A program made the translations under genes and the position numbers. Below, in pieces: positions 1-64,000 of a stretch of DNA of 64,000 nucleotides. The notes below the pieces were generated by a model. The model did no database searches. It was given only the letters and a program-made list of their open reading frames with translations, and was not told where the DNA came from. Within the stretch, counting starts at the first letter, position 1, and each line of letters starts with the position of its first letter. The stretch covers positions 62,001 to 126,000 of the forward strand of contig JYFJ02000112.1 of the NCBI GenBank assembly GCA_000934665.2. The letters run 5' to 3'. The DNA comes from Catajapyx aquilonaris (lineage: Eukaryota).

Positions 1-1810
1 ATAAACATTTCCATCACTATGAAAATACATTAATATGCTGCCTATTCTCAATTTCACAAATAAAAAGTAAATGGCAAAACAGTAAATGATTTCCTATTAT
101 GTAGTCCATATGTCAGATGGGTACAAATTTCCCCCGAATCAAATTGCCTTGTATGTATGCTACAGGTACGCAAGACATATCATTGTAATCTTAGATCTGC
201 AAGCATCGGCACTTCAAACACGAATATCTCAAAATGACAAACAACCAAGTTACAGGATTTTGACTTGCAGCATCAGAATTCTGCTGAAGTATCACACCGA
301 GTCCTCACATTTGTTAGATATTTAAGGGGAGAGGTCTAAATTATTATTCTCCTGAAACACATTTTTACAACTTTATTTATGCATTACAGTTTGAATTAAT
401 CCTTGATTATTAATGCATGCACTCTTTACAAGGGCAGAATGTAATGAAACCATACAATGGATATTTGTTAGGTGCAGTCAATTTTAATAGAATGGATTAA
501 CTCCACTACGCACAGGTTTCACTTTGAAAGTAATGCTTCTAAGAAGACATACTGTTTCCCAACGGCAGCCCACAAACAACTGAAAATTCATTAAGCATTC
601 TGCACAAAAGAGAACGTGAACAGTATGATTTGGGTGCAAATTTACAGTCAAGCAATTGAAAGGGAATGCAAACATGGGTACTGCACAAGTAAGTGATAAA
701 TTTCGGCCTATATCATTATACACCTGGCATAGAAAAAAAACACCATTTTGTGCAGTAAGCCCACAGAGTAAATCACTTGGGTGTTTTAGTCTACTAGTTG
801 AGAGTACTTCCAAATAATAATCAGACCTCTGTCAAGGTGAGCAAAGAACCTCCCAAGTGATTTACCCTCATATTTCCCCTGTACTGAGGACAAACCACAT
901 GAAACTACATTTCTTCACTATCTACAAGTTATGAAAACATACGGGAAAGAAAACACTTCACAAATTTTTCTGGGTCATTCTACTGCCATTTGAGTAGTAA
1001 AGACATATCCATTATTACTTTTTTTTTTCTCAAGTCAGAAGTTTATGATTTTAAATGCGTCAATTTCATCATATCACTACTGATCCCTATTCATCCTTGA
1101 CAGAGATGTCCCAACAATGTTTTTGAATAATGAAAAAGTCAAAGTCTCATTATTTGGTCCTTCATTCTGAATGTTAACGAAAAGTTGGATCCGGAGAGAA
1201 CTGCAAAACCCAGTCCTCATTCCTCTTTCTCAATTCATCATGCCGATATCAGGGTACATTGAAATTTTCAGTTTTGCAGTACAGATGAATTATTACAGTG
1301 AATATCAACATACATGCTTTATGCAGTCATACTACAAAATTACAAAATGCCTTCATTTGCATTATTCATGTCAACTTCATACATAGTTGTCACCATTTGA
1401 TACTGAAATACACATTTCGACTGAAACATAGCTTCGAATCATGGGATACAAATAGCTCCATGAAACTGTCACAAAAGCACAATACACGCTCACTGGTTGT
1501 GTATGAATGACATGATATTTCCTAGTAAAAATAAATAATTACATTATGAGTCACTTAGTGTTCCAGATGAACCATACAGACAGTTGGCTTGTCTCACATT
1601 TACCACATATTTGTAACATTGTATGCGCAGCACTGGTGACAAAGGGCACTTTGATGTTCTTTTAACTATCAAAAAATGACAGTTGAAGGAAGCACAATTA
1701 TTCTACTTATTTTTGATAAATCAACTCTGTATACCGTAGTATGAAAGACAATATAAATACCCGACATGTAGGCCATGCTGTGTGACAGCATTGTTTCCTT
1801 CACTGCAACC

Positions 1811-4555
1811 TCATGTCAGCGTTTCACCTTTCGTCACCTGCAAAGAAAATAATGACAATTAGATACAGGTAAGTACAGTACATAATAAAGCTCTGCAGTA
1901 AACCACTAGCAACAACTCAGGTATCACTGTGATAACATTGATTGCTAGTAACCATTGTACTGTTCATACATCTTGGTAAGTTCCAAACATTCCAGTTCCT
2001 GACACAGAGCTAAACCAATGATGACTTTCTATGAGTGGCATTTGAGATACACCAACTGCATCTCTGTCATTGTTGCCAAGCAGTAAGCCTCCTTATTTTA
2101 TTTGGGTGGAGCCTAGAAATGAGCAAGGTCTGTTGCTAAGTAACCGGAAAACCTTCATTATTTCGGCCAAACTGTGAGGAGGAGGTCTAAATTTTTTGTG
2201 TCTGAACCACTACAACAAATTTCAAAATGTTTTTGTTAGAGGGGCTCACGTCTTTGGTAAAGAAGGTAGTCTACTTCGTTTCTCCTCCACATAAAGGTAG
2301 GTATAGGGTTAAGAGGGGGCAGTTTTAAAAGTGTTTTAAATGGTTTAACAATACTTTACAAGCAGGTTACCGTATGATCTAGAAAAGTTTCCATGAGTTC
2401 CTGACTAACTCGGAATTGTATCGGGGATTTATTTGTTTTTATTTGGTGGTCTGGCACAGTGGCTATGGAATTAATTCCTGAAGTTGGGACAGGTTTGGAA
2501 TCTGCATGCTTGGCCCCCACGATGTTATCGCCCAGGCCAATCCTGGAATAATTGATGCATTGCCCAGGTTACGATATTCACTGCACTGCTTGGCCATGCA
2601 TGACATATCAATCCACATTGACTCACACCTGTGACCAATTTGATGAATACGATTCACATCTTGCGAGAAAGCAATATAATCTGACAAAAACTCAATAGAA
2701 TGTCATCAGCCTTGTTTCGTGTTGCCTACTTGATCCCTACACCCTAGCGGCCTAGCCCTGTCCCATCATGCCACATCCTGCAGATTCGATTACATTGACT
2801 CCTCCAGGCCTTATTTATGTAATCATTTTCAATCACTCGTATACCTAACAACATTATTTCCGGTCCCACAAGATGGACAGTACTTGGTGCAGTCACCCCA
2901 AATACATACAGCTAACACCGACACAATCCTAAGTGCACTTTTTCAGTGGATATTGTAACCTATAGTGTGGAAAACAAAACAACAATCTGACGTCATCAAG
3001 GTTTCCCTGGAAATACCCTCCCAGAACAATCTGAGTAAACAGTGTCAACATAAAGCAACAATGGAAGAAACGATGACGTCAGATCGTTGTTTGGTTTTCC
3101 GCACTATAGGCAACATATTGATTCCAGGACCGGCCTGGGTAATAACATCATGGTGACTGAGCTTGTACAGCGCATACCGGACCAGCTTCAGGAATTAATT
3201 CCACAGCCACTGTGCCAGACTGCCAGGTAAAACCCAGGGCAAATCCCTGATCCACAATGTTACACTTGGTTGGGAACCAATGGAAACTAGTTTCCGCATT
3301 GCACAGTAACACACTTGTAGAGTTCAGCCCCTTGTTCCTATTACACTGTATGCTTATTCATCTCTTTTCTGGTAATCTAAAAGTACCGATTTCATTACTT
3401 CCCGTAGTTGAAAGTAACTGCCATTCGTCCCATTCAAACTGACGGAGACGGCCAAATATGATGTCCTAATTCCACTGTACATGTGTGAGAATGGGTTTTC
3501 CTCTCTAAAATATTTATTGTTTAGAACATCTACAGATCTCAGTAATGACAATATGAAAATTATCCCAAGCCTGGCATTAATAATACCAAAATGCCATTGT
3601 TTTTTTGGGGGGACGGACAATGGCAGTGGGCAGTGACTTGAAATTGTCACAAGTAACCAGATAATTTTTCCATACCCATAATTTATTCCTTATTGACCTA
3701 TCCCAAATATTACAGTAACATGCTGAGATCACAGATCAACATTAAATTTATTTCCAGTCAAACCCAAGCCCACCAATAGGACAGACATCCTGGCTCGGCC
3801 CAAGAGGGAGCATCCTGGTGTCATTCACGACTACACGCTTCCAAGGAGTGTTCCTCCCGAAGCCCTCGTGGTACACATGCACTGGTATTATACTGTACAG
3901 TAATTATCATCATCATTGTTACATTATCAGGCCGTTGCAAGTCCCAGGATTCAAGAGTTAGCCATCCCGAAGCATTTCACACCAAAATACGTCTCTTCGG
4001 ACACCCGCCGAAACATTGAAAGAAAAAAACGAAGACACTCTACATCAAGTTCTGGCAGGTCCGTGAAATCTGTATGACTGCAACCGGTGCAAAATCAAGA
4101 ACTGGATCACCATGCGGCCTTTAATCTGGATACCCCCCAAATAAAACCATATGGATTTAGTTACCCGTGCTTCCAAATATTCTATTTTCCTCTCCAGCGT
4201 GGTCAGCTTCTCATTCAGCATCGCCAAACGGGAACGACACGACATGTCTGGGGGGAAAAAAAAGTGCACAAGTTTTATGAGACAATACGGTTCATAATAT
4301 GCTCAGCATCAGTTCGGAACCCTTCGAATCGAACTACGATGACCAACTTCCTCTTTTGATCAGTGGGCGTGACCCCCTTCCCAACAGAACCGGGTACCCT
4401 CCCCCAAATAAATAAAAACTATTAATACCAAAAGAGTTGAGGAAGTCCGCAATCTTCTTGATGGACCCAGTGATGACCTCGATGTACTCCCGGTTGGCCC
4501 AGTCCTGCTGAATTTGCTTCTGGATCGCCTCTCTGTGAACTGCACCGGCAGCCAT
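1811..4555 (-). CDS. BRK1: BRICK1/HSPC300, WAVE regulatory complex subunit; exons 4555-4429, 4247-4165, 1837-1811 (78 aa)
   Basis: Spliced product [78 protein letters not shown] closely matches the BRK1 family. GT-AG junctions; 127+83+27=237 nt, in frame. Confidence 0.97.
2353..3323. mobile_element. Old fold-back/MITE-like element with long degenerate inverted arms (~2353-2587 and ~2934-3323) in BRK1 intron 2
   Basis: Left arm gtctggcacagtggctatggaattaattcctgaag is the reverse complement of cttcaggaattaattccacagccactgtgccagac (1 mismatch). Weaker similarity continues for about 200 bp. Confidence 0.7.
2963..3106. mobile_element. 144-bp MITE with ~35-bp TIRs and TA target-site duplication (Tc1/mariner-type)
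   Basis: TA|tagtgtggaaaacaaaacaacaatctgacgtcatc ... gatgacgtcagatcgttgtttggttttccgcacta|TA; TA at 2961-2962 and 3107-3108. Confidence 0.8.
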
Positions 4556-4799
4556 CTTTGATTCGAACAACAATTTCCAACGGGGCCGAAAATTGCGTCG
4601 CTGTTGTGGCTGCAACTCGCGGCTACTTGTGACGAATAGCGGCTATTTCCATGAATCGCGGCTATGCAGGGTTATGGATAGTGGCGGGTAGTTCCAACAC
4701 TGTTTGTGGCGGGCTTTATTTCTAGGAGCGGCTCAAAAACGGCCGGCTTGTGGTTCGGACTAGTTGCACCTGTGACTGTGCTAAGTGCAAGTGTAAGTA
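4556..4799. promoter_or_regulatory. Putative bidirectional promoter plus 5' UTRs between BRK1 (-) and srGAP first exon A (+)
   Basis: 244 nt between divergent ATGs (4555 and 4800); CpG-rich; GCGGCTA repeated at 4619, 4639 and 4658. Confidence 0.7.
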
Positions 4800-4887
4800 A
4801 TGATCAAGCCTGAAGCGGCTGCTGTAGACAAAAAGGGTGGGAAGAAGGACAAGGAGTTGCTGATAGAGCTGGATGTTCAAACAAAAG
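4800..4887 (+). CDS. SRGAP: srGAP first coding exon A: MIKPEAAAVDKKGGKKDKELLIELDVQTK(D)
   Basis: 88 nt (3n+1), donor AAG|GTAAGC. Joined to 40464 it gives KKDKELLIELDVQTKDIRLQLNEQ, which aligns without gaps to the vertebrate SRGAP N-terminus as I recall it (KKDKEIIAEYESQVKEIRAQLVEQ). Confidence 0.88.
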
Positions 4888-7800
4888 GTAAGCACACCCC
4901 TGCGACCTTGATCGCGCACCTTTACAACAACAAAAAAATTACGTCACACTAAATTGGCTCGAGTAAAGGACAGGTGTAATGAGAGGTATTGTTGGGCTGG
5001 TCGTAAAAATTCAGGCCTTACTTTCGGATGCCACGTGATGCCTTAATCTTCTTTTTTTTATTATCTGGAAACATTGACCCACTTTGTTGTGAGAAGGCTT
5101 ATCAAGCTTACAGGGGCATGTTTTCTTAGAAAGTGATTACGTCGCTTTCCGCAATATTTACAATGCATTACGGTAAAAGGCTTTATGATTTATAACGCGG
5201 GAGAGGAAACATGCAAATGTTTTGCGAAAATAGCTGTGACAGCACAATTCAAGGCTACGACTCACATTTCACGATTCATAAATTTGTGCATAAAGTTGTG
5301 TCATATCTACTCAGTTACGGCCTGTTGCTAGGATAAACAATCCATGCCAATACCAAGGTTGCTCAATATATATCTTATTGGGATGCACAAGTGGCAAAAA
5401 TCGTGACATGACTTATGCTAATGGGATGCATAAACAAAAACTGTCCTTGATCAGGGCACTACTAATAGTCCATGCACATTACTGTCCCAAGTTGTAATCA
5501 AAGTACTTAGATGCATCGACATTGCCCAGACCACACCATCAGAGTTCGTCGTTCTTTGCGTCTAAATAGAGCCAATTAACGTAGGCGTGATGGAGGTTAA
5601 GTGTGGACGTGCAGCAGCTGCCTCCTGAGAGTTAAATGCGGTGCACACGAGTCTGATTCATCCTATATGTCAAGCCTTGACCTCTTGCACAAAAAAATTG
5701 TAGGGGGTGATGTCAGCCTCAAAGATGGCGGGAAATTTGACCACAAAAATCGAATCGCTGACTAAACATTTTGTAGGAAATAAAGTTGCGGTTTTCCGTA
5801 GTATACGGTGGCAATGTCCTTATTCAGCAGGAAGCTGTTATCTCCAGATATATATGTGCAGTGTTTCGCGGGTCCAAACTTCGAAGAGCATTTGCATAGT
5901 CTAGGGTGCCATTTAAGGGCATCTAGAGATACACTAAATTTCCGGTGTCGCCTTATTCTTTCCTATGACTCACTTGTCAACTGCTTAAACTAGGTTAACA
6001 ACAGTCCAAACGGAAGCTTGTATGCAAATCGACTATTGTATGACAATAGTGGAAGATACATCCTGCATATTTATCACAGCATGCGCAGGATCATTACGGA
6101 ACAATTTAGCGTATCGTTCACGTCATATTTAATACCGGTTGCGTCCGGTACTCAGTACGCAAATTCCAGTGGGTTTCGTCTAAGTATTTTCACTTTAGTT
6201 TGACGCCCACTTTGTCTTCTTAGCAAAAGCATGTCATTTGTTCTAACTTCCTTTTATGTGTCCTCCTACGTTCTTCATTAAGGAGTGGAGAATGTGGCTG
6301 AAATTCTCATTCCTTACCACCCTTTGTTGATGGATTCAAAAATCCGTCTTCGATCCGCCTTTTTTGTTTTAACCTCTCCGAGGAAACATGCCTTTGACTT
6401 TGGCAGAACCAGAGAAGGTGCAAAACCGCGGTTCTTCCCTCTGGTGTTAAAAATAGTGGATGTTAAGACAAACACATGCAGGCAGGAGGGGTTGGATTTT
6501 CCAATTGTGCAGACACCCGTTTTTAGAAACAGGCTTGCCAACAAATATGGGCATGTTTCAAGGAACAATTCGTCGAATGGGGTTGAGTCAATTTCGACCC
6601 TAGATTTTGCCACCGTATGGCGCTAGTAGTGTTGGAATCGAAGCTAGTGCTGCCGTCTGTTGGGACCGGTTAGAAAAAACCCCCTACAGATAAATTCGTA
6701 ACAATCGACGCTGTCCGCCCTTCCCTGTCACGACTAAATAATAAATGGTGGCCCTCATCTGACGGCTTAGCAAGTAGTGTAAAACGTGAGGAATGCAATT
6801 TATGGAGGTTGAAGAAGATTTATGTGAACATGGTTGCCAAGTTATTTTTTGGAGGGAGGACCACCACCACAAATGGAGATGTCCAGAAAAGATCCCTTTT
6901 ATGCTTTTCTTCTCAATCCAAGGGTTTAAAAGGAGAGGGGGGATATTTTTACGGCCAGTTTCACGCGAAGTCGAATATTTTATTGGCGTTTGATTTTGTG
7001 CTTCCTTGCACTGATTCTAAGTTTAAACCGAGCGTTTTTGAAATATTTATGATGGGAAGGGGGAGAAAAACCAAGGACAGCATTTTTGCCTAATTTATGA
7101 TTAACCGCACTTGTCGTGACAATGCGGGTGTGAAAAAAAACTAGGAGCTAGAAACTTTTGGCGTGAATAATTTAGTAATTACGCGTATGAAGAACAGGCC
7201 ACGCGCCGAGTTATCTCTCACGTTCATGCCTGAAATTTGCATGTGTTGACAGCTTGCTCTTGACGTTTTACGACCAAAATACCAACACCGACGACACTTG
7301 TCGAGCAGGAGAGAAAAAAAACCCCATAGGACGTGCCGGACATGTCAAGGTTTTTTTGGACCAGCAAAAATGCGGTGTGTACACTGGTGACCCGTCTCTT
7401 TTTTAAAAAATATTAGCATATCAGCTGACATGCATGGTGTTTACTTTTAAATGGACATTTGCGGAGTCGCTATTTGAACTCTGTCGCTCGCTCGCTCGCA
7501 GGCACTCATACATAGTACATCAAGGTATACAGATTTTGATTGAAATTGGACTGCCGGCCAGAGTGCTAATCTGCCCTGTGGGCATTGCTTTTTTGACCAT
7601 TTCACGCTACGTATATATACGAATAGTGTCTCGGCCAGTAATAATTATACTGGGAATGCAATTATGTGGCTTTCATTAATTATTACAGTACTACTGGTTT
7701 GATGTACAAAGTTTATACTGTACTGTACGTGGAAATTACCTGCAGTGTGATATGAAACTACAAGCAATTTGGATAGAGTACCCTTCAGTCTCATCATTAG

Positions 7801-10800
7801 ATTATAATTGCTACGAATATGCCTCTTGTCGTAATGTACTTCAGATATACAAGAGCTGTAGAGCTATATCATTTTCCTGTACTCGACATTTTCCAAATCC
7901 GGGCATATAAAGCGTTGGAGGCGCCCCCGGAAGGCGGATTACGAACCGAGGGAAATGTAATTTGGTGACAGTATCGGAGAGTTTCTCCGATATTACATGG
8001 GGGAGTTAACGAAGCGAGCAATGCAAACGAGGGGTAAAAAATGTTTTACTGGCGGTTACCTGCTGTATGCCCTTGATGAAGGTGGTTTCAGCCATAGAAG
8101 GACAGCAACCCAAGTGTGCTGGTCTTGTTCGCTGGGATATCTGAAGGGGCTAAACTCCAAAATCCTATCAAAATTCCTCGCACATTTCCGCCATTTTATT
8201 ACTTCTCTCTCTGCACAGCTCAAATTTTTCGTGGAGAAAACCGTCCCCCACCTTTTGTTCCTCAAACAAAAGGACCTGGAGGCAGACTTAGATCTGTCGG
8301 CACAGAGGACGGGAAATATAAAAAATCGAGGTTTAGTGTAGCAGACAGCCCTGAATTGCCCCTCGGCGACTGATTCCTATTTGTCGTCGGAATCATCAAT
8401 AACGGAAGCCAGCATTAAGGGGAAAGTCCAGGGATTTGAAGGCAGTGTCCAGTATGGCTCTAGTGGTGTTTAGGGTGCGCTAACCTAGGGGGGAAACGAT
8501 TTGTTGGCTATTGTGCCTCAGGATATTCCATTTCCATGTACTGCGACGCAAGTGTTCCTGAGGGAGTTCGCAAGTTTGCAAACTTTCTATATAGGATCTG
8601 ATTACGTTTCCTGTGAGAGGGGGGGAAGGTATTTGAAGCAAAAATGTTATTTGCTGAATTCTGCGACGAAGGATGCTGGATTGATATTTGCCCACCTTCC
8701 AGCATTAAAATGTATGAGGACACTTCTTGGGCTGGACTAGAGCTGGGGGGAAGTTTTCTGTCCGGTTGAGTAGAGCCATATAGACGAGAAAACAGAAAAT
8801 GGTTGTCAGTAGCAGAGTTTTCGATTCAAGGCAGCTCATTCGTGCTTGATGATGGGAACCGCGTGTCAAAAACGGACGAGCTTTTGGCTTTTACACTGAA
8901 ATGATCTCGAATAGCGATGCAGTGTTTATTACGCTTCACTTATTCAATATATCCTAACTTCGCAGCTTAATGAAAGAGCCCGTTATTGCAATTTATTGCG
9001 CAGTAGGATCTTATATTGCTTGTGCACGTGGTACTCCTCTGAAAAGGTTCTGAACTTAACGAGACTTTCGAGCGTTATTTTTCTACAAAGAGCACAGGTA
9101 CGTACTATTCTGCTGATATTTAATTGGAAGGAGTGCGTTGCGAAGTTTATAGATAAACACTCTCCACTGCTTATCAGGTTTATCTACAACTTTTGACCGC
9201 TCTATGCTTATGTTCCCGGCACTATCAAACTACTCGATAATTGCATATAAAGGGTCATTACTCTATCAACAGCCGATACTGTACACAGTATCACATCACT
9301 GTATAGGCTATCAGTATCAATGTTACTGTAGGCCGCTACAGGCCATGAGTCTAGCAGCCTGAATGAGAACATGTGCTTTTTGCTATGAATTTCAAATGGC
9401 CACTATGTTATTGTAATAGTGGCATTATCGTACACGCATATTGACATATGACCATGCATTATTTGGTCTCCTAACCGTCACCCCAGCCCCAGAGAAACTC
9501 ATAAGTCGCAAATAATAAGCCGAGATTGCCTCCCCAGAAAGGGCGTAAATTAGTCCAGTAAATATCCAACGGTATTCCGCCACATGTTGACTCCTAGGGA
9601 CAGTATTGGATCCCCCGGATTTTCAGAGTGGTCACAATTAGCTCTGCTCTTCTCCCCTATGTTGACAATAAGGGGAGAACTTTCCCTCGTATATATATAG
9701 ACGACGTGTCACTCTGTCTCTGCGTGAGGCACATTCGCATCTAATTGGGTACGTAATGTCATTTAGGAAAGCCTCTAGTCTCTAGTGCGATGGAATCGAT
9801 CCAATTTTTTTGTCCCAAAAATTACGGGTGCATTGTACCCGCACCGAGGGGAGCCCCGAATTTACGAGAAGCTAGTGATCTATCGTTGATCAATACATTG
9901 GGCTGGGGGGGCAGGCCCATTGACAAGAGATCTGCATTTTCACGGGATGACTCAGTATTTAACCATGGCATGCGATTCGTTCATAAAAGTACGACCAAAA
10001 TGTGGGCGTGACGTGTATATTGCCAAGATGTCGGGGCTCGATAGGAGATGTTAATTCGGTATATCCGACCATTTCCTGTTCCGTCCAGAATAGGGGAAAA
10101 GGGATGGTCGCATCCGTGTTAATTCCTCTGGCACCCTCTGCAGGATATTGCTGCTGGGGTTCAGCTTTTGCCCCTCAGAGGATTACATGGTGACATCTTT
10201 AAAATGTCCAATTTAGCCCGGAAGCTGCAACGAAAATAGATTCTTCCTGATAGATATGTGGAAATGTTGGTGAGATTAATGTTTGTGCAACTTTGCGATA
10301 TACAAACGGTGCAGCTTGCGGAGGCCTGGTGTTTATACATGCGGGAGGCCCAGAAATGTGGTGATTGTGCCTATATTACAATGGGGGTCTATTATGCGTT
10401 GGGATGTAGTCAGCAGCTGTTTTCAAGCTATTATTCGCGTACTCGCAGAGGGGCAGAGTCAATTGTGTGTATATATGGACCGAGTGGCGACAAATGCAAA
10501 CGCACATTTACTGTAGCCGCTGTGTACACAAGACGCAATCTGCGAGTTTCATGAAGGAAAAGTGCTTGTATAGCCAAATCCAAATCAGTGCTGAAATCAG
10601 GAAATAATGATGGCCACCAAAATAATGTCCGAAAACCGCCGGGCTCAATTACGCATAGATACACGCACCCCCTCTGGTGAAATGAAATATGTGTGTACCG
10701 AGGGTTGTAGACAATTTGAAATATGATAGACCCGATGCCTATAAATGCGGTGGGGTCCGAGTCATAATTGGAAGTGTCAGCCCTTACTGTTGCGGATGGG

Positions 10801-13800
10801 ATGCACCGCAAATCATACACAGCACGGTGCAGTTACATTGCATGGTTCGTGGAAGTCATCAACACCGGCAGCCTTCCAAATAGCTCCATTGGTGCAAGCG
10901 TTGCATCGTAACTAACTCTATTTTTGCGGAGCACATGGTCTATTTGGCGAATTTCCTGCACTTTACGCTCAAGGCCGTATACTTCAAAAGAGTGTGTCCT
11001 GGATGTTATGAACGGTAAGCCCACGGATTAAACCTATTCCTGCACTTGGTTCATTCCCCCCTAAAAGCCATACACGTTCTGTAAGCCAGGTCTATATGCC
11101 ACCAGCATAACTCAGTTATATTAATCTCCCGGATAAAGCAGCATTAGTTTCATGCAGAATTCAGACGAAATGGCTTCCAGATGAAAATTAACTTATTATA
11201 TGGATATGATGGCTTTGCATATAGCATATGAATAATGTCGGTAAAGTGACACACTTGGCTTGTGATGTGAAATTGGGTGGAAGTAATGTTTCGGCCAAGA
11301 ATACACAAATTACCAATCTTCCAGCAACCTCAAACCTCATTATTTCGCGACCCGATATGTTTCACTTGTCTAAAATGAGCGCATCAGCCTCAAAGTTAAC
11401 GAGATTCACTCTCCATTTCGCAAGGCCAATTTTCCAAGGAAATTGCATTAATCATTAGATTACAACTGACTAATTAACACCGGCTTCCTGTTTATAACTT
11501 GTCTTATACAATGGTTCGTTCATAAAGGTCATGAAAGATGTGCCCATCTTTATAGAGGGTTATCTGCTGGTTGATGGACATATCTCTGACATGCTGAGGA
11601 GGTAAAACTTGTGACTTCAAAATACCATGAAATGCGGGTAATTGGGATAAGTGGGCAAATTTCTTTTTTTCTTCTCTAGAAGAAGAAGATGAATGGGAGC
11701 ATGGAAGACCTCGAGTCTGTGGAAATTTCCGGTTTTTCTTGCGGTTCCAAGATTTATGTATAGTGCTGGTGCTGGATCGATTTCTATACCCGTCGCCCCT
11801 CTTCCTATTTCTCAGTCCCATGAAAGAGCCTTCGTCCAATTGGGATTGAAAAGCCCACTCTCCATACCCAGAGCATTGTTATGAGGAAAGTGGATGCTGC
11901 AGGGCGGAAGATTGCCCTCGGGCTATGTCAAACCGCAAATATCTGGAGACTCACCCCCGTGGCCATAAAAACTGTTTCTCTGTATACCAGTCGGAGGCAG
12001 TAAACTTGCTTTTTCCGTATAGAAACTTATATACTGTGTCTTGTGTGTGTGTGTATAAGGCCCTATGTTCTGTTGGGATATTTCAAAAGCCATCACGGTT
12101 CGGTTCCTACTTCAAACGTTACAGACGCCTCCCGAAGGACTCGTTTTAAAAAAGACTTTTAGCGAAGGCACACAGGTGGTTAGTGGATATATGGGACCGG
12201 TTTTTCTGACGAATATCTTAGTTTGGCAAACATCCAGTCCTGCTGGAGTCCAACAGCCGATAAATCGACAGTTTCGATTGGAAATGGCGTCGCTAGTTAC
12301 ACATTTTTTTTACTGTAGGTTCAAAATAGCGTTGCGTTAATCTGATTACTTCCACCCCTGCCCTGGTTCGGTGTCGATGGCCAAACATGCCCCCGAATAT
12401 ATTGGCATCCCCGCCGATTGATTCGCAATACAATTTTCCACGTCACGGCCTCTCATTGTCTCCGGTATTCCCCCACTCTTTGAAGCATCGCGATGCATCG
12501 AACAACCGGTGTAATCTCATGGGGGACCTGATAAATGCGGGTGATCAAGAGATACAAACGTTCCGGCGTCGCAGGAATATTCACGGGCACAGGATCTGAT
12601 AGCACGCAAATAAAACCGCAAATTGCATCAGTGTATGGGAGCGAAACTAGCAGTAACTCAACTACACACCACTTACTCCGAGAGAACTCCATTTGCATGT
12701 ATGTGCAACTAACATCGTTGATTGGCGGTGTAAACGACCGTTCTAAACACGCTTCCATCACAGCTCTTTGCATACATATAATAAAGTGCAGGCCCCCTCT
12801 GAGTGGAAAGGGTGTAAAAAAAAATCCGCATGATTAACTTCCTGCAATATTAAAGCCATTCGTTAAAACTGGGTGCGATGATACCATCTGGTGCAGCTTG
12901 GTGGTTTGGAAAGTTCCTCACCAGCCATCATGTGAACCTGTTACAAAGCCCTCCAATTCCTCCCTAGAAGTCGAAAATGACGGAAGGAGCAAAAGGCTGG
13001 AGAATTTTCCTTGAGATCAAATAGCTCGGGGTACAGTGCTGAATTGTATTGTACGTTGATTGCTTCAATGTCCAGAGTACAGAGTACAATATGCTTGCTA
13101 GGTGGAAAAGTTGATGCCCCTGCCACCGAAATTTCGTGAATGCGTTATGCAAATGAACATGAGGGTGGTTTTGAACTGCTGGAACGAGTTCTGTATATCT
13201 AAATTGGATCACAAGAAGGAGGCTCATTTTAGGGAGGGTCCGTGAGGTCATTTCAGGCGGAGGGTGCTGCCGGTATATAAGGGAGGGAGAATATTGCCTT
13301 ATTTCGTTATTTGCAAACGTGATGAAAAGTCACCAAAGTGACCAGGGAGCGGACAGAATAATAGAGTGTTTACTCTGAACGTTACCCCCATTTTTTTTTG
13401 TGAGAGGATAACAAAACGGCGCCATTTCGAATGCTTTTGCATACTGTACCGTTAGTGGGCAATAAAGTCATCTGGGAGATAGGAATAGGACATATTTTTA
13501 GGGGACATGGAAAAAGAGCCGCGTGGGATTCGAGAAAGCTATACTTTTATGTGTTCCTCGTGTTCTGCTCTCGCATTTCCATTCCGGTTGTGCCTCGTAA
13601 ACCCAACGGGTATTTTATACTGATTATTTCATAAAGGGGTGAGCAGACGCTATACCAGAAGAAAAGGGGGGGAGCCAGCATCAATATAAGGACCCTCGTC
13701 TGGTAGAGTGTTCACACTTCCATTTTCTGAAAAGAAAAAAAAAAGAAGGAATACGAATGGCAGGGACAATCCCAAAGTGCTGGTCTGGGGATGATGCAGC

Positions 13801-16800
13801 ATTTTGAATGAAATCTCTCGTTGGTAGGATTTAGAGACCATCCGGAGGATTGGCGGAATTTTTTTCCGGTCGACTTGCATCCATCCTCCTTGGAGGATTT
13901 GGGCCTGTCGGATGCGGCCAACTGCTGATGGAACCTCATTTGTGCCGCTCCTTTGCTTTTAAAATGCTCCGATCTTCGGATCGCACGGAAACCTGCTTCG
14001 AGTTGGAAATGAAGCTGGTTACGACAATGCCATATGTGCCCTGGGGGTATATCTGGCATCATCGTTCAAAGACTAGAGAAATCATCCCAGAATTGAACAA
14101 ATTATGTTCTGAAAAATTGCAGTACCTTAGGGAAAAACCACGAAGAATTTATTAGTGGCGGCGATACATTTTTCCTTCAGAAAGGAATTTTAGGTGGCAC
14201 CGAAGAAGAGCGTCCCTTCCTCCCCAGTCAAATTCCGAGGGATAATGTTCCCCAGGCTAGAATGTCCGAAGGGAAACCTTGGGGTCCTGGGGGTTAGCTG
14301 GATCCAGTTACCTTTTTTTCCCCGCTCCCCTTGCAAGACGGCAGACTCCAAGAGATAAAGTTCCGAGTAGAAGGGGGCCATGGAGAAAAAAATATATATC
14401 GCAGCATAACGCGATGAGCAGTTATTCACCATCTGTAGCAGACCCCACTAACATTACTCTGGCCGCATAAGGATTCAAAGTGATGGATTTCTAAAACAGA
14501 CACCAGGGGTCTGGAGATGAGTCTTTTACGATGTTGAGTTTAGGCTCCGGCTACATGGTGAGTGCGAGAATCCGGTGGAAAGTGATGGATGAGGCATATT
14601 TTGTTGCCTACTTTTGATCTTGGCGAGCACTTCTGAAGAATAGAATGGACATATCCGACGGGTGGGGAAGTGGATGGGGAGGGTCCATTTTGTGGGATGC
14701 TGCAAAGTGCTGGCTGCCAAGATATATGGCCACAAAACCGACTAGTAATTCCAGGCATATAGTGTCAGGCAGACAGACAAAACCGCGCTTATCTTTAGTT
14801 CAAACCCAAAAGTGTTGGAGACCCCGGAAGAGAGGCTGGATGGAAGCTGATGGAGAACAAAGCATTGTTGGCTACAGAATGGTTTTCCCCTGGACGTGAG
14901 GAGCTAATGCGAGTCCATCAAAAGCCTAGCCTGAGAAGCAGGAGTAGTAATTATGGCGGGGGTGAATGACGGGCTTGACGAGTTTTGATGAGATCGTGTG
15001 AAATGCAAGATAGGAAGAGTTCAGGGGGCTGGAATGGAAAGGGTCCCAAACTCTTGCTTTTCAAGGGTTGGATGGGGGCGGTGCCACAACTTGGCCCGAA
15101 TTGATGGAAGGTTAGGCCCACCCTGTGCACTCAACCCCCAAAAGCATCACAGAACGGAGACGAAACTTCCGGTTTTGCCAAGATGGAAATTATGGAAGTA
15201 ACTTGTGGCGCACTCATATGATCCAAAAGTTGGAAATATTTTTGATTTTCGCATATTTTTTTGAGAGCCGCCAAAACCACATTGTGCTTCTGTTGCCAAG
15301 GCGGAAGAGTGCTTGTAACTAACTTTGCCCCCCGCAAAACCCGCAGTAAACAGGAAGGCACCAGGTAATGGGTTCACTAGCGCATCAGCTCTGAGGTCGC
15401 CTTTTAGCCAAAAAAGCTTTTGAGGGAGGGAATGGAATAAAAACATGGCCGTCTGTCCTTATATGCCAGAAGCCGGTTGGACTGGTTGCAAGTCGGACAA
15501 CTTCACGGTCGCTGCAGCTTGAGCCCCTGACAGCTGCGTGGTTTGTCTACCATTGCCCATTGTCAATCCGGAGGGGGACTCAGGGTTGGAAACACCTGAA
15601 CTCGGCTATTTCCCAAGCTTGGTGTTGAAGTGTGTCAATGGAGCAACGACAGTGACCTTCTTGGGCAGTGAGTGGTGAGGTGCTAAGAGACGACCGACTC
15701 TCAGGCGCTGTTTGTGCTCTCTAAACTCAAGACGACCGATGAACGAAGACTGAAAAAAATTAATTGGCTTCACGCCCTGCCAGCACGTGTTTGTGCACCA
15801 GGGGAGGTTTGTCAGATGGTGAGTACGCAAATAGCGCTCGACCGATAAGCAGTTCGGGGCGGGAACAGCTACCGTCGCGGGGGAGGGACTGAAAAAAAAA
15901 GACGAAGAAAAAAAAAACAGAAGGAAAGGCAGATAAGTGTGGTTCTTGTGAAAGGAGATTCAGAAGTGGAGGAACCGTTAAGTGGAAAGGTTTGGTGCGT
16001 CATGACGTTTCGGTTGTGGTAGGCCATGAGGGATCTTGAGGACCTGCCTAGGACACCCATGAGGAGATTGGGCTCACTCAGGAAGAAGGTGTTCTACAAT
16101 CGTAAGTGAATCAGCAATTTCGGGTATTACATGATTAATTTTGTCCCATACTGTACAGTACTTGTTGCTACATCGGGCAATTAATATGGAATGTTTGGCT
16201 GGACTTAAAATTTCAGGCCATAAATTACCCCTACACAAATGGAGGTTGATCACTTTTAATTCGGTTCGCTAATGAACTAGGTTTCCGCTAAGCCCTGTTT
16301 CAGAGCAATAAATGTCTAGGTTCAATGCAAACTCCCTGAGAGACGGATAAGTCATAAAAGAGAGGAGAGAAGGGAAAAGGAATTGAAGCCATTAGGAGCT
16401 AATCCTAATGAAGGTAGTTCATCGGTACGCAGGCTTGAATTATTACCCGCGGGAGTAATTGCAGAAGTTGGGTTGTTTTTAATTAGACGTGATGGGTTAA
16501 TCCGAGTGGCATTAGTAATTTATCAGAGTAACCAATTACGCGTTTGTTAGTTGTGACTCACACGAATTTGCGTTGAAACTGCGCAGTCCAGCCAAGGATA
16601 TTTCATTTGTCGTTTTATCGCATCCGCCCCCCAAAAAAAGGCTCATTTCATTGTCGGCAATGTTTACATCGAGTAAAATGCCTGGGTTTGAACCGAATAT
16701 TGTTCAGTTGTAGTGCGGATATCATGGAGACATTACGAAGGAAACGCTCTGCTTCTATAGCCACATGTGTTTTGTACAAGAAATGTACCGGTAAGTAATA

Positions 16801-19800
16801 TGACAAATGGCTGGTGTCATCGTGGTAATTACGTTAGTTAGAAATTATTTTTCTTGGTCCCCCCCATCTTCCGGCTTGGTTATAAATAAGTCATACGGTT
16901 CGTAAATAATCCGGTGACACTCCAGCTGAGGCTTTTCTAAAAATGAAGGCGACGGGGGAGAAAATGAACATGTGAGTGACACAATCAGACTCTGGAAGTT
17001 CTTCCCTTTTGGAATAGTAAAAAAAAATAAGAGTCCTCGTCCGATTTGGGACGGATGTTATGTGTGAAAATGGGCTCGCATGCAGAAACCCACGCTCATA
17101 CATATATTAGAATCGGAGGGGAACACACCCTCGGTCGCTGTGCATCTGTCTGCAGCGTTGCCATTTAAAAAAAAAAGTCTGTACTAACAAAAACCCGGTT
17201 TCTGGACCTACCGGTTGCACCTCAATAATTTGGCACGTTTTACCCTCCAAAAAAAATAAAAGCGGAATTGCTTCACTTGGGCAATGCGTATTTGCATTCC
17301 GGACCATCCCATGCGATATACTGCAGCTCGTTCCCGGATACTAAATCACTTGCACTTCACATGAAAACGGGCGCAATTATTACCCTTGGCTGCTACCCAA
17401 ATAATTACGGTCCGCCTGATAATTAACAGATGGTCTACTAGAGAGGGCTTCCCAGAAAAACCGTATATTTTTTGAACACTGATCGGCAAGTGTCCTTGTC
17501 TGACCTTGAATTTTACCGGAGACAGCGTGGGCCTCGTGATTTAACCGGATGACCTCGTAAAGGACACTGCTCCTGCAAATTGTCCGGGGCGCGACAATGT
17601 GTCTCATTGTCTTGGGGATGACATCTGGACTCGAGCCAAGTTTGCACCGGGCGCGATAATTTCCGGGTCGAATTAATCATATCCAGTTATTGCGACACGT
17701 GCGTGAAATACAGGGTGGTACATTAGTACGACCAATTTTTTTTTTCGAGGCACCCTGTGAAGTTTAACAGATGGAGTGCACTTTTTCCGGGGTCTCCCCC
17801 TACTGTGTGTGCTATCCGGATACATGCATGGGGGGTGAATTAGACGCTAACTCCATTATCATCATGGCAGAGGGGGGGTTGAGTGTACTCTCGGTTATGA
17901 GTCTTTGTCCTCGACCCCTAGGAGAAAGAAGCTGGACCCTGATGGTGTCCATTTACTGTCCACTTGACAGGGCCAATCTGCCCGGTTGGAGCTTTTGTCT
18001 CCGTAATGATGTTCGAGACTTCCCCCTCTCCGGAATCCATTTCCGGAGTGAATAAGAGCGTATTTTTTTATATTTTCCGAAATCAGCGTTTTATCTAGAG
18101 GATTTGAGCGTCCGGGCTATTGCATCATGGGGGATCCGGTTCGAATGAGATAATTTCTAAGCCTGGAGTTTTTTAAAATCCAATTTGCACTGCTCTTGAT
18201 TGTGTTTGAACATTATCAATATGGTACGGCCCTGGACTTTGTTAGGCTCAACATGAATAATGCATCCGGACCAGGGAGGGTTGTTTGTCCGGAACTGTCA
18301 CAGCCAGGGACAGGCTACAGCGACCCAAAATGCCAAAACATCAGGCGAACATTGTTGCGAGAGTGTTCATCCGGATCTTTAATAAAATACGAGCCAAAAT
18401 GTTCCCTCCGTGTATATTTTTAAAACTTTTTTTCCCCCATCATTCCCTTGATGAATCGGCCGGAAGTACAGCTATCGGAGCCTATATATTTTTTCCCCCC
18501 ACCCAAATTTTCCCCAGCTTGTGAACACCCCCCTCTTAAGACCCCGGCTCGTATCATTTAATGACCCTCCTCGTCATATTCTATTCACCAATCGCAAAAC
18601 AAGCATCCGGCTAGCAAATTGCATCAGAAGGGGGATGCTTCGGAAGGGATAACAGACCATCAAATGATGTTTATTAGACCCACCTTTATCTGAAGGGATG
18701 TAGAGATCGATCCGGTTCTTGGAAATATCTTCTACACAGGGCGTGTCTTTTTTCTTCTTCTTCATATTTTTTGGCGGCCGTGTCCTTCTTCATGGTTGCC
18801 CCTTTCAGAGCTTTCATTCATCAGTTCTCCCCACCATGCCACAAAGTCAAGGGGAGCAAGTGTTTATTATCACTGCTCATTGACTTTGGTCCTCGGTCAG
18901 CCCCTGGGTGTCGAAATCTGAAGGCGGGATGGTGACCCTGGCTGACCCTGGATGTCCTTCTGGAAGAGGGGTTGTGGAAGGGAGGCTGCGACAAGTGGGG
19001 ACAAAGGAGCGGCATTCATTCCAGCCACCGGAAGTGCGGCCATGTTGAAAGGGAAGGGCATATGCAGATAGCAGATGCACCGAACAACATGATTGCTATG
19101 TGTCATGGTCTCAACCAAAATAATTATTGCATATTGAACAATCGTCCAATTACTTTGTGGCCTTCGAAACTAAGTCTCTGAATGTGAAATTTAAGCGCAT
19201 ATGTAGGTTAGGCTTTGTAGGTGCTTACTGTAACTGTTATGCAAACAATGGTAGGTACAGTATAAGAAAAACCGCTGTTTTTTTCTCATGTATTCATTTA
19301 GGACAAAATAGGAACGGATGTGGAGACTATTAGAGCGTGCAGCTGTGAGCCAGATTATTATTGTGTATACCGCAAGGACGTGGCATGCACGGTGTGATTT
19401 TAGCTCGCTTCTGGAATATACAGCAAAAAAAAAAAAAGTTATCGCATGGAATAAAACGCTCGGCTGAATGTGACAACGACAAGAATCGGTTGGGGGACAC
19501 ACACGACGTGACCACACTATAAAACGGCAACGTTGCAAACTGATTCCGCAAACGACCCCAAGTCGATTAATTCGCCAAATAATACCAGTTGAGGTTTACG
19601 CCCCGGAGACGTAATTTGGACAATGCCGGAGTGAAAGGGTCGCAGCCCATCAGAACCCCCCCCTATTTCCACCCCACCCCTCCCAGCTCGACTATTAAAA
19701 CCGTATCCATAATCATTAACATGTTTGGAAGGGATGAAGGTGGTCACGTACACTTGCCCACAATCTCTGGCTTGGGATAAACTCTGCTTTAGATGGACCC

Positions 19801-22800
19801 CTGGGATGGGTGGGGTCTACTATGAGGTCACCACTAAAGAGGAAGAAGTGAGCCAGAATGGTTTATTTGACCAAAAATTAAGGCGGCATGCATAATATAG
19901 TCACGATTCCATCTACAGAAAGAACTTCAGTTCTTTTCTGACTGAAGTTTTTTTTTTTACCACGAACACTCTTTCAGCCTGTTGGCTTCTCAGGTTCTTT
20001 CCCCATGCCCACCATCTTCCCTTTTTTCTTTTGCGGTTACACATGGCACGCATTCAGCAAGTTCGACTGACGAGGATGGGTTTTCTGGGAATGCCCCAGC
20101 GGACTCCAAAAGAGGCCTTGTGCTGATTAGAAGCCACAGGCGCACTGAAAGAAAAAGAAGGCACCAGAAGAAGAAGAAGAAGGAAGCAGCCCCCAAAAAA
20201 ATGGCAAAGTCTGGAGTAATCTGTGAAATGGATTTTCTCGAAAGGAGATGCAGACGAGGGATCGACCGCAAGATTTTTTCCCCCGATACTAATGTGTGCG
20301 ATGAATTGAGATCCGGTATCGGGAGAGCGCATGCTGATGCGTATAACGTGTAGTCAAAAATGGCTGCGGAACGAGCAATTATCGATTCATGCATTGTGTT
20401 CCTATTGATGTGGATGTTTCGTGAGTAGAGACAATGCGGGGGTGTTTGCTGGAAAAACCCCCCAAATTTTCACGAGAATTTTGCACTATCTAAATAGCGA
20501 GCTGTATATAAGTACAGTACCGGATCGATCACCATGGTGTCATCAATTACAATATAGCCTGATTTAATTAGCCGCGCATCCCTACGGCTATTAACCAGCA
20601 AATCATTGGATTAGATATATTGACAGGGGGATATTGGATAAAAAATTGGCGGGTTGGGCAGCGGGTGGTCAGTTCATATTCCGGGTGGAAAAATCCTCAG
20701 GGGGATGCGCCCCCTGGAGGAATGCAAATGACCAGCGTGTGTGTGCCAGTGGTGTCCCCAGTGGGACCCACTCTTCTCGGCTAAAACACAAATGTAATTA
20801 CAATTCTTGCAGATCAGGTCGTTGAACCTTTAAAGAATCGATCCCATTTTTTTTTGGAGCATATCGCGCCTTTAAAGCCTAAAAATGATGACATCAAAGA
20901 GATTTATCAACTGGGTTGCTGAAATATGACGTTGAAAGATTGCAGAATTTTGCACAGTATGCGGTATATATCGTAAGTCTGATCCCAAGGGGGATTTCCC
21001 GTCGAGACGATTCAATTGGTGGAGATTGGCTTTGATACAGAGTGGAACGCCCGCTGAAGCCCTGAACCTCACTGGGATATAATGGAACTTTTAATCCATT
21101 TACGGTTGTGTTTGCTGTTTTTTTGTGTGTGTGTGTGTCGACAGAAGACCAAGAAATAGCGTGCTTTTTTTGGTTAGTTCTGTACGTGCACAATTTGGAG
21201 TAATGAAACATTTTTGTGGACTACTTCCGCATACGTGAGTCGCAGTGTCACGAGTTGCATTAACGATGTTTTTCATTCATCACTAGCCGCAAAAATGTTT
21301 CGTTTTTTGGGCAGCTAAAAAAAACGCATTAGTGGGTTTTCGTGGATGGGCAACATGGCATTAAAACGTGTATTTGCGTGCTTACATGAAGTGACATTTG
21401 CATGCAAAATTTTCTGGGCCAAAATGCCAATAGCAGGGCGGATCAAATATGAAAAGTGCATTATGCATATTATAAATTAACACATCATTTTGGAATGACT
21501 CATTCTCTCCACCCTCGGAACTCTAATCTTCCATGACAGAAACGGTTCTGCGGACAGTTACGACTGGTTAATTAATAAAAGACCTGTCTCAGTGCATTGT
21601 AATGGAGTGAGGCTTGGAAATTCCCATCCCCAGAAGCTACATTAGCATATCGATTGTTTGCAGCACCAGAAGTGCGTGCAACTTGGAACTTCTCTCGAAA
21701 TTTAGGTTTTGGGGGTCCAATTGCAGCCTAATTGTCGGCCAAAAATCGGTATCTACTCCGCCCATACATTTCCTTTGTTTGCGACAAAAGAATGGCGGGA
21801 AGTGTCTGGGAAAACTGGCCAATCAGGCTTCTCTTATTCAAGAAAAAGGCTTATTATAGGTCTTTAGGTTTCGCCTTAAGAAAAGAAAACCGGTTGCTGT
21901 ACATGTCAAGTAAAAATCTAATCATGCGAATGTACGAAAAAGCAGGTTTTTCTCGTTAGTATCGTCTTGTAGATTACAATATTGGATCTCAAAGGAAGGG
22001 GAATTTTGCATTAGGAAAAGTTTGTAGTTTGACGCCAAATTGAGGGGGGAGAGTCGATGCATAAAATAATGAGCAGGAGGAAGGCAAAGGTAAAAACTTC
22101 TGTTGGGGGGGAGAGAAGATAACGACATTAATAAGTTTTGCAGTGCGTGCAACGTTCGATATGAGCACCACGTGTGGCACAGAGCCTCGTTGGCGAATTT
22201 TACGGGTGAAAGTTGCGGAATCAGTGTCCCAGATAACATTTCCCCCGTGCCTGAGGGCTAATTACTCACAAGAGCCGGTGAAAGTTTACACCCGTAACTT
22301 TTTTTTTCTTCAACATTTGACAAGTCCACACGTTCCTTGCTTGGAGGCGCTTGAGAGCCTGCTTAGTACTTGCCAAAAAATCAAGTTCATGGTGTGTGAA
22401 GCTGCCGGGTCGTGTAATAAACGAGACATTGCGTGGACCACGTATCGATCAACGCCAAAAAAGAATCCCCCTCCACGTCCATTTTCAGAATTCTGGGGGA
22501 CAACGTTGCTGTCAATCGTAGTGCGTGCGCCACGTTCCAGGCGATTTATGGCCATCTCGTGAACTCTAACGTAAAATGGGTGTGTTGTAAAGGTCATACG
22601 TAGTATCCATTATTATAAACAATGCTTGGTTTTCGTCAGTTTTCGTGGTGCATTGTGGCAGGGTCCAGGGTCGTACTGTATTGGTCTCTGCCCTCCCTGT
22701 ATATAAATACTGCATTATGGCTTCGTATATTTTAGTCTGCTTTACAACCAGTTTTTACTGCTTGTTTTCGCCTATTTTTGCACCTCCATGCTGTTTATTA

Positions 22801-25800
22801 TACCTCGAGATTTACCCGGTTATTGAGCCTCTGAGGCAACTAAGGCCATACCAATTCCTCGACATATGTCCCACCACTCTGTTTATGCCGTCTCCGAGGT
22901 CGCTCATTGTTAGCACCTGTGCGACACACGCACTTCCGCGTGATGGGGGCAATGGGAGGTTCCGCACACGGGCCACACGCACAAGAAGCCCTGCGTGCGA
23001 CGTTGCCGTGGTAACACGGTTTGGAGAGGGGTTGGTCCAAAAGAGAAAAGCATCGGTGCAGCTCCTGTGGCGGCGGCATACAACTGCGCAGCTCACCCCT
23101 CGAAAGGCAGGCTAGGGGGAGAAGAGAGACATCGGTGGGCAGTGGAAGAGAGCGCAAGCCTGGGGTCCGGACGGTCCAAAAACCGGGTAACCCCCCACCA
23201 CTACCACCACACACACCACTCTTCCTTCCAAACCCCCTCCGAAAAAACCTTTCTGGAAAACACAGCTGCCCCTTCTTCCTCCTCCCCACTTTCGTCCATT
23301 CTCTGGTGGCGGGTCTTCCCTTGTGCAGCTTGGCCTCCGTCAAGGCTAGGTAGTGATGGTGAGGTGATGTGAGACTGTACCGGCTCGGGGGAACAAAAAA
23401 CCATGTTCCAGTGTATTATCCAACAACGAAACGGCTGGATTCACAACAATCCGGACCTCAAAGAAGTCTTCCCAGGTACGGTTTTATCTTCTGGCCGTCT
23501 TATCGGGTGTGTACAGTACGCCGCAAGTAGCTGTCATTCATTGTGAAGGGTCAGTATGCAATGTAATAATTGCACAGAATTCTGTCAAGGACACTAAGGT
23601 CAGGCCATATCCCGTGCGGTTTAATCCTCAACTTGCAGAAAGTACTGGCACCGTTTAATACGGTTGATACTGTAACACCTCATTAGGGGCTAATTTTGGC
23701 ATACCGTTATGTACACAATGTGTCGGTCGTTGATCTTAACCTTGCAGACAATGCGTCTTATTTTTCCTCCGCCGTTGATATAATAGTCGCGTTTCAATAT
23801 TGCGATTAAAATAGTGTGCACTGCAATTGAAAGTTGATTGCGGCATGGATGTGCGTTGGTCCACATCATTTCAGAGATGAGTGCGGAGAATCACAAAAAA
23901 ATGTGCCCTTGAAAGGCGCCTTCCAGCCGCAGTCCATGTGTGTAACAATGTTGGCGGGAAAGGCAGGAAGCCGGGAATTTTTTTTTTGCCCATAATTATA
24001 CTCGGCTCATAATAAACCTAACTAGTTCGAGCAATTTTTTTTTGCCGTTGTACTGTGTGCGGGGGAAGCTCAGTTTTGTCGAAATCATGCCAACTGCGAA
24101 TATATGGAATCGATCTTGAAACGCCACCAAAAACTTGGGAGCTACGACGTCACACTTTGGCCCGCCTGCAAAACGTTGCGGATGACGTGGGTCGCACCGA
24201 TTGGTCCGGACCATCCAACCAATCATTACGTGTCACACTCTTTTAACCAATCAAATGTGCGTCACAAAAAACCACCGGATCTGTGTGTCTTTTAACCAAT
24301 CAGACCCGTACGATGCAAAAACACCGGTTCTATTTATTTTAAAAAAAAAATCTTAGTCAGAAGTCTGAAACCAACAGGTGCACAATGCATTTTGAATGAG
24401 GCAGTGAGATGATGGCTTGGGTTTTTCCCTGATCTTTTTTGGACAACCGGTCCTATTTCCAACCTTGGGCGTCGGTAGCGTCAGCAGCGACAGAGGCTGG
24501 GGAAATCGATAGAAAGACCGGGAGAGAGAGGGAATGAGAGAGAACTATGGAAAGAGGATTGGTGGGTGGGTAGGTGCAACCCTCCCACATTTGGCCAGAA
24601 AACGATCAAAAAAGAAGAGGAGGAGGCCCATCACATTTGACTCTCCGATCGTTACCATCCCTTCTGGCCACCAATCTGTTTTTGAATGAACCTATTGTTG
24701 TCCCATGGCCGCCTGAAGCGATTTGTAGAAATTACTCGCCTGGTGTCGTTTCGGACACTGCCTAGAATTTTTTTTGGAGATCCAGAATTTTTTTGGGATC
24801 CAGATGGGGGTTGGAAAGAAAACCTTTTGATAGCCATCCTTAGGGGGAAAAAGGGGGGGAAAAAATGTAGAAAAGGGGAAAGGGAAAAAAAAGCTGGTTC
24901 TTGTACTCTGAGGCTTATCCTGAGATTTATCTAAGTTTGGGCTGTGGGAAAAGTGGGGGGCTGGAAATAATCAAAATATTGAGTGAATACTAGAATTTAA
25001 GGAATGTTAACAGCAGCCTAATTATCATTAGTGTAACGGCTTCATTTTTTTTCCAGTAATGTCCTTGGTGGACAGTGCAATCTGATGATACTGAAAATAG
25101 CGGTTCTTATCATGGAGATAACCCTTGTGAAGTGTCAGGCGCCATGTTGGTGTGGGTGATCATTCACCTCTTCTTTTAATTGCCAACTTCCGTTCATTAA
25201 GCATGCAGTGGGATGCTGCGAAATGGAATTTTCACCTCGAATTACAGGGGAATCTTGCATCACGTCCGATACCGGACCTTGGGCGTGATTTTGCCAAAAA
25301 CGACCTATGGTTAGTAGCATCCTCTTCTGTTACGCCGAGGTAGTCGAGCATAGAAAGTTTTTTAACTTTTGAAGTAAAAAAGTTTGCTAGCTGGTTTTTG
25401 TCTTCAGCACACGTTTGCGCTTCACCAAGTCTTCTTTAGAAGGGGGCTATGCAAAAGAAAGAAAAAATTTTTTGCGGATGTGATGGGAGAGGATGCGAAG
25501 AAATTCGGGAAATCGTGCTTGGACTACCCAAACTTTTCCATTAGTGAATAGCACAAGTCGCGTCACTTTTTGCAGATTTTGCAGTAAATTTCCGGCCCTT
25601 AATTTTTTTAAATGGCCATACGGATAGTTTACATTTGCACTATGGGGTCAGCGACCTTTCGCAATGAAAGTGGTCTGACATCATCAACCCCATTTCAAAT
25701 TTTTTATAGCCAACGCGAGTAATGTCAAATTGAATCAGTCGAGTTGGTACCACATTGATCGAAAAGTTGTGGGATTGGAAAACGTGAGTTGGAAAAATGT

Positions 25801-28800
25801 ATGTCTTTTAGCTCCAAAAGATGGACAGGAAATTTAGGGAGAGGAAAGATGTAGGAGGGGTCATCCCCTCCCCTCTTGTTGTAGTACTTGCGGGTTGCCC
25901 ACCAACCCAAACTTAATTGGTTTTCGGTCGGATGATTGCCATGATTGATCGAGTGAGACACGTGACCAGGGTTGTGAATCAGAGGTTGTGGCCACAAGGG
26001 AGCTCTTGACACTATACACATATATACACTCCTATATGTATGCACCACGTGCTTTTCATATTTGCTCTAAAATCAATTCACAGGAAAAAGGATTGCAAGG
26101 TGCACCATTATTAAAGAGGGGCAGGTGATTGGGATAATTGATCTAGCAGGTGGGAGGCAAAACAGGTGGGAGTAAAGTAGCTTGACCAGATCTAACACCT
26201 CGATATTGCAGCTAATTTTTTGCCGTACTATTGTCCTATCCGTGGCCTGCCCCCTTTTTAGCTATATTATAGGGATAGGATGTGGAATGCTAATTGCTTT
26301 AGAGGCAGGATCAAGCATAATATCCGGCATCGTACGTATAATAAATCTCTCATGGGATGAATAATTCGTTGTTCATGGTAGGTTCCGGTGGAATGTTTCC
26401 CCCTCACATTACTATTTTGCTATCCGTGTCTAGCATCTTCTAAAAGGTGAGTCTGCCCAGCAGCTTTTTGTTCCCAATGGTAATGCACGGTTCATGGGTT
26501 AATTTCGCCCCAAAATTATTTGTGCAAATGCCATCACCGTTGATGGGTAGGGGGCATTAATGAGCATGCGATGCGTTTGTCACGCATGCGGAGAAGTGCG
26601 TGAAGGCACCGGACACACAATCACACAACATGAATAATTCTAGAGTCAATTCTGCGTGCGTGCTGTATATACATTCTGGGGCTCTATTTTTTATGGTAAA
26701 GTCGCGACACTGCGGGAATTAAATTCGTGGCTTTTTCATGGGTGGGCTAAAACTTGTTTTTTTTTCGAAACGAAATATGAATTGTATGGATGGTGCTGGG
26801 GGATTGTGCGATATGGGTTGTTTCATGATAGAGAAGAGGCCTCCGGGGGACAGGAAACTCCAGGGCTTTTTGCACTAATGAGGCCACTATTGAAGCAGGC
26901 ACGTGACCCCCTAGCAGAGCCTTTTGCATCTCTGATTGATTGTGGACTCTGCCAGCGAAACTCATGGGGGAGGGAAAGCCAGATAATTTAGTTCCGAATC
27001 ATTTCGAATCAGAACTTTGAAATTTAATGTCGTTATCTGCGAGCCGGTTGCGGATTAGATTACAGGCTGGCATACTTTCGGAAATGCCAAAAGTTCAACG
27101 GTCACTCAAGTTACGTCGTATAAATAGGCATTATTTCAGACTACTACATAATAATTTCTGCAATATTCTGTACAGTTTTTGCCTCAACAAGTTTCTACCT
27201 ATAGATGTACAATAATTCTGCACTGTTATTTTTGCCATAACTCTTGCCGGTTATAGATGTAAGTGTTGGCACAAGTTCGAGGCCTGTCACGTCCGGCACA
27301 AAGCCATTGAAAGTGTGAAGCCTCATACTCTATACTGAAGCAGATGGGAACCACACACACACTATGCAGCATTTGAAGTGCTTTTAGGGGACGCCCGGAC
27401 TGGCATTTGGTCATCGCTGCGAGGACAAAAGAGGGGACCAGGCACCATTTTAGGTCGGAAATGCTAAAGTTTTCATTTCCCGAGGTCGTTGATCTTGCCC
27501 AGATTGGCAGCTGGCTGCGCGTGACATGGGGCGGACTTATCACCCTTTGCAGATGCAGGTATTTGGCCGCGTGTCCAATTTGTTATGACCAGGTGGGGGT
27601 ACGAGCCAGGAGACGGGCTGACGTTGTAATTGAACTTGACAACTTGACACTCGGTATTGACAAGTGATATCAGCACGGATGGCCTGTTTTGTTGTTGACC
27701 CATAGCGCCGTTAGAATAATTGCGTAAACATTGCATTACCCCGGCGATGTAACTGACATTAATTGGTTCACTTGCAATAATAACTCGCGACCCCCGACAA
27801 ATTTTTGTCCCGTTCAGTGACACGTACGGGTAATAAATAATTCAGCTGATTAACCCGGTCATTATCTCCCCTCCCAGCTAGAGACGTATGATCTGACCTG
27901 TAAGAGCATCATTAATCCATCCAACCCTCCCCAGGTTAATCGGATTACAACTAAGTAATGTTCCCCTATCCAACCCTTCAATTCTGAGCATTCTTAAGAG
28001 CAGATGTTGGACCAAAGGATGACCCTGTAGTGGACACGTGACCATATTGAGGGGGGGGAGGAGGATGGTAGTGCGAAAAAGAATAGAAATGGTCACGTGG
28101 GAACCTTTTCGTACCCCCCCTTAATTATGCTAATTCAGGTCTGTTCCCCCCCTCAAATAATTAATTCCGTAGGCTCGTGGCCATTGGTCCCAAGTCTCTT
28201 TTGTATTCCGGAGACGGGTTTCTGTAGAGTGCTAGAGCAGTGCTTTGGATCCCGGATCCGGCCACCCCTCCTTTGGAGGAAATTGTGGAAACCGGATTTG
28301 TGCGGATGAGAAGACCGAAGAGGGTTCATGTCGACTGGGGCTCACACTCTAAGCACACGATACATTACTTGCGCTGTACGCCTCGCTCCTATTATCCTGG
28401 AAGTTAGCTAACCCTCGCGTCGCGTTGGTGTTGCGCGAAAGGCTAACTTACAGGCGATTTCCGAGTTTATCTAACCGGATATATACGTGTCATGCACCCG
28501 TAGTTATCCAGCGACATAATGTACAAAAAGGGGCGCACCTGGCTCCACTTGGCCAAAATGATGATGAGCGCAGTTGTGAACCGCACGCTGCCATGAACAA
28601 TTTTGTCCCCCCTTTTTTTTGTAGAGTGTGGATATGCACTGCACTCAAAAGTTGGTGAAAAAGTACTCTCGAAGGCTGACTAGAGCGCATAAGCCCCCAT
28701 CGGGTTTTTTGATAGCATGCAGCATAAGCCTTGGGATCGAATCTTCTCGTGTCAACAGGCATCCTTCGTTATTTTCCCACAAGCACAGTTCAGGCGTGAA

Positions 28801-31800
28801 ATGAACCGAATTGAATTCCTGTCCAGAAAACGAGCTCCATACCTGGTCTAATTTCACCTGTTCTGAAAGCTCGGCTTCTGTTATTCCTTTCACAAGTCAC
28901 GAGAGAATGGTGGCTTCGATTGGCGGCCACAAAATTACACCTGTGTTTTTTATATATATTATTAATGGCTGGCATTATGCAGCGAGAGTACGTGATGTAC
29001 ACCTCCTAAGCCAGGCTAATTTTCTGACACGGAGCCATTTTTCAAACCCTGGATTTTCTTTTGTGTCTGCGTTGTAAATTGTTGGGCATATTGCGATATC
29101 CCCCAGACAACCTATGGGGTGAACGTGAAAAATTGTCAGCTTATATGCAGCACAAAGCCCGCAGGATTTATGCTGTGTATACATTCAGATTAACACACGG
29201 GGGACACCATAAAATATTTATATTTATAGCAAATACCTGCAACACATTCCCTATAAAAGTTGTGTAATAAAAAGGGTCACGTTGACCATTACTCATCTCG
29301 GTTCATCCTGAGGTGCAACTTTTGTCCAAGTGAAAGGAACCTTTCTCCTGATTCACAGTGTAAAACCTCCTTCCTTGAGATGCAGTAGCCGCACAAACTT
29401 TCTGACAAACTTTTTAAGAGGCTTACAGGACAAAATGTTATTCAGTACTCCCCCTCATAGCACAGTGACATTCGCAAAAGTTTTTAACTAGTTAGCAGGG
29501 GCACGGCAAGTTCCAAAGGCTTTGAAACCACTGGTGCCAACGTCGATGGTGGATACTTCCGGAGTGTGGCTGCCGATGCTTATTAACGTGTCAAGAGAAG
29601 AGGCCACAAGGTATCTTCGTGGGTATACACAAGACCCGTGGTTACGATGCCCCTATGACAAAGTTGGAACATGAAAAGTTGACAGTTTAGGATTTTTAAA
29701 AATGTAACAGTTCAACGCATTGTTACATTATGAGTTCCATTAACTCTTGGACTGTGTAATTTTTGTAATGAGCTTCAGACTGGAAAAAAAACGTGAAGTC
29801 TGCCGCGGAGTGTAATTTGTGTGGACACAATGACGAGGTCGTTAACCTGGATCTGGCGAATGTGCCTGCCTTTTCAAAGCTTGACGATGAGGAGTAGTTA
29901 GATAATTGGATTAGTGTGCGGCTTCTCCCACCTAGTTTGGAATATACTTGGAGCCTTTTGGACTAAGTAGGAAGAGAGTATCAAGGGAAGGGAGGGGATT
30001 TAGTGTCAGTTAGGCCTCTTCGCCGCGCAGGTAAACTTTGGATTTAAGCGAAGTGGCTCCATTGAGGGGTTTTGAGAGAGCCAACTTCGAGAGAAGTCGA
30101 ATTCATTATGTTGGAAAAGTAATGAGTCGCTCTGAATAGTAAGAAGAGACGCCGCAGAACCTAGAACCAGAACATGCAATGCGCGACATTAAATCGTAAA
30201 TTTCAAATATTTGGTCTATTTCAACTGGTTGTAAGTAGTGAAAACAACATTTTAATAACGTGGCAGCACAGCAGGTGCTCAAATATTAGCACATGATATT
30301 ATGCGCGCTACACGCCAGGTTATAAAAACACGTTAGCATTTCTCATGCGCTGTGTGGTTTTAATTTTTCCATGACCCCTCACATTATTGGAATTAACAAG
30401 TGGGTATGAGTCGACCAGGGGGGGATATATACCAAAGCCCAGGTATCGATTTGGCGATAAAAAGGATTGCCTGACTTGGCCCGGTAGATATGGCGAATCC
30501 AGTTTTTTTGATTCCGGTCCGAAAGTGATGACCCGAGGCCACGTTGTTGGCACACGAAACTATCTTGAGGGCGGATACGGTGTTTTTTTCTCCAGCATTT
30601 GCGTCACGAAACTCTTCCATGATGAATAACTCGTGCGGTCAGACTCTCAAAGGTGCAGTATACGTCCAGGAAAATTTACACCAGTTTAAATTTTTACCAT
30701 ATCCTACGACTAATCCCCCGGAAGTTTGGTCCATCAAGCGATGTCAATTAAATTTTTTTTCTCATCCGGACGTGTGAAGCTGCAAAGTGACATCCTGCCA
30801 GCTCCAATATCGTTTGGCTCGACGTCACATGCTGTTTTTTTTTTTCTCCAAAGCTATCTTTTATAAGTGGGTACTTTCGGGTTGTCATTCATCAAATGTG
30901 GGGGAGGTCTTAGGAGAGACCCTGTCTTGAGAGGGAAAGTCGCAGCATCCCGGAGTATTGATCACATAAGGCTTGCCTTGCGCTCTTTTATGCACGCTTC
31001 CCACCAGAGATTTTTTTTCTTCTTCTTATTTCTTCCTATAACAGGGGAAGGGTAAAAAGGAGGCGGTTAATTTGGCATCGGGGAGAGGCGTAGGTGTAAA
31101 TCCAAAAGGTGTGAAAATTTAGGCTGAGTATATTATGGAAAGATTGTTAATTTTTGTTGAAATATTTGAAGTCATGATCGACGTTTCCATTATTTTTTAA
31201 AAAATGACTAGGGGTCGATTACTTATGCTTTCAAATTGAATGTGCCAGAAATGGGCGTTCTTTGTTGCGGTAGGTTACTTATGCAAAGCAGGTGCGGAAT
31301 ATGTCCTGCTGCACCTGCCAAAGGTCTAATTGAAGGTGGAATGTCGCCTTGAAAGCCAGCTTCACTATATTTCCAACCCAGCTCACGTACATCTCTCGAG
31401 AGCCTACGACACTTTTGCCGCTTTACGCCATATACAACCCACGATGTAGCTGGGGAGATTCTTCCTCTCCCTGTCATGATTTGATATACCGTAAATGAAA
31501 ACGCATTCCGAAGCGACTGCTACACGCATTGTTTAGCTTCGTCTGGCCTCGAAATCAGTGGCGTCAGCTTAGTTATGTATTGTTTAACTCCCCCTACCAG
31601 GAGTACACAAAAGGCATCAAGATGAGATTCATAGCAATGGTGGGGAGAAAAACAACAGTGGTCGCGTGCAAACAAGTGTAATAAAGAAGAGGCGATGAAT
31701 CTTCCGGGCCTTCCCTCCCCCACGAACCTAATGAAAAGCTGAGGACTTGGTGGTCAATGGTGTCGATAGCAGATAGCAAACATTGGTCGAAATTCTAGCA

Positions 31801-34800
31801 TTTCATTAGCGCTATCCAAAAAAAATGGGTAGCTTCGATTTCCGACACGGTTCCTGTGAGAGCTTTTTATTGTTCCGGGGAAGTGCGGGGTAGGTTTGCC
31901 ACCGGAATAAAGATTGTGGGGGCTGACTTTTTTCATCATCATCCCCAGGATGCTCCCGGTGGAAATTGAAACGGGTTGATTTCATCCGGAGAACTGCGGA
32001 AAAATCCACGAGAATATAGAAAGTACAGGGTGGTGCAACAGGTCAGGAATATTGTGCAGGTTCGGTGTGTTTGGGGAGATAAAACCGGGGGGTGAAAATC
32101 GTTTAGAATTGGAAATGGTTTCGCAGCTAGAGTTCGGTGACCTGATGATTTTTTTCCCCCTCTTGGAAAAATCCAAAATGGGTTCTCCCGCCTCCCTTTC
32201 CCTTGAACGTGATCTGCCGGCCCTCAGGTGAGGTTGAGGACATCACCCTTTAGAAAACGAGCCCTCTGTTATGCTCCATCTTGCTTACATTTTTTTTAGT
32301 CCGTTTCCATACCCTGCATACAAACATGTCTAGCTGCCTGAATTTGATCGTAATCCGACGCATTTCGACGCCATTTGCACTCACATCTCGACGTTTATCT
32401 TGTACTGCCGGACCCCAGCTATGAATCTGGACTTGGACATCTGATAGCCCTAATCTCAAAGTATGAATCTTGTTGGCGCAGGAAATAACCCGGATATTGC
32501 GACATTAACAGCGCGGATAAAGAAACTATAGGAGCCACTTTTGGGAACTGGTTTTTGCAACAATGTGGCACTTTATTGCTGCGGGAAAGTGGGTGCAAAC
32601 AATTTTAAATATTAACTAGTTCCTCCTCCCACCCACCAGAGGCGCTGCATCCCCTCATTGCTCATGCGCAGAACGGGTGCTAATCAGAAGCGTCGCGGTA
32701 ACAATATGCGGCGTGCCTCGGTCATACAACGAAGGATTTTGATATTATAGATATACCTGTAGGTTATTTTTAATTGTAGATGGAGCAATTGGTTTTAAAT
32801 TATCTGCTGGTATCACTTATTGACGACCATGATATATTGAGGAAGGAAGGGGCAGTGGCTTTTTACATGAGCTGGCTGATTGCTGGTGCATGTAAGTTGG
32901 TTTTTGCTGTCGACTGTACTTCACCTGAGTTAACACGCGTAGGCGTATGGAGGCCCAGCCTCCAAGCGAACAATAGGAACTAGAGCGTGTCCAGGATTGA
33001 CCCCGTCGCATCGGGGAAGCGGGATGTCCGTGGTCAGCAGTCATTGATTATTAAGTAGCAACCCGCAAAGTGTGTATAGACTCTCGAGCAGGACAAAAGC
33101 TGGACACCCAGGGAAAAAAAAAATCTAGTCCACGAGTAGAATAATGAGAACCCGTCCCACACATCCGAAACGGGAAGCGTGCATGACAGGGTTAGCATGT
33201 GTTATTGGCCAGTGCAAGTGACGTGCATTGTGTGTACCTAGCTCTTTTTGTAATCCGGTGTCAATAAGCGTGCACAATATTTTGTTTTTTAGACCCAAAC
33301 GCGTATGGTTTGAACAATATGTTGTTGATCCGGACACGGAAACCTCAAGGGAATGTCATGTCCGGCTGATCAACCTGAACGTTTTTTTTTTTTGACAGGA
33401 TGTTTATGCCAATTTTCATGGACCCTGTACATTGTATGCGTCGCCTTGACTTTGGCATTGTACAGTTGAATGAACGTCCTGTACCTCCCCTAGCAGATCG
33501 ATCCGGCGCCGATAGCAAGGCCGGGTGCGTATATGTGCACGGCAACGTCGCAACGTGGTCCTAACCCACAACAGAGCCTAGGGCGTACCTTACAAATTAT
33601 TTTTTTTGTGCCTCGTAGGTGGATGCTGGGTAGGGGGGGTCAATGTTGGCAGGCAGCCTCCACCCTACTTATTTTACTGGGATGAAAGCCAGAGGTTTTT
33701 GGGTATGGGGTTGGAAATAGGACATTTTGAGTACAATGATTCATGTGCTGGGATTGATTATTTTGAGGTGACTCAGAGTGTGGCGCCTTAGGGATTAAGC
33801 CCTGTTTCCTCAGTGGTAATTCAGTAGATCCGGACAAAAACAGAGCTCTCATATGTATGCGCGCGCTTGGATGTGTGTGTGTATGGTGTGTGTGTGTGGG
33901 AAAAGCGGAGGTTGGGTTAGTAGGATGCAATAAGTGGTTGGCATTGGCGGTAGGAGTAGGAAAGAGAGCCTGGAAAAAGCAGTGGGGCGGCAGTTGAGGG
34001 TCGGTGGGCAACCGAGGCTGTCGAGAACTGTTGAAGCAGCTACAGAAGACATCTTCAAGATGAGGCTGTTCGCGTCTCTGAACGACTGGTTGGTGTACGA
34101 GAACCGGAAGATGAAGTTTTTGTGGTGCAACAGAGTGGCTTCCGATTTTATCAAGGACTATTTGGAGGCGTTGCAGGATGCTGCAGGTAAAAATTCAATA
34201 ACTGCCCTCACAAAAATGCCTTCTTGACTTACGCAGGGAAAACCTGTTTGGAGTGTCTATTATTATAACATGTTTTTTTAAAAAGTCGAAGGGCATCAAA
34301 AAGCTCCTGCTGGGAGCAACGATCTTTTAAACTTTGTTGTTTGCCCCCCTCCCGGGTTGGGTAAACTTTTAGAGCATATGGAAATGCGGCTTGCCTGAAG
34401 GAGTTTTGTCATATTCGTTAATTCTGATTAAACACAAACATTAGAGGGAGAGCGTATCCAAGGGCACTGATTTTGTGAACAGGTGGGGTGGATTTGAATG
34501 CAATATCAGATTAATTAGCAGGAATCTCATTAGCTAAAAGGAGGAAAATGACGAGAGGCTTCTTACACGTGGCAACAAAGGCTGTGAAGATGGGTGCCAC
34601 ACAAAGGTCTATCAGGAACAGGGGAAGTCGCATCTCCTTTGATTAAACCGCAGGCTAATTGTTCAGCAGGGTTACACCTTCCTGATTTGCGAATCAGGCT
34701 TTTTAAACGAGTAATTACTGGATTACTATCATGTGACGAAGCATTTTCATGAGTGCATTAACCGTCACGTTTTTGGACTTCCAATCGAGAATGAAGCTTG

Positions 34801-37800
34801 AAAATGCAGTCTTTATAATGTACTTAATTACCCTTTCTTCTTAGCCCAAGACATACACCTTGTATCCATTTTGGATGCTCACCTAACAGCCTCGTAAAAA
34901 GACGGCGGCTCCAGTTTTAATAGCAATCTCCTTTTTAATTACTATCAGGTTTCACTAGAGCTGAAGCGGCCTGACCCAAGCAAATTCTTACGGTGAACTT
35001 CGCGAATTGCACAAAAAAAAAATCGAAGCCAGTTCTCCACTATATTGTTAACGGTAACAAAATTTTACGAGGCTGATGGTCTGTTTATTACGGGCAACAA
35101 AACCTTCCGGGCAGATATTGGCGTCTATTTGGAGCCCAGCAATTACAAAGGGCCAGCTGTACCCAACAGGCGGCGAAAAGAGGCCATTATTAGAGCTAGA
35201 TGCGAACAATAGGATTTAAGACACCAATAGGTGATCTGTCACTATTATTTTGGCGCGGGAAGCTATCATTCCCACGGGTGTTCCAGGTAATTAATCATCA
35301 GGTAAGGACGATTATTGTGTCCCTCCTAGTTTGCTCATGGGCACGTTCGGAAAAGGTATTTTCAAAAGAGAGCTGGGATTAATGTTCCGGGAAGAAATTG
35401 GGTTTCGTGACTGAGACTCAATCTGCCGGATGAAGAGAGTTGGCCCAATGAAATATAACGGGGGGGAAATGCCAATAAAACTGCAAAATGTGCCACGTTT
35501 TTGAGTGGTCTTCACGATCTATATGGGCGATGAGATTGACACTATTTTAAGGTTGATTTTCCTATTGAAACAGCATCAGGTGCTTCTGGGAGAAAATTGT
35601 TATTTTACCAACTCAAAATTATTTCCACGAATTTTGTTAATTTCAGCCACTTTTCTACAATTGCAAAAACGCTCATTTTGAGTTTTGAAAAAATATTTAA
35701 AATGTGTAACAAGGGAAAAGTCGTCAAAATAATTTAGGGTCACACAGTTTGCATTATGCGGAAGACAGTAATTAGACGCGGTATTTAAAAAAAGGGGGGG
35801 GGGAAGGACGATTAACATTGCGATGGTACTGTAATAACGGAGACAACATGATGGTGGACATCTGAAGCACCCGGAAATTTCGGTCGTGTAATGAAATGCC
35901 AGGAACTGGGGAGTTTTGCATACTTGTAGTTCCCCCTTTTCCTGCCATAGCAATCTTGAATATTAATTTTCATAAGTTTTGTTGGAGAGAGAAGAGGGGG
36001 GGAAGGCTGTACTCCAATATCAGAAAGAAAATGCGGATTCATTCTTGGCATAACCTTTTCAAACAATATTCCTAGAAGGATTTTCCAATAAAGCCACGTC
36101 AACATACTGGAGCACATATACTATTAAAAGACGAACTTTTGCTAATCGAATTGAGGTACAAGCTTGTTATGGCGGCTGGGAGCTAATTTTGAACCCTCTA
36201 TTTTTGCCAGCGGTTGAGACACATGGGACAGGAAGCGGCTCTTGTGTAAAACTGACTTTTCCCAACCTTTTAAATTACATTTCCGGGCGTTCACATCCAC
36301 TGCCCATACATACACGATCGGCTAAGCTCTAAATAATTTTTTTGGGGGGGTTGCTGCCATTATACAATTGTATATGAAAACCGAGCTAGGTCACGAGGAA
36401 AAAGGAACATGTATATGACTCGAAGCGGAACAGCCTTGAATGGGGGTTTTCTTATTCCCAAGGTAAATGCTAGCCTTGTCTACAAGTTCCAAGGCTAATA
36501 AACAAAGATGGCCGTCTGGTACGTTTCAGAACTGGCGGTGATGTAAATATAAGTATCTCATCTAGGCGGGATATGAAAAGGGGTGCCGTCAATTGCGATT
36601 AGTACAAAAAAAAAACCGCATATCTCACATCCTGTTGCTGCGGATGAGACTTCTTTTTTATTTTTTAAAAAAGCTCCACATAAAACACAATACCGAAACA
36701 TGACAGGGAAGGGGACAGACAAGAAAACGCGTGTAATTCTGAAGCTTCCTTTGTAAGAAAATAAAAAGATGGAAAGGGGAGATCTTCCTTTTCCTATTGG
36801 TGGGTTTCTAATTTTCGTCGTTTGGGCCCTATATTATTGTTGGAGCCATACCTCCCCCAAAGGGACCCTGATAGTGTCTGGAAGAAGGATGAGGGCGGGC
36901 TTGAATATGATTTAGGCGCTGATGGAAACAAGAACAGGGTGAGGGATGGTTCCCAGAACAAAGTCGACCGATCGATCCCAAAGTAATCACAGCCCTCGTT
37001 GCGGATAAGCAAACCTAAAGGCACATGCCCTGTCATAATATGGACATAATTACAGTGCATATGAAGGGCAAACACAGGCCAATTGGTCTGCCAAAAAGTG
37101 CTGCCAACATTGTGACATTTTCCAGCTTTTTTGATGTTAAATATTGGGGGACCTACCCTCACCATGTAGGAAGAATCGATGACCTTTTGCCAAGCCCTTC
37201 AATCTCCTTAAGTAATCCCCCAAATTGCGTCACTCGATGACAAGTTGAGGGTGACTAAACCTTCTTCCCCCACAGCCATGCACCAGCTCTAATGACAAAT
37301 AATATTCGCGGCTGTTTTCATTCCGGGAGCCCAGGCAAAATTGATCGACCGTAAGGATAATCATCTTTGGGGGACAGCCAGTGCAACAACGGTAAAATAA
37401 ATTTCCCCGGACCATTGTTCCCATCCGAATGATTGTGACGCACATTATTGACATGACTGGAAGGTGAGACATGGTGCCCAGGAAACACATGCTTATCTCC
37501 CCAAGTGAGGGGGAAATTATATGGCAGAGGATATATAAAGTAAGAGAGGGGGAATTTGGGCCCCACCTCTTGGGGGTGCTCTTTCCTCTTTTTTGGCCGG
37601 ATAATTGTGTCGTTTTGGACCGTGGGGGACGGGGTGACGTGGTCGACACCGAAGTGTTTTCAAGTGGTCTCCAAACAGCCTATAGTGTCATGCACTTCAA
37701 ATTGATGTGAACATTTAGATACGTATTAACGCTACGATTTAGTGCGGTGTAAATTTACTGATGTACTGCCTACAAATATCAGAATGTACTAGTTCCTCCT

Positions 37801-40800
37801 GCCACCCACCAGAGTCGCTGCCTCCCCCATTGCGCAGGCGCAGAATGGGGGGGGCCAATCGGAAACGTCGCGGTAACACGATACATGAATAGGATTTTAA
37901 TATTATAGAAATAAAGATTGAGAAAAGGGTACGTAAGATCCGAATTAAATTATGCATCGGGGAGAAGGTTCATAGGACGTGAACCCCCCTTTTCCACAGT
38001 GTTGTCTTCTCCCCTAGTAACATTTTCATAAAAATCAAATATCGCGTGCCCCAACCCTCCATTGGCTTGAGAGTCATCCCCGACAACTTCCTGAAACAGT
38101 TGCCTTTAATTCCTTGCACATATCCCCTCAAAGCCGGACGATTCCTTCGTAATCCCTAACGGCAATTCCTCCGTCACGTTTCATTACCATGGGATCCGAC
38201 CCTCAACACGAAAATCAATGTACTTATGCTTGCTTTCCCCCCCATCCCTTCTCTATATAAACCCTCAGAAGTCCTCATGCATATCCCCCAAAAAGTTTCG
38301 TGAGTTTCTTCCCCTCTCCTGCAGTATGAGTCACTCTTTTTGGCTCAGACATTTGCGTGTCCTGATATATTTTAACCGGAGAAAGAGGCCATAGGGTTAC
38401 AACCAAGGGGAGGGAAACCAGTGTGTATAACCCAGTTTAAGGTTAAAATTGAACCCTTTTGGCTTGTTTATGCGGTCTTGTTTCACCGCCTGAAGAATAG
38501 CACCTTTTGGCAACAAATTCAATGGTGGTTCTCGGCCTCACTCGTAAAATAGAATAGTCACCTAGAGATTGGAGCAGATGTACGGAGCAACGGACGCTAC
38601 CATGGCAACCCCCTGGTTTTAATACGGGTCCTGGGTACAGTCCGGATTTTGTCTTTTTCAAACTCAAGTCTTGTCGGATTCCCCCCGCTCACCATGTTAG
38701 CTTGTGCCTCATTAGTGTCGTGCCATCGCGGCTTGCATATGAAAGTGAATAGCTGTCATGGCAAGAGGCGATGTTGCGAGGATTTTCCATTGCTAATGTT
38801 TTCCCTGTGTTTACTTACGTGTCCTGGCAACTTTTTGTTTCTTCGGAGGAATCCCCCCAATTCCCCCACAGCACAGCAACAGAGCCTTGAGTCGATGCCA
38901 GACCGAGTGAACCCTCCCAAGTTTGCGTCACGGCCAAGGACTGTTGGGTGCCATTCCGGAAAAGGGGGAAGGGAAAAAAATATCCGGATTCCTCCCACGG
39001 TCCGGATCGTTCCTTGTCAAGGATGCTCCAGAATGTGTACTGTGCCATGTATAATATTAAAAATCCTTCGTTGTATGACCGAGGCTTCCGATTGGTCCGC
39101 ATTATATTGTTTGCGCGACGCTTCCGATTGGGCCCCCGTTCTGCGCTTGCGCAATGGTGGAGGCAGCGCCTCTGGTGGATGAGAGGAAGCTCAAAATAGC
39201 CTCCACGAAAGGAGCACATCTCTATGAGACTAATGTGAGCTTCAGGTGTTCTGGAAGTGACTGTACAGACATATTGTGCAAATATGTAAGATCAACTACT
39301 AATGAGCCGCATACTTTTACGACCTCTCCCCCCCCCACAGCTTTTGATGTAACATCACGATTCTTACCCATACAAAAGATGGGGGTCGCCCCCTCTCTAA
39401 TTGACTCGCCCTAGGTGAAATACGGGGCACAATGCCCTCCCTATTCAACCAACCCTCCGCCATCTCTTATCTCATTATTATAATTTATAACAAATTTCGA
39501 GCTCCTAGAGTCACATCCCCCTCCCTATCCAGTCTCTAGAAAGTCGCTCCATTATGAATTCATCATTTGAAGGGGTCGCATTATTTATAGTCGCCATTTT
39601 GGTCATTGTGGGGACAAAATGGCGGATGTTTTTTTTACGGGGGAGGGCGATTGTTGGGAAGTCGTTAAAGGATTAATGATTCGCACTAGCTCTTCTTTCA
39701 GTGGCAAGGCTCGTTAGATGTGAAACGCAACATTAGGTTCGGGGGTGATCAAAGAGAATGTGGACATTGCGGGGTACCCCCCCTATTGTGGGTCTGCTGG
39801 GTGTGCAAAATTTAGCCAAAGAAGAGCAGCTAATTAGTGGCAAACAAGCGGGTTTTTTTAGTACGTGCGTGAGGTGGGGGTCTAAATTGGAGGATTCATT
39901 GGAGTGTCTCAAGGTGTGGGTGTTGGCCGATTTATGGGGAGGTTGAGCCGGGTAATGGCGGCCTGTGAAAATAAAGCCAAAAACAGAGGGTGCTGGAGTC
40001 CCACCCCCGCAAAAGCCTGTGAGAGAAGGCTCTCCGGAGCAGCTGGCCTCTCAATCAGCTATTTCCTCTTTTATTTTCACGGTTGGCATATGGTGCGGAC
40101 GGGTTGCCTTCTTGGTTAATGACCTGTGACACGAAGACCACGCGATTCCCATCACCCATGGCCCTCCATGATTTCTCATCACTTCCTGCAACCCCCTTAA
40201 ACACCATTTATCTGACAAATTGAACCGGATATTAACTGCTGAAATAAGCTTTTTTTTCCACGATAGAAGGTCTTACTACTGTACTCTTAAATGAACAGAT
40301 ATTTTGAGCAACTACGCGTGCTTAATTGTTGATATGCAGGCTTGTCATGCACACTCTATTTCTAGTCCAACCTACATGCATTTGCACGAATGTCTCCGAA
40401 GGACATCATTTATGGAACATGCAACATTACATAACCGCAAATTTTTTCCCCGCAAATTTGCAGACATCCGTCTCCAGCTAAACGAGCAACTAAGATGCCT
40501 GGACACCCGCATGGAAACTCAGGTGGCCCTGGTGTCCGAACTTCAGGATTACTTTCGAAGGAGATCCGAAGTGGAGTTGGACTACAGCAAGAACTTGGAC
40601 AAACTGGCCAAAAGTTTGCTGCTCAGACACAAGGAGCAGAAGCAGAAGTAAGTATTTTTTTTCTTCCCATTTTCCTTTTGTCTGCCCCAATTTCCTTTGG
40701 GTTCGTTCGAGTGATGTCTTGTCATTGTGGTGTCATCTTGGTTGAGTGATTTGGAGTGGATTTGTACAGGGTGTTTCATAATGAAGTTCACTGTGATGTC

Positions 40801-43800
40801 AGCTTTCTTTTGCTCTGCCTTTTTGTACATCGATCCGATGGAACAGGTTTCTTATACCCAAAAATGTCTCCTGCTCTGAAGAAGCTGAGGGGACGGAAAC
40901 GTATATAAAAAAAAGTCGGATTATGGCGGACAAACATCTTGGGTGGAAATGGCTGCCACTCCAGTCTCCCGCTTCGTTACCATGCTATTCACGCCATCTC
41001 CCCCCCTCCTCAGGAGACATTTTTCTTTTTTTTTTCTTCACTTCAATTGAAACAAGTTTGAACCTTCCCTTCGCTCCTTCCTTTGCTCGAGGCACGACCA
41101 TGCTGATAATATGGTGTTGGCACAGCATCATCAACCATATTTTTTTGTGATGCATACGTTATTTTTCATATTTTTTTTGCGCATCTTTTTCCAAAGGCGG
41201 GAGCAATGGCACCTCTTCTCCAGTTACTCTTGCTGGCAGCAGCTCATCAATCAAACGAAGAAGCTGAGCCGAGATCATGCAGCTCTCAGCGATATCTACG
41301 CCAACAATGTCATCAACCGCTTCACTCAGGTGATGGAGGATACCCAGAGGATTTACCGACGGGTAAGAGGTTTTAAAAATAAATCTGGAACTGCTAATGT
41401 AAATTTTCCGCTAAATAACTCGGATGTAACAAACTCATCCATTGGGTCGCGTTTGGCTTTTAGCCAATGACAGCTCGCGACATTCCCACACCCACCACTC
41501 ACGAGCCAAGCCAGCAGGTGACGGTTCCATCAAGCCCCATATCGAGTTAAATGGATGTTCCGGAGGGCACACACATTGTCCTTAGGTCGGAATCCGTTTA
41601 ATTGGATCGAGGAAATTGCAAGGAGGAAAGGGAGAGACGGCTCAATAAAGGTTGATTCATCACGTCTTTGACTCACTGGACGCAGGAAGTGATTGAGACG
41701 CCTTCCATTGCTTATATCAAAATCCACCCCTTTTCCGTCCGATTGCACATATTGATCAGTAAATGCGCATAATTTTGAAACACTACGCTGTAAGTGAAAG
41801 CCAGTGTTATCCGGATTGTTGCATACTGGTGAATAGGGGGGCAAAAAAAAGTGAATTCGAACCAATTGCATTATGCATGAGAGGTTGACAGTAATGGGGA
41901 AGCACTTCATCCAATCGGGAAGGGTCGACAAGAAGGGGAAAAGAGGAAGCTCCAAAATAACTTCTTCAAGAAAAGAGCAGTTGAGGAAGCTTTCCTTTTT
42001 GGGACCAATATATCCCTTGGAGCAAGACTTTTTTAGGAAGGATACAGTCTTATGCGGCTTCTAGAATTTCTTAACATCCGGCCCCGTCCCATCTGGTGTT
42101 AGTTTTCTGCCAAAAAAAAATTGGGGAGATTTATGGAATCAAGCTTGCAACAAGCTGGAGCTGACAGCTTTCGCCAATTAAAATCAACCTGGGAATACTG
42201 GGATGGGAGGGAAAAAGGGCTGGCAAAATTTTCCGGAGGGCCCCAAAGTGGGCATCAGGAGAGGGAATTAGGGATTCCCTGGGCTCACAGGGATAAGCCG
42301 ACAAATTGATTTTTGGGACAGATAGTGATCAATACGATGGTAACTTAGTTATTCGCACAATGGAAACATTTTTGGCCCCATTAGTTTTCTTAATAGGGAC
42401 AGAAATTTGTGGCAATATTGTGATGGTAAAGAGTGGCTAATCAGCTTTAATCCTGCAATGGATGAAAAGAACTTGTATTATTGCGGTTGGTTGTTGGATA
42501 ATCTGAATTGTTGAATTTTTTCAGTGTCGTGAGATTGGGTATGAGACGCATGAAGAGATCCTGAAGGTTCTGCATGAGCTCCATACAGCGATGAAGACAT
42601 ACCACACGTACCAGGGTGAATGTCGGCAAGCAGAAACCAAGCTGCGGTATGTAGAAAGCCAGCGGCACAAGCTGGAGCAGAGCATCCCGAAGGAGAAGCT
42701 GGACAAGTCCAAGAAGTTCCGTCTGATTGAGAAAGAGATCCAGAAGAGGAAGAACAAGTACCTGGATGCCAAGCTCAAGGCACTGAAGGCCAAGAATGAG
42801 TACGTCCTCTGCATGGATGCTGCGAATGCAGCGATACACAAATATTTTGTGGATGATCTCTCAGATATTATAGACGTGAGTAGCCTCAGTTGGGGTTGAC
42901 CGTATGATCCCTAATTGTTCTTTCGGTGGGTTTAGTGCATGGATTTTGGGTTCCACCACTGCGTGGCCCAGGGACTGATGACCCACAACTCAGCGGAGGA
43001 GAATCTCAAGAGGTCAATCCAAGTGGGGATAGAGAATCTCAACAAATGGATTAGCAATTTGGATTCCAGGTTGGACAAGCAGCGGTTCCTGGAGTACAAC
43101 AACTCGGCTTTCATGATTCCAAAGAAGTTTGAGTTCCAGCCCGGACAAAAGGGAGACGAGGTATGTGCATTCGGATATGCACTAGTATGAGAGGGATTAA
43201 TTTGTGCTTTTATTTTCAGCTGGCATTGCAGATTAACGAAGTGGACACTCAGAAGTGCATGCAGGAGGAGCTAGAAACTCGACTGGTCCAGCTCCACAAG
43301 CGATTGACTAGCCTAAGAACAGAGTCGGAGGAAGTGTGGAAGACTCTGGAAACTGCGGAGAAGTCCCTTCTTCTGATGCTTAACACCAAGGATCATGACT
43401 GCAGCTTAGCTTTCATTGACGATGACCGTCCACCGCCCCCAAAGCAGCCTGAAACGATCTCAGTGAAACTGCGAGCTGACAAGCAAGAAACGGAGGATTT
43501 CTACATCACGGTATGTTCACATGTCATATCTGAAAGACAAACGCTTAGTGTACAGACAGATGCTTTTATTATTCTTAAATATTCACAGTTTTTTAAAAAA
43601 TCTATCATAAGAGGTTCTATCATACATTCGTCTGACGTTGGTTCCACATCTCATTTCAGAAATTCCGAGAGTACACATTGGGATGCAATCGCATTTCAAG
43701 GCTTCAAGCCAAGTATGACCACATCAGGAAAGTTCTTGGGGACGACAACAAAGTAGCTTCCTCACCAAAGATGTTACGAAGTGCTGCTGTTCAGAATAAA

Positions 43801-46800
43801 CCCAGGCGGAAAAGGATAGGACGGAACCCCCTCATGGGACAGCCAAAATTATTTGGGGGCAGCCTGGAAGAGTTCCTAGAGGTTACCAATCAAGAGATTC
43901 CGCTTGTCATGAAGAGCTGCATAAGGGTCATAAATCTTTATGGTAATTGCCGTGCTGATTAATTGCATTAATTAACCGAGTCTCAACACAGTGATTGTAT
44001 ATGACTGAAACGCCATTCGTTTGAAGGTCTACACCATCAAGGCATATTCCGAGTGTCTGGATCTCAGTTGGAGATAAACAACTTCAGAGAGTCATTTGAG
44101 CGGGGTGAAGATCCTCTAGCGGACATGACTGATGCATCGGATATCAATTCAGTGGCTGGGGTGCTGAAACTGTACCTTCGAGAGCTTCGGGAGCCCCTCT
44201 TTCCTATCTTCTATTTCGATCAGTTCATGGAGCTGGCACGTAAGTTCCCTTGTTACCGAAGCGGCAGTGGTCATACTTGGATTTTTTGGTAGGGCCAGTC
44301 ACACGCTTTCTCAAAGTGGGCTACTGTGCCTTTACAGAACTCGAGTCCAAGCACGATTTTGTGACCAAGATGAGGGACTTGGTGCAGAGCCTCCCGAGAT
44401 CCGTCTTTGTCGTCATGCGATACCTATTTGCATTTCTCAACCAGTAAGTACCACGTTGTATGCTCTACGACATGTTCTTATGGAAATCTGCATATTATCT
44501 CCTTCAGTCTATCCGAGTTCAGCGATGAGAACATGATGGATCCATACAATCTGGCCATATGCTTCGGCCCGACTCTGGTCCCTATCCCTGAAGACAAGGA
44601 CCAAGTCCAGTACCAGAATTTGGTCAATGAACTTATCAAAAACATCATCATATTTACCGAGGACATATTCCCAGCAGACGGAGGGATAGTGTATGAAAAG
44701 TACATCAGTCGAGAGCCAGATGAGGGGTAAGCTTCCAATGAAGTTATTCACTTGCTCTCATAATCCTGCTTGGTTGTTATATCAGTACTTATGTTTCCAT
44801 TGTAACAGGGATGTTGGGGAAGCTCCAGCTGACCACGTCCAGGACGACATGGATTCTGAAGTCTATCCATCTGAAGATGGTAAGGTCACTTGAGTAAAAA
44901 GCTTACTGTGTTGTTTTGTGTTGACGTCTGCATGATACAGTCTGTCTGTTTGTTTGCTTTATAGATTCAGTCTTTCGGGAGAAAGATATCAGTCTTCATA
45001 TTTTTGGGAGTAAGTGCTATCAGCTTTTATTTTTTTGTAGTGATTTTAAATTTTTATTGACACTAGATTTGTGATCGGTGTTTTACCGAGTGGGTTTCAT
45101 TGTACCGTGCTAACTTTCACTCTTCTGTTGGCTTTCAGAATCTGAAACACTAGAGGCAACTGCTCAGTTTGATTTTGTGGCTCGGTCCGAAAGGGAACTG
45201 GGCTTCAAGAAAGGGGACAACATTGTCCTGTTCTCTCAGGTGTCTAACGACTGGTGGAGAGGTAGTGTGGGCGGAAAGGAGGGGCTGATACCGGACAAAT
45301 ACATCCTTCTCAAAATTAGGTTGGTTTTTGCTCTCCCCACGTATGGTAATTGAATCGGTTGAGTTCACTGGACATATTTCTTCGCTTCATAATACAGGGA
45401 TGAAGACCGTGAGAAGCTGGACTCCTTGAAGTCATGCAGCTCTGAGGAGTCAGTCCGCCGACGCACATCCAGCTCAAGTGACTCCCTCCTGTCCAGCCAC
45501 TCCTCGCACAAGTCCCAGCCTCCCCCAACTCTCCCAGAGGAGGGGACTAGCAGCAACTGTTGCCCTCCACTGTCCTTACCACCAGCGATCATCAATCACC
45601 AGCCGGAGCACCACCGGCGACACTGCTCAGACTCGACTGCCTACTCCCAAACTGAAGGAGGGGGATCAGGGTGCGGTGCGGGGCAGAAGGGAGCCTGGCA
45701 GCCTGTATCCGCAGAGCACTTGGCCAACTTGTCCACTCCGCCTGTCATAGTCACTGCGAAACCTGCCACTGCAAGGTCAGAGTGTAGTGACTCATGCAGT
45801 GCAGACTTTATCTCATCGGATGAAGTGACTCGGTCTCCCTCGCCTTGCACTCCCTCCTTTGAGAAATCCGCTTCAGCCTCGGAGCTACCCAAAGAGGTAC
45901 TTGAGACCACCGTTTGAAAGTGAAGATTAGAGAGAGAAAAAAAGAGCATTTACCAAATTGTTGTACCAAAGTTGTACTGCTTTTTTTGTTGTACTGTTAG
46001 TTATTTTTTTTTGATTTAAATGTAACCTGGCACCACTCGGCATGAAATTGGACTCATTCGATTTGTGACACTGTTAGCAAGTGAATTGCGGGGAAAGTGA
46101 AAGAGTTCTGAATCAAAGAGGTACAATACTCAGAATTCATATATCCAGCAATCTATGATCTGAATTTAATTTTGAGATTTCCAAGGATATGTATCTTTTT
46201 CAAATATTCAAACATTATATGTATATTTTTTCACACGTGCTATATGTGAAGGTGCCTCTGTGGCAATCTATATTGAGTTATCACATGCATTTTAAAGATA
46301 CTGCACACTGGCCACCACCTGTAGTCTAATGGCAAAAGGTACGGAACAAAACCCTTTTATTTTCCTGCAATCAATTGAATATAATATCGTGGGCAGTAGT
46401 CACCACTGTACTGGTACCTGAAAATGGTGTGTATATAAATGTGCCATGTCTGCCCTGAGAAAATGTATGAATCTCATCGAATGAGATTAGCCAATGTTTG
46501 GATGCCAATTTTTATGTAACTTGTGTCATTATTTTGTTTTGCATTGTTCTCACACGGCTTTAACGTTGTGATTGTGCATGTTAATGGGGTTTGTTAATAG
46601 GATGCACAGCGATTAACTGAAATGACTATTGATTATCACAAGTTGTTTCACTTGTAACTATCCCTTTCCATTCCCACTCCTGCCGCACTACAATAGTCTT
46701 ATGGAAGTGGTAGTGCCTTCTCCCCCGTATGAATAATGATAATCGATAATCAGTTGAATGCTCTGTAATCGCTTGCGTCACCCATACTGGAAATGAACAG

Positions 46801-48811
46801 CTTAGTTCACCTTTTATGCTCCCTACCACCCCCTGTACCTCACCTTCCTCTGTGGCTGTCACTGTTGTGATTGGAGAGCACTGGGGCCTCGCCTTTCTTT
46901 TGTTGGTAAGGTTACTTCGCCTGCTTTTTTATTATTTGGGGTAAATGGATAAAGGTGGAACCTCTTTATAGCAAATCTGGATGCATTAACTTCCTTATAT
47001 TTTGGGGTTTTAAAAGCCTAATTAGCTTTGCACTGATTGCACTCAAAACAGGAATTCACATCATTTTATCTGCTAGTAAATTGCATAATCCTTCCTAGTA
47101 CACCATAACATTAAACTTGCAGTCCTAATATTTTTCTCATCGCCACCTCCTGACATGACATAATAATACAATGAAATCTGCCTGGAGCAGACCCTGGATA
47201 TAGTGGAAACTTATCTACTCTGGAAATGTCTAGTACAGAAATGAACTGCAATCTTTAGGTCCCTCAATAACCCCCTGCATATAGCAGAATAAATGCTGCA
47301 TTAAAAGCTGTTTTACAATTCGGCAAACCAGGACTGTGCTGAAAAATTGATTACTACTTGAGCTGGTAGAATGCCTTTTATTGACCAGTACATTGCACCC
47401 TCCAACACTTATAGAAAATACCTACAATAGTCCCTGTAGTTAATTAACAGTGCAATAGTAACCTAATGGAAATATTTGACTGACACTTTTTTACAGTGCA
47501 TTATTATCCATAAAATAAAGCAGTTACAGGAGATGTCAAATAAAGAGGTTTTCACCATGACACACATTATGGAATCACAGCCATATGGTCGTAATGCCAA
47601 CTGTATGATTCCAGACTGGTCTGAAGTCATGCCGCAGCACCAATTCTCTACATCACTCCACGGGTGAATCTCCTCCTTCGACCAATGCAGAAGAAAGTCA
47701 TATGGATCAAGAGCCATCAAAGCAACAGGCCCAGGGAAACTTGGATGGGGCTCTGGAGCAGGTTGTGAATGCAGCCAAGAAGCTGGCAAGTTCCGCCCAG
47801 TCTGAGGCGGAGGAATCAGCTGAACCGGCTGGTAATTCTTCATCCGAGTCCAGCGCCCCTTTCCACATGACCCGTAGCCTGACCGAGATAGAGTCTTCCA
47901 TGGGTCGAGGAGTGCTCAGGAGGGCATGGGAGACCAGGAGTGTCTGCGATCTGGACTCGACAGGCGACACGAACGAGGAGGAGAGTTTTGTGCACAAACG
48001 AGATGTCTGGGAGAAGAGGACCACTCCACCGCCTGCATCTGTGAGTGAAACATCATAATAGCCTTAGGTGCCTTGGAGTAGAGTAGTGATGTCCTATCCG
48101 ACTGCATATTTAACACTTCTATCTTTCCAGTTATCATCAGCCGCTCCAATGCCAACCACACCGTCAACCCCACCGACACACACCAAGTCAAAATCGGAGG
48201 ACCTGAACTCAACCACCTATGAGATGTGGTCTGCTGCCAGCTCTAACCCAACAGGATTTCGCAACAACCGTGACTTCTGGGAGCAGCGTGCCAAGATGCG
48301 CCAGAAGCACACGCCTGATCTCGTAATGGATCTCCCTGTCAGTCCAATCACCAAGGACAATGCACTCTCCAAGGACTCGAGCTCATCAGGGTCAAGCTCA
48401 TCCAGTCCAAGCCCTGGTTCAAGCCCTGGGCCAGAGAGCCCCGACATGACTGCTGCCGAGCGATTTGCCAAGCAGAACCAGTGCACTCTCAAAAAGAATA
48501 GTCGCGCACCGCCTGTTGTGGCACCAGCTGTTGATGCACAGACGCAGACCAAAAAGAACGACAAGGAGAGCCCAGTGCAATCAGAAATGGTACCAGTAAC
48601 ACCTGGAACACCCAAGACACCTGCCAAGTTTGGTCAGCTCGCAATGGTGCAGACGCCACAAGTTTCATCATTCAAGCCTCAAGTAAAGGTGAAGCCACAG
48701 GTGCTAAGGAAGCCAATGTTGCCCCCAGCAGCCATGGCAGAGCTGGCGCAGCGGAATGAGGGGAAGAACAACTCAAGCGGGGCTGCAGAGGTTAAGAACA
48801 CCCAGTTCTGA
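4800..48811 (+). CDS. SRGAP: SLIT-ROBO Rho GTPase-activating protein (srGAP family: F-BAR, RhoGAP, SH3, low-complexity tail), about 1327 aa; exons 4800-4887, 40464-40647, 41197-41362, 42525-42875, 42936-43160, 43220-43510, 43660-43942, 44027-44239, 44338-44443, 44508-44726, 44809-44879, 45139-45319, 45398-45896, 47615-48040, 48131-48811
   Basis: F-BAR start DIRLQLNEQLRCLD...ELQDYFRRRSEVELDYS; RhoGAP GLHHQGIFRVSG (arginine finger present) and NMMDPYNLAICFGPTL; SH3 ATAQFDFVARSERELGFKKGD...DWWRG...GLIPDKYI; C-terminal HTPDLVMDLP. All junctions GT-AG and phase-consistent (3984 nt total). The 47615 acceptor is the least certain junction. Confidence 0.92.
16026..16101 (+). CDS. srGAP alternative first exon B: MRDLEDLPRTPMRRLGSLRKKVFYN(H)
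   Basis: gccATG start, 76 nt (3n+1), donor C|GTAAGT, phase matches the 40464 acceptor; preceded by a purine-rich, 5' UTR-like tract. Confidence 0.7.
16724..16790 (+). CDS. srGAP candidate alternative first exon C: METLRRKRSASIATCVLYKKCT(D)
   Basis: atcATGG start, 67 nt (3n+1), consensus donor G|GTAAGT. No homology support. Confidence 0.4.
20360..20420 (+). CDS. srGAP candidate alternative first exon D: MAAERAIIDSCIVFLLMWMF(H)
   Basis: caaaaATGG start context, 61 nt (3n+1), donor C|GTGAGT. No homology support. Confidence 0.45.
23403..23475 (+). CDS. srGAP candidate alternative first exon E: MFQCIIQQRNGWIHNNPDLKEVFP(D)
   Basis: aaccATG start, 73 nt (3n+1), donor CAG|GTACGG; GC-rich leader at ~22950-23400. 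Confidence 0.55.
32616..32751 (-). mobile_element. Short Helitron-like non-autonomous element, copy 1
   Basis: Minus strand reads A|TCtataatatcaaaatcc...ggaggaaCTAG|T: 5' TC, 3' CTAG, inserted at AT, no TSD. Homologous to 37789-37909 and 39049-39190. Confidence 0.6.
34060..34186 (+). CDS. srGAP alternative first exon F: MRLFASLNDWLVYENRKMKFLWCNRVASDFIKDYLEALQDAA(D)
   Basis: caagATG start, 127 nt (3n+1), donor CAG|GTAAAA, coding-like composition; (GT)n and purine-rich leader upstream. Confidence 0.7.
37789..37909 (-). mobile_element. Helitron-like repeat, copy 2 (internally shortened)
   Basis: ctagttcctcctgccacccaccagagtcgctg...aggattttaatattataga aligns with copy 1 and shares the same CTAG end. 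Confidence 0.6.
39049..39190 (+). mobile_element. Helitron-like repeat, copy 3 (opposite orientation, degraded ends)
   Basis: tataatattaa...tccttcgttgtatgaccgagg...gcagcgcctctggtgg is the reverse complement of copies 1 and 2. Confidence 0.6.
44965..45009 (+). CDS. 45-nt frame-preserving cassette exon of srGAP just before the SH3 domain: (D)SVFREKDISLHIFG(K)
   Basis: Acceptor tttgctttatag| and donor |gtaagt, phase 1-1 like the flanking exons, no stop codon. Confidence 0.65.
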
Positions 48812-48835
48812 TAAGCATGGCGGGGCAACGGGGGG

Positions 48836-49146
48836 AATGGAACGGGTTTCTAAGGCAGAACAGTGTTAAAACGTAGCATAGAGGAACATACGTATCTCAT
48901 GTTCCTGAATTGATTCCACATAGGAATGTGTTGATAATGTTCCATTAGGGGAACGCATTACTCCATATTTATATAGCAATCAAGCACTTGTTCTAATATC
49001 CCACGCAAATTGATGTCCTAACCAAGTGTCTCTCGCATTTGAACATGTAGGAACAAGTGCTTCAGCCCAAAAAATGTTCTAGGAACATAATATCATGCCA
49101 CTGATGGTTTTACACTGCGGTTCTACCTGAGAACACCGTTCCAATT
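48836..49146. repeat. Fold-back/MITE-like inverted repeat at the start of the srGAP 3' UTR
   Basis: aatggaacgggtttctaaggcagaacagtgttaaaac (48836-48872) pairs imperfectly with gttttacactgcggttctacctgagaacaccgttccaatt (49107-49146); the interior has many ggaaca/tgttc submotifs. Confidence 0.55.
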
Positions 49147-51149
49147 ACAGTTCTTGTTCTAAGAATGACAAACCAGGTTACAGTCTCAGAACATGTTCTA
49201 ATTTTGTTTTCCTCTCCCCTTCTCAATTTCTTCCCCCAAAGTTCCAAAGGCTGTGAAAAAAAAAGACTCCTTTCATGTCGTGAAGAGGATGAGAATACTG
49301 GTTAATTTTTTTTGTATCAACTCTTCTCTTCCACATTATTCTGTAATAACTTTTTCTTTTGCAGTGTGAATGCTTGGCGGGGAAGAATTTTTACTCAGTA
49401 TTTTAATAGATGAGAGCGCATGATTTAGAGCGATTTAGAGAGAGTCTTTGTGGCCAAGTATTTTAATACTGTCAAAAGTAGCGAGTGCAAGGCCTTCCCA
49501 AGAGTTTAAAAAAAAAAAGGTAAATATGGGGGGCGAAGCCAAAAGCTGTAGCCAATATAAAACCAACGAGACCAACATGTACATTTTTTTGCCCTCTGAA
49601 CCTGTAATATAATAATGATGTAATGTAAGTGCATGAATTTGTAGCCAGTTATGTTGCCATGAGCCTTACATGAAACAAAAGATAAATAGTGTGTAATGAG
49701 GACTGACAATCCTGTTATGTTAAAAAAAAAATTATGTGTATCTGTGTTTTCACTCGTTTTCTGTGTTGGAGCGGAAATGGAAGAGGATGTGTATGTACCG
49801 ATATAGTATACGAATGTGTACAGTCATGTAAAACAGGCTGCGATGGATAAGAGCCGAGAGTGTAGTGTGTCATCTCTAAAAAATTATAATCATTGGTGGA
49901 TCAAGTGTGCATAGATGATAGTCGAAACGTGGCGAAGTTTAATAGTAAATTTTGGTGTGTCTTCCTTTCCAAATTTTGATTTGTATTGCGCTTCCATACT
50001 TGATTCTTGTTATTATGAGTCAAACTATTGCATTTCTTTGTGAGTAGCCTGCAGTATAGGTATATGCGTACTGTCAGTAGTATGTTGACTTTTATGTGCA
50101 ACAGTATTACATTTAAAAAGTCATGTCGCTCTGTTTTGTAGAGCACTTTCGTTTTCATGTTGCGGTGCGTCCAACGTAACCACTTGTGCGTTAGAGGTGT
50201 AGTTCACATCACGTTTTGCTCATTCCATAATTAATTGACTGTGTTTGCTAGAGGCCTTTTCCATTAATTCATTCAAATTTTTGCAACTGTAAGGGTGACA
50301 TAAATGACCAATAAAAATAGATAGCTACATCATATTTTTAGTTGTTGAATTAAGGTAACAAGAATCCTCATATACATCACAGTTAAACAGCACGTTACTC
50401 CATACCATACAGTACTTGAAGGAACGATGCAAGTTGAAACATACATCATGATGATGCAAATATTTTGTGGGTGTTCGCTCTCTCTAAAAATAATCCTAAA
50501 GTACTTTTGACTTTCCTGGTGCCACACTGTCGGAAACTTATTGACGCAACAGCCAGTCTCCAGCATAGGGTTACTCGAATTGCAGATTAGCAACTGGGTA
50601 CCATAAACTGCATCATTTCACAGATTTTAAAAAAAAGGAAGAGATAAGGATAATCGTCAGAAACTGCAGGCTGTAATTCCTTTGCATTCAACAACTAGGG
50701 ATTTTCACCAGACATGTTCGTTGAACCCTTCGTGAACCAATTTCTTTGCAACTGCACCCTCATGTAACTGCTTTTTATGTCTTCATTTTTGAAACTCAAT
50801 CCTAAATCCTAGTAATTTAGTAGGGTACGGTTAAGGTGTTAATTGCAGAGTGTCCCCTACTCCATGGATATACTCGTACATACCTAGGCTACCATTAAAA
50901 TGGGAAGGTCAATTCCCACAACTTACAATAATATTTGTGCTGCATATCATTATCAGGATCCCAGAGATTCAGCCACTATTTTGTGCATTATGCATGTGTA
51001 TTTTTATTTATACTGCTTCAAGAACCATGGAACGCATCAACGGACGCAACGAAAACTAACATGAACAATAGATTGCCTAGAGAGTCGATGCAACATTTTG
51101 GGAACAAGAAACCATCCAGCGTAACAAATTCAACAAAACCGTGTGAGAT

Positions 51150-51829
51150 TCATGCGGCGTCACCTGGATGTAGCTGGTTTATGAGGAGTCCAAGCTGCTC
51201 CTTGTGCTGTTCTTCCTCATCAATCAACTGCATCCTGAACTCTGCAAGGTGGTCAACGAGACCTTGCAGGGTGTTTGCGGCCTCCTGCACCTTCTGGTCA
51301 GTCTCCTGGTCCATGGCTCTCCACTCCTGACACATTGCTGCGAGGCCGTCACATACGGACTTGAGTGGGTCGGATGATGGATCTGCTATGCCACCATTAG
51401 GAGGTGCATCTCCCTGCACCATCATGGATGGGTTATGGACCTGCAAGGGCCTGAGGGGTTGGAAGTGAAGTTGCTGGGGTACCACCCTCCGCATGATGGG
51501 CTGATTCCGCCGGATACCACTACGGTTCCTCCTACGCCTGTTGAAGACAAGCACTTTACTGGCTACACTCTCACTGCGGAACGTACAGTAGGGATGTGTT
51601 TTAACCTTATTGTCTGCTGCTGGTTCTGCCCCACCATCCTGGGCTGCTCAGGTGCTTCGTCTGCACCCCAATGGTCCATGAAGTAGGCATCGTTGCCCGC
51701 CTGATGGTGGGCCGCCTGCACCCCACCACTGGCACGGGGGTCAACCCAAGGGTCTAACCCTCGGGGGTTCCGCCTGTCAGGGGCCGCCCTTGGGCTGAAC
51801 GACTCTGGCTGCCTGAGGCCGTTCGACAT
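51150..51829 (-). CDS. Uncharacterised protein, palindrome copy A; exons 51829-51606 and 51537-51150 (203 aa)
   Basis: A 68-nt intron (AG|GTTAAA...TTCAACAG|G) joins ORFs 51563..51850 and 51150..51554 in frame (224+388=612 nt); paralogous to copy B. No family recognised. Confidence 0.65.
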
Positions 51830-51989
51830 ATCCTTCCAGCAATCAGACAAAGGGTTGAAGGTGAGACTGTGGCTTGCTGGATGAGGTCAGGCCCTGACCT
51901 CCACTGTTCTCTGAGAGGTCGAAGGTCACAGGGAAAGTCTCAGCACCACAGACCCGTCTCAACTGGGGTCAAAAGTAAGTGTTCCATTC

Positions 51990-52103
51990 GCTCCGCCCAC
52001 TTCAGATTCCCGCCAAATTCTGACCAATCACGGCAAGGCGATGACGTCAACAAATGAATGGTGACGTCATACGCTCTGGCAGGCTTTATAAACTTGATCT
52101 ACA
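51990..52103 (-). promoter_or_regulatory. Putative promoter of copy A (two CRE, CCAAT, E2F-like site, GC box), mirrored at 53100-53225 for copy B
   Basis: TGACGTCA at 52042 and 52062, CCAAT at 52024, TTCCCGCCAAA at 52007-52017, CCGCCC at ~51993. Copy B has TGACGTCA at 53134 and TTTGGCGGGAA at 53197. Confidence 0.5.
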
Positions 52104-52200
52104 TAAAACGTCAGTAGTAATAATAATGCAACATATTTAATTTCATATTTTATTCCTGTCGTGCTCATCACGAGGTATTGGTGGAGTACGTTAGTAACAA

Positions 52201-52550
52201 TCACCCACAGTAACAGGTGGGCCCTGTGCAGGTTCCAAAGCTGGCGCCAAAATCGGTGCAGATTTTGTTGCAAAGTCGGGTTCCTAATGATCCGAATAGG
52301 CAGAAGTACAGCCGAGGTTGTCGCTGAGACGATACAGCGTCGTCTACCGGTCCTGAGAACTCGGTTCCATCCGGTGCACCATCGGCCGCTGCATCATCTA
52401 CCGGTATACCCGTCGGTTCCTGATCCGTCGAAGAGACTGCAACAATAACATGGGATTGAAGAAGTGTGTGCAGGAACTTACCATGCATGTGGACTTACCA
52501 CAAGTGTATGCAGCGAGCAGGACGAGGAGAAAAAAAGGCGCAGCAGCCAT
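52201..52550 (-). CDS. Insect-type (CS-alpha-beta) defensin prepropeptide; exons 52550-52499 and 52436-52201 (95 aa)
   Basis: Signal peptide MAAAPFFLLVLLAAYTCVSS, acidic propiece, RQPR, then LYFCLFGSLGTRLCNKICTDFGASFGTCTGPTCYCG*; spacing C-x9-C-x3-C-x9-C-x4-C-x-C with GxC. 62-nt phase-1 intron G|GTAAGT...TTGCAG|; AATAAA on the minus strand at 52154-52149. Confidence 0.9.
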
Positions 52551-52619
52551 GACAGGTTCCAAAAGGACGAAACAAAAACTGCGGCGACTTCAGAGCTAAC
52601 TCTTCGTACAGTTGGTGTA

Positions 52620-52920
52620 TACTGTATTAATATATGCTATACGCCTCTGGCCTATATACCCACCATGTTATCAAAATTTATTGCTGTGCAAGTAAATAGT
52701 TAAGATTCTCACTAGTACATTTAGGGTGGGCTTTCGGCTTGGGATTTCCAAACCAGCGCGGCGGGGGTAAAAGAATTGCGTTAAATATATGCATCCATTG
52801 GGATAAGTGACTATATGGCCGGTATCACCGAACAGGTTTTTATCTAGGGGCGATAATGAGAGAGGGGGGGGGGAGGCGATAATGAGGAATGAGCAGTATT
52901 TTCTGGGTAAAAACCCCGCA
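52620..52920 (-). promoter_or_regulatory. Putative defensin promoter: TATA-like, kappaB-like and GATA motifs
   Basis: TATATA at 52653-52658; GGGATTTCC at 52741-52749; GATAAG at 52802; GGCGATAATGAG twice (~52848 and ~52875); GGGTAAAAACCCC at 52905-52917. Confidence 0.5.
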
Positions 52921-52921
52921 T

Positions 52922-53012
52922 AAACCTTATCTGCTGCTGGTTCTGCCCCACCCACCATCCTGTGCTTCGTCTGCACCCCAATGGTCCATGAAATGGGCAT
53001 CGTTGCCCGCCT
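52922..53012 (-). pseudogene. Third, fragmentary copy of exon 1 of the palindrome gene
   Basis: aaccttatctgctgctggttctgcccca...gtgcttcgtctgcaccccaatggtccatgaa...gcatcgttgcccgcctg matches 51603-51702 with indels. Confidence 0.75.
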
Positions 53013-53383
53013 GGTGCAAACAGAAATATTGCCCTATTATGTTGTTCTTTTAAGTACAGAGAGCTCTATTATTGTCTCTACCTGCATAGCAGTATTCAAT
53101 GTAGATCACATTCATAAAGCCCGCCAGAGCGTGTGACGTCACAGTCGATGACATCACTATTTGTAGACGTCATCGCCTTGCCGTGATAGGTCAGAATTTG
53201 GCGGGAATCTGAAGTGGGCGGAGCGAATGGAACACTTACTTTTGACCCCAGTTGAGACGGGTCTGTGGTGCTGAGACTCTCCCCTGTGACCTTCGACCTC
53301 TCAGAGAACAGTGGAGGTCAGGGCCTGACCTCACCCAGCAAGCCACAGTCACACCTTCAACCCTTTGTCTGATTGCTGGAAGG

Positions 53384-54220
53384 ATGTCGAACGGCCTCAG
53401 GCAGCCAGAGTCGTTCAGCCCAAGGGCGGCCCCTGACAGGCGGAACCCCCGAGGGTTAGACCCTTGGGTTGACCCCCGTGCCAGTGGTGGGGTGCAGGCC
53501 CACCACCAGGCGGGCAACGATGCCTACTTCATGGACCATTGGGGTGCTGCAGACGAAGCACCGGAGCAGCCCAAAATGGTGGGGCAGAACCAGCAGCAGA
53601 CAAGGTTAGAACACATCCTACAATACTGTACGTTCCCCAGTGAGAGTGTCGCCTGTAAAGTGCTTGTCTTCAGCAGGCGTAGGAGGAACCGTAGTGGTAT
53701 CCGGTGGAATCAGCCCATCATGCGGAGGGTGGCAAGCCAGTTAGGGCAATGTCAGTGCCAGCACCACACGAACGGGCAGTTGTCCCATGGCCATGACTAC
53801 AACCCACCCACGATGGTGCAGGGAGATGGGAATGGCCCCCTTGTACCCACCATGCAGCGGATGGCACCTCAGCCAGGGCAACGTCAGCGTCGACGCCACA
53901 GGAACATGCAGTTGCACTATGGCCATGACTACAACCCATCCACGACCACGATTATGGTGCAGGGAGATGGGGATGATGGCTTCCATGCACCCCATCCTAA
54001 TGGTAGCAGAGCAGATCTATCCTGCAACTCATTTGAGTCCATGATTCGAATTCGACATCAAGAATTCAGGGCACTGGTTGCCCAATGTGCAGAGAGGCCC
54101 ACCACCAGGGCCATTCAAGGCCTGATTGACCACATTTCAAGGACCAGAACCATTTCTATACAAAACATGACCAGAATATGGCGCCAACTAGATCCAGATG
54201 ACTGCCCAGTTAATTTTTAA
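53384..54220 (+). CDS. Uncharacterised protein, palindrome copy B; exons 53384-53604 and 53677-54220 (254 aa; a 278-aa read-through is also open)
   Basis: 72-nt intron AG|GTTAGA...TTCAGCAG|G at the same position as in copy A; 221+544=765 nt. No family recognised. Confidence 0.65.
   Translation: MSNGLRQPESFSPRAAPDRRNPRGLDPWVDPRASGGVQAHHQAGNDAYFMDHWGAADEAPEQPKMVGQNQQQTRLEHILQYCTFPSESVACKVLVFSRRRRNRSGIRWNQPIMRRVASQLGQCQCQHHTNGQLSHGHDYNPPTMVQGDGNGPLVPTMQRMAPQPGQRQRRRHRNMQLHYGHDYNPSTTTIMVQGDGDDGFHAPHPNGSRADLSCNSFESMIRIRHQEFRALVAQCAERPTTRAIQGLIDHISRTRTISIQNMTRIWRQLDPDDCPVNF
53715..53990 (+). repeat. Internal tandem duplication (~132-bp unit, 2 copies) in copy B
   Basis: QLSHGHDYNPPTMVQGDG versus QLHYGHDYNPSTTTIMVQGDG; copy A has a single unit (HNPSMMVQGD). 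Confidence 0.8.
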
Positions 54221-57109
54221 TGTATGATGCTTTTTCCTGTCCCCAATTTGATACTATACTGTTGACAGGTGTTTTCTTCTTGCACACACAAGCATGTTGA
54301 TCTATTGATGTCCATCCATTGTTAATGTTCAGTTTTGTTGCATCAGGATCAGTTAGTTGTTGGTGTATAAAGCAACGGTTTCAGGATTTATCATGTTATC
54401 ATTTGACAATATCAGGACCCATTGGGACACTGTCCAGCTTCAGTGGTACTCCTGATGCAGATGTGGGCTAAATTCTGAAACACAGCAGAGGTCTGCTAAT
54501 CGAAATTGGGTATTGATGTCACTTGCATTTTGCTAGCTTGAATTTCTGCCACTGTGGCATCAGTACTCAACTTCCGACTCTGCCACTAAATACAGCAGTA
54601 GAAATAGTAACTATTCAACAGTCACTAATACCAGCTAAAATTTGTATTTCATCATTTACAACAAAAATTACAAGGTATGCAGTCAAAACAATATGATGCA
54701 TCATACTCCATGCACTTAAGTCACCAGAAACAGGTCTCATACACCAAGATCTGTGGCTAATGTAACAAAAATACCAATGATCTACTAAAAACGTTGCAAT
54801 TTTTCCCCCCCATCTCATACATGCCCATTTATTCAACATAAAATGAAAAAGAATGATTCAGATGATGATGACAGTACAAGAAAAAAAAGAAGCGAATATT
54901 ACATGTCTGTACAAGCAATTATACTCTACAGCTGGTACTCCACTCTAACAGCAGATGATAGACTAGGATTAAAAACCTCTAGTAGAGTCAAAATAAAATG
55001 CACGGGGGGCTGTACATTTTGATTGGCAGAACTCAATGACAAGAGCGGCACGTACATGCACACAGCTGCAATTACACCCTGCAAAGGGTTCACCGCCAGA
55101 CATACTCAAAAATAACAACTTCAGCTTACTACATACACAAATGCATGCTCAATACTCTTTCTAACTACAATTTCCATCAGTAATTTTTCCGTGCTTATAA
55201 AGTTTGGAATGAGCTATGAAATATGCTGCATGTTTGCATGTCGGGAGGAATAATTTTACAAAGAAAGCACAGAAAAAAAGGTATATTCCAATCATAAAAG
55301 TACAGAACTATTGCACAATAAAAACAGTTTCACCAAAACTGTCACGTCTGACAGATACTTTTTTTTTTTGACGTAACTTATCTACAAAACAAGGGCATAA
55401 TTTATCAACATTTTTGCCACCGAAGAACACACACATCACCATCCACAATTTTCATGATTCTTACAATACAGTACTGGTACGGTACTAAAAACAAGTAGAT
55501 TGGCACGAATGTAACGTCACACTCATGTAAAAGTAATGAACAAAGGATTGCTTCTGTTTTCAGAAGAACAAAAATTTTCATTTCTACTCTAGAATAAGTT
55601 AGCGAATAAATACCCAATACAATAACATTAACAAGACGAAATATTGCGATAAAGAAAAGCACTCATAGTGATGATGCAGCATCACGATTTTTCCATCCCA
55701 AGTAACACTGATTGGTAAACTACACACGGTGATATTGAACTCGCAAACTGGCAATGATTTCGAGAGTAAATTAAGTCGCCTTCCTTGCTTCCCATAAATT
55801 TGATCCAACAAGCGAAACGAAAAATGATTACATCCGTGGCCATATGACAAAATCATGAAATAAAAGAATGCTAAAAAATATACATCCAGAGTTATGGGCG
55901 ATCACATGTAACACATCCCACATGGACATCTATAACAATGCATACAAATATTTTTTGGAGGGAAATAGAGAGTCAGCAAGTCTGGTTTTTTTTTCTTCTT
56001 CCATTTTTAAAAACCTAGTCTACAACATGAGATTCACATTTTTTTCCAGTTTTATTTAGTGAAGGTGAAATAATCCTGAGAAACCACAAAATAGTGGAGT
56101 TATCATCCTCTTTGGCACATCAGGCCGTCCGTACGGTCCTAACAGCTTGTCTTGCTTCCCACAGTTTTGACTGCTGACTAGCAATGGAAAAAAAAAGTAG
56201 GGTTTAAAATAATTTCAGCTGTGCCTATTAGTCACCTGGATCTCCACAAATCTGTTCAACTGATCTTTACTTCTGAAATCTAAATGCAAAAAAAAGTGGC
56301 ATAAGCTGCTGAATGTTTTGACTAGCAACAGCTGCACCACAAAAAATAATCACACAGGGTGTTCCAATTCAAATGATCTTAGCAGTTAGCAATTTTTTGA
56401 CACAAAGCTGCTAATTAAGCCCCTTGCAATTCATGGAAGTCGTGATCTACATGTTACTTTTTACCAATCATCGCCGGTTTATCGTATATCTCACTACATA
56501 TGCCAAAGTATCAGCTCAACGTCAAAAAATTACTAACGATCGAGATCAATTTAAACAGATCACCCCTGTACATATATCTATAGCAAGGACAAAACACGAA
56601 GTAAAAAAAAAAAAAGTCATGTATATGACGCACAGCATCTGACAGGCTTTAAACAATAGTCATCACCATCCTCATCATCGGCCTCCGAATAAATGATAGG
56701 CTTGGGAGGCAGGAAAAAAATTATCAGATTAGAAAATTAGGGCAAAAATATAAACTTTTTTTTTGCTTGAAGCAACAAAACAAATTTAAGGATGACACAC
56801 ATGTGAAAAAAATTGGCTTATTATATACACTTCTACCCTGGGTGAAATGTCTTAACCTCCTTGTTCTTCTTCTGCAATAGTATGGTTGCTTCAACTACAG
56901 CATTTGTACTGTTACTGCCAAAAGAAACGGGTCCCACGTTGTCACTTTCACATGTACACAAGAATGGTTACGAGAAATAAAAATTGGATTTTTTCCCCCC
57001 CTTTTGAAATGATGACAGTTCAGCAGAGAAAATAATCACAGCTCACAGAGAGAGTCTCACTCACGCCATTGTTGTTGCAGGACTTTGATGACAAAAAACT
57101 ATTTTGGTC

Positions 57110-60100
57110 TCAGTCCGGACTGTCCGATGCCGCTGTTGTGATGGTGGTGCTGACCTCGCCGTCCGTCTCGCTCGATGCTGTGGTTGCCACCTGGGCTGTC
57201 ACCTATTCAAGGGGGTTTCACATTGTTGTATTGCATTGTTCGAATCAGTTACTAAATGGAAAGGGAATAGAAGAAATAGCAAGGCACAAAATAATAATAT
57301 TTTTTTAAAAAGCTGGAAGCACTTGGATGTAATTCCATGACTTTAAATTTATTTTCTTACAAAAGGTGCAAAGCTCTTATTAGAATCAACCATGCATCCT
57401 GCTGCTTTATACACAAAAAAGGCATATGGCACGAAACTTGTACAAAATAAAGACCCGCTAGCAGCACACCTTTCTTCTCCGTTTCACCTACAAAACAAAG
57501 AAACCGCAAAGGTGTAAACAAACAAAACATAAAGCAAAATAGGGTACTAAACCAACACCTGCAACACCCCACCTTTAAAAAAATATAAGCCCAAAGCCAC
57601 TCCCTTACCTGAAGCACTTGGGCAGGCTGCCCTCCGACAGTCATGATGGTGGGGGTGGCTTCTCTCACAGGGGTCCCAACCACTGTTGGTGTGACGGTGA
57701 TGGTCTCCACAGTGTCCGTTGTCCCAGGCTCCACTTTAGGTACCTGCATGACTGGTGTTACGACCTGCATGGTGGCTCCTTCTCCTTGTGACTGCAGTTG
57801 GGAGATGTTGGCCACCACAGTTTGGTACATAGAGGCTGGCACAGGGACAGTTATCATGCCCGAGACGGTCACAGGATAAGCTGTAAAGATGGTGATCGTC
57901 ACGTGACTGCTGCATCGTAAACTCATTTTATACATTTGTAAATCTAGACAAGTGCTGCAAGCACTCAGGTTTCAGTCACATGTCTATTGTTTTATGAAGA
58001 GCAAGGCTGATAATAATTGCCATCTAAAAATGTAGATCATCATCACAAGGTATGGAATTACAATTATTGTACACAGCTTCTCTCCCTAATAGTCTCATTT
58101 CAAAAACTAGCATTATGATATAAAAACTGCACATTTGTGTTAGTAAGATTCATTACCTAAACTAAAGGTGAAATAATTGAAAAGGGGTTAATATGAAACT
58201 ACATGATTCCTCTCCGTAACTTACTCCAAGGTGGATTCATCATATGAATCTTATGTGACGGAAACAAAAGATTTTCGCTCTGACCATGCCCGTCTTCCCC
58301 AGTGAGGATAATCTGTCCATCCTGGTTGAGGGTGGCCTGGGCCACATTGTTCAGGTCAACCGTGACGCCTCCCTCCTCTCCCTGGGCAGCAGCAGCTGCA
58401 GCCACCTCGGCCAGAGTTTGCACCGTGGAGGTGCCATCGCTCTGGGTGGTTTGGATCTGGAACGGAAGGTCCAACGCAGATCAACAGCGAGTGTTTTCAC
58501 ACGAAGTCATCAAGTATGATGCAAAACAGGCTTTGGATTCTCCCTTATTAACTCAGATGAAGTTTAACAAGACCTTGCAGGAACATGGTACTCATTAATT
58601 GCGAAGGAGGATGAGACTTACTGTGGTGACTCCTTGAACTTGTGCAGTGGTCCCATCTGGAAGGGTGATGATCGGGTTGCTGGGGTCCACTTGGATGATC
58701 GACACTGTGCCATCCGGGTTCGAGATGGTCTGGAGAACCGTTGGGGCATACTGTGTCACCTGCATACACGTTTAGGGGGGCAACAAGTACCAGCGTTAGA
58801 TATGATTATGCTCATTACTATCACGGGGAAATATGAATTTTTTTGAAGGCAGGTAGTTCATTAGTAAAATGTGGTGTACTCTGCCACCATCATTTGAAGA
58901 CAATGATGGAGTGCAGCCTATTAGTTCTATGCAAGGTAGAGACCAAAATGTTTCAGCAGGATCAAGTCATTGATAAAATTAAGGAATTTGTAGAAAACTT
59001 CATAATTTCCATGCAAATGATGGTTAACCAGCAGCCATGTGCTTATTTTGTTCCCTGGCAGTGATTGAAAAAGCATAAATTGGAAGTACTTATGCTCTGC
59101 AAGAAAGCAATGGTGCCGTTATAATCTGTGCATTAAGTCAATTTTCTAAATGATAGATAAGGTACGTGTCACGTAAAAGAACTGTCCTGCCATTTCAATT
59201 GATCAGAGGGACCAATCAAGGAAAATGCTTTTGTTTTTAAAAACACATAAACATGTACACTGACAAACTCATGCCTAGTAAGTGACCTAGTCACTACACA
59301 CAAAGTACTGCATGACTTCTACTTTTGCAGCACTTACATAACATGAACTGCTATTGTCAAAGCCATGCCAAACTTCATGCGCTCTGTTGCACAACAACCA
59401 AAGACTGCACAACACAGTTAGTATAAAAAATCTGGGGTACGGGCTCGCACATTGTGGATATTGAAAAGGCAATTATAAAAACCAAAAACCAGCCAGGGGA
59501 ATTGAGAACTGTGCTTAGTGAGCCGGTCCGGACCCCAGAGAACTACCTGCGGGGCAGTGGCGGGGACAGTGGTCACCTGGGCTTGCTGCTTATGTTGCTT
59601 GGTTGGAGACTGGTGCTTGGGCCCACCCCCACTCCCACCTACTCCTGTTGCACCCCCTGCTCCGCCATTGGTCTCCTCGTCTTCGCTGAAGGCTGGCAAC
59701 AAGTCCTCCCTCCCATGATATTTGTAACAGTTGATCACAATTTGCCGCAGAGCGTGAGTCCATGACACCTTCTGCTTCTCTTCCTCAGTTCTTGCATCCA
59801 TTCTCACATTGGCCCACGGTAGATCTTCGGGCCACCAGGGAGGTCGGGTTGACTCCTTTCCCCACCCTGGTTTGCCTCGACCTGTACTGTACTTCAGCAT
59901 CAGGGGTATAAACGCTCGAAGCTGAGCTTGGGTCATCTTCTCCACCGGTGTTGGAATTCCATCAATGACCAATGGAGGGAGCTCATGCAGCGAAGGGTCA
60001 TCCTGTGTGGGTGGCGGGGCCTGCTGAGCCAAGGCAGATTCCAGCTCCTGCATGATGACACTGCGAAGGTTGCGAACCACATCTTCCAGAGGCTTGGCGC

Positions 60101-61585
60101 CAAACACCTTGAAGCTATTCTGGGGCTTGCCTGGGGTTGCCACTACTACCACTGCCTGCTGACCCACACGAGTTGCAAACTCATCGATTGTTTGCTGGAG
60201 AGAAGAGGCAAAATCCAGTCAGCATAGGTTTCCCAAGGTAACAGAAGGCCACAGTAAAAGCAGAACCTTGATTTTTTTTATTAAAAAACAATAAGTTGTA
60301 AATGAGCTATTTCATAAGCAGGAAAGAAAACTTGTTCCACAGGCATCAGGCTGATAAAAAGTCAGGGCTACACAATTCCAAAGTCAACAATAAAGGAGCA
60401 ATAAATATCTATGTGATACTGACCCTTAGCTTGCGAAGAAGTCTGGTTTGCTGCCTCTTCCGTATGGAAGGGTTGGTCTCAAAAGAGTGTGGTCGCTTCC
60501 TCTTTTTGGCTGACGCAATTGCTGCTGCAGCTGCCACACCCACTGGACCTGAGGAAGATAACAGGTGGGCATGGCCCAAGACAAGGGTGCCTGTCAGTAC
60601 ACATGCAGAGAATGGCCTCAGTCTGCTGTGTCCAGCAGGTGGCCATGGGAAGTGGAGGGAGGAAAAAACCTAACTCTACATGGTGATAGTAACAGTGTCA
60701 CTTTTCAGTCCCACACTTTTTTAAAAAACAAGGAGGATATAGAAGAGAAAGAAACCCAGAAACAACTGATACTAAAATAATAATTATATGCCTATAAACA
60801 CAAATAAATTAACCACTTTTTTGGCACCGGATAATTTTGTCCTTCATTATGGAATCAGTCATAGATTGTTTTGCTGCCTTGACGTTATTTTCTTGAAATA
60901 AGTACACATGTATTTGACAACATGTGGCAAGTTATTGCATCTTGAACAATTGCAGTTCAATATCAAAATATATAAATGGCAGTATGATTAGCATGTCAAT
61001 GCCACCAGGCTCATAACTGACAAAATTTTAACACATCCTCTTCACTGCATTATTTTTCATATCATTCCACTTGTATTTTATATGCATGATTGTTCAGTTT
61101 ACTTTCATAACTCCAATAACTATTTGATTTTAAATTATTTTAATAGCTCTGGATTTCTAGTTAACTGTTGACATTCACTATTTAAAATTTCAACATTCAA
61201 GTGTACTCAGTATACAATGTGAGCAAAATTATCCAGTGAAACATTACCCAAAGAAGAGGCTAAAAGGTGTAAGCCAGGATAGGTGCAGAGGATCAAAACG
61301 AGGTTGCCTGGTAAGGACGTTTGTATGGCGATAGAAAAGCAACAAAAGTTGCTAGTCACCATGTCCATTCTGCCAACCTGCGGCTGCCAGCTGGGCCGTG
61401 ACCTCGTCGCCCATGCTGCTTGCCAAGAGGTCGCCATCATCATCAAATGCGGTGGAGCTGTTGGGAGATGACGGGCAATCGTCGTCATCGTCGTCGTCCA
61501 GCTGGCCCATGTGGTTCATGCTGGATGAGATGGAGCCAGCAGCAATGGTCAGCGTGGAGTCTCCTCCAGTGTTCATGATGACCAT
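57110..61585 (-). CDS. ewg: NRF1/erect wing/P3A2-family transcription factor, about 551 aa; exons 61585-61378, 60548-60424, 60194-59547, 58759-58622, 58456-58285, 57880-57609, 57202-57110
   Basis: DEVTAQLAAAGPVGVAAAAAIASAKKRKRPHSFETNPSIRKRQQTRLLRKLRQTIDEFATRVGQQ and LPPLVIDGIPTPVEKMTQAQLRAFIPLMLKYSTGRGKPGWG are NRF1/Ewg DNA-binding domain hallmarks; also TISNPDGTVSIIQV and YPVTVSGMITVPV. GT-AG junctions, 1656 nt in frame. The first coding exon begins at an acceptor (61708), so a non-coding exon lies further upstream. Confidence 0.95.
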
Positions 61586-62688
61586 TTGGGTTGTAAGGGT
61601 GGGTGAAGAGGGGGCAGGGAGAGGACCAGGAGGGGGGGAGGAGGAGGAGGGAGGGGGAGATGGAGTGCAAGGCTCTGAAGCAGCCGTGGGTGATCACGCC
61701 TTGAAGCACTGTGAAGAAAACAACGGTTCACATGACTCCTCCTAAAAGATGCAACTTAAAACGAACCTAAACTTCATAAAATTAATTACGTTCACAAGTA
61801 GAGCAAGCCAAATGCATAATGACCATTACAAATATTACAAAGGAGTTGTCCAATTGGTTTTGCCATGAAACGTACTAATTTTTAGTGCAAATTGTGCCTA
61901 ACAACGTTACATGAAAATGCTTCTCCATCTACGTCTCAGTTTAAGCATTCAGGTTAGATATAGCTATGGGAACTTGCAATATTTTTCCAATTGAAAATGG
62001 CGATGGAAGGCACTATGAATATTTAATAACTCAACTTGCCTGGCAATGGCACATGAATCCCACTTTCTCGAGTGGCATACTGTTCTCGAAAAGTTAAATT
62101 ACCGTAGGGTTGCTGTCCTGAGATTATACCAATAATATGTTCAACAGATGTCATCTATTGTCATTTAATTGTGGTCAACAATTCATAACATCCATTAGAC
62201 CCTTGATTGATGATCTACCTTCAATGGTGCAGCCTGGCCTAATGGTGAGGTACACTGATTGCAAATACTCATTATTACACATTGATTCTCCACAAGAAAG
62301 CATTATAGCCTACTTGTAACTATATGACCGAATGTGCACCTAATTTTGCACATGGCATATCCCATGATTGTTGCCAACAATGAATCCTTGGCCATAAAAT
62401 CTACCATCAGCGTTGCAACCAGGGGTTCATGAACTGATGATTGAAGACCACTGGTTACACAGTGCAATACCACATTTAGAGGGACAGAGTTTGCAACCTG
62501 TAGCTTGCTGCCTCCATCAAAATAAACTGAAGCAAAAGTGTGTACTCTCGACTTGTTACCTGTAAGTTGGCTTAAAAGGTATGCATTTGCTTATGATTAG
62601 ACACAGGTAATTTAAATCCAAACAAATCCCAACCCCAGTGAAGGATTAAATATTTCAAAATGGACGCTATATGAAACTGTAATTACTG

Positions 62689-62870
62689 GAGTCCGGATTT
62701 GTAGGCAAATGCCTATTTAGTTCCTTAAGAGTTGGGATGGTTTTGCGAAGAGATTATCCATTTCATAAGTGCAGGATGTGGAAAATGTAGATTAGTACCT
62801 AAAATTGCCTATTTTGTGGTTTTAGGAACTACTTGGCCTATTCTGGCTTTTCATGCCTATTTGGCCTTTT
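62689..62870. repeat. Cluster of GCCTATT motifs after gagtccggatttgtaggc; probable subterminal remnant of a DNA transposon
   Basis: gcctatt occurs four times (~62710, ~62807, ~62836, ~62855); no partner terminus found. Confidence 0.3.
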
Positions 62871-63361
62871 TTGCGATAGTTTTTTAACTTTTTGAAGCAT
62901 TTTCGGTACTTTTTGGCCTCTTCCAGACCTCCTCCTTCAGAGGCATGTTAGGTTTTTCTGCAGAATATTTTTTGTGCTCCTGGAAGGTCCAAAATTGTTC
63001 AGAAGTAATACGAATCATGTTTCCGTAACACGTATGCCAAATATTTCTCTAAATTTTGGCAACATATTGGGCAAGTGGAAACTGGCCATAAGCGGTAATC
63101 GAGTCTAGAGCAAGTGATGCTTGCACTTCGTGTCTTTTGCCCAAGTTTCATGATTTCCTATGTGTTTGTCAGTTACTGTCAGTTTATTGTTGTTATTCGG
63201 GTGTTTGTTCTGGTTTGTGACCTTGGCCAGGGCTAAAGCACTCCCCCCCCTCCCCCCGGTCAAGATATGAATTTTATATTTTTATTTGGTACCACAGGGT
63301 TAATTTTTGGAAATAGAAACATGTGCAGCAAGGGTAGAAGGGCCTATCAAGACAGGACAAC

Positions 63362-63923
63362 CAGGGTGGTCCGCAGGAAATAGTACAAAATAAAATGAGG
63401 AATACCAGAACTTATACAAGATTACACAAATTTTATTTGTGCCTATCGTATGTGCACATATTGCCATTTCTGGTACACAAAAAACCGTGTCTATTTCTTG
63501 AATATAGCATCACACAAATGTCCTCCACTGGCATCAATACATAGTCTGTGCATGGCAACGAGCCGATCGCTGAGGACTTTGCAGCAGGGCTGCACACACT
63601 CTTTGGACATTTTCAGGCATCCGGACCGTCTTTTTTGGGCCCTTGTGCTTCTTGTTGATGACAGACCCCGTTATTTGCCACTGCTTGGCCCAGACGATGA
63701 TGGCGGTCCTCTCCATGGCACAACTCACGTTGCACACCTGCAACACTCTTCTGGCGAGCATAGGTATCCACAGCCCGGAGACGTAACTCTACCGGCCAGT
63801 GACTCATGGTGAACTGAATGGCATACTGCCTGTCTTCGATTTGTCTCGATAGCTAGCTACACCATGCATTCCTAACCCCACGGTCGCCAATCTTAACTGT
63901 ACCATTTCCTGCGGGCCACCCTG
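63362..63923 (-). mobile_element. Internally deleted Tc1/mariner-superfamily element (562 bp) retaining a frameshifted N-terminal HTH of the transposase
   Basis: 26-bp TIRs cagggtggtccgcaggaaatagtaca and cagggtggcccgcaggaaatggtaca (2 mismatches), TA at 63924-63925. Peptides MSHWPVELRLRAVDTYARQKSVAGVQREL and WAKQWQITGSV...GPKKTVRMPENVQRVCAALLQSPQRSAR resemble Tc3-like transposase N-termini; no DDE domain. Confidence 0.85.
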
Positions 63924-64000
63924 TATTAAGACATTTTCGCCCTTTATGATGTCCTGTACAGGCGGGTAGGCAGAAAAATTTCGGAGGGGGGGCATTTCAT

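Follow-up and report, generated by a model that had tools for sequence, protein, structure and literature searches.

Why is an expressed defensin-like gene flanked by a mirror-image pair of fast-evolving orphan genes, and do the three genes work together? The locus lies in a 64-kb window (the whole stretch of DNA analyzed), and an earlier note had described it as a young, lineage-specific module whose flanking genes might be induced together with the defensin as immune or reproductive effectors. On the evidence assembled here, the arrangement looks like ordinary local duplication combined with copy-correction. We consider it probable that an orphan gene was duplicated in inverted orientation long ago, that the 5' halves of the two copies were homogenized recently, and that the spacer between them houses an expressed defensin-like gene independent of both.

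The near-identical inverted arms reported previously are readily recovered. Arm A, in its extended form, occupies positions 51407-52104 on the minus strand (core 51480-52049) and arm B positions 53099-53828 on the plus strand (core 53165-53734), with the two cores identical at 545 of 562 aligned positions (97.0%). Within each arm lie the first parts of a gene that points outward: promoter, 5'UTR, exon 1, intron and the initial 58 nt of exon 2. The outward-facing reading frames claimed for both arms are indeed present (203 aa for gene A and 254 aa for gene B). The spacer measures 994 nt between the extended arms, or 1103 nt between the best-matching blocks. As had been claimed, it holds a complete defensin-like gene. 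The AATAAA of this gene (52149-52154, minus strand) and the outermost position of arm-A similarity (52104) are 45 nt apart, on the same strand. The only further arm copy in the window is a 94-nt relic of the 3' end of exon 1, in gene A orientation (52923-53016, minus strand). This fragment sits within the spacer, upstream of the defensin promoter, and matches the arms at 95-97% identity in ungapped blocks and at 83% overall when a 10-nt gap is included. An Rfam search of positions 50000-55500 gave no match at E<=0.1. The identity of the neighboring genes also stands, with FCH and RhoGAP exons of srGAP on the plus strand and the Nrf1_DNA-bind domain of ewg (E 1.7e-84) on the minus strand. Because one of the transcript contigs of these flanking genes ends at 50325 and the other starts at 54631, the 3' ends of srGAP and ewg converge on the locus.

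Gene A (51150-51829, minus strand) is modeled as a 203-aa coding region of two exons, 51829-51606 and 51537-51150 (stop included), separated by a 68-nt GT..AG intron at 51605-51538 and followed by an AATAAA at 51003-51008 on the same strand. Gene B (53384-54220, plus strand) would comprise exon 1 at 53384-53604, a putative 72-nt intron at 53605-53676 and exon 2 at 53677-54220 (stop included). Since this 72-nt counterpart is in frame and free of stops, gene B is also readable as a continuous frame of 278 codons, giving a protein of 254 aa if spliced and 278 aa if unspliced. Of the two-exon structure once ascribed to both arms, that of gene A holds up, the intron being needed to keep the frame, and that of gene B is putative. 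Both arm-gene introns are gene models, the splice being absent from the observed contigs. No AATAAA or ATTAAA for gene B occurs on the plus strand up to position 54500. Exon 2 of gene B contains an in-frame internal tandem duplication (53714-53945, plus strand) made of two matched units of 100 nt, 132 nt apart and 78% identical, and copy A has a single unit. Tandem Repeats Finder returned no rows, missing this 132-nt duplication because it is too diverged.

The predicted coding status of the arm genes finds its support in their indel pattern and reading-frame length, not in annotation. Between the copies, every one of the seven coding indels that align well (3, 3, 3, 6, 15, 162 and 15 nt) is a multiple of three, versus none of the five non-coding ones (11, 1, 2, 4 and 2 nt), and the gene B frame, at 324 codons from stop to stop, is the longest of the 63 open reading frames of at least 110 aa in the window. 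Evidence for transcription of the arm genes is thin and consists of one 155-nt contig from run X5 (51297-51451, depth 2), which falls in the A-specific part of gene A. Copy B is uncovered in this run, which carries no information on its expression.

How old is the duplication? Moving outward from the spacer, the copies are identical at 213 of 218 positions in the promoter and 5'UTR, at 214 of 218 in exon 1 (three codons changed, two of them synonymously), at 62 of 68 in the intron and at 56 of 58 at the start of exon 2. The corresponding counts are 54 of 73 in the next stretch of exon 2, 119 of 238 in the rest of that exon and 53 of 108 in the 3'UTR. Homology extends through these outer parts: the C-terminal coding alignment has a local score of 42, where 300 shuffles reached at most 27, and the 3'UTR block a score of 35 against a shuffle maximum of 28. 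Because the homologous 3' halves and 3'UTRs are only ~50% identical, a level at which the 3' halves are saturated for Ka/Ks, the duplication itself is old. The youth attributed to the unit therefore describes its 5' half (97%) and not the duplication.

In gene conversion, part of an existing paralogue is replaced by its partner's sequence. Ectopic, arm-to-arm conversion is the most likely means of homogenization here, and the high-identity tract spans non-coding and synonymous sites alike (545/562 in the core versus 119/238 and 53/108 in the 3' parts). The same block could have come, without classical gene conversion, from a partial inverted duplication in recent times or from a switch of template during replication; such an event would have overwritten one 5' half or created it anew, with the exon-1 relic left behind. 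The relic, with its ungapped blocks at 95-97% identity, shows at least one additional recent rearrangement at the locus and agrees with this scenario, as does the abrupt step in identity, from 97% to 74% to 50%. Re-duplication is nevertheless unlikely as the source of the block, given that the copies have kept homologous 3' halves and 3'UTR blocks, which implies that a whole older paralogue was already in place.

The unit is lineage-specific, in keeping with what had been proposed. No relatives of the arm protein were found among 5.8 billion proteins searched by words or among 1.84 billion representatives searched exhaustively with phmmer (E<=0.001), and a PDB sequence search of the arm proteins gave none at E<=1. 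None of the arm-protein queries reached a Pfam cut-off (none for P0003 and P0004; best for P0001, 16.1 bits versus 24.7), and in the ESM Atlas P0003 was without a usable match and P0001 scored 0.76-0.78, within the chance range. The proteins are hydrophilic (GRAVY -0.9 to -1.07). Because a hydrophobic N-terminus, and with it a signal peptide, is absent from both, they are not secreted peptides, and the role of effectors that had been suggested for them finds no footing. They are instead predicted to be disordered in their N-terminal half and to form a single long helix in the C-terminal part, and they have an Arg-rich patch that may be taken for an NLS; for gene A exon 2, AlphaFold2 gives a disordered N-terminal part and a single 66-residue helix (pLDDT 89-97). 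A nuclear or coiled-coil role may be envisaged from these features. A homodimer prediction for the gene A helix, at a score of 0.00, gave no verdict either way.

The arm promoters contain CRE (TGACGTCA), E2F-like and GC-box motifs. That of gene A has two perfect TGACGTCA palindromes (52042-52049 and 52062-52069), an E2F-like TTTGGCGG site (52010-52017), a GC box (51993-51998) and a CCAAT (52024-52028). That of gene B has one TGACGTCA (53134-53141), two copies of it with one mismatch each (53149-53156 and 53165-53172), a TTTGGCGG (53197-53204) and a GC box (53216-53221), and the CCAAT has been lost. Across the window TGACGTCA is observed five times versus 0.59 expected, and three of the five lie in the arm promoters.

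The gene in the spacer is both real and expressed, as previously claimed. A spliced 418-nt contig from run X5 places its transcript at 52158-52637 on the minus strand, with exon 1 at 52637-52499 (ATG at 52550), a 62-nt intron at 52498-52437 confirmed by that contig, and exon 2 at 52436-52158 (stop at 52203-52201); two poly(A) signals follow within 52136-52154, the AATAAA given above and an ATTAAA at 52136-52141. The kind of run X5 is unrecorded, and it was treated as transcript-derived because it contains the spliced defensin form and its cover is limited to expected exonic stretches. The 95-aa precursor consists of a hydrophobic signal peptide, at the end of which the intron sits, an acidic pro-region (9 D+E versus 2 K+R), an RQPR and a 36-aa mature part. 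The mature peptide bears six cysteines in the pattern C..CXXXC..C..CXC, spaced 9-3-9-4-1, is rich in Leu, Phe and Gly, and has 2 K+R versus 1 D+E, for a net charge of only ~+1.

Several comparisons help to place this peptide. Pfam PF00537 (Toxin_3) matches residues 44-77 of the query P0002 at 24.6 bits (cut-off 21.5, E 3e-5) and is the sole model listed; the arthropod defensin model, which we take to be PF01097 (Defensin_2), gave no match at E<=10. Single-sequence AlphaFold2 predicts a helix (residues 50-62) and two strands (68-71 and 74-77) at pLDDT 86-90. The best match among solved sequences is BmK M4 (E 0.015). Nearly all of the 50 Foldseek matches listed have the same fold, most at ~1 A rmsd over 22-29 columns, with E values of at least 0.87 and thus none at E<=0.001. 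A word-based homologue search of 5.8 billion proteins yielded one candidate and no scored, word-sharing relative, and a 15-residue string of the peptide was absent from the literature searched. As a precedent for inverted duplication with gene conversion of an insect defensin, the literature searched offered only a paper on human 8p23.1, which is not relevant. Judged by its sequence, the peptide belongs to the defensin/scorpion-toxin-like cysteine-stabilized alpha-beta superfamily and is predicted to be secreted. It may be antimicrobial, a role that is not assured because the net charge is only ~+1 and the arthropod defensin model does not match.

Could the three genes then be induced together, as an immune or reproductive module in which the arm genes act as effectors beside the defensin? 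Their tight adjacency would suit such a module, as would the joint presence of defensin and copy A contigs in run X5, and the 45 nt between the defensin poly(A) signal and arm A on the same strand make read-through into gene A conceivable. A sequence between the defensin and copy B that resembles a kappaB/Dorsal site points the same way. The kappaB consensus is GGGRNWYYCC in its strict form and GGGWWWWCCM in its kappaB/Dorsal-type form. No strict site lies between the defensin and copy B, and the looser form has a single match there, GGGATTTCCA at 52741-52750 (plus strand), ~105 nt upstream of the start of the defensin transcript contig. With four such matches in the window versus 5.5 expected by chance, it does not rise above the background, and the earlier mention of kappaB-like sites was overstated. 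Moreover, the defensin contig stops at 52158 with no read-through seen, the arm proteins are without signal peptides, and the arm promoters have CRE, E2F-like and GC-box motifs and no strict kappaB site, where the defensin has a TATA-type promoter of its own. Nothing in the sequence couples the genes, leaving the suggested co-induction unsupported, and a module of this kind is improbable. It would be slightly bolder still to cast the orphan pair as a new family of nuclear, helix-mediated regulators whose palindromic, conversion-maintained promoters are tied to the defensin-like gene, for instance via shared chromatin or read-through, as a lineage-specific immune or germline module in the srGAP-ewg gap; we give this version little credence.

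The palindrome might, in principle, be an artefact of assembly, such as misjoined haplotypes or a misjoined collapsed repeat. Short-read contigs do collapse the arm core into one contig and therefore do not fix the orientation of the spacer, and the three DNA runs derive from one sample, possibly the one that gave the assembly's own data. However, all four arm boundaries are bridged by contigs. In X1 and X2, contigs of 12.4 kb and 9.0 kb join each copy without a break to a unique flank of its own; in X3 the left junction is covered by an 884-nt contig, the 11.4-kb contig stopping at 50551. The inner junctions are bridged by contigs of 996 nt and 256 nt, with contigs of 143 and 883 nt replacing the 996-nt one in X2. 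The 3' halves of the copies differ strongly, the contigs contain A and B variant states alike, and in all three DNA runs the collapsed arm contig is 1.2-1.6x as deep as the single-copy flanks. A misassembly is thus very unlikely, and by the same depth the arms are low-copy rather than part of a high-copy transposon, as the module had presupposed. It is scarcely credible that the unit is a mobile element (a foldback or long-TIR transposon) with the defensin as cargo: inverted arms do surround a spacer, but identity peaks beside that spacer and falls off toward the outside, within coding sequence, leaving no sharp terminal ends, no transposase or other Pfam domain is present, depth is near two copies, none of the 18 loose ends listed (of 22) falls at an arm boundary, and the window has no further copy.

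The favored history, an old inverted duplicate with recently homogenized 5' halves, would begin with the head-to-head (palindromic) duplication of a taxonomically restricted coding gene long ago. The 5' halves, from the promoter through the first 58 nt of exon 2, would have been homogenized in recent times, and CRE/E2F-like/GC-box promoters of their own would drive the hydrophilic, non-secreted arm proteins. The three genes would be separate transcription units, with their adjacency a by-product of local rearrangement in the gene-poor stretch that separates the 3' end of srGAP from that of ewg/NRF1. From that perspective, the locus is a small, clean case of an orphan family and a divergent defensin-like gene arising and being reshaped in an intergenic gap, combining an old inverted duplication, recent homogenization of 5' halves and promoters, an in-frame repeat and a leftover exon fragment. 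For annotation of the genome the locus adds three genes, at least two of them represented by transcript contigs. As a test case it serves the study of conversion between paralogues in inverted orientation, and it opens no new kind of mechanism.

Unlike foldback or long-TIR transposons, the unit has no sharp ends and an arm depth of 1.2-1.6x the flanks. Like other orphan genes for disordered proteins, the arm genes combine a lack of detectable homologues with low complexity, fast divergence between paralogues and, in gene B, an in-frame internal repeat. The spacer gene resembles PF00537 (Toxin_3) peptides and arthropod defensins in its six-cysteine pattern, predicted helix and beta-hairpin, signal peptide, acidic pro-region, RXXR site and intron at the end of the signal peptide. 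It differs from the Toxin_3 peptides of scorpions in that its host appears to be a hexapod-like arthropod, and from arthropod defensins in its lack of a defensin-model match (E<=10) and its charge of only ~+1. The closest parallels for the whole arrangement are palindromic paralogues. PMC3924832 describes Drosophila Hsp70Aa/Hsp70Ab and Amy-p/Amy-d as palindromic paralogues under ectopic conversion and concerted evolution. Like these pairs and the palindromes of Y chromosomes, the arm genes are mirror-image paralogues about a kilobase apart, and as in those systems an old duplication carries a high-identity block that includes non-coding and synonymous positions. Unlike those palindromes, the homogenized tract here is confined to the 5' half, in which both the promoter and the intron lie, the paralogues are orphans rather than members of a conserved family, and an unrelated third gene occupies the spacer.

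Arms A (minus strand) and B (plus strand) are near-identical inverted copies with open reading frames (ORFs) pointing outward, and the palindromic arrangement described in the earlier note is confirmed. A repeat search tiles the two arms with nine inverted pairs, and MAFFT and BLASTN extend them to 51407-52104 (A) and 53099-53828 (B). In the core (51480-52049 versus 53165-53734), 545 of 562 aligned positions are identical. When 51040-54345 was compared by BLAST with the entire 64-kb window, the matches were the two arms, a 94-nt spacer fragment and a tandem duplication within arm B. The unit lies, as had been proposed, between the converging 3' ends of srGAP (FCH and RhoGAP exons, 40.3-44.7 kb, plus strand) and ewg (Nrf1_DNA-bind exon, 59.4-60.2 kb, minus strand, E 1.7e-84). 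Contigs of X5, a run of unrecorded kind treated as transcript-derived, stop at 50325, 10 nt past an AATAAA, and the next ones start at 54631; the module therefore occupies most of a 4.3-kb gap between these ends. Among the best 120 matches of the Ewg/NRF1 exon, 119 are insect proteins at 85-92% identity and one is an unnamed metaclust protein (62%); the top scorers come from mayflies, stick insects, locusts, cockroaches and termites, and none is near 100%. This pattern points to an arthropod host, probably a hexapod, whose own proteome is absent from the collection. At 22591-23415, relatively GC-rich DNA carries long, overlapping ORFs on both strands (142-191 aa), possibly a CpG-rich exon or the promoter region of the upstream gene.

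A palindrome of this kind might be a simple assembly artefact, and the arm core is indeed collapsed into one contig (359-362 nt) in three DNA runs, X1, X2 and X3, which derive from one sample and may be the assembly's own data. Contigs from the unique left flank reach 51539 in arm A, and those running out to the unique right flank begin at 53675 in arm B (12.4 kb and 9.0 kb long in both X1 and X2); the left junction in X3 lies on an 884-nt contig (50656-51539), an 11.4-kb contig having stopped at 50551. The inner junction from arm A across the defensin-like gene to an exon-1 relic in the spacer (51996-52991) is a single 996-nt contig in X1 and X3 and two overlapping contigs (143 and 883 nt) in X2, while a 256-nt contig (52963-53218) leads from the relic into arm B. 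The collapsed contigs differ among the runs in their mixture of A and B variant states, and therefore both versions are present in the reads. These observations argue against a simple artefact, and depth and junction contigs fit two copies, with the orientation of the spacer presumed, across the collapsed core, to be as assembled. Membership in a high-copy element is argued against by arm-core depths of 50.4 (flanks 31-32), 25.9 (22) and 39 (23.5-29) in X1, X2 and X3, respectively. In the intergenic stretch 50552-50655, X3 also yields a variant contig at lower depth (6.7 versus 23.5) that differs over about 100 nt by eight substitutions and a 2-nt deletion, and so points to a divergent haplotype within the sample. 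Just past gene B, at 54416-54599 (core 54450-54485), contigs of all three DNA runs branch into several continuations with loose ends on both sides and the summed depth is doubled (71 versus 32 in X1), and a small dispersed repeat is the probable cause.

The arm genes bear marks of coding sequence. Gene A (minus strand, ATG at 51829, end at 51150, 203 aa) has a 68-nt GT..AG intron (51605-51538) that is required to join two frames. In gene B (plus strand, ATG at 53384) the same splice donor and acceptor flank 72 nt (53605-53676) that stay in frame and contain no stop, which leaves the gene open whether it is spliced (254 aa) or not (278 aa); this putative intron could be retained at no cost to the frame, and the intron of gene A must go. 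None of the other ORFs among the 63 of at least 110 aa in the window is as long as the frame of gene B (324 codons between stops), which contains an in-frame internal duplication: a pair of matched 100-nt units, 78% identical and spaced 132 nt apart. The intron also differs more between the two copies than exon 1 does. Within the well-aligned part, all seven coding indels between A and B are multiples of three (3, 3, 3, 6, 15, 162 and 15 nt), as are none of the five in promoter, UTR and intron (11, 1, 2, 4 and 2 nt). A 155-nt X5 contig at depth 2 on the A-specific part (51297-51451) is a weak sign of gene A transcription.

The earlier note had called the module young, which holds for the 5' half and fails for the duplication as a whole. 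Identity between A and B is 213/218 in promoter and 5'UTR, 214/218 in exon 1, 62/68 in the more diverged intron and 56/58 in the first 58 nt of exon 2, and then falls to 54/73 in the next stretch, 119/238 in the rest of exon 2 and 53/108 in the 3'UTR. Judged by alignment scores, these diverged 3' parts are still homologous: the C-terminal coding part has a local score of 42 (maximum 27 in 300 shuffles) and a 3'UTR block scores 35 (shuffle maximum 28). It follows that duplication took in the whole gene and is old, and that the 5' half was made alike recently. The simplest account begins with an old inverted duplication of the whole gene, continues with divergence of the copies, including the in-frame repeat in B, and ends with ectopic conversion, or a repair event equivalent to it, that recently affected the 5' half. 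The spacer relic (52923-53016) is 94 nt from the end of exon 1 in gene A orientation, 95-97% identical to the arms in ungapped blocks, and therefore shows that there was at least one further recent rearrangement.

The enclosed minus-strand gene encodes a 95-aa precursor in two exons. A 418-nt X5 contig spans 52637-52499 and 52436-52158, omitting 62 nt bounded by CT..AC, which reads GT..AG on the minus strand. The DNA runs retain this intron, so that both transcription of the gene and its predicted splicing are borne out. The precursor consists of a hydrophobic N-terminal signal, an acidic 42-residue pro-region ending in RQPR and a 36-residue mature part with cysteine spacing 9,3,9,4,1 and a net charge of about +1. 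Exon 2 matches Pfam Toxin_3 (24.6 bits, cut-off 21.5) and has no match to the arthropod-defensin model at E<=10. A single-sequence structure model gives a helix and two strands (pLDDT 86-90), and its best 50 Foldseek rows, a few excepted, belong to the cysteine-stabilised alpha-beta peptides (among them drosomycin, scorpion K+ channel toxins, and defensins of insects, scorpions and plants); the rmsd is about 1 A in most of them, and no row reaches significance (best E 0.87). The closest solved sequence is BmK M4 (E 0.015). Together these likenesses justify the name defensin-like peptide of the cysteine-stabilised alpha-beta superfamily. The complete defensin claimed for the spacer thus stands as a gene; to call it a defensin by function goes beyond the evidence, the assignment being one of superfamily likeness.

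The arm proteins stand apart from known families. At Pfam cut-offs, the arm-protein queries P0003 and P0004 match no family, and for exon 2 of gene A (P0001) the three rows with E<=10 all fall below threshold, the best at 16.1 bits against a cut-off of 24.7. The arm protein has no match in a word-indexed search of 5.8 billion proteins, a collection that includes insect proteomes (the Ewg/NRF1 matches came from there), and an exhaustive phmmer search across 1.84 billion representatives returned 0 proteins at E<=0.001; the PDB gave no match and the Atlas no usable one. GRAVY values of -0.91 and -1.07 mark both proteins as very hydrophilic, and neither has a hydrophobic N-terminus, hence no signal peptide. 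In the AlphaFold2 model of exon 2 of A, an N-terminal part of low confidence precedes a single 66-residue helix (pLDDT 89-97), and the Arg-rich run RRRRNR at the exon junction may be a nuclear localisation signal.

Co-induction of the arm genes with the defensin as an immune module, also proposed earlier, is not supported. TGACGTCA occurs five times in the window (0.59 expected; 0 of 100 shuffles reach five), three of them in arm promoters. TTTGGCGG, an E2F-like motif, and GGGCGG are present in both arms, and CCAAT in arm A only. The defensin-like gene has TATATAG about 20 nt upstream of its contig start and one GGGATTTCCA at 52741-52750. This site is what stands of the kappaB-like sites reported between the defensin and copy B: the spacer contains no strict GGGRNWYYCC, and GGGWWWWCCM occurs four times in the window against 5.5 expected. 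The arm and defensin promoters thus look different in kind, and co-induction would go beyond what the sequence implies. Far from the arms, the other two perfect TGACGTCA palindromes (2988-2995 and 3074-3081, 86 nt apart) may mark another promoter. Overlapping perfect kappaB-consensus matches, GGGGATTTCC, GGGATTTCCC and GGGAAATCCC, lie at 20990-21000, upstream of the first srGAP exon identified, and a further one at 21616-21625.

Taken together, the locus adds one more example of processes already known: a pair of orphan paralogues, probably subject to conversion, accompanied by a divergent defensin-like gene. The arm genes can be likened to Drosophila Hsp70Aa/Ab and Amy, mirror-image paralogue pairs whose palindromic arrangement and concerted evolution are well described (PMC3924832).
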